A stretch of DNA of 63,982 bases, filler included, from Olpidium bornovanus S191 (lineage: Eukaryota; Fungi; Olpidiomycota): assembly GCA_017911155.1 (NCBI GenBank). It is 33 parts of 33 records of this genome, joined end to end, with 100 filler letters (N's around TTAATTAATTAA, not from the genome) between each part and the next. Parts side by side here need not be neighbours in the genome. Positions count along the whole stretch, not along the records: positions 14,095 to 15,967 come from JAEFCI010004227.1; 32 more parts are not named here. One strand, 5' to 3'. Both the position numbers and the translations under genes were made by a program. How positions within the stretch are numbered: the first letter of the stretch is position 1; each line of letters starts with the position of its first letter. Shown here in pieces: positions 1-63,982 of the stretch. The notes beneath the pieces were generated by a model that saw nothing but the letters and a program-made list of their open reading frames with translations, searched no databases and was not told where the DNA came from.

Positions 1-639
1 TATTATTCTTCCGGCAGGTCTGTGGGAAGCCGCGACAAGCAACGGAGGGGGAGCGCTCCCTATCATAGGGGGAGGGCAACGCCTTCCTCCGACACAGGCG
101 ATGCGCCGACTACGCTGCATGCGCGTCATGTCTCTTCCCGGTCTCCTGCCGCCTGGGCAAAGAGCTGTCGTTCTTGTTCACGCAACTGTGTGAACACGCG
201 GTCTCGTTCAGCTTCTAGCTCGCGTAAACCGTCGGCGGCCGTCGCATCAATGGCAGCCTGCCGCTAACGCTCCCTTCGAGCGCGTTCCTTGGCTTCTCGC
301 CTAGATGCGGGAGCACGGCGAGCCTCCTCTGGTGTTGTTCCAACTGCTGCTGGAACAGGAGGCGAGTTGCCTCCAGCTTCTTTTGCGCCTCTTACACAAT
401 CTGGTCATCCATCCTAGTCGAAGGAACGTCGGAAACGTCGAAGTCAAGGTTAGATTCCTTACCCTGAGCAACCATTGTTGAGTCCGGGTAGTTTCCCGTC
501 CCATCTGAACCGGGCTCACTAGCGCTTTCAAAGGCAGCTACGTCGTGCAGTATGCCCTCTCGGCATCCTCCCCGGTCACCTGCTGGGCACAGTCTTATTC
601 GTCTGTCACCTGTGGCATCTGCATTGCCGCCATCTGCAT

Positions 640-1830
640 GGTCAATGCCATCTCGGCACTCTGTGCTTCCATCTCGGCGCTCGAACTCTTTCTGGCGGCA
701 CTATCCGCTGCGTCGCGGCGCGCGGCTCGGCGCACCCTCTGGCGGCGCTCTGCGCTGCCGCCGAGGCACTTTCCGCCGCCGGTGTCAGAGGGCAACGTGC
801 CCTCCTGTGGCTGCGCCCCCCCCCCTCCCTGTTTTGCACCCCCCCCCATAAAATGGCTGGACTTGCGCATAATCTGAACCCCTGAGCGACTTGCAACCAC
901 TGTATAACAAAATAAACAAAAAGTACTGCCTGTGTGCATTTTTCCCGGAAGACGGCTCGCGACTGCGACTCCCACGGCGGAGGGTGGCAGCTCCTTGGGT
1001 CCGGTAAGGGGAAGAACACGAGAGGCGGCGCGAGCGAACTTCCTTTGGAGGTTCCTTCGAACACCCTTCCCAAGGTCCCTCCAAATGCTTCTCGGTACAG
1101 ACATAGACGGTGACGGGGGAGGCCAGCTGGCACTGCCAGACGCCTTGCAGCAAGAGCCCCCACTGTCCCTGTTTTCTCCCTTCTTTTACTCGAGGTCGGG
1201 CACTTCTAGGCTGACCCCGGCCCGGCGTGCGGCGCTGTCACAATAGCAGGTGCTGCGGCGCCGTGCAGCCTCGATGCGCCCACGCCCTTGCGCGGTGCGC
1301 GCTGTTCTTGCCATCGCTGTGCGCGCATCCACGCCGCGCACAAAAAGGCCCGAGAAGAAACCCGCATGGGGCTCTGGCCAATGGAAATAGTCGGCACTGA
1401 CTCTGCAGCCAATAAGCGTGCAGAGACGGAACGCCCCGGGCGTAACGAGACGCCCATGCGTAACGAGACGCCCATGCGCAACACGGCGCACGAGAACCAC
1501 GCAAGGGCACATTGAAACACGACGACGCCCGAGCGCCAAGACCCGTAGTCAAGCAAGGCTCGTCTACGGAGTATATAAGCCTGTAAACATCGTAATCAAG
1601 GTTAAAAGGCACAGAACTTTCCCCAAACCTGCGCTCCCGAACATCTCGATCCAGATCTAGCCAGAAATCCCACAAGTCCCTCGAATCTGTTCCTCGATAG
1701 CACTTTTCTGTGCGTAGCAGATAATAGACTTGTTACAGGCGCCATCTCGGCGCCCCTTCTAGCGGCCCTCTGTGCCGCCGCCGCGGCACTTTCCGCCGCC
1801 GCGGCACTTTCCGCCACCGCGGCTCTCCCC
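640..1830. repeat. Two diverged copies of a GC-rich Ala/Glu-coding segment (~640-785 and ~1741-1830), plus an 18-bp tandem duplication at 1441-1476; possibly degenerate TE sequence
   Basis: Shared GCCATCTCGGC...GCGGCACTTTCCGCCGCC core; CGTAACGAGACGCCCATG x2; minus-strand coiled-coil-like reading interrupted by stops. Confidence 0.4.
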
Positions 1831-2136
1831 GCTGACATTGCGGGATGCGGCGCCCTTCTCTGTGCTGTTGCGGCGCTCTGCGCCGTTGTCACGAGGCGTG
1901 GTGCCATCTCGGCGCTTCTTCTTGTTGGTTTTTGTGGGGTTTTTCGCCGCGTTGGACGGTATATTCAGAAGAGAGAGAAAACGCGTAAAATACAGCATAT
2001 AACATTGTGGGGTTGCAACTAACCGCCCGAGATTCAAACGAGAGAAAAGAAATAAGGCTATATAATACATGTTTGGCGACGCATTACGCGTGCACACAAC
2101 GCTCAACACTCCTCCTCAACGTGTGCATTGAGGGAA

Positions 2137-2236
2137 NNNNNNNNNNNNNNNNNNNNNNNNNNNNNNNNNNNNNNNNNNNNTTAATTAATTAANNNNNNNN
2201 NNNNNNNNNNNNNNNNNNNNNNNNNNNNNNNNNNNN
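2137..2236. other. Artificial contig-concatenation linker (first of 32)
   Basis: 44 N + TTAATTAATTAA + 44 N. Repeats at 5335, 8335, 9583, 10708, 12622, 13995, 15968, 18923, 20494, 22266, 25534, 26723, 28504, 29786, 31328, 33023, 34756, 38632, 40254, 41408, 42856, 44426, 45752, 47844, 50871, 52953, 54283, 56832, 57969, 59432, 61149. Confidence 0.99.
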
Positions 2237-3055
2237 CATGCACTTTTAAAGTTGTTATCGCATCTTGCTTGTGGCAACGTTGGGAGAGACTTCAAGAAAT
2301 TTTCAGGTGTTCCATGCGGTAAAATCGTGCGAAGAGTGCTTCTCACAACATTGCGGGCTGTCCCGTGAATATTCCTTGACGTGAGAGAGCCAAGAACACC
2401 TGTTTGCCCAAATAGGCGGTGTGTTGCTAAAGCCATTGTCTGCCCTTCACTGAGTTCCGCGTGCCCCGCGGCAGATTCTATCTTGAAGATGACGAGATTC
2501 GTGAGTGCCGTCGTCCTGAGTGCCGGCGGCTAGCATGGTTCTCGCGAACAGGTCGTTCCCTCTCGTCGTCTTTTTCGGTTGTGACAGTGACCTCAACTTC
2601 AGCGTTCCTCTCCGTTCATTGGGGGACTTGTCCCAGTGCTCCGCTTTGCTCGAAGGGCAATCCCTCAATTGTGGCGCGGGGATTGGCGAGCTGCCGCTGC
2701 AGGGCCTCTCCATGCCGTTTTGAGCAGGTCGTTTTTCGGCCTGGAAACATAACCTGCAGCGTAAACGAGAAATCTGCCGACGGAGGAAGACAAAGGTAGG
2801 CGATGCGAAGGCCAAGACATTTTATCGGGAAGGAAGGTTATCCTCGGAACTAGCTTCCGCTGTGTCCGCCGAGTCTATTTTGCGCCTGGAGCAGATGGAG
2901 AAGGCCTGCCGGGAGAGAGGGCGCGGGGGCGTTCTCCTTTTCCGCGGTTGTGCGGCGCCTCCGTTTTCCGCCACCCTCGCCCCCTCCCCCCTTTCACTCC
3001 GGCACCCCCGCCCTCTCCCCCGCACCCCCTCCCCGTCGCCCTCCACCTGCCGGTG

Positions 3056-3881
3056 ATGGGCTGCCTGCCTTCGAAGCCCAAGCCCTCCGCCGGCTACAGG
3101 CTCGGCTCCGTCGCCGGCAACGGCCGGCCTTTCTCCGAAGCCGCTTCTCAAGCGTCCGCCCCCGCGGGCCGCGCGCCGTCAGGGGCGTCCGCCTGGCAGG
3201 CCCTCCCGGGCGGCGGCGGTCCGCGCGCCGCCGCGTCCTCCTCCCCATCGGTTTCTGCATCTTCCTCGTCAACCGGGCCGGACCGCGCCGCCATGCTCGC
3301 CGCCGCCGAGCGGAGAGCCGTCGACGTTAGTTGGTCATTTTTTTTGTTTAGCGCCGGCGGGAAAAGGGGGGGGGGGTCCCCTAGCTCAAGACCCTGTGTG
3401 GGCTTTTTCGGTTCATGACCCGGAACTCCCGCGAACCCGCTGCGCGGAGATACTGCCGACTCCCTTTGCGGTGGCTGTCGTTTCGCGCGCGGGCGTCTGT
3501 GTGCGGCGTGTGCGTGTGTGTGTGGGCGTGTTGGTAGCAAGCACCTTAGCCCTCTCTCTCTCTTTCTAAAGTCGGCATCTCGTGGCGTACAGCCGGGCGG
3601 CGGGAAGCTGAGCAGGCAGCTGCAAGAGAGGAATTCGGGCAAGCTTCCCGAGCAGACGACCCCCGCCGACAATTTGCAGGTGAGGTGGAGAGAAGAGGCC
3701 GGTTTAACCTGCGCCGCTTTCTGATTATGGAGGGTGGGGAGGGGAGCGGGGGGCCGCGGGGTCCGGTGTGAACGCGGTGTGCGTGTTTCGACTCTTGCTG
3801 ACGCTTGGTTATGACTGCTCCTCTGGCTGAACGCCTCTGGCCAAACCCCTACCTTCCCCTTCGAAGTGGCGGATGGATTGA
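3056..3881 (+). CDS. SVIP-like small VCP/p97-interacting protein, complete, 3 exons (3056-3325, 3572-3679, 3867-3881)
   Basis: Starts MGCLPSK (myristoylation/palmitoylation-type N-terminus), has AAMLAAAERR then SASRGVQPGGGKLSRQL, ends NLQ-WRMD*. Canonical GT-AG phase-0 introns. Confidence 0.75.
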
Positions 3882-4698
3882 CAAACAACTGGCACTCTCT
3901 GTACATTTTCCGAAATGGCGGAGCGCCTTGCTGCTCGAAGTTCCGGCTGCCGTCCCGCTTCTGACGCGAAAGTAAACCCCCCCCCCCCCTTTTCTCCCTC
4001 CCCTCGTTCGTTGCGCTTTGCAACGGGCGCCTCGGCTTTCACGCTTAATCGCCAACCCCCTGGTTTAAAGTCTTATACCCCCACGTCATTTGCCACTTGT
4101 TTTTTTTAGATTCGACATCTCCACGTGCGTCCAAATCGAGCACCCGCCAAAACCAAGAATTTACCTCATTCCGATTTATTTCTTCCCTTCCCCCCCCCCT
4201 CTCCCCTCCTTTTTCCCCTTCTCTCCTCCGTTAGGGCGAAAATTCCCCCCACTTCGTTAACGGGCGCTTTTTCCTAGATTGTATATCCGTATTTTGCCGA
4301 AATCATTATCTCTGTTTGCCCGATGTAAATAGCGGCCCGGTCTAATTTACCACTCGTACCTAGCGGTTTGGCGGTTGTAGCGCCAAACGTTTTTTTGTTG
4401 ATGTTTTCGCAGGGCGGGCAGTACGATTGCCGCTTTTTGATCTGCAAAGGAGCGTCCCCGAGACAGACGCACGCAAACGGGCCTGCTGCGGACGTCGGAA
4501 AGGTGATTCCACCTGTCATTTCCGTCCCGCGGTCGACCGGAAATCTCAGCGGCCGGGCGCCTTCCCTCCGTTGGGAAACGAGTCCAGAAGTCGCCCGGGC
4601 ATTGCGAGGCCGGAGGCAGAAATGAACTGAGGGCGGAAGCGAGAGCGCACGCGACGGGCGCAAAAAGGAGCGTACAATGCGCCGACAGGTGTGTGATG

Positions 4699-4738
<40 letters not shown>

Positions 4739-4961
4739 AGCCGATATGGCGTACTATATCTACATGCGGCGACGGATATACGCGGTGGGGGATGAAGGAA
4801 ACAAAGAAGATTTGGGTGGAGTATTACAAGGTATGATGTGCACCGTAAGGAAAACGCGAGGACGGGAAACCGCGAAAGCAACAAAAAAAAAAGAAAGGAG
4901 GGGAAGGGGGTCACCACAGGGCGGAACCGCGACATGTCCCTGGATAGAAAGGAGTCCCCTC

Positions 4962-5225
4962 TCACTTGTCCGTCGGCAGAAACGCTGACGGGTCCGTCCG
5001 GCCGCCCGGCTCGGAGGAAGAGTTGGGCACAGCACGAGCCCTGCGCCCGCCCTCGAGCATGATGGTCTCCCGGGCGCGGGTGAACTCCCGGTCGTATGTG
5101 TTGGGCAGGTGGTCGACGAGCATTGTGCGCCGGATCGCGAACTCGGTAAATTGCTCCGCGTCCGCCCTCTCCACCACCACCCGGGCGCGGTTCCCTTCCG
5201 TCGGCTGAGAGTACATGTAGAACAC
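4962..5225 (-). CDS. Hypothetical protein, probable terminal exon
   Basis: ORF FYMYSQPTEGNRARVVVERADAEQFTEFAIRRTMLVDHLPNTYDREF with GC3-rich codons; family not recognised. Confidence 0.35.
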   Translation of the reverse strand: MFYMYSQPTEGNRARVVVERADAEQFTEFAIRRTMLVDHLPNTYDREFTRARETIMLEGGRRARAVPNSSSEPGGRTDPSAFLPTDK

Positions 5226-5790
5226 TCGACCAGGAAGCCATAGCTAAACGGTTTCAGAAAAGCCAGCCGTGTTCGCAACGATTCCGTCAGTTCCGTGAGC
5301 ACGAGCGGGGACCGCCGCAGGCGCTGCAAAATACNNNNNNNNNNNNNNNNNNNNNNNNNNNNNNNNNNNNNNNNNNNNTTAATTAATTAANNNNNNNNNN
5401 NNNNNNNNNNNNNNNNNNNNNNNNNNNNNNNNNNCCCCCACCCTGCGCGCGTCGACATTCGTCGATAAAAGCGTCAGCAGCGTCCTGCTACACTTACCTT
5501 CGTCACCTTCGCGCAGCACCCTGCTCTGGTTAACGAACACGTAGTTGCTTTCGCTGGTGCTCCTCTGGACGTTCGGCTTTCCCCTGCTGCTGCACTTGAC
5601 GATGAACTTTATTTCGTCGTTATTTTTCATCTTACGGTTCTCCGTCACGCAAGGATAGTATCCGAGGGGCACTGGTAAATAGTTACTATATGCTATATCT
5701 GGGAGACCCGGAGTAATTTGTATACTATGGTCTGTTTCTCTCTCCCCCGTTTCTCTTTGTCTCCATACCACCGCAGATGACGTACCGCGC

Positions 5791-7243
5791 GTGTATCTTG
5801 AGCCCCGTTCCTACCGCGAGGCAGTCACCTCAGCCGACGCTGCACACTGGAAAGACGCAATGTCGAAGGAGATTGCTTCTCTACAGGACCGTGGTGTTTA
5901 TCGCCTCGTCCTGCCTCCGCCGGATGCCCGACCGATCGACGGGAAATGGGTCTACAATGTAAAACTCCTGCCAGACGGCACAGTTGACAAATTTAAGGCA
6001 AGATACATTGCCTGTGGATTTACGCAACGTGATGGCAACGATTACGACCAGACCTGGTCGCCTGTGGTCTCGTTTACGTCCCTTTGTTTTATTCTTGCCT
6101 ACGCAGTCCAACACGGTTGGTCCATCCGGGCTGCGGATTTCGTCTCAGCATACCTCAATGCTCCGCTCGATAAGCCTGTCTACATGCGCCAATTTGAAGG
6201 ATTTCGGGACCTCGAACGACCGGACGACCTCCTCCTCGTAGTCATGGCCCTTTACGGACTCCATCAATTGGCCCGGTGTTGGAACGACACCCTCGACCAG
6301 GCGCTTCGAAGCATCGGCTTCACCCTTGCAGTTGGTGATCCCTGTGTGTACATTCTACGTGCTCCGCCGCAAGGGGGAGAGAAGAAAAGTGACAAGAGTG
6401 ACGAGAAGAAGAGCGACGAGAAGGTCACACATAGATATTCTGCGGCGGACCACGACAATGACCGAAATCCACACGCGCAGGCCACGTACACTGAGCCGGC
6501 CGCTCATCAATACTTGGCACACGCAAACCCCTCTCCCATTCGCGCTGTTATTTGCACATGGGTGGACGACATTGTAATCACAGGCCCTGATGATTCCTTT
6601 TTTCATTCCCTCATTCAGACCCTGCACGCGAAGTACCCGCTCACCGAGGCCAACGCCCTGACCTACATCCTGGGAGTGCAAGTCATCACAGTCAACAACG
6701 CCGTCTATCTCACCCAGCATCATTTCATCGACAAAGTATTGGAAAAGTTCCACCATGATCAATGCCACCTGGAGGCTTCACCTCTGGACTTGGCAGCGAT
6801 CAGCTCACTCGAGCCACGCAACAACACCGCGTCAGCAGCAGAACGCGCACGATACAGAGAGTGCATTGGTTCACTTCTTTATCTCAGCACACGCACCCGT
6901 CCCGATATTTCCACCGCCATCGCGTTTCCTCGCACGTTTCACATCCAATCCGGCTCCCGCGCATTGGGCCGCCCTGAAGCGAGTCTTGAGGTACCTCAAG
7001 GGTACGCGGAATCACGGTCTGCTATACCCGCATTCGCAACACGACCCGGAGGAGGGCAGAGTGGCAGCATACAGCGACCCCGACTGGGCGTGTGCCATTG
7101 ACACGAAGAGCATAACCGGGTACCTACTCCGTTATGGCTCGGCAACCGTCACTTGGCGTAGCGGAAGGCAGTCCTGCATCGCACACAGCAGTACCGAAGC
7201 AGAACTGATGGCGGCATCGGAAACGTGCCGCGAAATTGCATGG
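5791..7243 (+). mobile_element. Ty1/copia pol fragment (RT + N-terminal RNase H), frameshifted and truncated
   Basis: EPRSYREA, KWVYNVK, KFKARYIACGFTQ, ADFVSAYLNA, ALYGLHQ, WVDD, YRECIGSLLYLSTRTRPDI. +1 frameshift at ~6928. Then YSDPDW, SITGY, SSTEAELMAA; homology stops at CATG 7239-7242. Confidence 0.95.
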
Positions 7244-7419
7244 AGAAGGAGGACGGAAGCGTTCGGAACTCGGCGGAGAGCGCAGGCCAGCGGGTTCGGG
7301 TTGCTTACGGGGGCGCAAAACGAAGGGCGCTGGACGCTCCTCGCCTCTCTTTCTCTTTATTATTTTCTCTGGTTTTTTGGCGCCCCTTTCCTCCGTGGCC
7401 GAGGAGAACGAGCGATAGG

Positions 7420-7453
<34 letters not shown>

Positions 7454-7499
7454 GGGGGCAAAAAAAAAAAAAAAAAAAAAACGGCGGCATCGAAAAAAA

Positions 7500-7562
7500 A
7501 AAAAAAAGGAGAGAGAGAGGAAGGGAGATAGATGGAAAGAGGGACAAAGAGAAGAGAGAGAA

Positions 7563-7602
<40 letters not shown>

Positions 7603-8110
7603 AGTTTGAAAGGTGTTGGAAATCGGTCAGCAGCTAAGCACTTCCGCTTTCCTCCATGCCTTTTAATAGGGCAAAACCGGTCAGACCCAGCGCGGCGCCA
7701 ACTTCTGCCGCTGCTTAAACGAAAAAAAAAAAAAAAAAATCGGGGGCATCGAAAAAAAAAAAAAAGGGGGGGGGGGGGAGGGGGGAGAGGGGGGGGGGGG
7801 GGGAGGGGGGCGGGGGGGGGGGGGGGGGGGGGGGGGGGGCGGAGGAGGGGCGAGGGAGTGGGCGGGAGGCCCCGGATGGAAGCGGGCGCGCGAGGGATGA
7901 CGAACAGGGAAAGAGGAACAAGAGACCGGGGTTGACCCGAAACGTTTAAAATTGCAACATGAAAATGAAAAAAAAAAAAACATTGCGTGCAGCAGGCGCT
8001 CTTTTCCCCTCTCCCCTGCTCTTCTCTACTTCCTGGCCCCCAGGCGAGCAAGAGAGAGAGAGAGAAGAGACGCAGAGAGACAGAAAGAGAGAGAGAGAGA
8101 AAGAGCAAGG
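7500..8110. repeat. Low-complexity block: (GA)n, poly-A and poly-G tracts
   Basis: Seen directly in the sequence. Confidence 0.9.
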
Positions 8111-8227
8111 GACGCGCTTTCGTGTCGTCGTCGTCGTCGTTCGTCGCTCGTCGTCGTCGTCGCTGTCGGTCCGTCGGTCGAGCTAGCCGCTAGTTTCCCC
8201 GAGAGAAGCCGGAGCGAGCCGAAGAAA

Positions 8228-8334
<107 letters not shown>

Positions 8335-8499
8335 NNNNNNNNNNNNNNNNNNNNNNNNNNNNNNNNNNNNNNNNNNNNTTAATTAATTAANNNNNNNNNN
8401 NNNNNNNNNNNNNNNNNNNNNNNNNNNNNNNNNNCATGAGGCAAGGCGTCTAGGTCACCATCTCTTTCTCCCGCAGGGAATATAACTGTCTAAGGCTGG

Positions 8500-8885
8500 T
8501 CATTTTGCAAATTCTCTAATGGGCCGGCACAGGGAGTGCCTTGGTGAACAGATCAGCACATTTGTCCGCAGACGTTACACGCTGCAGATCGATTTCCTTG
8601 CCAATGAGCTCATTAGTGTAGAATTTCGGTGAGATGTGCTTAGTCCTGTCCCTTTAATGAAGTCGGCCTTTATCTGCTCAATGCACGCCGAGTTATCTTC
8701 ATAGAGCACCATAAGTCTGTCGTCGACCGGTAGCCCGCAGGCCTTGTGCACGTGCAGAGCGAGGGAACAAAGCCAAACAGCTCCCTTGGACGCGTCGTGG
8801 AAAGCTAAGATTTCAGCGTAATTCGCCGAGGTAGCTGTCAGTGTTTATTTTGACAATTTACACGAGAATGCCACGTTATTTCATA
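8500..8885 (-). mobile_element. Degenerate Ty1/copia RNase H fragment
   Basis: Minus strand reads TLTATSANYAEILAFHDASKGAVWL...VLYEDNSACIEQIKADFIKG/(frameshift)DRTKHISPKFY...ADLFTKALP, with in-frame stops. Confidence 0.88.
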
Positions 8886-9682
8886 TTAGCGGGCAGGCGC
8901 GCTCCGCTCGGCCTCTTTCAGCCCAAAGCCCTGCCAAAAGGCCCTGACTGCCTCGACGACCTTTGTCGAAGGCGGGGTCACCTTTGTCAGCGGGAAACGC
9001 AACGACGCCCTGACTGCCCCGGCGTCCTTTGCCGACTGCGGGTTCGGTTTTTCCAACGTCACACCCGGCGCACCAGTCCCCTTCGGGATGGGCGCCAACC
9101 CCAGGGGGAGCGGCGTTGTCTTCCCGGTAGCGTCTTCGTTGTCGCCCTTATTCCCTCGTCTAACGATGAGCCCAGAAGGACGTCCCAGTTGATCTGTTTC
9201 TTTAGCAAGACCGGAGCATCCCGCAGCCGCGACAAGCGGCGAGTTGGACGAGAAGGGAGACGGCAGCTGTTCCGGCGGTATGCGACAGTGGTACGGCGCC
9301 GGACGGAAGCGGAAAACGGTTGGTCGACAGCCGAGCGGCCAAGTTGGGAGGCTGGGTCGCGGGCGATAGGCGGCGGGGCGTGGTAGACGGGGAACGCTTC
9401 TTTGAAGCGCGCTTCACCACAGCAGCAAACGTTTCTCTGCGGCTCTCGTTTTGCTATTTGTGACGTCGTCTTCCGCCCCGTTAGCGCACGCCGGACTCTG
9501 GTTGGCGGCTAGCGAGGATCCTCGCGACGCCGGCAGGTTCTTTGAGGGCCCGCCGGAAGCGCGAGGGAATTCTGGACGCATGNNNNNNNNNNNNNNNNNN
9601 NNNNNNNNNNNNNNNNNNNNNNNNNNTTAATTAATTAANNNNNNNNNNNNNNNNNNNNNNNNNNNNNNNNNNNNNNNNNNNN

Positions 9683-9801
9683 CTCGGCCTCGTGAGCGAG
9701 GAGGCCACCGGAGTCATCAAGGAGGGCGAAGAGTCCAAAAGCAAGACGTACCGGTCTCTGGTCTGGGTCGCGTCGCCGATTACACCGGATCTGCTCGGCA
9801 T
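9683..9801 (+). CDS. PUS10: tRNA pseudouridine synthase Pus10, internal fragment
   Basis: LGLVSEEATGVIKEGEESKSKTYRSLVW resembles the Pus10 segment LQLV..EA....KEGEE.KTKTY.ALIW; similarity ends at CATG 9799. Confidence 0.72.
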
Positions 9802-10333
9802 GCCGCGGGAGAACCGAAGCGCGACGCCGCCCTTCCCCCCCCCATCTTCGGCCTCCCTCCGGCGGGAGACGGTCCCGCGCGTAGCGTCTCGCTTGCCGGG
9901 GCAAAACCGTTCGTACGACGGGCCGCCGCGTGGGAGTCGGGAGGGGACCCCGCGATTTCAGTAGGTCCATCCGGGTTGTGTGGACGGTGGGGCGCGGCCG
10001 GCGCTTCGTTCTCTGCCCCCGACTCATTCCTTTAATTCATCTCCGCTCGCTCGTGATACCACCCATTTTGCCCCCCGCCTTGGTTTCCTTCTCGTTTGTG
10101 TTTTTTTTTTCTTTTCTCATCTTCTACCCCTTCCCCCCCCCGCTCCATTCCAAATACTCTTTGTTTTCAATCGCTCTATTTGCACTTCGCTAAATCCTCT
10201 CCGACCGCGGAGCCCGGCCTCTTTTTTTTTTTTTTTTTTTTTTTTCGTGTCGCAAAAAAGGCACAGGTTTCGAGTTTCCACACCCACTCGTTAGACCGTC
10301 CTCGGCAGTTTTCCGTCAAAAGGTTAGACCTCG

Positions 10334-10364
<31 letters not shown>

Positions 10365-10595
10365 CGGGATAATAGCAGAATCTTCCCCCCCCCCCGTTTC
10401 CCGAAACACTCAAAAAAGCTCCGGTTTTGGGGGGGGGACAGGGGAAACCGGGGCCCGGTTGTCACGCCGAAGACCTTTTTTCCCGCTCGGAAAAGAAGAG
10501 CCGTCAGAGAAAAAAAAAGCCCGAGCCCCGCCCGACTTTGGACGTTGCGACGGCGGCGAGGGGCTTGTTTTTTCCCTTTCGTTTTTTTTTTCTTT

Positions 10596-10634
<39 letters not shown>

Positions 10635-10809
10635 TTTTTGGCCCCCTTCCCCCGGAAAAGGGCGCGGGCGCCAAACACGCCCCCGCGGTCCCCCCCGCCC
10701 CCCCCCCNNNNNNNNNNNNNNNNNNNNNNNNNNNNNNNNNNNNNNNNNNNNTTAATTAATTAANNNNNNNNNNNNNNNNNNNNNNNNNNNNNNNNNNNNN
10801 NNNNNNNAG

Positions 10810-12621
10810 GAGGTCCAGAAAGTCTGCGAGTGCATCTGCGTCATCAAGGGCATCAAGGACGTTTCGTGGAAGTCGGCCAAGATGATGATGTCGGCCATCG
10901 ACTTCAAGACGTCGCTGACGACCATGAACGTGGACGCGATCTCGTCCTCGCAGATGAAGGCCGTGAAAACCATCCTCCGCGAAATGGACATGACGTACCA
11001 GCGGATGACGGAGATCTCGTCGGCGGGGGCCGGGCTTTTCAAGTTTGTCATGGCCGTCGTGGGGTACTGCAACGTCGCGAAGGTCATCCTGCCGAAGCGC
11101 ATGGCCGTGGCGTCCCTGGAAAAAAACCTGGCCCTGAGCAAAAACGAGTACGACAAGATCACGAAGGAGCTCAAGGCGCTCAACGAAGAGCTCGCCGCGC
11201 TGCAGGAGAACTTCCACAAGGCGAAGGAGGAGCAGCAGGAGCTGAAGAGCATGGCCGAGGTGATGGAGCGCCGCCTGCGCGCCGCGGACAAGCTCATTTC
11301 TGGTCTCGAGTCGGAGCGGGTGCGGTGGTTGAAGGACCTGGAGGCCCTCCAAAACGAGAGAGTCCAGCTGCTCGGTGATTGCCTGCTTGTGTCGGCCTTC
11401 CTGAGCTACACTGGAGCCTTCAACTGGGAATTCCGGCACGAGCTGATTTACGGCAACTGGATGGTCGACCTGAGGGCGAGGAAGATCCCGATGAGCGAAA
11501 ACTTCAAAGTCGAGAAACTTTTGGCGACCGAGGTGGAGATGAGCAAATGGGCTTCGGAAGGGCTGCCGGCGGACGAGCTGTCCATCCAGAACGGCATTCT
11601 CACCACAAAGGGGAGTCGCTTCCCCCTCTGCATCGACCCGCAGCAGCAGGCCGTCAATTGGATCAAACGGAAGGAGGCTCAAAATAACCTGAAAGTCTGC
11701 ACGTTCAACGACTCGGACTTCCTCAAGCACCTGGAAATGGCCGTCACGTACGGGTTCCCGTTCCTCTTCGAAGACGTGGACGAGTACATCGACCCGGTCA
11801 TTGACAACATCCTCGAAAAGAACATCCGCTCGGCCGGGGCCCGCCGGTTCATCGTCCTCGGCGACAAGGAGGTCGACTACGACCCGAACTTCCGGCTGTA
11901 CCTCGTCTCCAAGCTCGCGAACCCGACGTACAGCCCGAAAGTGTTCGGGAGCGCGATCGTCATCAACTACAGCGTGACGTTCAAGGGCCTGCAGGACCAG
12001 CTCCTCAACGTCGTCGTCGCCCACGAGCGCAAGGAGCTCGAAGAGCAGCGCGAGCGGCTGATCACGGAGATGAGCCAGAACAAGAGCCTCCTGAAGGACC
12101 TGGAGGACACCCTCCTGCGGGAGCTCGCGTCGTCCACGGGCATGATGCTCGACAACATCGAGCTCATCCGGACGCTGGAGAGCACGAAGACGAAGGCGGT
12201 GGAGATCGCCCAGAAGCTGACCCTGGCGAACCAGACGTCCGCCGAGGTGGAGCAGTCGCGCGACGCCTACAGGCCCGCGGCGAAGTGCGGGGCCGTCCTC
12301 TTTTTCGTGCTCTCCGAGCTCGCCGTGATAAACCCCATGTACGAGTACTCGCTCAGCGCTTTCCTCGAGGTGTTCAACCAGTCGCTCGCGCGGAGCAAGC
12401 CGGACCCGATCCTGTCCAAGAGGCTCCCGAAAATCATCGACACGCTGAAGTACGCCGTGTACAACTACGCCTGCACGGGGCTGTTCGAAAACCACAAGCT
12501 CATGTTTTCGCTGCAGATGACGCTAAAGCTGATGGAGGCGGACGGGCAGATCGACACCAAGGAGCTTGACTTTTTCTTAAAGGGAAACATCTCGCTCGAA
12601 AACCCGTCGATGCCAAAGCCC
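10810..12621 (+). CDS. DNAH10: Axonemal inner-arm dynein heavy chain (DNAH10 / I1-alpha type), stalk-AAA5 fragment, intronless
   Basis: >600 open codons: [80 protein letters not shown]. Confidence 0.95.
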
Positions 12622-15466
12622 NNNNNNNNNNNNNNNNNNNNNNNNNNNNNNNNNNNNNNNNNNNNTTAATTAATTAANNNNNNNNNNNNNNNNNNNNNNN
12701 NNNNNNNNNNNNNNNNNNNNNCCGGTGCGCTGTGCCGATGACGTCGGAGGTTCGGGCGGCGCGACCGGGAGTTGATGCTGCGAGCGAGCGCGCTTGCGCC
12801 AGCGGTCGCCGAGGGAGCTCCCAGCGGGCGGCGGGCTGCATGTTATCACGGAGTTTGTTTTCCTGGCGACAAACGCTGCACGGAGCCGGGCGGGCACAGT
12901 TGGCCCGTAAGCAAGCCGGAAGCGGCGCAAATGGGACGTGAACCCCGCCGGCAAAATGTCCTGCCGCCCTTCATCTTTGGCCCCTTCTTCCCACGCACAC
13001 CTCCCCCCCCCCCCCCCCCACCTCTTTTGGATGCCCAAACGCACATATTATGCGATCGGTGACCGGGGCGTTGCAGGCGCCTTCGACGGTAGAGGCGTAC
13101 ATCGGAGCAGGTCCGCCTGAACGGGAAGCTTCGGCTCGAGGACTTTCGCGGGCGCCGTCCGTCCGCCGCGGGGTGCCGGTTGCCTGCCGTGTGGCCGTCC
13201 GCCGCCGCCTTTCGACGTCCTCCGCGTCCGGTGTATTCTGGTCTTCATATGGCGGCCGGGGTTGTCAGGATGAGAAGGGGTCGCGTGGTGTTCCGACCCC
13301 TTCCACTTCTCCCACTTCCCCCTCCTTTTTCCAGTTCCCCCCCCCCCTTTTTCCCCCCCTCTTCCCCCTTCCTTCTTCCCCCCCCCCCACCTCCTTCCGC
13401 ATCACCCTTACGTCCCTTACTCCCCCTCCGGCCCCCCTCTTCCACGCCCGTCTTTGGTTTTCTTTTTCGACTTTCTGTTCCGCCCACACATCCTCCCCCC
13501 GAAGGGAATCCCCGCTGCCGCCTCACACACCGCGCAGAATGCCGCTCCTGGAGCAGCTCTGTTGTCACGTTCGGTACATCGTAGATCCAATGCGCGTGGC
13601 AGCTTATCTGTCCCGCAGGTTTGTCTCGCTTGCTCTTTCTCTCTCTCTCTCTTTTGCCCCCGCCGTTGCCGCCGCACATCAGCGCACGAGTCCTCTTGGA
13701 CGCATGGTCGCCCCCCTCCCCTCCTCTCTGCCCCCTTCCGGCTGCGGGCACTCACGGCCCACGGGGCCCCGACCCCTGACGTCAGACCAGCCGGTCGGGG
13801 CAAACCCGCGAAATATCGCGGCCCTCCCCGGGGTCTCACGAAGCCTAAGCATGTTCGCGCCCTCCCAACCAGACCTGCCGAGCCGCTTCCGGTTTGGCTT
13901 TTCCAGTTTGTCAAAAGAAAAGGAAAAACAAAGTTACCTCAACTCCGCTTCGGAGAAGAGTTGGGGCGCTTTTTCCTTTTACCGAAGAACCCAANNNNNN
14001 NNNNNNNNNNNNNNNNNNNNNNNNNNNNNNNNNNNNNNTTAATTAATTAANNNNNNNNNNNNNNNNNNNNNNNNNNNNNNNNNNNNNNNNNNNNAACGTG
14101 ACTCGAAAGGCGCGGGAATGGGTTGTTAGCCAAACAGACTTCCAGATGCGTCCAGTAACAGTGCTGCTGGTGTGGGTGGCCACGTGGACCTTTTCCCGGG
14201 AAACTCGAGCGCATGTGACCTTCCCCTTCCGTCCCTTCATAGACATCGGCCTGCCCGCGCACCTTTAATAGATACAACCTCCGGCGTTCCCTTGCCAGCG
14301 GGGGAAGAGGGGGCGTCGAGAGCGGCCGCTTCGGCGGGTCGGGCAGGACCCTCGCGTGGAGTTCAAGCGGAACCGAGACAATTCCTTGGAAATCGGAGGA
14401 GCTTCGTTGCCGTCGGGCTTTGTCCGCCTCCTCCTCCGCGTTGGCGAGCTCGACTTTACGTGCGCACGAGGCAGAACACAAGAGCGGAATGGCGATATAG
14501 TTGTGTTGCAGCGTCGCGCCAGTCTACCTCAAGCCTCGTGGTCTCGGCTACGGCTTCGGTGAGGACGGTCCGCATCCCGCTCCACCTGCTGGCAGCGCCA
14601 GACCTCCGCAGCACGATTATCAGGGCATGAGTTGGAACCGTTTGTCAGGCAGAAGAAAAAAAAAAACCGAATTAGCCCCCCCCCCCCCCCCCCACCCCCC
14701 ACCCCGCCAATTGCTTTTGCTTGCTCCTCAAGAGCTGCGGTTCAAGCTTTTCTATCCTGATGCCGGCCACGAAAGAATAAAAATTCCTTCAGAGCGAAAG
14801 TGCGCGACGGCCGTTCCTCCCCTTTTCTCCCAACTACCTCGACGCCATGCCGCTCGCTACTTTCCGTGCAACGTGGCGTTTCACCCTCGGCACGTGACGG
14901 TACCCGACGAAAACATATTCCGATCCGAGGACGTTGAGATATAGAAGGGGGGGGGGGGCGGCGTTGAAGCTATTCGGGAAGTTGGATCGGCTGCGGGACG
15001 TGGGAAAGGTGGGGGAGGAGGGTGGGGGGGAAGGGGTGGGTGGTTTCCGCTCGCGGGCACTCTAGACAGCGCAGCAGTTCACGGATCACCGGGAGCCACC
15101 GTGAGTCCCCTTTTCTCCGCCAATCGCGGAATGCACTCGTTCGCTGCTGACGTCTTTGCCGCACTCCGTTCAACCCTTCCGCCATCTATCACAATCCGGC
15201 GGGACACTTTGGCAGTGTTGGCTGCACGCGACAGCAGAGCACGCCGTACTCTTGACCGCAGGGCACCCTCCGACTGGATATCTTTAGGCGTGCACCAGCG
15301 CAGCCCGGTCGTGCATATATTACATACATTTTATACAGTGTGCTCCTGCGCTATCTATAAAGCGAGGCGCGAGCCAGCGCAGCCCCGTTGTGCAAGATTA
15401 CATAACGTGCCAATGACCGTGAGAAACCGGTATAATATATACAGTAGACGGTTGGGAACGCCGCTA

Positions 15467-15850
15467 CTACTTCTTGGTAATGCTAGTCGTGGCGCCGGTC
15501 TCATCACTACAGACGACGTTGCAGTTGCTGTTCAAAACGCACAGTTCGTTTGGACCGGTGCCGGGCGGGCCTGGTACACGAGTGCCGGGCTTGTCGCACA
15601 CAGCGCGCGCCGGAGCCGCCGCCGGAGGATCGTTGATGGTTTCCAGTGGCCCGACGATCCTGAGGTCGCCGCTACTCCTAACATTACAGACGACGACGCA
15701 GCCGTCCTCCACAGTGCACACATCGTCTTCGGCGCCGGGCACGTTATCTATGCGAGTGCCGCGCGGGGGACAAGCCGGAGCGGCAGAGGCTGTGCTCGCG
15801 ACAGCGAAAGCCGCAAAGAGAAGGGAGAAGGCAGCTCCAGAGCCGCGCAT
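15467..15850 (-). CDS. Small secreted cysteine-rich protein (127 aa) with two tandem 4-Cys modules; candidate effector
   Basis: Signal-peptide-like MRGSGAAFSLLFAAFAVASTASA; 8 Cys; internal repeat C-xx-x-GTR...C-x4-C-x-VVC; double TAG stop; upstream TATATAA. Confidence 0.85.
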   Translation of the reverse strand: MRGSGAAFSLLFAAFAVASTASAAPACPPRGTRIDNVPGAEDDVCTVEDGCVVVCNVRSSGDLRIVGPLETINDPPAAAPARAVCDKPGTRVPGPPGTGPNELCVLNSNCNVVCSDETGATTSITKK

Positions 15851-15937
15851 GGTGTTACAGTGTTTTTGAAGGGAGAAGAAGTGGTAAAGTGTTGTGGTGA
15901 GGTTGAAAAAGGTCCTTTTGACGACGGGGGGCGCGCC

Positions 15938-15947
15938 ATTATATAAT
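15938..15947 (-). promoter_or_regulatory. TATA-like box upstream of the secreted protein
   Basis: Minus strand CATTATATAATG about 90 nt upstream of the ATG, in otherwise GC-rich DNA. Confidence 0.45.
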
Positions 15948-16525
15948 GCCCCGCGGAGTCAGCGGCANNNNNNNNNNNNNNNNNNNNNNNNNNNNNNNNN
16001 NNNNNNNNNNNTTAATTAATTAANNNNNNNNNNNNNNNNNNNNNNNNNNNNNNNNNNNNNNNNNNNNCATGCTCGTTGCCGCGGCGTCATTCACGAGAAT
16101 GATTCACACTGCCGGAAAAGTAGCAGGAAAGGACCGGGGTTGTGCGCGAACCGCGCAAAATCCAGCTGTGTTTTCTTTCTGAGAAGCATCTTCGCCGCAC
16201 GTTAGCAACAACTGGACCGTGTTCACGCAAATGTCGCTATCTTCGGGTTTTCTTCTGCACTCCGCGTTTTTCCTCTCGTTTCCCATCTGCCCTGTAGAGT
16301 CTTTATGAAGATCCGGATGTTTCACTGCTGGCTCGGCAGCCTGTCCGCCTGCAGCGGAAGATCTCAAAACATTATGCCGGATGTAAATCGTCAGCAGCCC
16401 GTACCGTCAACCTTTGCTGGGATTTCTGACGGAAGCGGGTTCTTAAACGCTGCCATTTTCAGAATAATCGATATTCTCGCTCGACCAACGCTTGGTGATC
16501 GTTCCGCGCGTTGAGCGTTGTGAAC

Positions 16526-16573
16526 GCCCTTGCGGTCGCCCTTGCGGTCGCCCTTGCGGTCGCCCTTGTGGTC
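16526..16573. repeat. 12-bp tandem repeat (GCCCTTGCGGTC) x4
   Basis: Seen directly in the sequence. Confidence 0.85.
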
Positions 16574-18051
16574 AACGGATACGGCGAAGAGCGAAGCAGG
16601 CTCGGTAAAAGATAAGGGGACCCCCCGCCACCACCATTACTTTGCAACTATATCTGCTCTACAAACTTTGCAAGTTGCTTTTAGTTGCTCGATTATTTCT
16701 CGTTCCCGTGCAGGAGAGACACTGGGAACAGGGGGCAGATATCCGACACGTGGGAACCAGGTTCACGAGCCCTGGCGCGAGGCTTGGGGAAAGGGTAGCC
16801 GACCGGTTTTTTTCCAAGGGCGCCCGGGAAGGATAGGGGTCCGCGACGTCCGCGGCCGCAAGCCGTACGGAGTCTGCAAGGGAAAGGTAAACTTCCGAAG
16901 TTTGGGTTGACCGACGTGAGCAATAGCAAAGGGCAAGCGATGCCATACCGACTACGCTGGCCGGCCCGTGTGATGCCGGCGCGGGGGCGCTGCAGATTCC
17001 CAGACTCGGGGGCATGCGCCCCTCTCGTCTTTTATCTTTTCCGGGCAGTGCGCGGGCGTGAGTCGGAGGTGACTGGTTGGGTGACTGAGTGGTAGAACGG
17101 AGAGATCTTCCGGGTAGCCCGTGGCGTGCCCCGTAGGTTCCGAGTTAACGGTGTTGGACTTTTTGTCCTGTCCTTGCTTGGCAGCTGTTCTGACAGGGTG
17201 TGCCCGTAGGGAACATCGCTGCCAACGGATGGCTTTTTATCCAACCAGGAAGCCGGAAAGACGCTTGCCTGCCTGGTCCGCGCCGGAGAGACCTAAGCGC
17301 GACGATATCCCGTTCCCGGGTCCTTCCGCGCTGCCGGCTTGGTCCCTTGTTCAGAAAAGGCCTGGCGCCCCGTGCTCGCTGGCCTGCGCGAGGTGCTTGA
17401 GGTCGAGATCATGACAGAAGCTATGAGGGCGAGGCTCGCGTGGGGGCGCTTTTGGGATGTGGGGAAGGAGGGAAGCCACGGAGGAGACCCCAGCCACCCC
17501 GGCGGGGCAAACAGCACCGCGACAACATCGGACGAAATGCCAGGCAGCGGACGTGCGAGTCCTCTGTTTCTCCTGTCCCTTCCGGGCCGGCGGACGACAG
17601 GAGAGGGCGTGTGATGGTCGGCGCCGGGTAGGCGGAGTTGGGCATTCGAGTGGTGAGTGGCTGACGTCGTTTTCGTCGCACTCCCTTTCTCCCGCGGCAG
17701 CAGACGGCGGGGAAGCAAAAAAAAAAAAAAACCTCTATTTTGGGCAACACAATAACGAACACATTCTGCTGGAGCCCCGCCATCGCGAGAAAAGAGACCA
17801 CTTTTCCGGCAGAGAAATCCCGGAGCGAGAGAGGGAGAGAAAGAGGAAGAGGGAGCGATCGAGCAAAGAAAGAGAGAAACGAGAGAGAGAGAGAGAGAGA
17901 GAGAGCCCGAGGGAGGGACAGAGCAAGCAGAGAAAAAACGAAAGCGACCCAACCCCAACAGGCGGGCTTTCAGGCAGCTTTTTTTTTCTTCCCGAAACTT
18001 CCCGTACTTTCGAGACGCTGGTGCCGGCGGGCGGGCAGGGGCGGGTGGGAT

Positions 18052-18922
18052 ATGGAAGCGGCGCAGCCGACGTGTGCGCTTCCCGCCGGACGCGACGGCG
18101 CCAGGCGAGCGCAGTTCAAAACGAACGAAGAACCCTCCACATGGACCGCTGCCAGCGGGGAGGCGGCAGCCAGCTCAGCTCCGGCCACGCCCGGCGAGAA
18201 CCAGACGCCAAGGAGCCTGCAGGCTGTTCAACTGGAGGTCAAGGTGGTGGAGCTCGAGAGGAAGATATTTGAGCTGGAGCGCGCGGTGCAGGTTTGGAAT
18301 GCGCCGTCGTTTTTCTTGTGGGGAAAAGCGCGGGTGTGACGGGGTCGGAGGAAAAGAAAAAAAAACCCAAGTCGGAGCCCTTGATTTGGGTTTCCTTTTT
18401 TGCTACCGCTTACGGATCGCCGCATTTTGCGTTCTGCCGGTCGTCAGGACGAACGGAAGGTACACTCGCTGCAGTTCAGCGCAAAGACGAGCATGATCGA
18501 CGCACTGCGGATCAAGGTGAACAGGCTGGAATTCGCGATCAAGGAGGCGATCATCTTCCTCTCGAAACCGCTGGAGAAGATGCAGAGCGTCATGACGTCG
18601 GGAATCCAGAAGGGCGCCGGTGGTAGGGCGACGGGAGGCGGAGATGCGAAGAAACAAGAGAACGCCGTGAAGACTAAAAAGGCCGGCGACGCACGGCAGG
18701 CGTCGCAACAACAACAACAACAACAACAACAACAACCCTCGCAGCCGGCGTCGCTGTTCTCGCCGCTCGAGAGCGAGTGCCTGGAATGCATGCGGTTCAG
18801 CATCCAGTACCTGGAGAAGGCGCAGGCGGCTACTAGCCACATCAGCCCTGCCGGCCACGCGAAGCCGGGTGTTGCGCTGGCGGCCTTTCCCGAAAGAAGG
18901 GCTAGCGAGGACGAGTCCATGC
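18052..18922 (+). CDS. Hypothetical coiled-coil protein with poly-Q, 2 exons (18052-18291, 18448-18922), 3' truncated
   Basis: LEVKVVELERKIFELERAVQ|DERKVHSLQFSAKTSMIDALRIKVNRLEFAIKEAIIFLSKPL; GT-AG phase-0 intron; (CAA)n tract. Confidence 0.65.
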
Positions 18923-20593
18923 NNNNNNNNNNNNNNNNNNNNNNNNNNNNNNNNNNNNNNNNNNNNTTAATTAATTAANNNNNNNNNNNNNNNNNNNNNN
19001 NNNNNNNNNNNNNNNNNNNNNNACCAAAGTTCGGGTTGTCTGAGGAACACCGAAGAGTTTGTCAAATAATCAAGTCTCAATCACGCACGAAACCGCCAAT
19101 TTGCGATTAAGCTTTCGTGACATCGGAAGACATATTCTCATGCAATTCAGCAATAGGACTTGAGACGACCTGTCACGGAGGGCAGTGTCGGATGCTGTGC
19201 AGCCGGCTTTGACGCAGCGCCGCTGTTGCGGGGTTCGTCGCTCTACCCACGTAATCTCTCTTCCACGCATTGTGAGGGAACTCGGCCGAACCGCGCCAAA
19301 GGCCTGAACCGTGCCAGGTTCCCTCAAGGACGGCGCATGCCAGAGCCCGAGCACCGCCACAAAGCCAAAACTCAGGCGGGGAAATCTATGGCGACACCGG
19401 CGCGCAAGATCTCGGCCATCTTTGACCGAGCCGAGCCGAGCCCACCCGTGTCCCGCCGCGCATAGCCAAACTGCAGCAAATGCAATTTTTTTTAATGCGA
19501 AGTCGTGTTAGAAGGTACTTTTCTGCCGGGGAACGAACACCTGCCGCCAAGAATACCCGACCGCTTGTCAGAAGGCCTTCTTCGACGCCCACGCCCAAGC
19601 GTTTGCCAGTCGCCCTTGGCCGCAGGCCAACGCCCGCCTCGCACGTTGCCGGCGCCTTTGCTCAATCCCGCTGCCGCAACGCGCGTCGTGAACACGTTTG
19701 CATCATCAGAAGACCCTTTCTCGCACCGCCACCCAGCTTGCACTGCACACCAAACCTGCCTAGCACACTACTGCCGTAGGCCCCTTCTAGTGCGTGGGCC
19801 TGTCAACACACACGTTTGATGAAGCGACGTGTGATGCCACCGGATGTGCCGCGCCCGCAGGGCGCCACCAGTGCCGCGCTGCACGTTGTCCGACCACGCC
19901 ATGCGGCCACCGCCGGCGCCGTCACGGCCTCGAAGTTGCCAGTGACGTCCCAACTGTACCGAGGCCAGCCCACTGCGAGCATCGTGTGCGCGAGGCGAAG
20001 GGGCGGGATACGGGCCGGGCTGTCAACAGGCTTGGGGTGAGGTCGCGTGTTCTGCGCCACCGCTTCAGGCATTTGTAAAGTAAACTCGCGGCTAGCAGCA
20101 AGGCTGCCACATGGTTTAGAGCTCCTCTGCGCCATTTAGAGTGCAGCGGCATGGGGGAGGAACGGGGAAGGGCGGAGGGCGTCTCATCGCGTGCCCGGTC
20201 GACAGTTGCCCCTTCCTAAAAACCTACCGGCTGCGCCCGCAGGGGCCGTCTTTGCTCCGCGCACGCCCGTCTTTCTGCACAGATCCCATCCCTTCGCAGA
20301 CAGGGAAGACGCGTTCCACCACGCCCACAGCAAACGCGCGGCTAAGGGAAGAAGTATGCAGAGGAGTTCAAGCGGCTGGCAAACCTGTTTATCCGTTCTT
20401 ACAGAGTTGCAATAAGCTCTAAACTAACAAGCACGGCCTTAAGTCCGAGCCCAGACCCGATGAACGTCGTGAAGGCCTGTGACTTTGACATGGNNNNNNN
20501 NNNNNNNNNNNNNNNNNNNNNNNNNNNNNNNNNNNNNTTAATTAATTAANNNNNNNNNNNNNNNNNNNNNNNNNNNNNNNNNNNNNNNNNNNN

Positions 20594-20632
<39 letters not shown>

Positions 20633-20727
20633 GAGGGAAGAAACCCGGCGGCACCCTCGCTCCTCCGATCTCGGGCGCGAGACAAACGCAAACCGCGCGT
20701 CCGAGCTCGCCGGACGCGTCCACCGAC

Positions 20728-22265
20728 GTGTGTTCGCGGTGGAACGCGTGCCGCACACCGCTGGCTGCATCCCTCCCAAACGGGGCGGAGGAGCATTTCA
20801 ACCGGCCGGCAGAAGGGTTTCTTGACGTGGTCGCGAGCCGCTCCACCACCCGTGGCGATGACTGTGGCAACTACGCAAACCGCGAGGGCGACGTCCCCGG
20901 CTCAGCAGCAATGGCAGCCGGGAAGTGCTGCGGCGGACCCAAGGAAATCGAAGGTGCAGAAGAGTATCCGCGATTGGGCCGCGAAAGACAGACCGCTGGG
21001 AGGTATGGGACGGCTGTCTTTCCTTTTCTCGTATCGGGACGGCTGTCCGGTGGTCTAATGCGTCCCGATTTTGCAGTACAGCTAGGTTCAAGCCATTATG
21101 CCTTGAGCACACCGCCCTGGTTGCCTGGACAGCAACCCGGCGACGCTTGCGCAGTTGCCGACGAGCACGATTTCCAGCCGCCAGCAGCGACGCGATGTTA
21201 TTCTGTCCCACCTACGAGAACGAGGGCAGCATCAGCAAAAACGGGCCGCGCGGTCAGGATGACCGGCGAATCGCAAGTCACAGACGCTGCCCTTCAGGCG
21301 ACAACGGCGCCTCCGAGGACAGGCGTGCTTTATCAGTCAGAAAGCTCAGGGACGCCATCGTTTTCGCGATATGCGCTCGCTCGTCCAGCGGGCGACGACG
21401 ACGCATGGGAGTATGACTTGCGTCGAATGCTAGAGTCCGGATCAGTGGAATGCAACAGGCAGCCGGAACGCCGAGCAGATAAGATTGCCAATGTTTCGAG
21501 TGATGATGCTTGTCGATTAAGGGAGACTCCAACCGTGAACGGTCAGGAGTCCAGTCCGCGGCAAAACGAATTTCTACCCTCAGAGGGCACGGGTTCCAGG
21601 AAGCAGAACGAAAACCAAGCGCATGAAAACCCTTCTGACCCCTCCCAAACCGTCTGCAAAGAGGGCACGCCGCGGGCCGTCACCAACAGCGACCTGAGGG
21701 CCGAAACCATGGGCCAGCCCTCGACGGTGATACGACCTGTAGACGCATGCAGAATGCCCCACAAGAGAAAAAGGCGCCTTGTCGCCGTCGATTCCGATAG
21801 CGAGCGTGGAGCAACATCAATTGTTCCGTGTGTAAAATTGGCAGTCGGCGGTGACCCGATGGCACTTCCACCTCAATCGCCGTCATCATCGAGCTTTCAT
21901 GACATTGGCAAGGCGAATGGATTGGGGGACAGCAACGGTCACACGGGAAAGCGGGGGACGCGGCGGCGGCTGCTGTCTGCATTGGAGGCGTCACCCTCGA
22001 CAGAGAAGGCCTGCAACGTATTGGACGAGTACGCGCACGATGGGCATACGTACGAAGAGGCGCTGGCGGATGTTTTTTCAGCATACGGGGACGTCGGGTT
22101 CGGAGGTCGCTATCCGGTAAGCATTGACAATCGCGTCAGAGCGCGTGTGATGACTCTTTTCCCCTCTCACTATCTGCAATACCGTTTGGTTCCCAGCAAT
22201 CTGGATTGTCACCGAAGCGGAACGGATGTAAGCTCTCGGCAATGGTGCAGTGCCCGATTTGCATG
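20728..22265 (+). CDS. Long low-complexity hypothetical ORF, truncated
   Basis: >500 open codons, Ser/Pro/Ala-rich, HKRKRR NLS-like motif; true start uncertain. Confidence 0.4.
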
Positions 22266-22386
22266 NNNNNNNNNNNNNNNNNNNNNNNNNNNNNNNNNNN
22301 NNNNNNNNNTTAATTAATTAANNNNNNNNNNNNNNNNNNNNNNNNNNNNNNNNNNNNNNNNNNNNCCCCCCCCCCCCCCGGGGGGG

Positions 22387-22436
<50 letters not shown>

Positions 22437-22475
22437 AAGAACGGGATACACGACGCGGTAGTAGCTGCAACGTAC

Positions 22476-23070
22476 CGCAACGTTGACATCCCAGAGCTTG
22501 ATAGATCCATCTCCAGAGGCGGTGACGAGCTGATACTCGTTCACCTCGCTCCAAGCCAGATCAAACAGGCCGTCTTGCGTGTCGTAGCTTCACGGAGAAC
22601 GGCGGGCCGACCAGCGCAACATCATAGAGAAACACGCGGACGTTCGAGGCCGGCGAGGGCGTGAGACCCCAGCCCCGGGACGCGCTCCGCGCCGGCAACA
22701 AGGCCGACGAGGAAGCCCAAAACCCTGCAAACTTACAACGTACAGCTTCACGGCGTGGACGCCGCCCAGGTCGAGCGCGATGTCGAGGATGTACAGCCTG
22801 CCGTTTCCGACAAGGCCGAAGTTGGCGGCGGCGGCGCATGCCAGGCGATGTTCGAAAAACGGACTGTACTGAACCTGTCCGCAAGGGGAGAGTTCCCGAA
22901 CCGGGGTTTTGCGCAACCGGCAGCCGCAGCCGTTTAGGCGCGATAATGAAGTCACAAAGACTCCACGTTTCACGACACCCTTGGGCTTTCGAGTGTCCAG
23001 TGCTCGAGAGAGACGCGGGGCAACGCACCGAGTATCCCTTGAACCCTGCGGTGGTGTAGGCCAGGAACAT
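22476..23070 (-). CDS. PEX7: Peroxisomal PTS2 receptor Pex7, 5' part; exons 23070-23029, 22874-22744, 22587-22476
   Basis: [14 protein letters not shown]|[30 protein letters not shown]...|[33 protein letters not shown]; canonical splice sites. Confidence 0.95.
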
Positions 23071-23390
23071 GGAAGGGAACGAACCACAGCGGACTGATGC
23101 GCGTTGCGTCTGGGCCCTCGTCGCTGCTGCTCTTTCCGGCAACCGCCCGCCCTCGTCTGCCTCCGGGCCGTCTGGTGCGTCTGGAGCGTTTGCGTCGCGC
23201 GGAAACGCAAGCGCGCGCGCGCGGGGGGGGGGGCGCTGACACAGCCCGGGGTGCGCCGCCTCTCCCCCGCCCCACCCCGCGAGGCGGCGGGGCCGCGGCC
23301 ACGCAGAGCGCACGAGCGCACCCGCGGAGCGCCACGCCCGTTCGCCATCCCGTTCCTCTCTCCCGGCCACGCGCCGCCTGCCGCCAACGC

Positions 23391-23432
<42 letters not shown>

Positions 23433-23448
23433 GGTCTCTCTCTTTCTC

Positions 23449-23490
<42 letters not shown>
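23391..23490. repeat. (CT)n microsatellite in the divergent PEX7/NIPA intergenic region
   Basis: Seen directly; TATATAAA at ~23595. Confidence 0.9.
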
Positions 23491-23493
<3 letters not shown>

Positions 23494-23826
23494 GGCGCCC
23501 CAGTCTTTCTTCCCCTTCCCCGCAAAAGGACCTGGGCCGCTCGCTGCACCTCGCGCGCCTTCGCCGTCGCGCCCGCGCGCCAATAGCACAATAATATATA
23601 AAACGCGGCCGGCGGTGGCAAGCGGAACACGCGCGCCGCTCCCCGCACGCCCCCCATCCATCTTCGCCTCCCGCCTTCCCCAGCACCCCGCGACGACGAC
23701 GGGGCAGCCTGCCCGGCCGCTTGCGCGTCCCCTGCGACGGCAGAGAACGCCGGCCGTGTGCCGAGTGAGGGGCCGAAAGGCGGTCCAGCGACAATATCCG
23801 AGCCTGCGCCGTTGTGTAAACCGCAG

Positions 23827-25368
23827 ATGTTCGCCCTGGGGCTGTTTGCCGCCCTGCTGGGTAACGTGGTCATCGGTGTCGGCCAGGTACGAGAACCGGG
23901 AAGAGATAGAGAGGGAAAAAAAGAACATGCTTAAAGAGACAAAAAGGAGTGAGGTTCCAGTATTTGACGGCGGTATGGATTGCATGCGACCGCAGTCTTA
24001 CGTGGAATCCTCGAAGGCGAACGGCAGACGACCGGACGGGCAGTCGGCTTTTTGTCCTCCCAATCGTGACACCCTGGCGTCTTCCGTTTTCTTTTCTGGC
24101 GGAAAGGGCAGGTACTGCAGAAGATGGGGCTGAACCGGATACAGCAGCGCGCTATGTACACGCTGCCGCACCCCTCCAAACTCAACGGTACGTCGTCAAT
24201 GCGGAGGTCACGCAGTCAGCCTCTGAGTTGGTTCTCCAAGCCCACCCGGACACTGTCCATGGCGGACCTCCCTTCGTCGGTCGGCGTTTCACTGTCTCCG
24301 CCGCATTCGTCGTCGCTGTTGTCCGGGACAGGGCGATCGTCGCGTTCGACGTCTCCGGCGGCAAAACGACAATATCCCAACAGGGAGCGGGGCCGCCGTT
24401 CGCGGTGGCCCGGCACCCGGTTCACGGACGCGTACTGGCTGGCGGGAGGGTTCCTGAATCTGCTGGGGGAAATTTGCGGCAACTGGGCCGCCCTCAGCTT
24501 CCTCAGCCCAGCAGCGGTGGCGCCGCTCGGAGGTGTGGCCGTGATAGTGAACGCCGCTCTAGCCCAGCGGTGGCTGAACGAGACCGTTACCGAGACTCAG
24601 AGGAGGGGATACGCCCTTATGGCGGCGGGAGTGGCCAGCATCCTCTTCGTAGCGCCGCGCGGCGGGGACGGCGGGGAGACCGGCGCCTCGGCTGTGGCTT
24701 CGACGACGGCAGAGCTCTCGTACTACGTCACGACGTTGCGGTTCTGCGGCCTGTTTGCCTTCCTGCTGCTCGCCATCACGGGCTTGTGCTACACAGTTTT
24801 ACTGATCAAAGAGAGCCTCTTGGGGTACGTGGCGATCGCCAGCTGCTTCGGCAGCCTGACAGTCATGGCCAGCAAGACGATCTCGCTCTTTGCAAGACTA
24901 GCCTACAATGCCGACGGAGTCCCTCTTGCCCCGGCGAGCAACAACACTCGGCTTCTGTCGTCGCCGGTGGGCGCGCGTCATGCCCTGGCGGGTATTCACA
25001 CCAACGGGTCAGTCACGGCGGCGTCGCAGGCGGCGTCGCTGCCGGCGCCGCCGTCCTACGCTGTATTCGGCCTGACGACCATGTTGGTCATCTCCGTTGT
25101 TGGGCAGGAGTTATCGAAACAGGCCGCCCTGGGCCAGTACCCGGCCACGGCTTTCCAACCTCTGTTCTACGCCAGTTACCTCTCATGCGTCAGCCTGTCG
25201 GGCGTGTTTCTGTTCAAGGAGCTGCCCGACCACGGCCGCGGCGCCTTGTTGTTTGCCGTGTTCTTTATCATCGGCATAGCCCTCATCTTCCGCGGCTCCC
25301 TGCTTCTCCAGCACTCAGGCGCCAGGCAGCCAAAGCCCATCGAGAACGTAGATGACAAGATCAGATGA
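23827..25368 (+). CDS. NIPA/DUF803-family Mg2+ transporter-like protein; exons 23827-23886 and 24112-25368
   Basis: LFAALLGNVVIGVGQ|VLQKMGL, YWLAGG, GEICGNWAALSFLSPAAVAPLGGVAVIVNAALA, IASCFGSLTVMASK, AFQPLFY; about 9 hydrophobic segments. The first exon could be internal. Confidence 0.9.
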
Positions 25369-25633
25369 CACGACGGGGGCGGACCGCGGCTGGCTCCTTT
25401 GGGCGGCGTGACCATGCAGTTTGTTTCGCTGCACGTTCCAACCGTCCACTTTTCGCCCGCCCTATTAGAGCAGATAAAAAGGCTTATACCCTGTCAAAGC
25501 CGAAGTCTCTGAGAACCCACTACGCCGTTTGGCNNNNNNNNNNNNNNNNNNNNNNNNNNNNNNNNNNNNNNNNNNNNTTAATTAATTAANNNNNNNNNNN
25601 NNNNNNNNNNNNNNNNNNNNNNNNNNNNNNNNN

Positions 25634-26650
25634 CAGCAGCAGCAGCGGCCGAGGCCGGCGACCAAGGAGGCCTTCCCGCCGCGTTCGTACGCGGACGACG
25701 ATTACGGAGCCTCGTACCAGGCCGGAGCGGGCGTCGGCAGCAGCAGCAGCGGGGGGTTGGGAGCGGGTGGCGCAGGCGGCTATCATGCTTTACCAGCGGC
25801 GAACGCAGGCGGCTGGGACGCCGGCGGCGCCGCCGACCGCGTGCGTGTGAACAAGTACGAGACGACCCTCCCTGTCCGGGTGGACATTCTTGCTGCACTG
25901 GCATATGTCCTGGGTCCTATCACCGGTGTGTCGTCCCGGAGCTCGCCTGGGGCAGTTTTGACTGGGCATCTGGCGGGAAAACCGCTTTCTGCCGCATACC
26001 GGAATACACCGCAAAAACGCCCATTTCTGTGCAGCCTGCTGTAAATATATGACTTCAGATGGATTTTAATCGGTGGCTGTCCGTTTCAATTCGCCACCCC
26101 AGGTGTTCTGTTGCTTGTATTTGAAACCGCAAACGACTACGTCCGGTGAGACGGCCGTCAACCGTTCTTTGCCCTGTGAGTCGGCAGTGCTTCGATATAA
26201 TCGCACTCGTTTCGCGCTTTTTGCAGTTTTCACGCATGGCAGTCTTGCCTATGGTTCTCTGCAGTTTTGGTACGGTCGGCTTCGCCGCTTTTCGTGCTCC
26301 GTCTTTAGTCTTTTGTTTTGGATGGATGAAGCCACGGCTGACCCTTCTCGCTTTCGCTTCTCGCTTTGGTATAATTCTGTAGGCCGCGCATTTCGTATTC
26401 GGCCTGATGTCGTCTTTCTTGGGGTGGCTGTTTTTGTGCGGGGAGATCATTACCGCAGCGCTCCTGGCGTATGTGGTTTCCTTTGGGCTGCATTTCATTG
26501 GATTGTTGCATCTATCTTTTTTGTGCTTGTATCTTCGTTGTTAACCTTACTTACCGCAGGTACAAGTCGTACCAGGACGGGCAAAGCCTCGACCGGTTTC
26601 ACCTTCCCTACGTCGGGGACATCGCGGCGCGGTGGGTAGATTCGGAGTAG
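25634..26650 (+). CDS. Fungal multi-pass membrane protein (DUF4870/Tic20-like), 5' truncated, 5 exons, one apparent frameshift
   Basis: NKYETTLPVRVDILAALAYVLGPITG|VLLLVFETANDYVR|FHAWQS...|...|YKSYQDGQSLDRFHLPYVGDIAARWVDSE*. Confidence 0.8.
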
Positions 26651-27639
26651 CCACGGTGGAAGGTCAGCCGAGAAAGCCATTGGCGATGTCGGCAGCCGCG
26701 GTTGCTGTCTCTTTCTCTTTCCNNNNNNNNNNNNNNNNNNNNNNNNNNNNNNNNNNNNNNNNNNNNTTAATTAATTAANNNNNNNNNNNNNNNNNNNNNN
26801 NNNNNNNNNNNNNNNNNNNNNNAAAAAAAAAAAAACTCATTTTGCCAAAATGGGGGACGATCGCAATCTGGAGTGGCGCGCTGATCAAAAGAGGATGGCA
26901 AACACGAAAGTCCGACCTGGAACAAAAAAAAATTTGCACCCGTTGTCACATCGCCGGTCCCGTCAGCTCTCGCATCAGTGGACTCTGAAGTCAGAACCGG
27001 CTGAAGAAGACGACAATCCAAAACTGCGTTGAAGCGGAAGATGCCATCAATAAATTTACAAAGCAGCTGGGAACACTGCAACTTAACCGTATCAAATGCG
27101 CTCCAAGGTCGCACCCCAAGTTTCCCATCATTTATGAGACCCTACCAAACAACAACAACCACAACATCAAGCAAGTGCTCAACGTCACATCGTTTGCAGT
27201 GTGATTGAGTTGGACACGTTGAGCGTTATTGCCGTGACCTGCAAGGAGACCTCCTCGACGTACGGAGACCCATATTTGGTTTCCAATTGCTCTGTCCAAG
27301 CTTTATGGAGTTTTTGATTGGCTGGGTGGATATGGCGGCGATGATACCGATTTGCAGACTAAACACATTTAACCTCAAATATGGGTCTCCTTTTTTTCTT
27401 TGGATTTTAAACGGGGCAGAGCTGGAAGGGACGCTTTCGCCCAATCTTCTCTTCTCTTTGGCTGTAACAATATTCAAGCACGAATGTTCGGGATAATTTG
27501 TCGAGACGCTGCTCGGCAGCATGACGAGCGCGTTTTTCTTCCTCTTGCGCATTTAGAGATTAATCCCATACGTTCTTCGAATCAATTTTAGATCTCTGCA
27601 GCACTTGCTTGGTTCTCCGTGCTTCTGTTCTCTGATCTT

Positions 27640-27830
27640 TCTTTGTGCTCTCCCTTGCGGTCCATTGCGGAACATGTGCGTGCCGCTTCAGCGCAGAGCT
27701 GGGACGTTAGAGAGGCACTTACCTTTCTCCGCGCTATCCTCTGTGCTTTCTTTTTGCTCTCCCTTGAGGTCAATTGCGTAGCATGTGCGTGCCGCTTCAG
27801 CGAAGAGCTGGGACGTTCACGGGGCACTTG
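27640..27830. repeat. Direct repeat of ~60 bp spaced ~110 bp apart
   Basis: CATGTGCGTGCCGCTTCAGCG(C/A)AGAGCTGGGACGTT at ~27673 and ~27783. Confidence 0.8.
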
Positions 27831-28604
27831 CCTTGTACTCCTCAGGTTTGATTTGGAAACGTCCCGCGTCAGTTTTTGACGGTCACCCATGGTTGGGGAG
27901 TGAGCACGGCGACGGCGCAGCGGTTTGAGCGCGTCCTTGACGGGCACGCTCGGCTTGGCGGACGCGGTCGAATTGGCGGACACGGTGGGCTTGGCGGACA
28001 CGGTCGGCTTGAGCTAGGCGATGGCGGCTCGCAGCTCGCGGAAGGGGCGGTCGCAAACGGGCGCGGGCGCGGAAGGCGACTTAGAGGAAGGCGGCCGCGG
28101 AGGGGGCGGAGGCGAAGAGCGGGGGCGCGCTCAAAAAAATGTGGGGCGCGCAGCGGAAGGCGGAGCGCGCTCAGCAGAAGGTCGGGCGCTCAGCAAAAAG
28201 CGGGGCGCAGCACCAGGTGGTCCCAGAAGGGCGGCGGCGGTGGTGTGCGCGCAGCGGCGCAGAGCGCGGGCGGGCGGCTCGGCGAAGACGCTTTGATTCG
28301 GGATTTTATTGGTCCATTTTCAAGTCTGGCGTGCACCGGGAATAACAACAACGAACAGAAGAGCAGATCTGAGTTGTGTTAAACCTCACTGAAAAACTAC
28401 AAAAGCTACGGTTTGGATATATTATTATCACGTTCGATGGCGAGCAGGTTTTCCCCGGCTGACCACATTTCACTCGAGGACAACGAACCGTCGACGTCCA
28501 TGTNNNNNNNNNNNNNNNNNNNNNNNNNNNNNNNNNNNNNNNNNNNNTTAATTAATTAANNNNNNNNNNNNNNNNNNNNNNNNNNNNNNNNNNNNNNNNN
28601 NNNC

Positions 28605-29162
28605 ATGAACCTCAAAATTTTGGAGATGGCTGAGGAGCAGGCGAAGTCGCGCAAAACGTGTGATTCGATCCAAAAGCGGAACGTCAAATTGGAGAACCTG
28701 TGTCGCGCCCTTCAGGGCGAGCGGGCGGCGATGAAAAGGAAGGTGGACAAGTTTGAGGCCGCGCACGGCGTCCGCATCCTTCTCGGCGACGACGAGGGCG
28801 ACCAGGAAAGCGAGGACGACGAGTTTGACGAAAGCCGCCAGGGAAGTTCGACTTCCGGTGACGATGCGAACGACGACAACGACGTCTCCGCAGCGATGGG
28901 TGCTGCCGGCGGCGGCGGCCGAGGGTCGAAGGCCAACAACAATCGGTGGCAAGGCTCGACGGCAGACGGCGACGCATCTTCCGCGCAGAACACGCCGCCG
29001 TCTCCGCGGATGGATCTGCCGAACGACGCAAACAATTCGTCGCTCTCGCCGCTACAAGAGACGTCGAAGAAAGGCGTCGTGAACCGCTCTTCCTCCGGAG
29101 AGCCTCGCCGCGGCGCCCCTAGCTATGATGCGGCGGTATGCAAAGACTGCGCAAGTAGATAG
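28605..29162 (+). CDS. Taxilin-family coiled-coil protein, C-terminal fragment
   Basis: MNLKILEMAEE...KLENLCRALQGER, the typical end of the taxilin domain, followed by an acidic tail and stop. Confidence 0.85.
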   Translation: MNLKILEMAEEQAKSRKTCDSIQKRNVKLENLCRALQGERAAMKRKVDKFEAAHGVRILLGDDEGDQESEDDEFDESRQGSSTSGDDANDDNDVSAAMGAAGGGGRGSKANNNRWQGSTADGDASSAQNTPPSPRMDLPNDANNSSLSPLQETSKKGVVNRSSSGEPRRGAPSYDAAVCKDCASR

Positions 29163-29902
29163 GCACGCCGTAATCGTCTACTGTATCTTTATCGCTTGCC
29201 CTTCACATCTCGTCCTCTCCGACGGTGACCGCCATTTGATATATATATAAGAAAGCATACCACCGGTATGGATAGATAAAGAAGGGAGGCCGCCCGTGTT
29301 TCGGGCGCGTCAGCCTGGACCTGGGCGGCGGCTGTCGGTGGAGCCCGTCCACGCGCCCAAGAGACAGATCCGACGGCGGGAGCCCCGCCGTCGCATTTCT
29401 CGTGCGCGAAACAAACGGCGGGGGCGGGAGGTCATTTTTTCGAGTGGTTCATTTTTTTTTGTTTTCTGTTTTTTTTTTTCGTTTTGTTCCGTTTTGCTCT
29501 TATAAATACGATTACGGCAAAGGCGCGCGCGAATCGGCCCCGCCTCTGCGAGCCAAAAGCGAGGGGAACGTAGGGCCGGGTTAAAACGAAGGTTAAAAAA
29601 CGCACAGGGCGCGGGCGCGCCCCCAAAAAACCGCCCTTCCTCCCGTTCTCGGCCGAACCGTGGCCCCACCCCGTTCCCCTTCGCCCCACGTGTAATATCT
29701 GCGGGCCCTCCGCCCGATTGAGGCAGAACTCGTCCGGAGAACAACCCCGCACCCAAGTTTCCTCGTTCTCTGACAACCGGCATGANNNNNNNNNNNNNNN
29801 NNNNNNNNNNNNNNNNNNNNNNNNNNNNNTTAATTAATTAANNNNNNNNNNNNNNNNNNNNNNNNNNNNNNNNNNNNNNNNNNNNAGGAAAATGCGGTAC
29901 GC

Positions 29903-29993
<91 letters not shown>

Positions 29994-29996
29994 CCA

Positions 29997-30066
<70 letters not shown>

Positions 30067-30311
30067 AAAGAAGGCGAAACGGAAACGCGCGGAAACGAAA
30101 CCCGCCTTCGACCCCCGAACCGAACTCGGACCGAACTGAACAGAACCGAACTCGGACCGGACTGAATTGCGCTTTGGCGCACGCCGTGCCTTCTCCCGCC
30201 TTTGCGAACGGAAAGGAGACGGCGGGGAAAGAGGGGAGAGAGAGACAGTGAGAGAGAGAGAGACACCGAGAGTGACCAGGAAACAGAAACGCGTTCCCGT
30301 CCGACGCAGCA

Positions 30312-31327
<1,016 letters not shown>

Positions 31328-31891
31328 NNNNNNNNNNNNNNNNNNNNNNNNNNNNNNNNNNNNNNNNNNNNTTAATTAATTAANNNNNNNNNNNNNNNNN
31401 NNNNNNNNNNNNNNNNNNNNNNNNNNNACCGCGCCCTCCGCCTTTCCCCGTCCTCCGCCCTTCGCCGCACCAAGCACGTTCGACTTGATCCTGCGCCAGC
31501 AGCCTAAGCACTCGAGAATGTGCGGAGTCGGCGAAAAAGGGAACGTCCAGCGAGGTGCGTGCGTTCGTGGCCCCCCCCCCCCCCCCCCCCCCGGGGGGGG
31601 GCCCCCCCCCCCCCCCCCGGGGGGCGGGGGCCCCCCCCCCCCCCCCCCGCCCCACGGGGTGTGCGCCAGAAGAAGCCAAGAGGCGGAACGGTCGGTCCCC
31701 GCGCACGCGTTTCACTACACCGGGTCCCGGTTCCGCAGGTCCCGCATTCGGCCCCCGCAGGACCCGTTGCAATTCAGCTACGCCAGCCGGGCATTATAGT
31801 CGCAGAGCCTTGTTCTCGAATCCGTCAGCCTCGTGTCCTCCGTCTCGCACTTCCGTGGCGTCCCTGACTCGGATTCGCAATACCGCCCCCT

Positions 31892-31945
<54 letters not shown>

Positions 31946-32497
31946 CCCCCCCCCCCCCCCTCGCCGCCGTTCCCGGCCCGTTACGCAAAAATGCAGGTTT
32001 CGAGCTGGCGGGGAGGACCGCTGTCGAGCCCGCTAGCTCGACCTGTTGGGCGATAATGCGATGGGTTTTTGAAAACGGGTTTTGAGGGCAAATTTTACCG
32101 CGCCTGCGAAAAAAAAAAGGCCGTACGGCTGCCGGGGGACCCTGCTGGCTGGCCGAACGCTTCCCGCGCGGCGGTGAGCGCCGCTCGCGCAGTCCGGTCG
32201 GTCCGTTCGACCGTTCGCTCGCGCCCGTTTTCCCGCCTCGTTTGCGGAGAGGATTCATACGGTGTATTTCGTGTCCGGCGGTTCGTTCGAGGAGCGGGAG
32301 CCGGTTTTGCGGCGCTTAATTGTCTGGTGCAGCGCACAATCGCGGGAACCCTCGATGAAAACGTTCGATGGGCCACCCAAGCGACTTTTGCCTTCCTTTT
32401 TTCTGTTGTTTTCACCCTCAAAACTCCCCCGCCCCGCCACCTTTTTACTCTTTTCTCGCTCCGAAACTTTCCTGTCTTATTTTTTTTTATTTTTTTT

Positions 32498-32838
32498 TTA
32501 TTTTTTGATCTCCTCCGCCCGTTCCTCCGCGCGCCTCTTCGGTTTCGTCTTAGCCTTCTTTTTCGTCTTTCTGCCGCCTTTGGCGGCCCGTGAGCCGCCG
32601 CCGCCAGCGGCCGTCCGGGCCCGCATGTCCGCTTCGGCGGCCACGTGCCGCACGTCGATGTGCGACACCAGCGCGCCCAGCCCGCCTCCCGCGCCCGGCA
32701 GCCGGCCGCGGGCCATCAGGGGCGGGACGGCCGTGGGGCCCGTCTCCTCCGCCTCCATGCAGCGCCACTGCTTCTGGACGATCTCCCACGGGTTCGTGGC
32801 GATCAGTTGCCTCGACGCGGCGTAGACGTGCGATCCTG
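32498..32838 (-). CDS. Hypothetical terminal exon with Lys-rich tail
   Basis: AG acceptor then GSHVYAASRQLIATNPWEIVQKQWRCMEAEE...; family not recognised. Confidence 0.3.
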
Positions 32839-33159
32839 GGAAGACAGCGAAAGAGAGAAGAAAATTGGGAGAGGGGGAGACAGTGTGTGTGAAAGAGAGG
32901 TCATGGGCTTGGACTCTTCCGCGTCCATCACGGTCTTTGATCATCACTGATCACCTGACCTGCTGCTCCAAGCTCTGATCAACTCGAAGTTTTTTTTCCC
33001 ATCACTCCCAGGGCGAGGCCACNNNNNNNNNNNNNNNNNNNNNNNNNNNNNNNNNNNNNNNNNNNNTTAATTAATTAANNNNNNNNNNNNNNNNNNNNNN
33101 NNNNNNNNNNNNNNNNNNNNNNCCCCCCCCCCTCCCCCATCCCACTACCCGGAACTCAC

Positions 33160-34585
33160 TATTATAATAAAACCTGGTTCCGGTCTCGTGCGGCTCGCTC
33201 CACTTGTTGCAAGCGACGTACAGCTGTTTGCTCAGAGGCTTGGGTCCGCAGAAGAAGACGCCGACGTCGGTCGACGGGGGGTGCCGCCGCGTTTTTTCGA
33301 AGATCTGGTCCCAGTTAGGCCGTCCGTAATATGTCGGAGACCGGAGGCCCGTAATCGCTGGTGCGAACAGACGCAAAAGAGAGCATTGCGGAGCGAGCGG
33401 GTATGCGGCGGCAGCGGGGGGGGGGGAGGGGGAGAATGGGAGTGCATGTATTTAGTAAACAGTTATCCGTACTACGACCGTTTCTTGCCGTCGTGTGCGG
33501 TGCAGTACCTGTAAGAAATTTCTTCCCAATCCGCACCCCCCGTCTTTACCGTCGCGTCCTCCTCGGTCGTTGTTCAACTGCACGTTATTGATTTCGTCGG
33601 GTTTTAATGCTTTCGTCAGGTACACGCGGATGTCGATGAACCCGTTGGAGTCCTGCTGCTCGATGGCCTTTAGCAGCTCTTGGAACCATTCAAAAGCCTC
33701 CTTTTCCCTGCAGATCCAGATAAAGTACACCCTGCGGATGCGCGAGCGGACCGCCGGTTGGCTCATGCGGTACCATATCGACTTGAGGATGGAGGCGAAA
33801 GGCGTGACGCCGATGCCCGCGCCGACGAGCATAGTCGCCTCAAAATGAAAGACGTCCTGGGACGCTGTGCCGAACGGCCCGTCGACCATGACCCGCGGGA
33901 GGCCACTGCCGCTCTCACGGCCGCCTAAGTCTCCGCCCTTGGCCTGGACGTCGCACCCCAGGACCTGGTAGAGCCGGGAAGTGAAATTACCCTCGCACTT
34001 GATGTGCACCGAGAGGAAGTCCTCCTCGGGGCTCGACGTCAGCGTGAAGGGGTGGTACTGCAGGACCGACACCGCGGGGCAACACAGGAAAATGTACTGT
34101 CCGGCCTGCGCGGTCGTGTTCTCCATCTTGATCTGCAGCTCGACGACCTTCGACGGGTGGAGCACCACTTTAGAAATGTACGTCCTGCGGCGGCCGCGGA
34201 CTTCCCTGGCGATGCGCTCAAGCATGTAGCAGAGGCCTCCGGCAATCCAGAACTTCCAGAAGTTCCCGGTGCTGACGCAGTAGGGCGGGTTCTCCGTCTT
34301 GATAAAGCAGAAGCTGCCGTGGACGGCGAAGAGGAGGAAGTAGAAGCCGTAGAGGTGGTGCGTGTACCAGAAGGCCTCGAAACTGGCCCGGCGCACCTTG
34401 TTCAACGAGGTCGCGCAGATCAAGCACAAGGTGACCAGCATGATGTGGCCCGTCCATCCTGGGCCGGTGCCGAGCGCGTAGAACGCCCAGGACTCCCCGC
34501 CGTCGAGCCTCGACAGACTGTAACAGTTGCGCCAGTGGGAAATGGTGTGCCCCCACGTGAACACGAAGGTAGACCAGCCGACAGC
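33160..34585 (-). CDS. noxB: NADPH oxidase, gp91phox homologue, fungal NoxB/Nox2-type; exons 34585-33550 and 33357-33160, both ends truncated
   Basis: WGHTISHW, FWYTHHL, AGQYIFLCCP, YHPFTLTS, DGPFG, VGAGIGVTPFASILKS, YFIWICR, GRPNWD, VGVFFCGP. The REVRGRRRTYISKV segment is NoxB-like. Confidence 0.92.
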
Positions 34586-34934
34586 CTGATTTTTTTTTTT
34601 TTGTTCGTCGCGTGCCCCCGCCCCGCCCGGCCACCCCCGCCCGGCCGCCCGGCCGCCCCGCCCCGCCCCGCCCCGTTTCCACACCACCCACGCCGATCGG
34701 TTTTGCAATTTGTCAACTACGCGGGCGGCACGGTTCCGCGCCGGGGAGACCAACGNNNNNNNNNNNNNNNNNNNNNNNNNNNNNNNNNNNNNNNNNNNNT
34801 TAATTAATTAANNNNNNNNNNNNNNNNNNNNNNNNNNNNNNNNNNNNNNNNNNNNAAAAAAAAACGCCCCCCCCCCCCCCCCCCCCCCCAAAAAAAGCCC
34901 CCCCCCCCCCCCCCCCGCAATCCTCGCGGCTTAC

Positions 34935-37900
34935 TGGAACAAGCGCGTTCTCTCGGGCCTGCCTCTCGTAGCGCGCCTTCTGCTCCCCGGCTTCCTTCAC
35001 TTTCTTGCTCAGCGCGAGCTTCTCCTTCTTCAACCGGATGGACTTCTCCAGAGATCCGCTCCTGTCGGCCTCCGCCAGCTCCGCATCCAGCCGCGCGTCT
35101 TCCGCGGCGAGGGCGTAAAGTTCGCCGGACATCCGCGAGACCTCGGATTCCAAGAGCAGATCCCCAGGGGCCGCCAGCTGCACGTCGGCCGAAGGCGGGC
35201 TGGGCGCGGCGCTGAACTCGACGTCGGGGTGCCAAGGAACGGCGCCGCCGCCGCCGCCGCCGCCGCGGCTGTTCGAACGTTGCGTGATCCGGGGCGGCGG
35301 GGAAGCCAGGGGATCGTACATGGTCTCGCCGGGAACGGCCGCGCGTTTTTGCGGGTCCGCCGGTTGGACGCTGTCGTCGCCGGCGTCGCTGGGATTCGAA
35401 GCGGGGTACGCGGGTCCCGCAGACGTTCGGTAGAACGGGCCCAGTATCCGTGGAGCCCAGTCCCAAAGGTTCAGCTGCTTCGGGGGCGGAAGCCCAACCG
35501 CCGGCTCGTTCGCAGCCCGCGTCTTGCCGAGGTCACCCGCGAGACCCGGAGAACCCTGCGGGCGGCGGTAAAGGCTGGTCGGGTACCTGGGACCGGAAAG
35601 GGCCGTGTCCTCCAGGCCCGCGTCGGGGTCGGCGGTTGGAACGCACTGGTCCGGTCCCGGCGCGGGGCTCTCCGCGCGTCCGAACTCTCCCGCGGAGATT
35701 ATCCCGGCGGCGGGCGGTTCCGGCTCCGGCTGCTCGTAATCGCTGCTTTCGGTGACCGCGCTTTCGGGTTCCGCCACCGTGTGCGGCCGCGTGAAGAACG
35801 CGCCGAAACCCCGGTCGTCCGGGGCCCCGTCCGTTTCCGGAGCTTGGCCGAGCGCCCTCTTCGGGCCCGCCGCCGAGGGGTGATCCTGCGACGGCACGCC
35901 GGCCTGGCGCTGCGAAACGTCGAGGCCGTCGGCGGCGTGCGCGCGGTGGTATTCGGACGCGAACCGGCGGTAGACATCGCTCTGGACGAACGCCGGCCAG
36001 TCCTCGTCCTGGATGCGCCGCTCGACTGCGGCGTGGGCTTCGCCGACGTAGCGGTACGCCGCGGCCAGCTTTTCCGACAACTGGCCTTCGCTCGGGTCCG
36101 GCGCGAGGTCCCCCGCCGCGGGAGGGAGATCGCGCGGCGTGCTGCAGGTGGCATCCGACGTCGCCAGGTCGTTCACCAGCGAGTCGATTTCGGCCGCTAA
36201 CGGCGCCTCGATGCCCAGGGAGCGCACAACTTCCGGCGCCAGAAACTCGTCGTAAAGGTTGAACAGAATCGCGCGCTTGGTTTCGAAGGCCCTTCGCCAG
36301 CCGTCGGTTTCGGCAGCCAGCGACAACTTGGGCAAACCGCGGTTGATGTCATCCACCGCCAGCCAGAACAGCGTTCTGTCGAGAGTTTGCCTGGGCTGCA
36401 CGAACGACTCCCAGAGTCCTCGTCCGTCCTCCGATCTCAGCACTTCTCGGAGCGAAATGACGACGGCGCTGTCTTTCAGGTATCTCATGAAGCTGCTTCT
36501 TCTATTCACCTGCAAACCTTGTCATGGAAATGTAAAACTACGCAGCGGCCGAACCAGCAGGCCGTCATTACCTTCAGGGATCCGCCACCCAGGAAAGCTA
36601 TGCGTTTGTCCGCCTTCTTTTTCGCGAGAAACAATCGGTTGAGGTAAACAAGAACGTGCTGGACTTTTACGCCGTTCACGTACTCATCCTCACTCTTTCC
36701 ATCTGCGAAAAACGACAGCAAGCGCGATATCACTTAAACTCAGCCAGGAACGAGAAAAAAAAAACAGATGCGCTCAAAAGAACAAGCAGGATAATCATCT
36801 TGATCCGTTTTACCAATCAGGCTCCTTCGATACCGCATCTCGGCGATTATGTCACTCCTCATGCTCTTGCACTCGACAAGGTTGTCACAGTCGTTGATGG
36901 CCTTGAGGAACGCCTCGTAGCTGCGCTTCGACGCGCGATCGTTGGCGACGCCCAGCATGTTCGCCGACGGACCTTGTTCGTTCGGTTTTTTGGCGTGACT
37001 GCACAATTCGGTAAGCGGGGGGGGGGGGGGGGGGACTCCGCCTGTTTGGTTACCGACCGCACCGCGCAAGTTGGAGAGCAAAGGGGTCCGCGCGGGGCAG
37101 GACTTACTGCGCCTTCATGCTGGTGAGCTGATCAAAACGCGACGATGCCATTTTTCAGCGCGCACAGAACCCGGGCGGCAAGCGGCAAGCGGGGGCGCGC
37201 GCGAACGCGCCGTGCGCATCGCACGATAATTTCGCACCAGCCTCAGCAAAACCTGGTTCCAGTAATCCGGATCGGCGAGCATGTCCATGAGCGGCCGGAA
37301 GACGGCGCCGGCGACGATTTCCCGGGCCATAAGCCGCAGGCAGCGGCTCTGCACTTCGACGGGCGGCAAGACGTAGGGGAGGACGGCGTCGACGACTCTC
37401 CGGAGGTACGCCAGGTCCGCCGGACCGTCGGGCCGGGCCGTTCCTCCTCCTCCACCTCTGCCTCCTCCTCCTCCTCCTCCGCCTCCTCCGCCTCCTCCGC
37501 CTAGTCTTCCTCCCCGCGATTCGCGCACCGCCGGGTGGAGCCGGCCGTCGCCGTACTTGGACGCGAGCAGCTCGTTCAGATCCCGGGCGTCTTTGACGGC
37601 GCGGCCGAGCTGCTGGCGCCGCACGGCGCGGTCGGCCTGCTGGCACCCGCGGATGTGCCTCGTGAGCACGGGGATGACCCTGCCGGTCACGAGGAGCAGC
37701 GTGTCCACCGACTGGGCGCGGGAGCCGAGCGCGAGGAACGACGCGCGGACGGCGCGCTCCGCGGCGAGCACGAACGCCGGGTCGGCGGAGACGCCCTTGT
37801 ACCACGCCACGACGAAGTCGCGCAGGACGAAGTCGATCGCCGTCTCCAGCGCGACCGACGCGCGCGGGTGCTTCGGGAACAGGAGGGCGTCGGCGCCGCC

Positions 37901-38218
37901 GGCCGCCGCGCTCCGCTCCTTCGCCCGCCGCGCCGTCACCGCCGGCCACGAGTCCGGGCGGGTGAAGGCCAGCGGGCGCGGGTGGCACAGCGGCGCGGCG
38001 CGCTTCGCGGCCTGCGAAGCCGGGGCGACCCCGCGCCTGCGGACATTGAAGTGGTAGGCGACGAGAAGGTTCAGCAGCACGACGAGGGCCAGCGACGAAA
38101 GGAACCAGAGGTAGAGCAGCGCCGGGTAAAACAAGACCAGGCGCAACACGTAACAGCCGGCCAGGGCGGCGACGACGGCGGCGGCGGCGGCCAGCGGCGG
38201 AAATCCGGCGACGATCAT
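34935..38218 (-). CDS. MDM1: Mdm1/SNX13-14-25 family sorting nexin (TM-PXA-RGS), 3' truncated, multi-exon
   Basis: N-terminal TM helices; PXA motifs FVLRDFVVAWY.GVS.DP.F and REIVAGAVFRPLMDMLADPDYWNQ; RGS segment SLREVLRSEDGRGLWESF...LFWLAVDD. Confidence 0.9.
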
Positions 38219-38317
38219 GAACAGAGGCCAGCCTCCCCCTCCTCTCCCCCTCCCCTTTTTCCTTTCGTCGCTCTCTGAAGCAGCAACGGAATTGGCAGCC
38301 GGCGCGGCCGCCTGCCC

Positions 38318-38357
<40 letters not shown>

Positions 38358-39837
38358 GATTGCCTCTGCGGCCTGTGCCCTGCGTTTGCCGCTGCTCGCT
38401 GCTGCCGCCATTGTCACAGACGCCGCCGCCGCCGCACGCCGTCATTCTAGACCGCCTCTGCTGCCCCGGCAACTCGTGTCGGCAACAGAGTAACAAATAG
38501 TTAATACAAAACAAAACAAAAATTCGGAGCCTTTGAACCTTTGACAGGCTTCCGCCTTCGGCGCCGAGCTCGCCTTGCCTTCGCCTCGGCCCGAGCTTGC
38601 CTTCGCCTTCGGCCTCGAGCTCGCCGCCGCCNNNNNNNNNNNNNNNNNNNNNNNNNNNNNNNNNNNNNNNNNNNNTTAATTAATTAANNNNNNNNNNNNN
38701 NNNNNNNNNNNNNNNNNNNNNNNNNNNNNNNCATGTCCCGGATCGACCAGGGCCAAACACGCTCACGAAATTTTCTTTTCTCAGACATTTGGCGGGACGT
38801 TCCGCGCGACGACGACGACTATCCTGAGAGAAGCTGCAGGGACGAGGGCGCCCCTCCCGCTTCGGATCGCGTCACACCGTCGCAGGCTCGCGCCAGCCAC
38901 GCCTCCGCGTCGACGACCAGACACGCGCCTCCCTCAGCAACATCCGGTTCTTCCTCCGCCTCCACAACAAGTCGCAGGATTGCGTCCGCCACCGCCCCCA
39001 GCAGTCATCGTAGCACACGGTCGCGGACATCCGCCGCCGCCCTTCCGTCGTCGCCCTCCGCCTCTTCGGTTCCCATGCCCCTTGCTACCAGCGAGCCTTC
39101 TTCGGTGACCGCGCCCGCGCCGCCATCTGCCAGCGGATCTTCCTCAGCGACTGTTGCGCCCGGCGGGTCTTCTTCCAGCGGCAACGCATCGGCTCCCGGC
39201 TCGGCAGCAGCTAACATACTGCCCGTTCCGTAGTTGTAACGCCACTCCCCATTCTCCTTCCCTCCAGAGGGAAACAAAATAATAAAGAAAAAAAAACGTA
39301 AATACGGTGGAATCTCGAGTTCAAGTTTTGGAATTTGATCTTGGCATTCGGTAGTTGAAAATTGGTCACCCTGCCTCTTTCATTCAAGACCCCCGCCATC
39401 CCTTCCTCGCCTTCAACCTGACGTTTGGAGCCTCGAGGCGCCACACTCCCTCTCATCGACCTAACCGTCCATAACGTCGCAGATAGCCCTGTCAGCAAAC
39501 GTGATCGACGAGCGAGTATGGTCCGGTCCCGAGTGCGTCCTCCGGCAATCTTCCGCGCCTCACGCTGCACGATTTTTTATTTGTCCCACGTCTCCCGATG
39601 GGTATCCAACGATCGTAGACTGCCTACGTATCCTCGACGAGGAATCAGGGCGTCGTAGTTCGAATACGCTCGTTACGTGTTTATCGTGCATTCTTGAGCG
39701 CAGGTCTGTTTCTTCTTCGTCACGTCCCAACTCGTCATCTTCGCTGAGCTCCGCCTCCAGTTGCGTCGGTTCCGTTCGCATCTCACCAGTTCGACGGCGG
39801 AACAGCCGGATCCGAGTTCCCGAATATCGAGTCATTT

Positions 39838-40253
39838 ACGGGGTTCCATCCAGCTCACGAAGGACGTAAGTTCGAGTGTCTCGGTTCACTTCGTCCACAA
39901 CATAGGGCCCAAACCACCGAGGCAAGAGCTTCCGCTCTGTCCGAAACTCGTTAAATATTCAATCATTCCGCACTAAGACCCATTCTCTGGGTTCAATGGT
40001 TTGTTCCCGTGTTGTTCGGGCTGAGTCCACCATCTCTTTTGCCTTTTCCCGTTTTTTCTCCAGTCGCTCCTTAGCCCGTTGTCGGGTAATAACTCGACCC
40101 AACGTGAGTTCGCAGGTTGCTGTTGAGGATAGCCCGAGGCTCTATCGCTGCCGGGCGGCAAGGGACTTCTCCGCTGTCGAGCACGCTCGCTCTCCGCAGG
40201 CCTTCGAAGGAGTCTCCGATCGTACGGGCACCCAGCCAAGGTTCTCGAACCCG
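39838..40253 (-). mobile_element. Degenerate Ty3/gypsy integrase C-terminus
   Basis: RAKERLEKKREKAKEMVD...IEPREWVLVRND*...RKLLPRWFGPYVVDEV...TYVLRELDG (GPY/F motif), with in-frame stops. Confidence 0.85.
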
Positions 40254-40399
40254 NNNNNNNNNNNNNNNNNNNNNNNNNNNNNNNNNNNNNNNNNNNNTTA
40301 ATTAATTAANNNNNNNNNNNNNNNNNNNNNNNNNNNNNNNNNNNNNNNNNNNNACGGAGTCGGCCAATCAGCGACGGCAGCGACTTTTCGTGGATCTGG

Positions 40400-40715
40400 G
40401 CGAATGCCATCGGGCGAAACGAGATGGCCAGGATAATGTCAGCGCAACAAAACGAGCACTTCTTCACTTTCATGCACAAGCCGACTTAGTTAAAACGATC
40501 GAAGACGCTGCGAAGATCGACGAGGTGTCGTTCAAACGATCGGGAGTAAATGATCACGTCATCAAGTTAAATGAGGCAACACTGCCATCGAAGACCACCA
40601 AGGACGCTGGTCATAGAACGTTGAAACGCGGCAGGGACATTTTTCAAACCGAAAGGCATGCAGGTATACTCGAACAGGCCTTCGTGACAGATAAAAGCGG
40701 TCTTTTCGCGAGCGG
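40400..40715 (-). mobile_element. Degenerate Ty3/gypsy reverse transcriptase
   Basis: REKTAFICHEGLFEYTCMPFGLKNVPAAFQRSM...CLI*LDDVIIYSRSFE.H; YLDD tyrosine mutated to stop. Confidence 0.9.
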
Positions 40716-41174
40716 ACGGTGTCGGGAGACTGTTGACTTCGACGGGATTGTGGCAGGCTGGGACGGGCAGCAATGGGCTGTTCTACGCGTGCAGATTGCC
40801 GTAGGTACGGGTGGCCGCGGGACAGCGGAGTCCTCTTCTTGCCGTTATCGCAGCTCACTTCGACGCGGGCTTCGGCGCGCTCCCCTTGCTCCCCAATACC
40901 GCCCTCCAACCCCAGGAGCAGCCAACTGCCCGCTCGGAGGGGCATCACAGTCGCAGGCGGTTGAGACTAGTCGGCTTGGAGCCCCACGGGAAGTCGTCAA
41001 AGCGCCTTCGAAGGGTGCTACGTTGCTTTTTATTTTTGTTGTGGTGTTCTGTTTTGTTTGCCGCGTAAATAAGGGGGGTGAAACAAAGGGGGGGGCCTCC
41101 TTATGCGCCAAGCGCATAATTCCCCGGGGCATTAATTGCCCAACAGCCGCCCTCTTGCGGCATTCCCTACCTAC

Positions 41175-41407
41175 TGAAGGGGGGGGGGGGGATGCCGCGA
41201 AACTAAAACCGAAAGCAAAGGGAAGAAAGAGGAAAAGCAAAGGAAGGAGGCACAACGGTTACTAGCAAGGGGAGATCACGTAGTATGCAAATGTGCGAGT
41301 GGGCAAGGTAAACGTGGGCGGAAGAACCAGCCCCGGCGGCCCCGAAAACGTAGCCCTTGAACGCGTCCCCGACGGGCTTTCCCCAGGCCCCTTCCCTGAG
41401 GCATGCG
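41175..41407 (+). mobile_element. Possible polypurine tract followed by an LTR start (TG)
   Basis: GAAG(G)nA immediately followed by TGCCGCG; orientation opposite to the adjacent RT. Confidence 0.3.
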
Positions 41408-41623
41408 NNNNNNNNNNNNNNNNNNNNNNNNNNNNNNNNNNNNNNNNNNNNTTAATTAATTAANNNNNNNNNNNNNNNNNNNNNNNNNNNNNNNNNNNNN
41501 NNNNNNNAGCATTGCAACCAGCGCGCCTTCCGCGTCGAATATCGGAGTGACGAGCCGTCCGTCAATGTTGACCGGCTCACGTTGACCGCTGTCGATGGCC
41601 TTGAAGACGAACGACCTGCGACG

Positions 41624-42855
41624 TCATGTTTGGGAACACGCGAAGGTCGTCCGCGCGCGGTTAAACGGCGGCGAGAACCTGTATTTTTTTTTTTTGGCCG
41701 ACAATACGCGCCCGGGGGCTTTCCCGCACCTTTCGGTATCGCTGCGCTTGATCTCCTGAACGCCGCGGTTTTCGGGAGTGGACGGCTTCGGCTTTTCCGG
41801 CGGAGTTCCGTCCGAAGGGAGCGGCGCTGTCGGCCTCTCCCCCGCGTCTTCCCGTCCCGCAACGTCCCGCGATCCGCCGGAACCTTCTTCACCCTCTCCC
41901 TTCTCCGCGTCCGCGTTCTCGGCTGCCTTTTCCGATTCCGCCGCCCCTTCTCCCTTCGCTTCCGCTTCATCGCCCTCTTCCTCTTCCTCCTCGTCTTCCT
42001 TTTCTTCATCTTTGTCTTCCTCTCCGGCATCCTCCCCTTCCTCACCCTCATCTGCCATTTCATCGGCCGACCCGCCGGCCGCCGCTGCCAGGGAACCCGC
42101 GCTTTCTGCGCTGTCAATGCCGGTAGCGAGCAGGACGCGGTACTCCTCGCCGGCGGGAGCCAGTTCCCGGTCGGCCTTTTCCACGAAAAAAAACTCCACG
42201 TCCTTCACGCCGTCTCCGCGGTCTCGGATCCACTTGGCGGACGCCTGCGCGAGCTGCGTCACCCGCTCGCGGAGGTCGATCGCCTCGACGGCGGAGGCGA
42301 TGATCTCGGCCAGGTTCTGGCCATTTTGCGCAACGCGGCACGTTTAACTCTCCTGACCGGATCGCCGTCCGCTACGAGCAACATCGGAGGACGCAGGGGC
42401 CGGTTTCAGGAAGGTTACTGACCTTGTTGAAAATGGCGTCTTCCTTGGCAAAGCCGTCGGCGGCGAAGGCATCTAGATCAAACTGCTGCGCGGTCTGAGC
42501 CTGATCCGCGCTCCGCCGCTTCTTTCTCGCGAGGATATCGGTGCGCAGGACGCCCAAAAGGGCGCCGTCCTTCGAACGCACGGACACGAGCAAGGTGTGA
42601 ACGGCGGCGGAAAGGTCGCTGCCGGTATCCTCGCTCGCCCGGCGCTGGAGTGCGGGTCCGACAAACCGGGCGTTGCTCAGTTCCAGGGCCTGTTCGCCCG
42701 CCGCGACTTCTTCTTCGCCTTCCTTCGGAACCCCGCATGGGTACAAATGCCGGAACTCGACGCTCTCCGGGGAATCAACGACTTCCTCGTGGATCATCAG
42801 AGCGCGCAAGGGGCCGTCGCACCCTTCGTACCGCAGCGCCATCCCGGAACAGGCG
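41624..42855 (-). CDS. Hypothetical protein with long acidic (E/D) region, at least 2 exons
   Basis: ORFs 42842-42372 and 42262-41624 with GC3-rich codons; GT donor after DAIFNK; possible GAF-like segment (HTLLVSVRSKDGALLGVLRTD). Confidence 0.5.
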
Positions 42856-42955
42856 NNNNNNNNNNNNNNNNNNNNNNNNNNNNNNNNNNNNNNNNNNNNT
42901 TAATTAATTAANNNNNNNNNNNNNNNNNNNNNNNNNNNNNNNNNNNNNNNNNNNN

Positions 42956-44425
42956 CCGGCTTTTCCTCGGACGACGCGTGGAACTCGTCTCCCGAACCGG
43001 CGCCACTGGAAGCCGGCTTTTCCTCGGACGACGCGTGGAGCTCGTCCCTCGAACCGGCCGCCGTCGCGTCTGCTGGCGAAGCGGAAAACTTCGAGCCCCG
43101 TGACGCGTTTTCGCCCTCGCCGCTCTGTCTCGACGGCGAGCCGAACTCTACGCCCCCCGCCTGAGGCGCAGCGCCGGTCGACGTGCAGTACGGCAACCTC
43201 GCGGCCGTCAAACGCCGCGTGGAACGCGAAGCGTCCCCGTCAAACCAAGCGTCTGAAAGTCTAAATGAACCCGAAGAAGTGTATTGCCCGCTGAGGAGTG
43301 ACGGTGACGGTGTGGTCGCGCTTTCTTTTTTATTTTATTATTTTTTTCAGCGCGTGCATCCGCTTCGTTTCTAAGTTTTGTCGTTCCAGACCCGATCATG
43401 GACTCCTTGGATAACCATCCCCGCTGAATAGCCTTCAAGCAGTGAGTTGCCGATAAATACTCTGACAGGAGCGAAACGTCGACCGATTTGGAGCGCAGGA
43501 AGGCCGATGGCGGCGGCGGCGACGGCCGGAACGACGTGGGCAGCGAAGCCTCCGGAGAAGAACAGGCGGATGGAAGTCTGGGCGAGGGCAGTGAACTCGA
43601 AGGTATGCCCGGGGACTGAGGAGTGGCTGCGCGGTGTGGCACCCTCCGCATGTTCGCCGGCGTGGGGCTAAATTTTTCATTCCAGACCCCGTCGTGGCCG
43701 GCTTCCAAAACGACTCCAGGTCGACTGTCTTCAGGCACTACGTTGACGACTACTTCGAACCCCGCGCCACCACGCCGAAAGACCTGCAGTACGGAAATGG
43801 CGCTGGCGACGAACACGGCCTGAGCCGCGTGGATCGCGACTTTTCGGTGTGCCAAGCGGCTGCAGATAACAACGATGACGCTGTATTCGAAGCTATGCCC
43901 GGAGTTTTAGATTTGGAGCGCAGGAAGACCGATGGCAGCGGCGGCGACGGCCGGAGCGACGTGGGCAGCGAAGCCTCCGGGGAAAAACAGACGGATGGAC
44001 GTCTGGGCGAGGGCAGTGAACCCAAAGGGATGCCCGGGGACTGAGAAGTGACTGCGCGGTGTGGCACCGTCCGCATGTTCGCCGGCGTGGGCTCTAGGTT
44101 TTTCATTCCAGACCCCGTCATGGCCGGCTTCCAAAACGATCCCAAGTCGACTGCCTTCAAGCACTACGTTGACGACTGCTTCGGAACCCGCGTCACCACG
44201 CCAAAAGACCTGCAGTACGGAAATGTTTCTGGCAACGAACACGACCAGAGCCGCGTGGATCGCGACTCATCGGTGTGTCAAGCGGCTGCAGATAACAACG
44301 AAGGCGCTGTATTCAAATGTATGCCCGGAGTTTTAGGAGTGACTGCACGTTATGGCAGCGTCCGCGCGGCTGAGTATGCCGGTGGGCTGAAATCCACGTC
44401 GTTCCAGACTCCCCCCTGGCTTCAG
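42956..44425 (+). pseudogene. Tandemly amplified exon-intron units (~426-bp period) of an acidic repeat-protein gene with in-frame stops
   Basis: 43486-43910 approximately equals 43910-44336; repeated peptide DPV.AGFQND...D[LV]QYGN; homologous GTATGCCC...TTCCAG introns. Confidence 0.6.
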
Positions 44426-46105
44426 NNNNNNNNNNNNNNNNNNNNNNNNNNNNNNNNNNNNNNNNNNNNTTAATTAATTAANNNNNNNNNNNNNNNNNNN
44501 NNNNNNNNNNNNNNNNNNNNNNNNNCATGCACACCAGCCGACTCCGCAACCCGTTCATCCTCAGCCTTGGCCTCTTTCGCAGCAGCCGCAGATGTGGCTG
44601 CCCTAGCAACTGTCGGTGTGTGATGCAAGCCAAATCTCGGAGGCAGCCGTTGCAACACACTGCCGCGCAGCCGGCACAGCTGTCGAACTTGCAACATTTG
44701 CCGGAGCACCAACCGTCGCGAACGCAAACATTTCCGCACGCGGTTCGGCCGCAGCAACCCCAGGCGACTTGAATCTCGCCTGACACCAGTCGCCGCTGGT
44801 GTCTCTGCAGTTGAATTCTGCAGCGTTATCCGCAGAGATTGCTGCGCGAGCCGCAACAGCATCCGACGGTGTCGAGTAATGTGCCGCGTTGAGCACCACG
44901 ACAGTTGCAGTAGAGGTATCCGCTCCAGCGGGTGTAACGAAAGATGCAAACCCAGTTGCGCCCCCCCCCCCCCCCCCCCCCCCCCCCACCACCCCCCGCC
45001 CCCCCCCCCCCCCCCCCCCCTCCCCACGAAATACTCGTCGGTTCGGTGACCTAATACGCCGGGACGACCGGTTGAATGCCAATACACCCTCCGCTCCGCA
45101 AAAAACTTTGCGAAAGGCCCCAGCTGGGCGCGCCGGCAGGGATCACTGGGTCTAAGGCGCAGCGTGAGTTCCAGACGCATTCGGCAACGGCAAAAGATAT
45201 CCCGTTGCTGTTCACGCACAGTGAGGCAAGCATTTCTACAAGGAATCTCAAAACACCGCGACTTCGAACGGCATTGCCAAACAGTCGGTGTCGTTGTCGT
45301 TCTAAACACCCTGGGCCGTCTTGGTCGGCCGCCCCACGGCCCTTTAGCTCTCCGCTCATCGCAAGTAGACACGCCTCCGATCGCCAAGGAGGGGTGCCAA
45401 GGGACATTTGCCAGGACGCCGCTCAAGGAGTTATGGACGGGACAATTTGCACGCTGTGTTTTTTCCTTTTTCTCTTCCCCCGTTCATATCATCCACCGCA
45501 TCCGTTGTCTGATCAAAACCAACTTTTTTCTTGAATTTCTTTATAAAATATCTGAAACACGAAGCGCGCAAGTGGGGAGGAAGGTCGCATATTACGAGAG
45601 CGCTCGCTTCCCACGCGCACTCACAGTAAAGAAATAAACGAAGAGGAGGTCGAACGACAACGCCTCACTCCGGATAGCGAAGGAGAGCGGGGGGGGGGGG
45701 GGGGGGGGGGTTTTTTTTTTTTAAAAAAAACATATCTCTGACGATTGCGCCNNNNNNNNNNNNNNNNNNNNNNNNNNNNNNNNNNNNNNNNNNNNTTAAT
45801 TAATTAANNNNNNNNNNNNNNNNNNNNNNNNNNNNNNNNNNNNNNNNNNNNCATGTTATTATTTATATACCTACGTCGATTTGCAATCGAAGATGCGCGG
45901 AGACGTCCGCGCGTTCGTGCGAAGTAAAAGCGCTCCGTTGACGTGTAATCTTCCGCGCGCGACGCGCGCTGGCTGCGTTGCAGGTTCGCAGCGCAGTTTC
46001 GAGATTACAGGCAAATGCGGGGGGCGGCGCACGGCGTCGCCGGTATTTGTTTATTTGCGGTTTGGGTTGCGCGAACCGAGCGGTTTTTGAGACGTCCGAT
46101 AGAAC

Positions 46106-47652
46106 TTACAGCGGCGAGCCGTCGCCGACGCAGGAACGGTCGGCCGCGACCGTAATCCGAGCGTGGTACTCTTCGCACGCCGCCCTCAGCTCGCGGTACG
46201 GCTTGGCCTCGCGGGACGCGATCCCGGCCTTCAGGGCGGCGGCGGCGGCGACGAAAGCCAGGTCGGCGAACTTGTGGTGCAGCTCGTACTCGCGGTCGAG
46301 CTCGATGCTTTTGTTGACCGCCATCCGGCCCACCCGCCACGCCTTCTCCTGCACGCCGAGGAACTCGTCCACCTTCCGCGCCTTCCGCACGGTGCACCGG
46401 GCCACCGCCCCCACGAGGTCGGGGATCGGCGACTGCTTGACGCAAACGGCCGCCCTCACCGCGAAATTGATCACGGTGTCCGCCGCGCCGCCGGTCTGCC
46501 GCTTGGCGAGTTCTGCAACACAAGCGACAAAAGCCGGGTGGAAAAAAAAACAAAAAATAAAAAAAAGGGGTGGGGAGGGGAAGAAGCGGGACAACAGAGA
46601 GGCGAAGTTGACGACTCCCTTTAGGGTCGAGACCGGGGAATCCACCCGCTCAGTTCTCGCCGACGATCCGCCCCGGGATCACCGCTCTCGGGCTCACGTT
46701 GTCCGCGTCCGTCCATCTCCGCGGCAGAGCTCATTTTTGCCGCGCGCATATACCCGCGCAGCTTCTGTTCCAGGGCCTCTTTTCGATCGACGTCGGCCGA
46801 GACTGGTGACGGGGGAACGCAGTCAACTGATGTTTTAAACCACCCCCCCACTCCCCCCCCCTCAGACACCGCGACGCGGGCCGCAGGAAGCGGTACCGCA
46901 CCCGGAAAGGCCTGCAGCAACTTGTCGACCGCCTGCAGATAGGCCTCCGTGGCCTCGGCCCTCCGGCCCCGCCGCTCCAGGGCGGCGGCCACCAGCGCCA
47001 GGTCCGCCGCGGTTTCGACCGACGGCGCGTCCATGAGATTGTTCACCGGGACGACGAAATCGCGATCCGGGGCTTCCGCGGCGGCGGCGGCGGCGGCGGC
47101 CCGGACCCTTTCGCCGGGCGACTGCTCGCCGCGGCGCGGGCGCCTGATCGTCCTCAGGTACGCGATCCGCGACCGCCGTCGGGTCCGGACCTGCGGCTGC
47201 GCGGGAGGCCGTTCTTCCAGGACGGCGGCGCTCGGCTCGGCCCAAAGGGCCGCCGCCGCGGCAGAGCCGCCGCCGAGGCCGCCGAGCACGGCGGCTCTCG
47301 CCGCGGCGGAAACCCGCGCCGTCGCCTCGCGGATGAAATCGCGCCGGGACCGTTCGACGGGGCGAGGCGCCGCCGGCGGGGCGAAAGCCGCCGCGCCGCC
47401 GGACGAGCTCGACGACGGCGTCGACGACCCGGACGGCGACGACCAGGAAGACGAGAGGCACGGCGTCCCGCCGCCGCCCCCGCCCGCGCCGGACCTCCGC
47501 TCGCTGTCGTCGTCTCCCCACGCCGAGCCGAACGGAAGAGGCGCGGCCGCGTCGGCGATCGGCCGCGACAGGTCCCCTGTTTCCGCGACGGCCTGGTGCT
47601 GCCCCAGTCTGTCCGCGACGGACTGCGCCGCCGCGTCGGCCGACGCCATCAT
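46106..47652 (-). CDS. MIT-like domain protein of early-diverging fungi, multi-exon
   Basis: MDAPSVETAADLA...EAYLQAVDKLL (MIT-like helix bundle), then DTVINFAVRAAV.VKQSPIPD...AVNKSIELDREYELH...ALKAGIA. Confidence 0.65.
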
Positions 47653-48862
47653 GCCCGGCTTGCTGAGGTCCGGGGTCGCCGGGCGGACGGACAGGAAACG
47701 TCGGACGCGCCCCGCGCGCGGCCGAGAACGTCAAAACGGGGGGGGGGGGTGTCTCTCCGGTGTTTCCCCGCCGGGCGGCGGCGAAACGGCCCCTCGCAAA
47801 AAGGGCCGCGCGCCGGCCACCTCCCTTTTCCCTCCCCTTCCCCNNNNNNNNNNNNNNNNNNNNNNNNNNNNNNNNNNNNNNNNNNNNTTAATTAATTAAN
47901 NNNNNNNNNNNNNNNNNNNNNNNNNNNNNNNNNNNNNNNNNNNCATGAGCCCAATGGACCCGGGTAGGTCCGTAAACTGCCTGGGGTCTCGACATTGTCA
48001 CGACCTCGACACGCGGCCCAGGCAGTTCGTAAAAATTGCCTCCGGCAACCGACCGTGCTGGAACAAGGACCCGTCGACCTTGGCATGTCCAGGAAACTGC
48101 CCCCAAACCTCAAACGACCCGGGTAGGTCGTAAAACTGCCTCAGGCAAACCAAACGCCTGGACCGCGGGGCACCCAGGGATCTTGCGGGCCCCAAGATAA
48201 CAAAGCCCCCCTCGATCCCCGACCCCGGCCCTATCCCCCACCTTTTGCATCTTTCCCGCTCGAGGCCCGGAGGTGGTAACGGCGAACACCCCTGAGGAAC
48301 GCCGGCCCGGCGAGAACGGCGGCACCCTGCTCACGTAATGAAACCCCCATAACCCCGTGCCACCCGGCCTCTTCGGTGGAGGACAAGTTGGTGACTAATA
48401 AAAGCTAAGCGCTGCCGTGTCTGTTATTACGTTATTGCGCTAAGCGAGGAGGAGTGTGAACGGTACGATGCGCTTTACGGGCCACGTAATCATCAAAGTG
48501 CTACTCCTGGGGGGGAACCGGCGCAGTCCGACCCCGCTCTCCCACGCCGAACAGCAAACGGAGGAAGAGAAGAGAGCGAAATCGTACGAAATTCGATTGG
48601 TTTCGTGCGTAGCCTTCGTGGGCAACTAGTGGGGCAGTCACGTGATCCGCTACGGAAGCAGGGCCCAACAGAGCTCACCGAAGTAAGGAGCAAACGCCAT
48701 TCCGAAAAATCAAACGTGGACGTCAGGTGTATTCAATGTACCTGTTCTGAAACCTGCGGACTTTTCTAACCGCACGCAACCTCGGCGTCTGGACGGGCAG
48801 AGCAGCTCGATCCACGACGATAGGCAGGACGCTCGCTATCCCCGCACGAAGCCGGCACAGCC

Positions 48863-50570
48863 ATGTCGAGCGTGATTTACCACGAAAAGGTGCGCGGGGC
48901 GGCACGCAAAGAACGGTGGACTTGGCAGGGTCAAATAGGGTGGTTTTTGCCCCCTCGCTGACCCTCCCCCCTTATACACGAACGCAATTCGCAGCAAGAA
49001 CCAGGTCTGTGCGGCCAGCACTGCGTGAACGCCCTCCTGCAGGGGCCGTACTACACACCAGGTGAGCCGGCGCGCCGTACGGAAGCTAACCGTGTGGATT
49101 TTTAATAGTTAAGTGCAAATAAACAGGGCTGACGGCTGGGGAGCATCGTCGCTGCCCTTTTTCCTTCAGACTCGCTGGCTTCGCTTGCCCAGGGGATCGA
49201 CGAGGCCGAGCGCGCGCTGCTGGACACCGATACGCTGAGGAACAATTTATTATCGAACAACATGAATGATGCGGGGTGCGTGATTGGAAGCCGTATTGAA
49301 AAAAGCGCCATAATCCGGTGTGTGCCACTTAATTCGTTCCATTTGTTTGAAGGTGGTTCTCGAGTCAGGTGCTGAGCAAGGCCCTGGAAGTATGGAGCCT
49401 AAAACTTGTAAGGGCTAGGATTGCCGGCGCGACCGGACATGTGCGGACGTTCTTGCTCGCGCTTGACTTCTATCATGACGACCGTGCGCGTTCCCACTCC
49501 CTCCTTCAACGCCCCCCCCCCCCCCCCCACCTCCCCCCAGATACCGTTCGGCTCACCGGAATGCGAGGCCGAGCGGGCTCATCCGGAGTAAGAGCCCCAG
49601 TGCGCCTGGCAGATGTGTGTTTTTGCCTTTGCCGCAGAGATTGGTCGATGTTCAAGACGTGCTGCCCCCCTTGTTTCTTGGATCAGCAGATTCTCACTGG
49701 CCGTTTCTGATCGCCCCGAATCACAGAAAAGAGTTGGGTTTCATACTTAACCTTGATTTGGTAAGGTGTAAAAGACTGCAAGGAAATTATATCTCGCTGA
49801 GGTTGAGATCCTCTCTGAGCCGCATTGTATTGTTTCATGCAGCACTGGTACACTCTCAGGCGCTTCGGCGATATCTGGATGGATTTGAATAGCTTTCTTA
49901 ATGCGCCGGTGCCTATTACGGCGACATACTTGGGCATGCTTTTACAAGAGGTGCGGAAGGAGTTGGATGCGAATATAGGAGCAATGATGGAACAGGGCGG
50001 CGAATGATGGAACAGGGCGGCGGGTTCACTTTTAGGAAGGGGACGTGGAAAATAGTTGGCTGACTTAATTGCTGATGCCGCACTGCTAAACGCAGCTTAT
50101 GAATCAAGGTAGAGTTAAGAACCCTCGTAATTTGCCGTCCTGGCCGCTGCTGCACACAAATTGTTATGCTAACATGCTCGGTGTCCCGCCTTCGTAAAAG
50201 GATATCAAATATTTTGGTAAGACGATTAAAGTTTGTTTTGCGTTCTCAGCGTTGCAATCGATCGATTTCGCCTGCGTGGTTGCCAACCATCTGATGTCCA
50301 CGACGCCGCTTTGGTAGCGTCAAAGGCGTCTTACCGGAATGCGACGCGGACGTCTTGGCGGCTTCCGGCCTCCTCGACATTCCCTCTCCCTCGACGCCTG
50401 CAATCGCCGCGGGTACAGCAGATGAATGTGACTGGGGTTTGGAGTTCGCGATAGCCCAAAGCTTGCAGGACATCCAATCTCCGATGCAGCCGCCGCGAGA
50501 CGTTGAAGAAATGGAATTGTCGCCGGAGGAGATGCGGAGACGGAGGCTCGAGAGGTTTTCCGTGGGCTGA
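48863..50570 (+). CDS. ATXN3: Ataxin-3 / Josephin-family deubiquitinase, multi-exon, apparently complete
   Basis: MSSVIYHEK|QEPGLCGQHCVNALLQGPYYT (catalytic Cys), NMNDAG.WFSSQVLSKAL, HWYTLRRFG...DLNS (His/Asn), UIM-like LEFAIAQSL, C-terminal EEMRRRRLERF. Confidence 0.92.
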
Positions 50571-50970
50571 AGGCACAATTTTCCGCGTTATTGCCCGGGA
50601 GGTTTCTTTTTGAGTTCCTCCTGTCACGCTGGCTACCCCGCTTAATCTTCCGCCCAATGGTGATGCTACTGAACGGTTGTGTCTTACAGCATATATGAGA
50701 TCTCATCCCTGGTTTGCAGGCTAGTTGTAGTACTATATAAAACAAACCAAGTGTAGCTCAATCCAGCAGCTACTATATCTCGAAAGGAAACAAGCAAGGT
50801 AACCGCCGAAGGCAAGACTGCCCAAATCCCCAGCCAATGGACAAGGGATTGGCGATTGGTTCGCATCAAGNNNNNNNNNNNNNNNNNNNNNNNNNNNNNN
50901 NNNNNNNNNNNNNNTTAATTAATTAANNNNNNNNNNNNNNNNNNNNNNNNNNNNNNNNNNNNNNNNNNNN

Positions 50971-51508
50971 CATGAATTCGCATCCCGCTTTTCCACAGAT
51001 ATAGCCTTAGCGCTCTGTCTTGGCCGTGATGTAATTTTTGATTATGTATACTGCCGGAAGAGACGCCCAGCATAGTGCAAATTGCTCTGCTGTCGGGGAC
51101 ATATCGATAGGCGGCTTGTGCAGTAAACCGCTGCATTGCCATTCTGCTAACCAACTGCTACAGGCATGCCAAAACCGATCTCTCCGTGCCGGGGAAAAGC
51201 AGCAGGTACTTAAATGTATCATATACTGCTGGCATCTCGGATATCCGGCGCAAATTGCCACCACGGGTATACACAACCAGGCTGCGCTGCATATTTTTTT
51301 CAGGATCATTCCCTTCAACGCTGACGGCAGCAATATGGGTGGATTTGTATACTCGGCGGTTCAGGTGTGGCCCTGTGTCAGCAACCAGCTGCCCGTTGCT
51401 CACATCCTGCAGCTCGGAAATTGATTGCAGTATCTTCATGAAATGATTGACCCTGTCGAGGACAGCACCGACTGCAGGCACTGTCTCCCGCGATAATTGG
51501 GGGAACAC
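50971..51508 (-). mobile_element. Degenerate Helitron Rep N-terminal region
   Basis: RSLVVYTRGGNLRRISEMPAVYDTFKYLLLFP corresponds to the Helitron RISELHP.YDPLQYPLLFP motif; in-frame stops follow. Confidence 0.75.
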
Positions 51509-52031
51509 ACTAGTGTGGTGTGCAACTCGTTGTCAGCGTCGTAGATGTACTACAGCCGGAGGGATTGCGGCCACCCTTCGTCTGAGAACCGGCTCCCGAC
51601 GGCATGGTACACCTGCTCCTGTGTCCGAAACGCGTATACTCACCCCACGGCCGTTAACCAGAGCTTCGTCAATCCTTGTATTTTTTTTTCCAAATTTTTT
51701 TTTGCGGGGGTCGGTCGGTCTGGGGAACAACCAGTTTTGGCCTGCCAGACGACCGCTGGTTGCATGGCGCAATAACCACGCAAAAGCGCGCGCCGCGCGG
51801 CCGCCAGGCTTCGAACGAAGGAGGCCCGCGGTGCCCGCGCGGGAGGGAAGCAGCGACGCGCGCGGCAGGCATAAGGCGGCCGGAACGACCGGCCTGGACC
51901 CGCCGGGCGTTCCTTCTTCCCTCGCGTGGCGCGTCACCTGCCTCCGTGTTCGCTACCCGCGGAAAACGTGCACGCGCACGCTCCCCCCCTTCTCCCCTCC
52001 CCCCACTCCCCCTTGTTAACGCACTTCGGGC

Positions 52032-52779
52032 ATGTCCTTAATGCTGGAGCCGTGGATACGGAGGATAGTGCTCGACGCGAAAGAGCTGCCGTTGTGCACG
52101 CACCCTGCAAGGCACGGGGGAGGGCGGGCGCAAATCATCCAGGTTTGTGCGCTTCGTGCCCGGGTCGGGCAGCCCGGGCTTCGCCTTCGTGCTGCGAGGA
52201 GAGGGCCCAAACTCCGTCCGCCGCCCCGACCGTTCCCACCGCACCACCTCCGCAAAAGGGTGCACGCTGAAGTTCCCGCTGTGCCCTGAACGCGCCGGTT
52301 ACGTGCCGAACACGGACGGCTTTCAGTTTCATACGTTCCGAGATGCCGAGCACCCCGAGCGTCCGATCAAGGCCACCATATCCGACAAGTATCACACCAT
52401 AACAGTCAACTTCGACGTCTCGGCGACCAACGATTTCGAGTGCGTTCGATGCGTTCCGTTGTTGTTTTTTTTTAATTTGTTTAAATAACTGCGTCGTCTT
52501 TTCACACCCGCTTATCGCAATCGGCGAAGCTTAACCAGACAACGACACTTCGTTCTTTAGAGCAAAGCAAGGAAGTCTGACATCGTTGAAGGGCCAGATA
52601 TTTATTATCCGTCGTTGCGAAATCCGTTCAATTCCCGACGGAGGAAGCTTATGCTTCCTCAACGTGCTCGCGTGGGATCTTGTTGGTGGCAGTCCCAATA
52701 GCGGAGCGATTGGCGAGCCAGTACCAATCGCATCGGACTCTCAGGTCACTGTGCACATGGTCAACCTGCTGAACCAAAG
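52032..52779 (+). CDS. TPP1/Tpz1/Est3-like telomere OB-fold protein, 5' part; exons 52032-52142, 52327-52439, 52561-52779
   Basis: LEPWIRRIVL, RAQIIQF, ATISDKYHTITVNF...FE, SLTSLKGQIFII, LVGG...IGEP; canonical splice sites keep the frame. Confidence 0.7.
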
Positions 52780-53052
52780 GTGAGGCGCGCGGTCCGATTC
52801 AAGTTTGTGTCGTCTGTCCGCACCTTTTCTGGCATGGAATCAACAGTGTGGCGGACTCTTTTGCCATCTGGACACGTTCCTATTTAACCGAGTGAAGCCG
52901 GCTTTCCATCGGTGCAGGGACGAGTTTCGGAAGACACGCCTTGCACAAAAAGNNNNNNNNNNNNNNNNNNNNNNNNNNNNNNNNNNNNNNNNNNNNTTAA
53001 TTAATTAANNNNNNNNNNNNNNNNNNNNNNNNNNNNNNNNNNNNNNNNNNNN

Positions 53053-53414
53053 AGGCGGAGAGAGGGGCGGGAGGAGCGGGAGGCTCTGAGGAGAACGTGT
53101 TATTTACGGACGGCGGAAGGAGACAGAAACAGAGTGACTTGCGGTGAAGAAAGAGAGAGTTGTTTCGCAGCTTAAGCGCGAAAACGCGGGGCGGGCGGGA
53201 CTGCACCGGGCAGCCGAAAGTATGGGAGAGGCGCAGGCGGAGAGAGGGGCGGGAGGAGCGGGAGGCTCTGAGGAGAACGTGTTATTTACGGACGGCGGAA
53301 GGAGACAGAAACAGAGTGACTTGCGGTGAAGAAAGAGAGTTGTTTCGCAGATTAAGCTCGAAAACGCGGGGCGGGCGGGACTGCACCGGGCAGCCGAAAG
53401 TATGGGAGAGGCGC
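53053..53414. repeat. Near-perfect ~180-bp tandem duplication
   Basis: 53053-53234 approximately equals 53235-53414. Confidence 0.9.
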
Positions 53415-53660
53415 AAAACCAAAAAAAAAAAAAAAAAAAAAAGGAGACCAGCAAAATCGGCGTTCGCGCGTTCGGCGGTCGCTTACATTGCATAGCAAAA
53501 AAAAAAAAAAAAAATCATAGCGAGGGAAAAAATGAACCGAGCAAACTTCGCGTGCCAAGAGTTTGCAGCTGGCGGGGCACGTGGCCGGAGCCGGGGGGTG
53601 ACGTTGTCGAGCGGGAAAACCTGCTCGGGCTTCCCCCCTTTCCCAAAGCGTCCGCGCGTT

Positions 53661-54282
53661 TCACGCGATCGCAGGTGGAAGGAGAAGAGACGGCGAGGAG
53701 GGCCCCGCAATCGACATTTCGAAGTCCTCCTCCTCCTCCTCCAGCTCCTCCCACCGACCGGGAACGCGCCTCGGCTTCCTCCTCCGCGGGGCGGCGACGA
53801 CGATGCCAACGTCCAGTTCGACTACCCGCGGCTTCCAGTCCGCCGCCGGGCTGTTAGGAGCCGGGGAGACTGGCGAAAAAAGCCTCCGAGCGAAGGTCAT
53901 CATCTCCGGCCCAGACAGAGTCCGGGCCCTCTTCAGCGCGCACGGGTTCCCGACGTTGCTGCTGCTTTTGCCGCTGCTGCTGATGTTCAGAGCGGAGCGC
54001 GGCGGCAGCGTGAGACGCCACCGTCTTTCCGGCTTCGTTCTAGGTGGTCCGGACGGGCACAAGGGCAAAGCCGCGACGGGCGATGCCGACGCTCCCCTCG
54101 TTGGCGGCGGGGTAGAAGGTGCGCACCAATCAGTCGCGCCCTTTGCCAGGCCGGCGTCGTCCATGGACAAAGACGACGAGGCGGGCGTCAGCACGGCATC
54201 CTCACCAAGGCATCCGGTTCGAGAAGAATTTGCCGAGAGGTCGGACGTTGACGACATCGTTGGAGACGGGGATTCCGTCAAT
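53661..54282 (-). CDS. Hypothetical Ser/Pro-rich protein fragment
   Basis: About 206 open codons from the contig edge; no domain recognised. Confidence 0.3.
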
Positions 54283-54695
54283 NNNNNNNNNNNNNNNNNN
54301 NNNNNNNNNNNNNNNNNNNNNNNNNNTTAATTAATTAANNNNNNNNNNNNNNNNNNNNNNNNNNNNNNNNNNNNNNNNNNNNAAAAAAACCAAAAAACCA
54401 AAAAAACCAAAAAAACCAAAAAAACGGATTGTGCGAAGAAAAGCGCCCCATACGGCGGCGCGAGAGGCAAACGTGGGATAATGAAAGCAAAAAACAAGCG
54501 AAAAAAAAGCGAAAAAGTGAGAAATATACGAAAGCCAACCAGCAGCAAACAGCAAACAAAAAACGAAAGGGGGCCAAAACGAAAATTGACAAGACGAAAC
54601 AGGAAAGGAAACAAAAAAGGAGGGAAAAAAGGGGGGGGGGGGGAAAGGAAAGGCTAAGGGCCCGGCGACCCGAGCCGTGCTCAGGGCACCGGGCC

Positions 54696-56831
54696 CTAAG
54701 CAATGACTTTCCAGATCTTGACGTTGCCGGGCGCCGCCGACGCCACGGACGCGACGACGATGGACGGCTCGCCGCCGGGCCCCGAGCCGTGGACTCTGGC
54801 TGAGTCCATGCCCGTGATGACCCCCTCGTGGCAATTGGACAGCCCGGCTTCGTCCCTGCGCACGTCCCGCCAGTCGTAAACTGTCTGGTATCCACCGAAG
54901 ATGATGCGGCTGTCCAGCCCGGACGCCTCCCCGACGAAAGTCACGCTGCCGACCTTGTCTGGCGAGTCGAAAGACGAAACCAGCGTCGCCCACTGGCCCG
55001 CGACAGCGGACGAATACGACGGCGGCGTTGTGCCGGAAGGAGAGGAGCGCGGCATCGCCCTCCAGACGCACACCTTGTCGTCGCTCGCAGTGACGACGTT
55101 CGCCCCGTCGGTGGACCACTCCACGGAATGGATGTTTTTCTGGTGAGGCGTCGACACGACGCTGAAGTCGCCGGACGCGTAGTCGACAAGGGCGAGATCG
55201 CTGCCGAAACAGACGGCCGCCCGGAAGCTATGCCGAGGATTGAACCTCACCGGGTTCATGGAATAAGACATGCACGGCTGCACAAAAAGAGGCACAAAAA
55301 AACCCCCATTTAGCGGGCCCAGCGTGCCGGCTTTTCCGAATTACGGTCTCATTCAGCATCACTTTCCCCCCTCTCCCAACAGTCTGACGCACGAGAACAA
55401 CACCGGAAACTTTCAATCGCGCGACATACCAGGCGGATCTCTTTTTCGACGACTCCGCTCCTGCAGTTCCAGTACTTGAGGCAACCCTCGCCGTCGACGC
55501 TGGCGACGAGCTCGGATCCTACCTCGCGGCAGAAATCGACCGCCGTGACGGTCTGCGAGTGCCCGGCGAAGACGTGAAGGGACGAGGTGACCTCGATCCC
55601 GTCCGGGCCAGCCGGAAGAGTGCCGGCGGCGTACCTGGCGAGAGCCTCGCCGACGTCCCAGACCCTCACGGTTTTGTCGTAAGAGGCCGAGGCGAGGAGG
55701 GACCGGTCGTCCGAACACCAGCGAACGCAATTGATCTGGGAGTCGTGCCCAACGAGGACAAACTTGGGCCCGGGCTTCGCGGCGGCGCTGCCGGCAGCAA
55801 CGTTCTCGGCGACCGACCACACGATGATTTTTCCGTCGACGCCCGCGGTGGCCAACCACGCCCCGTCGAACGAGAACGCGCACGAGCACACTTTGCCCTT
55901 GTGGCCCTCCAGGGTGACGGGGCACTCGATGCCGGCGTGCAAGGTCTGAAAATTTTGCGAGCCCTTGTCCGAGTGAATAGAGAACAGGTCGTTATCGCCG
56001 CAGTATCCTCCGAACATGTCGTTCAAGAAGTCAGAGTTCGACCCGGTCATGTACGGATCGGCGCAAGACAAGCCCTGAATCCGGCTTTCGTTGCTCAACG
56101 CGAAATCCGATTGCGGCGCCGCGACTTGCGCAAGCCCGGTCCCTCCGATGCGGAAAAGCTGATTGTCGCCAGCGGCGCTGGGGGGCGTCATGCTCGCAGC
56201 AGGATTAGCTTCACTCGACAAATTGGCAGGGAACCCGGAATGCACCAACTCTTGAAGATCGCCCGCCGAGTGCCGCTTGGGCTGGGCCGTCTTGATGTAG
56301 TCAAATTGATTCTGAGAATTTTCAAATTCCGGTGCTGACATCCGCCGCGTAGGGCAGTCACCGGAATCCGCGGGAGCCGCCAGACGCCGCGGTTGTGAAA
56401 CCCCCTTGCCCCGTTCGTTGATTCGCTGTCGTTTAGTCGGCGGCTGCTGTTGGGATCCCGGCTGCAGCGGAACCGGCTGTTGGGGCACCGGCTGTAATGT
56501 AACCGGCTGCTGGACAACCGGCCGTTGCGGAACTTGCTGTTGAGCAACCGGTTGTTCGGGAAGCGGCTGCTGGCATACGGGTTGTTCCGGGGCCAGATGC
56601 CGGGCGTCAAGTTGGTGAAGGACCTGCCGAGCGGAAGCCGGCTGCACGGAACCGCGCTGCGCCGGAAGCGCACATATTGCCGACTGATGACGGACGTCCA
56701 GATCGGCGTCCTCGTTTGAAACGACCTGCTGCAGCGCGGCCGCTGCCTGGGTCTTGGCAGCCTCTTCCCGCCGTATCTGACTGTACAGGGCCTGCTGGCG
56801 CGCGGCCGCCTCCGCACACTGCTGGAGCATG
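54696..56831 (-). CDS. LEUNIG-like (Gro/Tup1-type) Q-rich + 7 WD40 protein, 5' truncated; exons 56831-55430 and 55277-54696
   Basis: Q/P-rich region, then GHKGKVCSCAFSFDGAWLATAG, LLASASYDKTVRVWD, GHSQTVTAVDF, VRFNPR, HQKNIHSVEW, IIFGGYQ, HEGVITGM, VKIWK*. Confidence 0.8.
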
Positions 56832-58068
56832 NNNNNNNNNNNNNNNNNNNNNNNNNNNNNNNNNNNNNNNNNNNNTTAATTAATTAANNNNNNNNNNNNN
56901 NNNNNNNNNNNNNNNNNNNNNNNNNNNNNNNACGGCCTGACCAAGGCACTACCCCGGCCGCGCTTGGAAAGGCTCCGTTCTGAGATGGGAATGGTCGATA
57001 CGCTGCAAGCTGGATAAATGGAAGCGAGCGGAAGGCCCGTCAACGGCGCATGTGGTGCGTGCGGTCGTGTGCCGGCCATCCGCAACCGCCCGCGAACTGC
57101 CAACGTAAGAAGTCACGGCGAAGCAGCGTCCGCAACTACAACATCCCCAGCACCGGAAGATGACCAAAATCGACCCGGCGGCTCGTCTCACAGTCCCAGA
57201 CGGCGGCCCGTCGGGAGTTGCTGATACAAAAAGGAAGACAAATGTTCGCAAAGCACCCGTGCATGCGCGCATCGAAGTCAATAACAACCGCCTTTTGGGC
57301 ATAGGTAATTGCCAGCCGGCCCTCTTTCCCAGATAGTCGCATTCCCAAGATATTGGGCAATTGAATGGGGGAGGAAGGAGGGTGGGTTCGGCCGGCGTTT
57401 GCTGCTATACGAGTCCTCCCCATTCATAAATAAAGCGTTTTCTAAATGCCGCCAAGTTTGAATTCGGCCGATCTCCATTCCGGGCCACCTGTGCGAATCC
57501 TGTCTTCAAACTCAACGCGTAAAAGCATCCTGAAATGCGACCTCGTGTTCTGCACGCATTGTGCTCCAAATCCAGATCCTAAACCGACCTTGACATCTTC
57601 CTTCCGTCCGGCCGTCTCCGGCATCAGCCTGCAGCAAGTCCAAAGATGGCTTGCGATGGGCAGAGAGGGTCGCTTCGCGGCAACGTGTGCGTGTGAGACT
57701 CGAAGGAGCGGCGCGTTCTGCGCTCGGCGGGTGGAAAGTGACAGTTTGTTTACGTGGGCGTGGTTTTTTTTTTTCTGCCCCCGGAATTTTTTTTTTTGCG
57801 CTTGAGGCGCTGACCTGGACCCACCGCCGTCCTTCAGCGGGAAAGCAGCCGAGAAGGGCCCCCGCCCGCTCCCTCTCCCCGTCCGTAACGGAAGCCCGCC
57901 GCCGCGCTTTTCACCCCCCCCCCCCCCCAAAAAACACCCCCCCCCCCCCCCCCCCCCCCCCACGCAACNNNNNNNNNNNNNNNNNNNNNNNNNNNNNNNN
58001 NNNNNNNNNNNNTTAATTAATTAANNNNNNNNNNNNNNNNNNNNNNNNNNNNNNNNNNNNNNNNNNNN

Positions 58069-58109
<41 letters not shown>

Positions 58110-59337
58110 CGGGTCGGGTGCCCGGGCGAGGCGCATTCCCCGCAAACCCTTTCCCACCCAACCCAACCCAATCCAACCGACACAACTGCAACTTTACGCG
58201 GTACCACGGAGAGACCCGTACCCTATGTGAAGGAGTAAGCCGACTTCGCGGCGGACCCGAACCGCTGCGATTGAGGAAGAAAAAGAGTAGGGAAGCTGTG
58301 TTCACCTCCGACGGCGTCCAGCCGTCCCGCGTTCTCCGCTCAGCAGCTCAGCCGTCCACAGATGCTTGCGACCAGGCGGTGCTCAACTTTCTTCCTCCCA
58401 CTGCCACACTGAAGTGGTGTTGTTTCATCAAGGTGGAAATCACGAAACCGCCCGCGACGACCACCCGATGCCCAGACAACGTGCTCAGAAGAAACTCCTG
58501 GAAAGCTGCTGCAAATGTGTACAGCACCCCAGTCCTCCAACTCCCAGCTCTCTATCCGTTGCTTACTTGACGGGTGTGGAGCGATGGGAAGATTTCACAC
58601 CCTTTTCTGAGCTGGGGAAGATGATTCACCTGCCCCCTGAGGCAGAGAGTCCCTTTGTGTGTGTGGTGTATACAACTAGCTTGCTCTCCACGTAGTTGTG
58701 CCGCAACAGTAGACCATAACCTAACGGATTTCGGGAATTAGCATTCGACTAGGCCAAGAAGAAAAGCTTCTAGGAACCCGCTTCGGCGCCAGATGAACAG
58801 CGGAGCAGCGTGAAACACTGCCAGAGTGGGGGGTTTATGGCGCCTTTTTTTTTTTTTTTTTTTTTGGTGCTGCTCGAAAACGCTGAAAAAGGGACGCTGG
58901 AGAAACGACGACCTTTTGACACCGCGCCCACCGTGAAAGTCGCTCACCGCATTCAACGTTGACTTTTTGCCGTTTCAATGTTGAAACCGCCGCGCAGACC
59001 CTTCTTGGCTTCCTTGACAGACCAGAGAAAGGTGCGTGCGGCACACTGCCTTGAATTCCCACACATTGCGCGGATGCCATTTTGCGAATAAACTGTCGCC
59101 GTAATATAAACATCACTGGTTCAAATTTCTGATTCGGAGAAAAACTTTGCGGTTCAAAAAAAATCTCACGCTTGATGGGAAAATGCCAATACTCGAAATA
59201 TAAAATATAATTCAAATGGTAAACTACAGAATTGAACTGCCGACCATACCCCCTGACCGTAGCCGCCGACCCCAACCCCTAACCGGACCTCAACCACCGA
59301 TCTAACCGAAAGAACGTTCCGCCTCCCGGCCGGCAGG

Positions 59338-59372
<35 letters not shown>

Positions 59373-59540
59373 GCGGGTTTTCGCCAAGAAAAAACGGCGA
59401 GGATTTTTTTTTTTTCGCCGGGGGGGCCCCANNNNNNNNNNNNNNNNNNNNNNNNNNNNNNNNNNNNNNNNNNNNTTAATTAATTAANNNNNNNNNNNNN
59501 NNNNNNNNNNNNNNNNNNNNNNNNNNNNNNNAAAAGAGGG

Positions 59541-59593
<53 letters not shown>

Positions 59594-59830
59594 TCTTCCA
59601 CGGGCAACCCTGGCGCTATCTGAGAGTGAGGCGAAGCTCACCCGATGTGAAGCGAATAAAAAAAAAATTCGGACCGGAGCCTGGCACCCCGCACCAGCAA
59701 GAAAAAAGCGGAGCTGAGCAAAACCATAAAAAGAAAGAAGAAAAGAAAAAAAAACTTGCGACACAACACTCACTCTCCTCAAAAGAGAGAGCGAGAGAGA
59801 GCGAGAGGAGACGGAGCGAGAGGGATCCGC

Positions 59831-60010
59831 AGGGAGCGAGAGGGAGCGAGAGGGAGCGAGAGGGTGAGAGAGGGAGCGAGAGGGAGCGAGAGGGTGAGAG
59901 AGGGAGCGAGAGGGAGCGAGAGGGTGAGAGAGGGAGCGAGAGGGAGCGAGAGGGTGAGAGAGGGAGCAAGAGGGTGAGAGAGGGAGCGAGAGGGAGCGAG
60001 AGGGTGAGAG
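59831..60010. repeat. 10-bp purine minisatellite (AGGGAGCGAG / AGGGTGAGAG) with a ~30-bp higher-order pattern
   Basis: Seen directly, ~160 bp upstream of the reductase ATG. Confidence 0.9.
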
Positions 60011-60172
60011 AGCGAGCGTGCGAAGCAGAAACGCACTAGCAAACCGCTCGCTCTCTCTTTGCTCAGCCCCGCTTTCGCCCTGCGTACGTGCGTCAACTGT
60101 TTTGCGGTGTCCCCTCACCAAGGTTTTATCTGAATCTTGTTACGCCTGCAGACACCGCAGCGCTTCTCCACA

Positions 60173-61090
60173 ATGCCTGAACCGATAGAAGCCCAGCACA
60201 AGGGGGCGGGGTTCTTATCTTTCAATGGCGTCGATGTCGTCGTCGCGCTCGCGGTCGTGGGTTTTGCGGCCGCCTACTTCTACAAAGACGAACTGTCTGT
60301 CTGGATATCGTCACTGTCGAGTGGCCGCAGCATCTCAGCCGCTTCGCCCGTCAAAAGCAGTCCGGAGAAGACCAAAGAGGAGGAGAATAAAGCGGAGGAG
60401 GAGTGCAGCCGCGACATTGCGACGAGGATGAAAAAAGCGGTAGGGCAGAGAAAAAAAAATTTTAAAGGCAATACGCACTTTGCAATATCTGTTTCTAAGG
60501 CGTTCTGTTATGATATGTACAACAATTCCCACTTACGTCACGCAGGACAAGAACGCCGTTTTCTTTTATGGCTCCCAGACGGGCACCGCAGAGGATTTTG
60601 CCGGGCGACTGGCTAAGGAGGGAGCGACCAAGTACTCGCTCAAAACCATGACTGCAGACCTGGATCACTACGACATGTCGTTCCTCGACCAGATCCCGCC
60701 GGACAAGATCGCTTTCTTTGTGATGGCCACCTATGGCGAGGGGGAACCCACTGACAACGCTGCGGCCTTCTGGGAATTCCTCGTAAACACGGAGGAGCCG
60801 AAATTCTCACGGCACGGAGACCAAGGGGAGGACGCGGAAGGGAATCCTTTGAAGAACCTGCACTACGTCGTGTACGGTCTCGGGAACTCAACCTACGAGC
60901 ACTACAACGCTGTCGGGAAGAAAGTTGCTGCCCGCCTTTCCGAGCTGGGCGCGACGCGGGTCAGCTTGGATGGTTTTGGGAACGACGACGGGAACTTGGA
61001 GGACGAGTTCATGCAGTGGAAGGAGAACATGTGGCCCGATGTGGCCAAGTTTATGGGGGTCGCCGCGACGGAGAACGCGGACGACGCTCA
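60173..61090 (+). CDS. NCP1: NADPH-cytochrome P450 reductase, membrane anchor + FMN domain; exons 60173-60439 and 60546-61090, 3' truncated
   Basis: TM anchor; FFYGSQTGTAEDFAGRLAKE, ATYGEGEPTDNA, YVVYGLGNSTYEHYN, GNDDGNLEDEF. Confidence 0.95.
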
Positions 61091-62254
61091 GTAAGCCTGC
61101 TTCATTTGATTTTTGCCTTCTTTGCTTCGTCGTTGGACCTTTTTGCCANNNNNNNNNNNNNNNNNNNNNNNNNNNNNNNNNNNNNNNNNNNNTTAATTAA
61201 TTAANNNNNNNNNNNNNNNNNNNNNNNNNNNNNNNNNNNNNNNNNNNNCGGTTCGCTCCTTCCGTGGCTCTGTTTTCCAAAACCGGTCCGATCGCCCGCC
61301 CATCCCCAGTGTCCCCTTGCTCAAATGCCCGAGGCCTGCGAGGCGCTCGAATCGCTGCTTCAGAGCATGTCACTTGTGCTTCCCGACGGCAGGCCGGGTT
61401 TGCTTTCCCTTGGGGGCTTCGGGATAGCCATCGAAAACGAGAACCTGCTATGCGTGTGTCTGGCGTAAGGGGTCTAATAAATTTACGCCGACAACGGGCT
61501 AAGGGATCCCTGCGGAAGCACAGCCAATATTGGCCCCGCTGTCGGAGTTGGGTTGACCCCTGCCAGATCGGGATTGTCACACACATGAAGTCATGAACGT
61601 GCCTATCAGATGGAGACAGAGGGCCGGCGGGGCATCGGCGCCGTTCGCCGGATGGTGCTGATACTCCCGTTGTCCCGCCGGATACGGGATGGGCATGACG
61701 ACGCCCTTTGGCCGGGTTCTCTCCATGTGCAGACTGTCCCGCCTCCAACCGGCCTTCCTGGCAGTTCTCCAGCTGAGTTGTCCTGTAGGCACACTGTTGA
61801 CGGCCTGCTCACGCTTGGCAAACTTGGTGAAACGGACGGAATAATCGTCGCATGGTTACCTAGGGCCGACTCTCCTTCGGCGGCGCGCTTTTGTTGTTTT
61901 CGTTCATGCGCATGACCGGGCGACACCCGGACACAGGAAAAATGTTCTCCGGCCCGCTTCCGCCGCCTCAGGAGAAACACGCCTGTGCGCAACAACAGAA
62001 GCGAAAACGACGACAACAACCCGAAAGAGGGGTCCGCGACGCCGCCGCCCGCGCCCGCCGAGAAACCCGCGGCCGGGCACTGGGGCCCGCACGACCGCGC
62101 TTGCGACCGCCGCCAACACACGCACGAGCCGCCAGCACTCCCCGCCCCCCGGGGCGCGCGCCAAAGTCGACCGCCCCGCTCGCGGCCTCCGGCTCTCCGG
62201 GGCTTCCGAGTCACACGCAAGAGCCCCGGCGCCACACGCGGGGACCGCCCGCGC

Positions 62255-62563
62255 CGCCGGGGCTCGCCGTGACGAGACCCTGGCGGCCGGCCCCCTTCTG
62301 CAAACGCGGCGGCCCTCAATCCCGACCCTCGGCCGTGGCCGGGGGTGGGGGCGCGTTTTCGGCTGCGGTGGCTGGTCCCCGTCTTCCTGCGGAAAACCCC
62401 GGCGTCGCACGTGCCCTCAAAGTGGAACCGCCCGCGCCACCGGGGCTCGCCGTGACGAGATCCTGGCGGTCGGCCCCCTTCTGCAAACGCGGCGGCCCTG
62501 AATCCCGACCCTCAGGCCGTGCCGGGGGGCGGGGGCGCATTTCCGCCCGCGGTGGCTGGTCCT
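62255..62563. repeat. GC-rich ~125-bp direct repeat pair (62255-62380, 62438-62563)
   Basis: CCGGGGCTCGCCGTGACGAGA.CCTGGCGG...CTTCTGCAAACGCGGCGGCCCT.AATCCCGACCCTC present twice. Confidence 0.85.
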
Positions 62564-63099
62564 CTCCTTCCTGCGGGTTTCAGTTTACGCGTCAAGGCCT
62601 CCCGCGCGGCCGTTTTTGCTCCCGCCCGCGGGACTGTTTCGCGTCAGCAGTAAGCGGAAGGAACGTGGCGACCGCGACTTGAACTCGCCAATTGCCCGCA
62701 GAATGGCCAGGGAGACGTCCTGTGCCGGCCGGCGGGCGGACCGTCGCGGACTAGCTGGACTTCGACGTGAATCTTCGCGAACGGGCAATCAAGAACACCC
62801 CTGACTGATACTTCGGGCGCAAAAGCGTGTTCTACAACTGGGGCCTAATGGAGAAGAGGGTCACCGTGCAGTCAGCGAAAGAGGCGGCGATCACGGCGGC
62901 CGTGCCACCGCCGTTGAAATTAGCGTCCGGGCAGCGCAGTCGGGTGATAACGCCCACAGCGAGGGCGCCCTCGCGGCGCGCCGGGCCTTTGTCGAGGTCC
63001 AGCTGGAGGGTGACTGGAAGTCAAAGGCATGGATTGTCGGCCGGTTCGCGTCGCGTGACTCCAATCTTCTGCACGCAAACTGCCTGCGGCGTCATTTTC

Positions 63100-63480
63100 C
63101 AATTAATTGATTCAATCCGAGTTCAAACCGGAGTTAACAATTATGAATACAATAATTCAATAATTAATATATATTAAATATAATTCACATTTATAGCATC
63201 TAATTACTCGACTAGTAAATGCTTTACCATAAGCTACACACCGTAGGTGGTTTACCATTACATTGACTATGGATCCGTATTAAATAATGCCTCAGTTCAC
63301 TTCCGATTAGATATTGGTATTGCATACAATGCATCCAGAGCCAAAACATGCGCCATCCCGTTCAATAGGAAGCGGAATCGCCCACCTCCCTCTAATCCAA
63401 ATTTGCGCAACGCGCATCTTTTGTAGTCGTTTAATTTCAGTCATTCTTTTCAAATACTAGCGTTTTAAATTCCTCTGTTT
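63100..63480 (+). mobile_element. AT-rich island, possibly a highly decayed LINE RT remnant
   Basis: Reading AYNASRAKTCAIPFNRKRNRPPP recalls the non-LTR RT N..KT..I.F.R....P stretch; a downstream FKY* may be a decayed KYLG. Confidence 0.3.
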
Positions 63481-63982
63481 CTTTCCTGGGCGATAATCAG
63501 TCTGGGCGTTTGATTTCTCAAACCAATTACCAGTGTGGGGGGTTCATCGGTCACGTTGCCCGGCAACGGTCGCGCGCTTTGTAGTTTTGTCGAACAGGAC
63601 GCGGCATCTCGTTGGTTCCCGCGCCCCATTGTTAGACAGCGGCAATTCTACATTTGCCCTTGCTCCGCTTCTTCTCCAGTCCGGTGACTGCTTTTCCGCG
63701 CCTTAACCCGCCCCTTCCTTATTCTTTCCGACGCAAGCCATGAGGCAGTTTAGAAAGTCGGCCCAGTCGAATTTTCTTTGGGAACGCTTTGGGGTGGAGG
63801 AAAGAGGGGCGGGGTGGGGCGTGGAACAGGGGAAGGGGAAGCGAAGGGTGGGTGGGGGCGGCATGATGTAGAACCTGCCAAATATGGTGCCAGATTTCTC
63901 AGCATTGTCCAGAATCTGAATGTCCTGTCACAGGAGCTAAGTGCCTCACATAAGGATGAAGCTGAATGCGTCCACAGACTAA

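Follow-up and report, generated by a model that had tools for sequence, protein, structure and literature searches.

The window, i.e. the whole stretch of 63,982 nucleotides (filler included) that was analysed, contains at positions 14095-15967 a piece of 1873 nt, and on the minus strand of this piece lies an open reading frame (ORF) of 127 codons plus stop, at 15467..15850. The original prediction had located a gene here, which stands, but had left the strand unstated. The 127-residue product holds eight cysteines (Cys), at residues 27, 45, 51, 55 and 85, 104, 110, 114. Codons 1-23 (15782..15850, minus strand, as are all parts of the gene named below) encode a signal-like peptide with Arg2, a 13-residue hydrophobic core and A-S-A before the predicted cut. 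This is followed by a first module (residues 27-55, 15686..15772) with the spacing C-x17-C-x5-C-x3-C and a predicted beta hairpin (44-48/52-56), an inter-module segment (residues 56-84, 15599..15685) made up of an 18-residue stretch with a predicted strand (63-68) and then a Pro/Ala-rich stretch, and a second module (residues 85-114, 15509..15598) with the spacing C-x18-C-x5-C-x3-C. A Ser/Thr-rich C-terminal tail (residues 115-127), ending in K-K, and two stop codons TAG TAG, at 15469-15467 and 15466-15464, close the coding region (15464..15508).

The flanks carry the elements expected from the original prediction, which had named a TATA-like box, a double TAG stop and an AT-rich 3' region. 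The TATA-like box TATATAA (15939..15945) lies 89 nt upstream of the ATG; it was read from the sequence, its putative role follows from its position only, and the repeat scan found it enclosed by a short palindrome (15931-15954). A pyrimidine-rich 5' leader (15851..15910) leads into the start context CACC-ATG and has no upstream ATG of its own: the sole upstream ATG overlaps the TATA box, and the ATG at 15850 would be the first of the transcript. On the other side, an AT-rich 3' UTR (15307..15463) is delimited by the end of an RNA contig at 15307 and by base composition, with a GC content of 0.505 at 15295-15494 vs about 0.6 elsewhere. It contains ATAAAA (15329-15334) and TGTAA (15320-15324), respectively 22 and 13 nt before the contig end, and a second TGTAA at 15398-15402. 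In this region, in and just past the 3' UTR, a 30-nt direct repeat (15286-15315 and 15365-15394, span 15286..15394, without assigned strand) occurs in two copies 83% identical and 79 nt apart, each adjoining a TGTAA, and may represent a duplicated polyadenylation region. As to the organism group, the flanking signals are ambiguous: the CT-rich leader and CACC-ATG resemble those of filamentous fungi, and TGTAA is found as in green algae.

Transcription and orientation of the locus

The locus is transcribed, unspliced, and bounded at about 15307 and about 15900. In RNA run X1, a 499-nt contig is collinear with 15307-15805, with no gaps or joints and at a word depth of 148; contigs of the same run over the neighbouring 14095-14521 have a depth of 5-24, and none lies over 14536-15291. 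Of the words of 15307-15910, a fraction of 0.95 is present in run X7, and therefore the transcript reaches about 15900. Moreover, the number of sampled words found in run X9 is about 59 both for the whole piece (0.30 x 198) and for 15307-15910 alone (0.95 x 62), so that its RNA is confined to the latter stretch. The fraction of the 15307-15910 words that is present amounts to 0.69-0.95 in nine RNA-type runs from three studies and to 1.00 in a 2012 run, while it is 0.00 in two runs (X17 and X18) of the same study as the best holder, X7. The transcript is thus present or absent depending on the sample. The collinear contig agrees with the claim of a complete and intronless gene, and transcripts, whose lack had been named as grounds to abandon the original prediction, are found both in this contig and in the nine runs. 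The small gene is real, and it had been described correctly in substance.

A mini-intron, namely a 23-nt GT..AG stretch after module 1, was considered and rejected: its length is not divisible by 3, and the RNA contig runs through it without a break.

RNA contigs carry no direction, and we infer a minus-strand orientation of the transcript because several sequence signals agree with it. The TATA box and the pyrimidine-rich leader are at the end with the higher coordinates, 15850 holds the first ATG downstream of the TATA box, in CACC-ATG context, and ATAAAA and TGTAA are found just before the end at 15307. Additionally, GC content by codon position in the Cys frame follows the order GC3 (0.68) > GC1 (0.62) > GC2 (0.60). 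Read in this direction, transcription would start near 15900-15910, downstream of the TATA box, pass through the coding region from the ATG to the double stop, and end near 15307.

Two further observations regard run X1. A 34-nt contig at a depth of 900 (vs 148 for the gene contig) matches, with one mismatch, 15546-15577, i.e. the codons of the Pro/Gly-rich loop of module 2, and the gene contig itself stops abruptly at 15805 without a splice signal. Together these suggest a second near-identical sequence, either an allele or a paralogue, in the X1 transcriptome.

The predicted secretory start and the duplicated modules

The N-terminus consists of Met-Arg, a 13-residue core of Ala/Phe/Leu/Val with a best 9-mer Kyte-Doolittle score of 2.73, and then S-T-A-S-A. 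This is the n/h/c layout of a cleavable signal peptide, and because positions -3 and -1 are occupied by small residues, cleavage probably takes place after residue 23, in agreement with the signal-like peptide of about 23 residues described earlier. This call combines a crude sequence rule with a reading of the n/h/c layout; the ORF passes the rule, has an A-x-A type site, and is the only one to pass among the seven ORFs of the piece that begin with ATG and have 60 aa or more. As a control, 1716 ORFs from Markov-resampled sequence were submitted to the same rule: 0.8% passed, and none of those that did also reached 100 aa and 8 Cys. A sequence scan of the protein found no other hydrophobic stretch, KDEL-like end or hydrophobic C-terminus. 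The protein thus fits the class of small secreted cysteine-rich proteins, which have an N-terminal signal peptide, no further membrane segment and no retention or anchor signal, and in terms of size and Cys content (fewer than about 300 aa, high and even Cys number) the mature product has 104 residues and 8 Cys (7.7%). This mature protein is acidic, with a pI of 4.6 and a net charge of about -4, and contains no Trp, Tyr, Phe or His.

The two tandem four-Cys modules of the original prediction are borne out by the eight Cys and by a significant internal repeat. The halves of the protein align with a local score of 64, vs 26 +/- 5.4 (maximum 52) for shuffled sequences, none of which reached 64 in 2000 trials. 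Identity extends to 14 of the 33 aligned residues (42%), and the invariant positions comprise all four Cys, G-T-R, P-G and V-V. Two details had to be amended. The spacing, given previously as C-x3-GTR-x10/11-C-x4-C-x-VVC, is counted here as C-x3-GTR-x11/12-C-x5-C-x3-C, and the layout of module, linker and module, in which both modules and the Pro/Ala stretch are indeed present, had omitted the 18 residues after module 1 (56-73), part of which is predicted to form a beta strand.

The internal repeat is a duplication of the DNA and as such it is visible in other frames too, with a z of 7.2 in the Cys frame and 6.3 in an antisense ORF of 281 codons; the repeat alone therefore does not fix the reading frame. 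Counted by codon position (1/2/3), the units differ at 15/13/7 sites, and dN/dS between them is 2.8 in the Cys frame. We discarded this last value as evidence, as the counts are not significantly uneven (chi-square about 3, 2 df) and hence allow no conclusion on selection or frame.

The antisense ORF (15101..15946, plus strand) has a GTG start, with an ATG at 15131 or 15413, and overlaps the whole gene, which raises the question of whether it is the real coding sequence and the Cys protein its antisense shadow. It is the longest ORF in the piece, shows the repeat as well, and has a dN/dS between repeat units below 1 (0.44/0.61). Nonetheless, both its first ATG (15131) and its stop (15944-15946) lie outside the transcript, it crosses the AT-rich stretch resembling a 3' UTR, no promoter-like sequence lies upstream of it, and GC3 is lower than GC1 in its frame. 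Moreover, it has no Pfam match and no homologue in 5.8 billion protein clusters. We consider it extremely improbable that this is the coding frame; the plus-strand ORF is most likely a shadow ORF due to the GC-rich sequence.

Relatives and predicted structure

The original prediction had set the Cys spacing apart from hydrophobin, CFEM, CBM1, CBM18 and LysM, and hmmscan against Pfam-A agrees, with no hydrophobin, CFEM, CBM1, CBM18 (hevein), CBM14 or LysM at E up to 10. The sole Pfam line is gamma-thionin (PF00304), at E 1.1 and over 17 residues. We rejected membership in this family of plant defensins because of the score (10 bits vs a cut-off of 25.1), the four Cys per module and the lack of C-x-C. 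The likeness lies in the local C-x5-C-x3-C spacing. However, the half of the cysteine-stabilised alpha-beta motif formed by G-x-C and C-x-C is absent, as is the fourth disulfide, the C-x3-C is placed in a predicted strand rather than in a helix, and the protein is acidic instead of cationic.

Among PDB sequences the sole match is PevD1 (E 0.03), which spans the signal peptide and the start of module 1 and leaves both Cys there unmatched; a profile of the two modules gave no match among PDB sequences at E up to 10. A word-indexed search of 5.8 billion protein clusters returned 0 matches. An exhaustive HMMER search of 1.84 billion representatives returned one, P0001, a repeat protein of 2801 aa with eight copies of a 27-residue segment that align with residues 48-74 at roughly 24 bits each, with both Cys replaced. 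P0001 was rejected as a relative: we take it to be a repeat-inflated chance match, with an E-value that stems from eight copies and no Cys matched. Scans of metagenome, viral and prokaryote contig collections gave 0 matches, and an Rfam search gave nothing. Exact look-up of the full and of the 5'-truncated product in a public protein collection failed, and therefore the gene seems to be unannotated and missing from public protein sets. Neighbours by protein language model reach at most 0.75 for unnamed and at most 0.52 for named clusters, which is below the level that shuffled sequences also reach. The claim of a new family is not supported so far, in that Pfam, the PDB, the 5.8 billion clusters, the 1.84 billion representatives and the contig collections yielded no further member. 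Given that no relatives are detectable, the gene is, as judged by sequence comparison, a single lineage-restricted orphan, with no family demonstrated in the collections searched.

Structure prediction adds some detail. AlphaFold2 run on the single sequence models the whole protein poorly (pLDDT 60), with two hairpins (44-48/52-56 and 102-106/112-116) and the strand 63-68. The second module together with its 5 preceding residues (80-114) reaches a pLDDT of 81. In such a model, the C-x5-C-x3-C register would place its first and third Cys opposite one another on the two strands and leave the Cys in the turn free for the Cys of the loop. Foldseek searches against the PDB gave a best E of 0.67 for the whole protein and of 8.7 for module 2, AlphaFold DB clusters a best E of 0.03 with a TM of 0.22, Swiss-Prot models a best E of 7.8, and the ESM Atlas TM values of at most 0.38. 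VIA-align in wide mode reached a best Z of 3.2 for the whole protein and found no chain at Z of at least 2 for module 2. A confident match to a described domain family, which would have spoken against the original prediction, was thus not returned by searches with the structural models in any of the five libraries. Such small domains are hard for fold-search tools, and so the lack of a match is not a proof of a new fold.

The absence of relatives bears on the possibility that the locus is transcribed but has no functional protein, being instead a non-coding RNA or a young ORF in which the Cys pattern is a by-product of GC-rich duplication. The frame has no conservation support, as no homologues were found in any collection searched, the protein-language-model recognition score of the Cys protein is low, and substitutions between the units lack a significant codon-position bias. 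Furthermore, GC-rich DNA yields many long ORFs, as illustrated by the seven in the piece. Set against this are the position of the start codon, which is the first ATG of the transcript, in good context and followed by a canonical signal-like peptide, and the outcome of the resampling control, in which the combination of signal-like start, length and Cys number never occurred. Moreover, all four Cys are kept between units that share only 42% of their residues, and module 2 folds with good model confidence. We therefore regard a locus without functional protein as unlikely.

Another reading takes the two units as copies of an undescribed mini-domain of about 30 aa (C-x3-GTR-x11/12-C-x5-C-x3-C), with a new fold that lacks an aromatic core and with more copies in this genome and in relatives. 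It is possible, though doubtful. If true, the units would belong to secreted bivalent binders or inhibitors that form a genuinely new family and evolve fast outside the Cys scaffold. In any case, two points are of some interest: the clean internal duplication, and a compact aromatic-free four-Cys module whose fold is predicted with confidence in the absence of an alignment and matches no solved or predicted structure.

Possible roles of the putative secreted product

The gene most likely belongs to a well-known operational class, that of orphan secreted cysteine-rich mini-proteins. Orphan proteins that are small, secreted and rich in Cys number in the hundreds in genomes of fungi, oomycetes and many protists. 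We lean slightly towards the reading that the ORF at 15467..15850 is a real single-exon gene encoding a secretory pre-protein of 127 residues, whose mature form is a disulfide-rich orphan that binds an extracellular protein target. According to this scenario, the pre-protein would be exported and lose its signal peptide of about 23 residues, releasing the 104-residue product. Each unit would present a Pro/Gly-rich loop carrying the conserved G-T-R, and a single Cys would anchor this loop to a short beta hairpin in which the three remaining Cys (C-x5-C-x3-C) are located. Within a module, the Cys most likely pair as two disulfides, giving four per protein, and the two resulting rigid mini-domains would be joined by the flexible Pro/Ala stretch. 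Outside the cell, such a protein could act as a rigid bivalent binder of a protein target; in one concrete version, it would be an inhibitor-like, double-headed protein presenting the conserved Thr-Arg loop. A function as binder or inhibitor is a guess from these general properties. Sugar binding and membrane-active antimicrobial action fit less well, the latter because the mature protein is acidic, which disfavours a cationic membrane-active peptide.

With a conserved, presumably exposed G-T-R close to the first Cys of both units, the inhibitor version recalls the double-headed inhibitors (Bowman-Birk, tandem Kazal and pacifastin), which likewise are secreted, consist of tandem disulfide-locked modules and expose in each module a loop with a basic residue beside a Cys; we take this likeness as a lead only. 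Modules have four Cys here and 6 to 7 there, the spacing differs, and neither Pfam, nor PDB sequences, nor the fold searches returned a Bowman-Birk, Kazal or pacifastin match. A cluster of pacifastin-like proteins was reached with a feature score of only 0.51, and the structural match has an E of 0.16 and a TM of 0.22. A function as a double-headed canonical protease inhibitor appears quite unlikely.

The original prediction had also proposed a glycan-binding lectin, and a related option is a chitin-binding protein. Two tandem disulfide-rich modules would permit bivalent binding, and the nearest named protein-language-model clusters include CBM14, although at a score of only 0.52. Small Cys-rich sugar-binding modules, such as CBM1, CBM14 and CBM18/hevein, stack aromatic side chains on sugars. 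The chemistry of a sugar-stacking lectin is disfavoured here by the absence of aromatic residues, and also of His, from the mature protein; additionally, Pfam gives no match to any CBM or to LysM. A lectin is therefore a most improbable identity for this protein.

Alternatively, the product might be a structural protein of the extracellular matrix or cell wall, for example a hydroxyproline-modified protein of an alga, with glycosylated Pro stretches and with Cys modules that cross-link. The Pro/Ala and Pro/Gly-rich stretches and the Ser/Thr-rich tail would suit such a role. So would the TGTAA 13 nt before the 3' end, given that TGTAA is the usual poly(A) signal of green algae. However, the usual Ser-Pro repeats are missing from the Pro stretches, which are short, neither a GPI signal nor an anchoring domain is present, the GC3 of 0.68 is modest, and no pherophorin or extensin match appears in Pfam. 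We consider a structural role very unlikely.

Finally, the protein could be a host-targeted effector of a parasite, acting as a secreted mini-protein in the extracellular space of the host, where it would hinder defence. It is small, Cys-rich, orphan, internally duplicated and, by prediction, secreted, and its RNA is abundant in some samples and absent from others of one study. Repeat-containing and Cys-rich secreted proteins are a recognised class of effectors in the account given in PMC4617103. Nonetheless, secreted proteins of free-living fungi, algae or amoebae can show these features just as well, and no known effector motif or family matches in Pfam. Small secreted cysteine-rich proteins of fungi and oomycetes are a category and not a homologous family. 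A Pfam scan of the other ORFs in the 1873-nt piece revealed no conserved marker gene. We view the effector reading as tentative and rather unlikely. Its expression ranks among the higher ones in its neighbourhood and is on or off depending on the sample, which makes the gene a fair candidate for a secreted factor of some kind: if the organism is host-associated, it is a reasonable effector candidate, and if not, it is one more lineage-specific secreted mini-protein.

Within this class, a useful comparison is Cin1 of Venturia inaequalis, a candidate effector that is both a small secreted cysteine-rich and a repeat protein and that, as described in PMC4617103, shares with the present protein a signal peptide, a small size and imperfect tandem repeats with a linker. 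Further shared features are a lack of homologues outside a narrow lineage and condition-dependent expression. Its eight repeats of 52-64 aa are described there as helix-loop-helix units in a three-helix bundle (PMC4617103). The present protein differs in having two units of about 50 aa, each with a predicted loop and beta hairpin, and the two proteins resemble each other neither in sequence nor in structure. A point in common is the number of Cys, which is four in each Cin1 repeat.

The remainder of the piece offers a few observations of its own. The region 14095-14521 is transcribed in run X1, at the low depth given above, contains no ORF with a Pfam match, and is probably a UTR or non-coding exon of a neighbouring gene that runs off the piece. 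Two RNA-run contigs diverge from the piece at the same four bases (CATG, 14212-14215): one of 2330 nt matches 14095-14215 and then continues into unrelated sequence, and one of 386 nt agrees with 14212-14521 only after its first 75 bases, which are unrelated. Such a pattern is compatible with an insertion or a structural difference accompanied by a 4-nt duplication, or with a wrong join when the piece was assembled. A GT after 14214 could serve as a plus-strand splice donor, for the 2330-nt contig only. Further along, a C homopolymer tract occurs at 14676-14705 (about 17 C, within 30 nt at 86% C), and G-rich tracts lie 250-310 nt downstream of it, at 14947-14962 and 15004-15043. The region between the C and G tracts is untranscribed in run X1. 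The tracts form imperfect inverted repeats, with arms of 29 nt that are 83% complementary, and on the G-rich side, where the sequence repeats with a period of 13 nt, G-quadruplexes could form.
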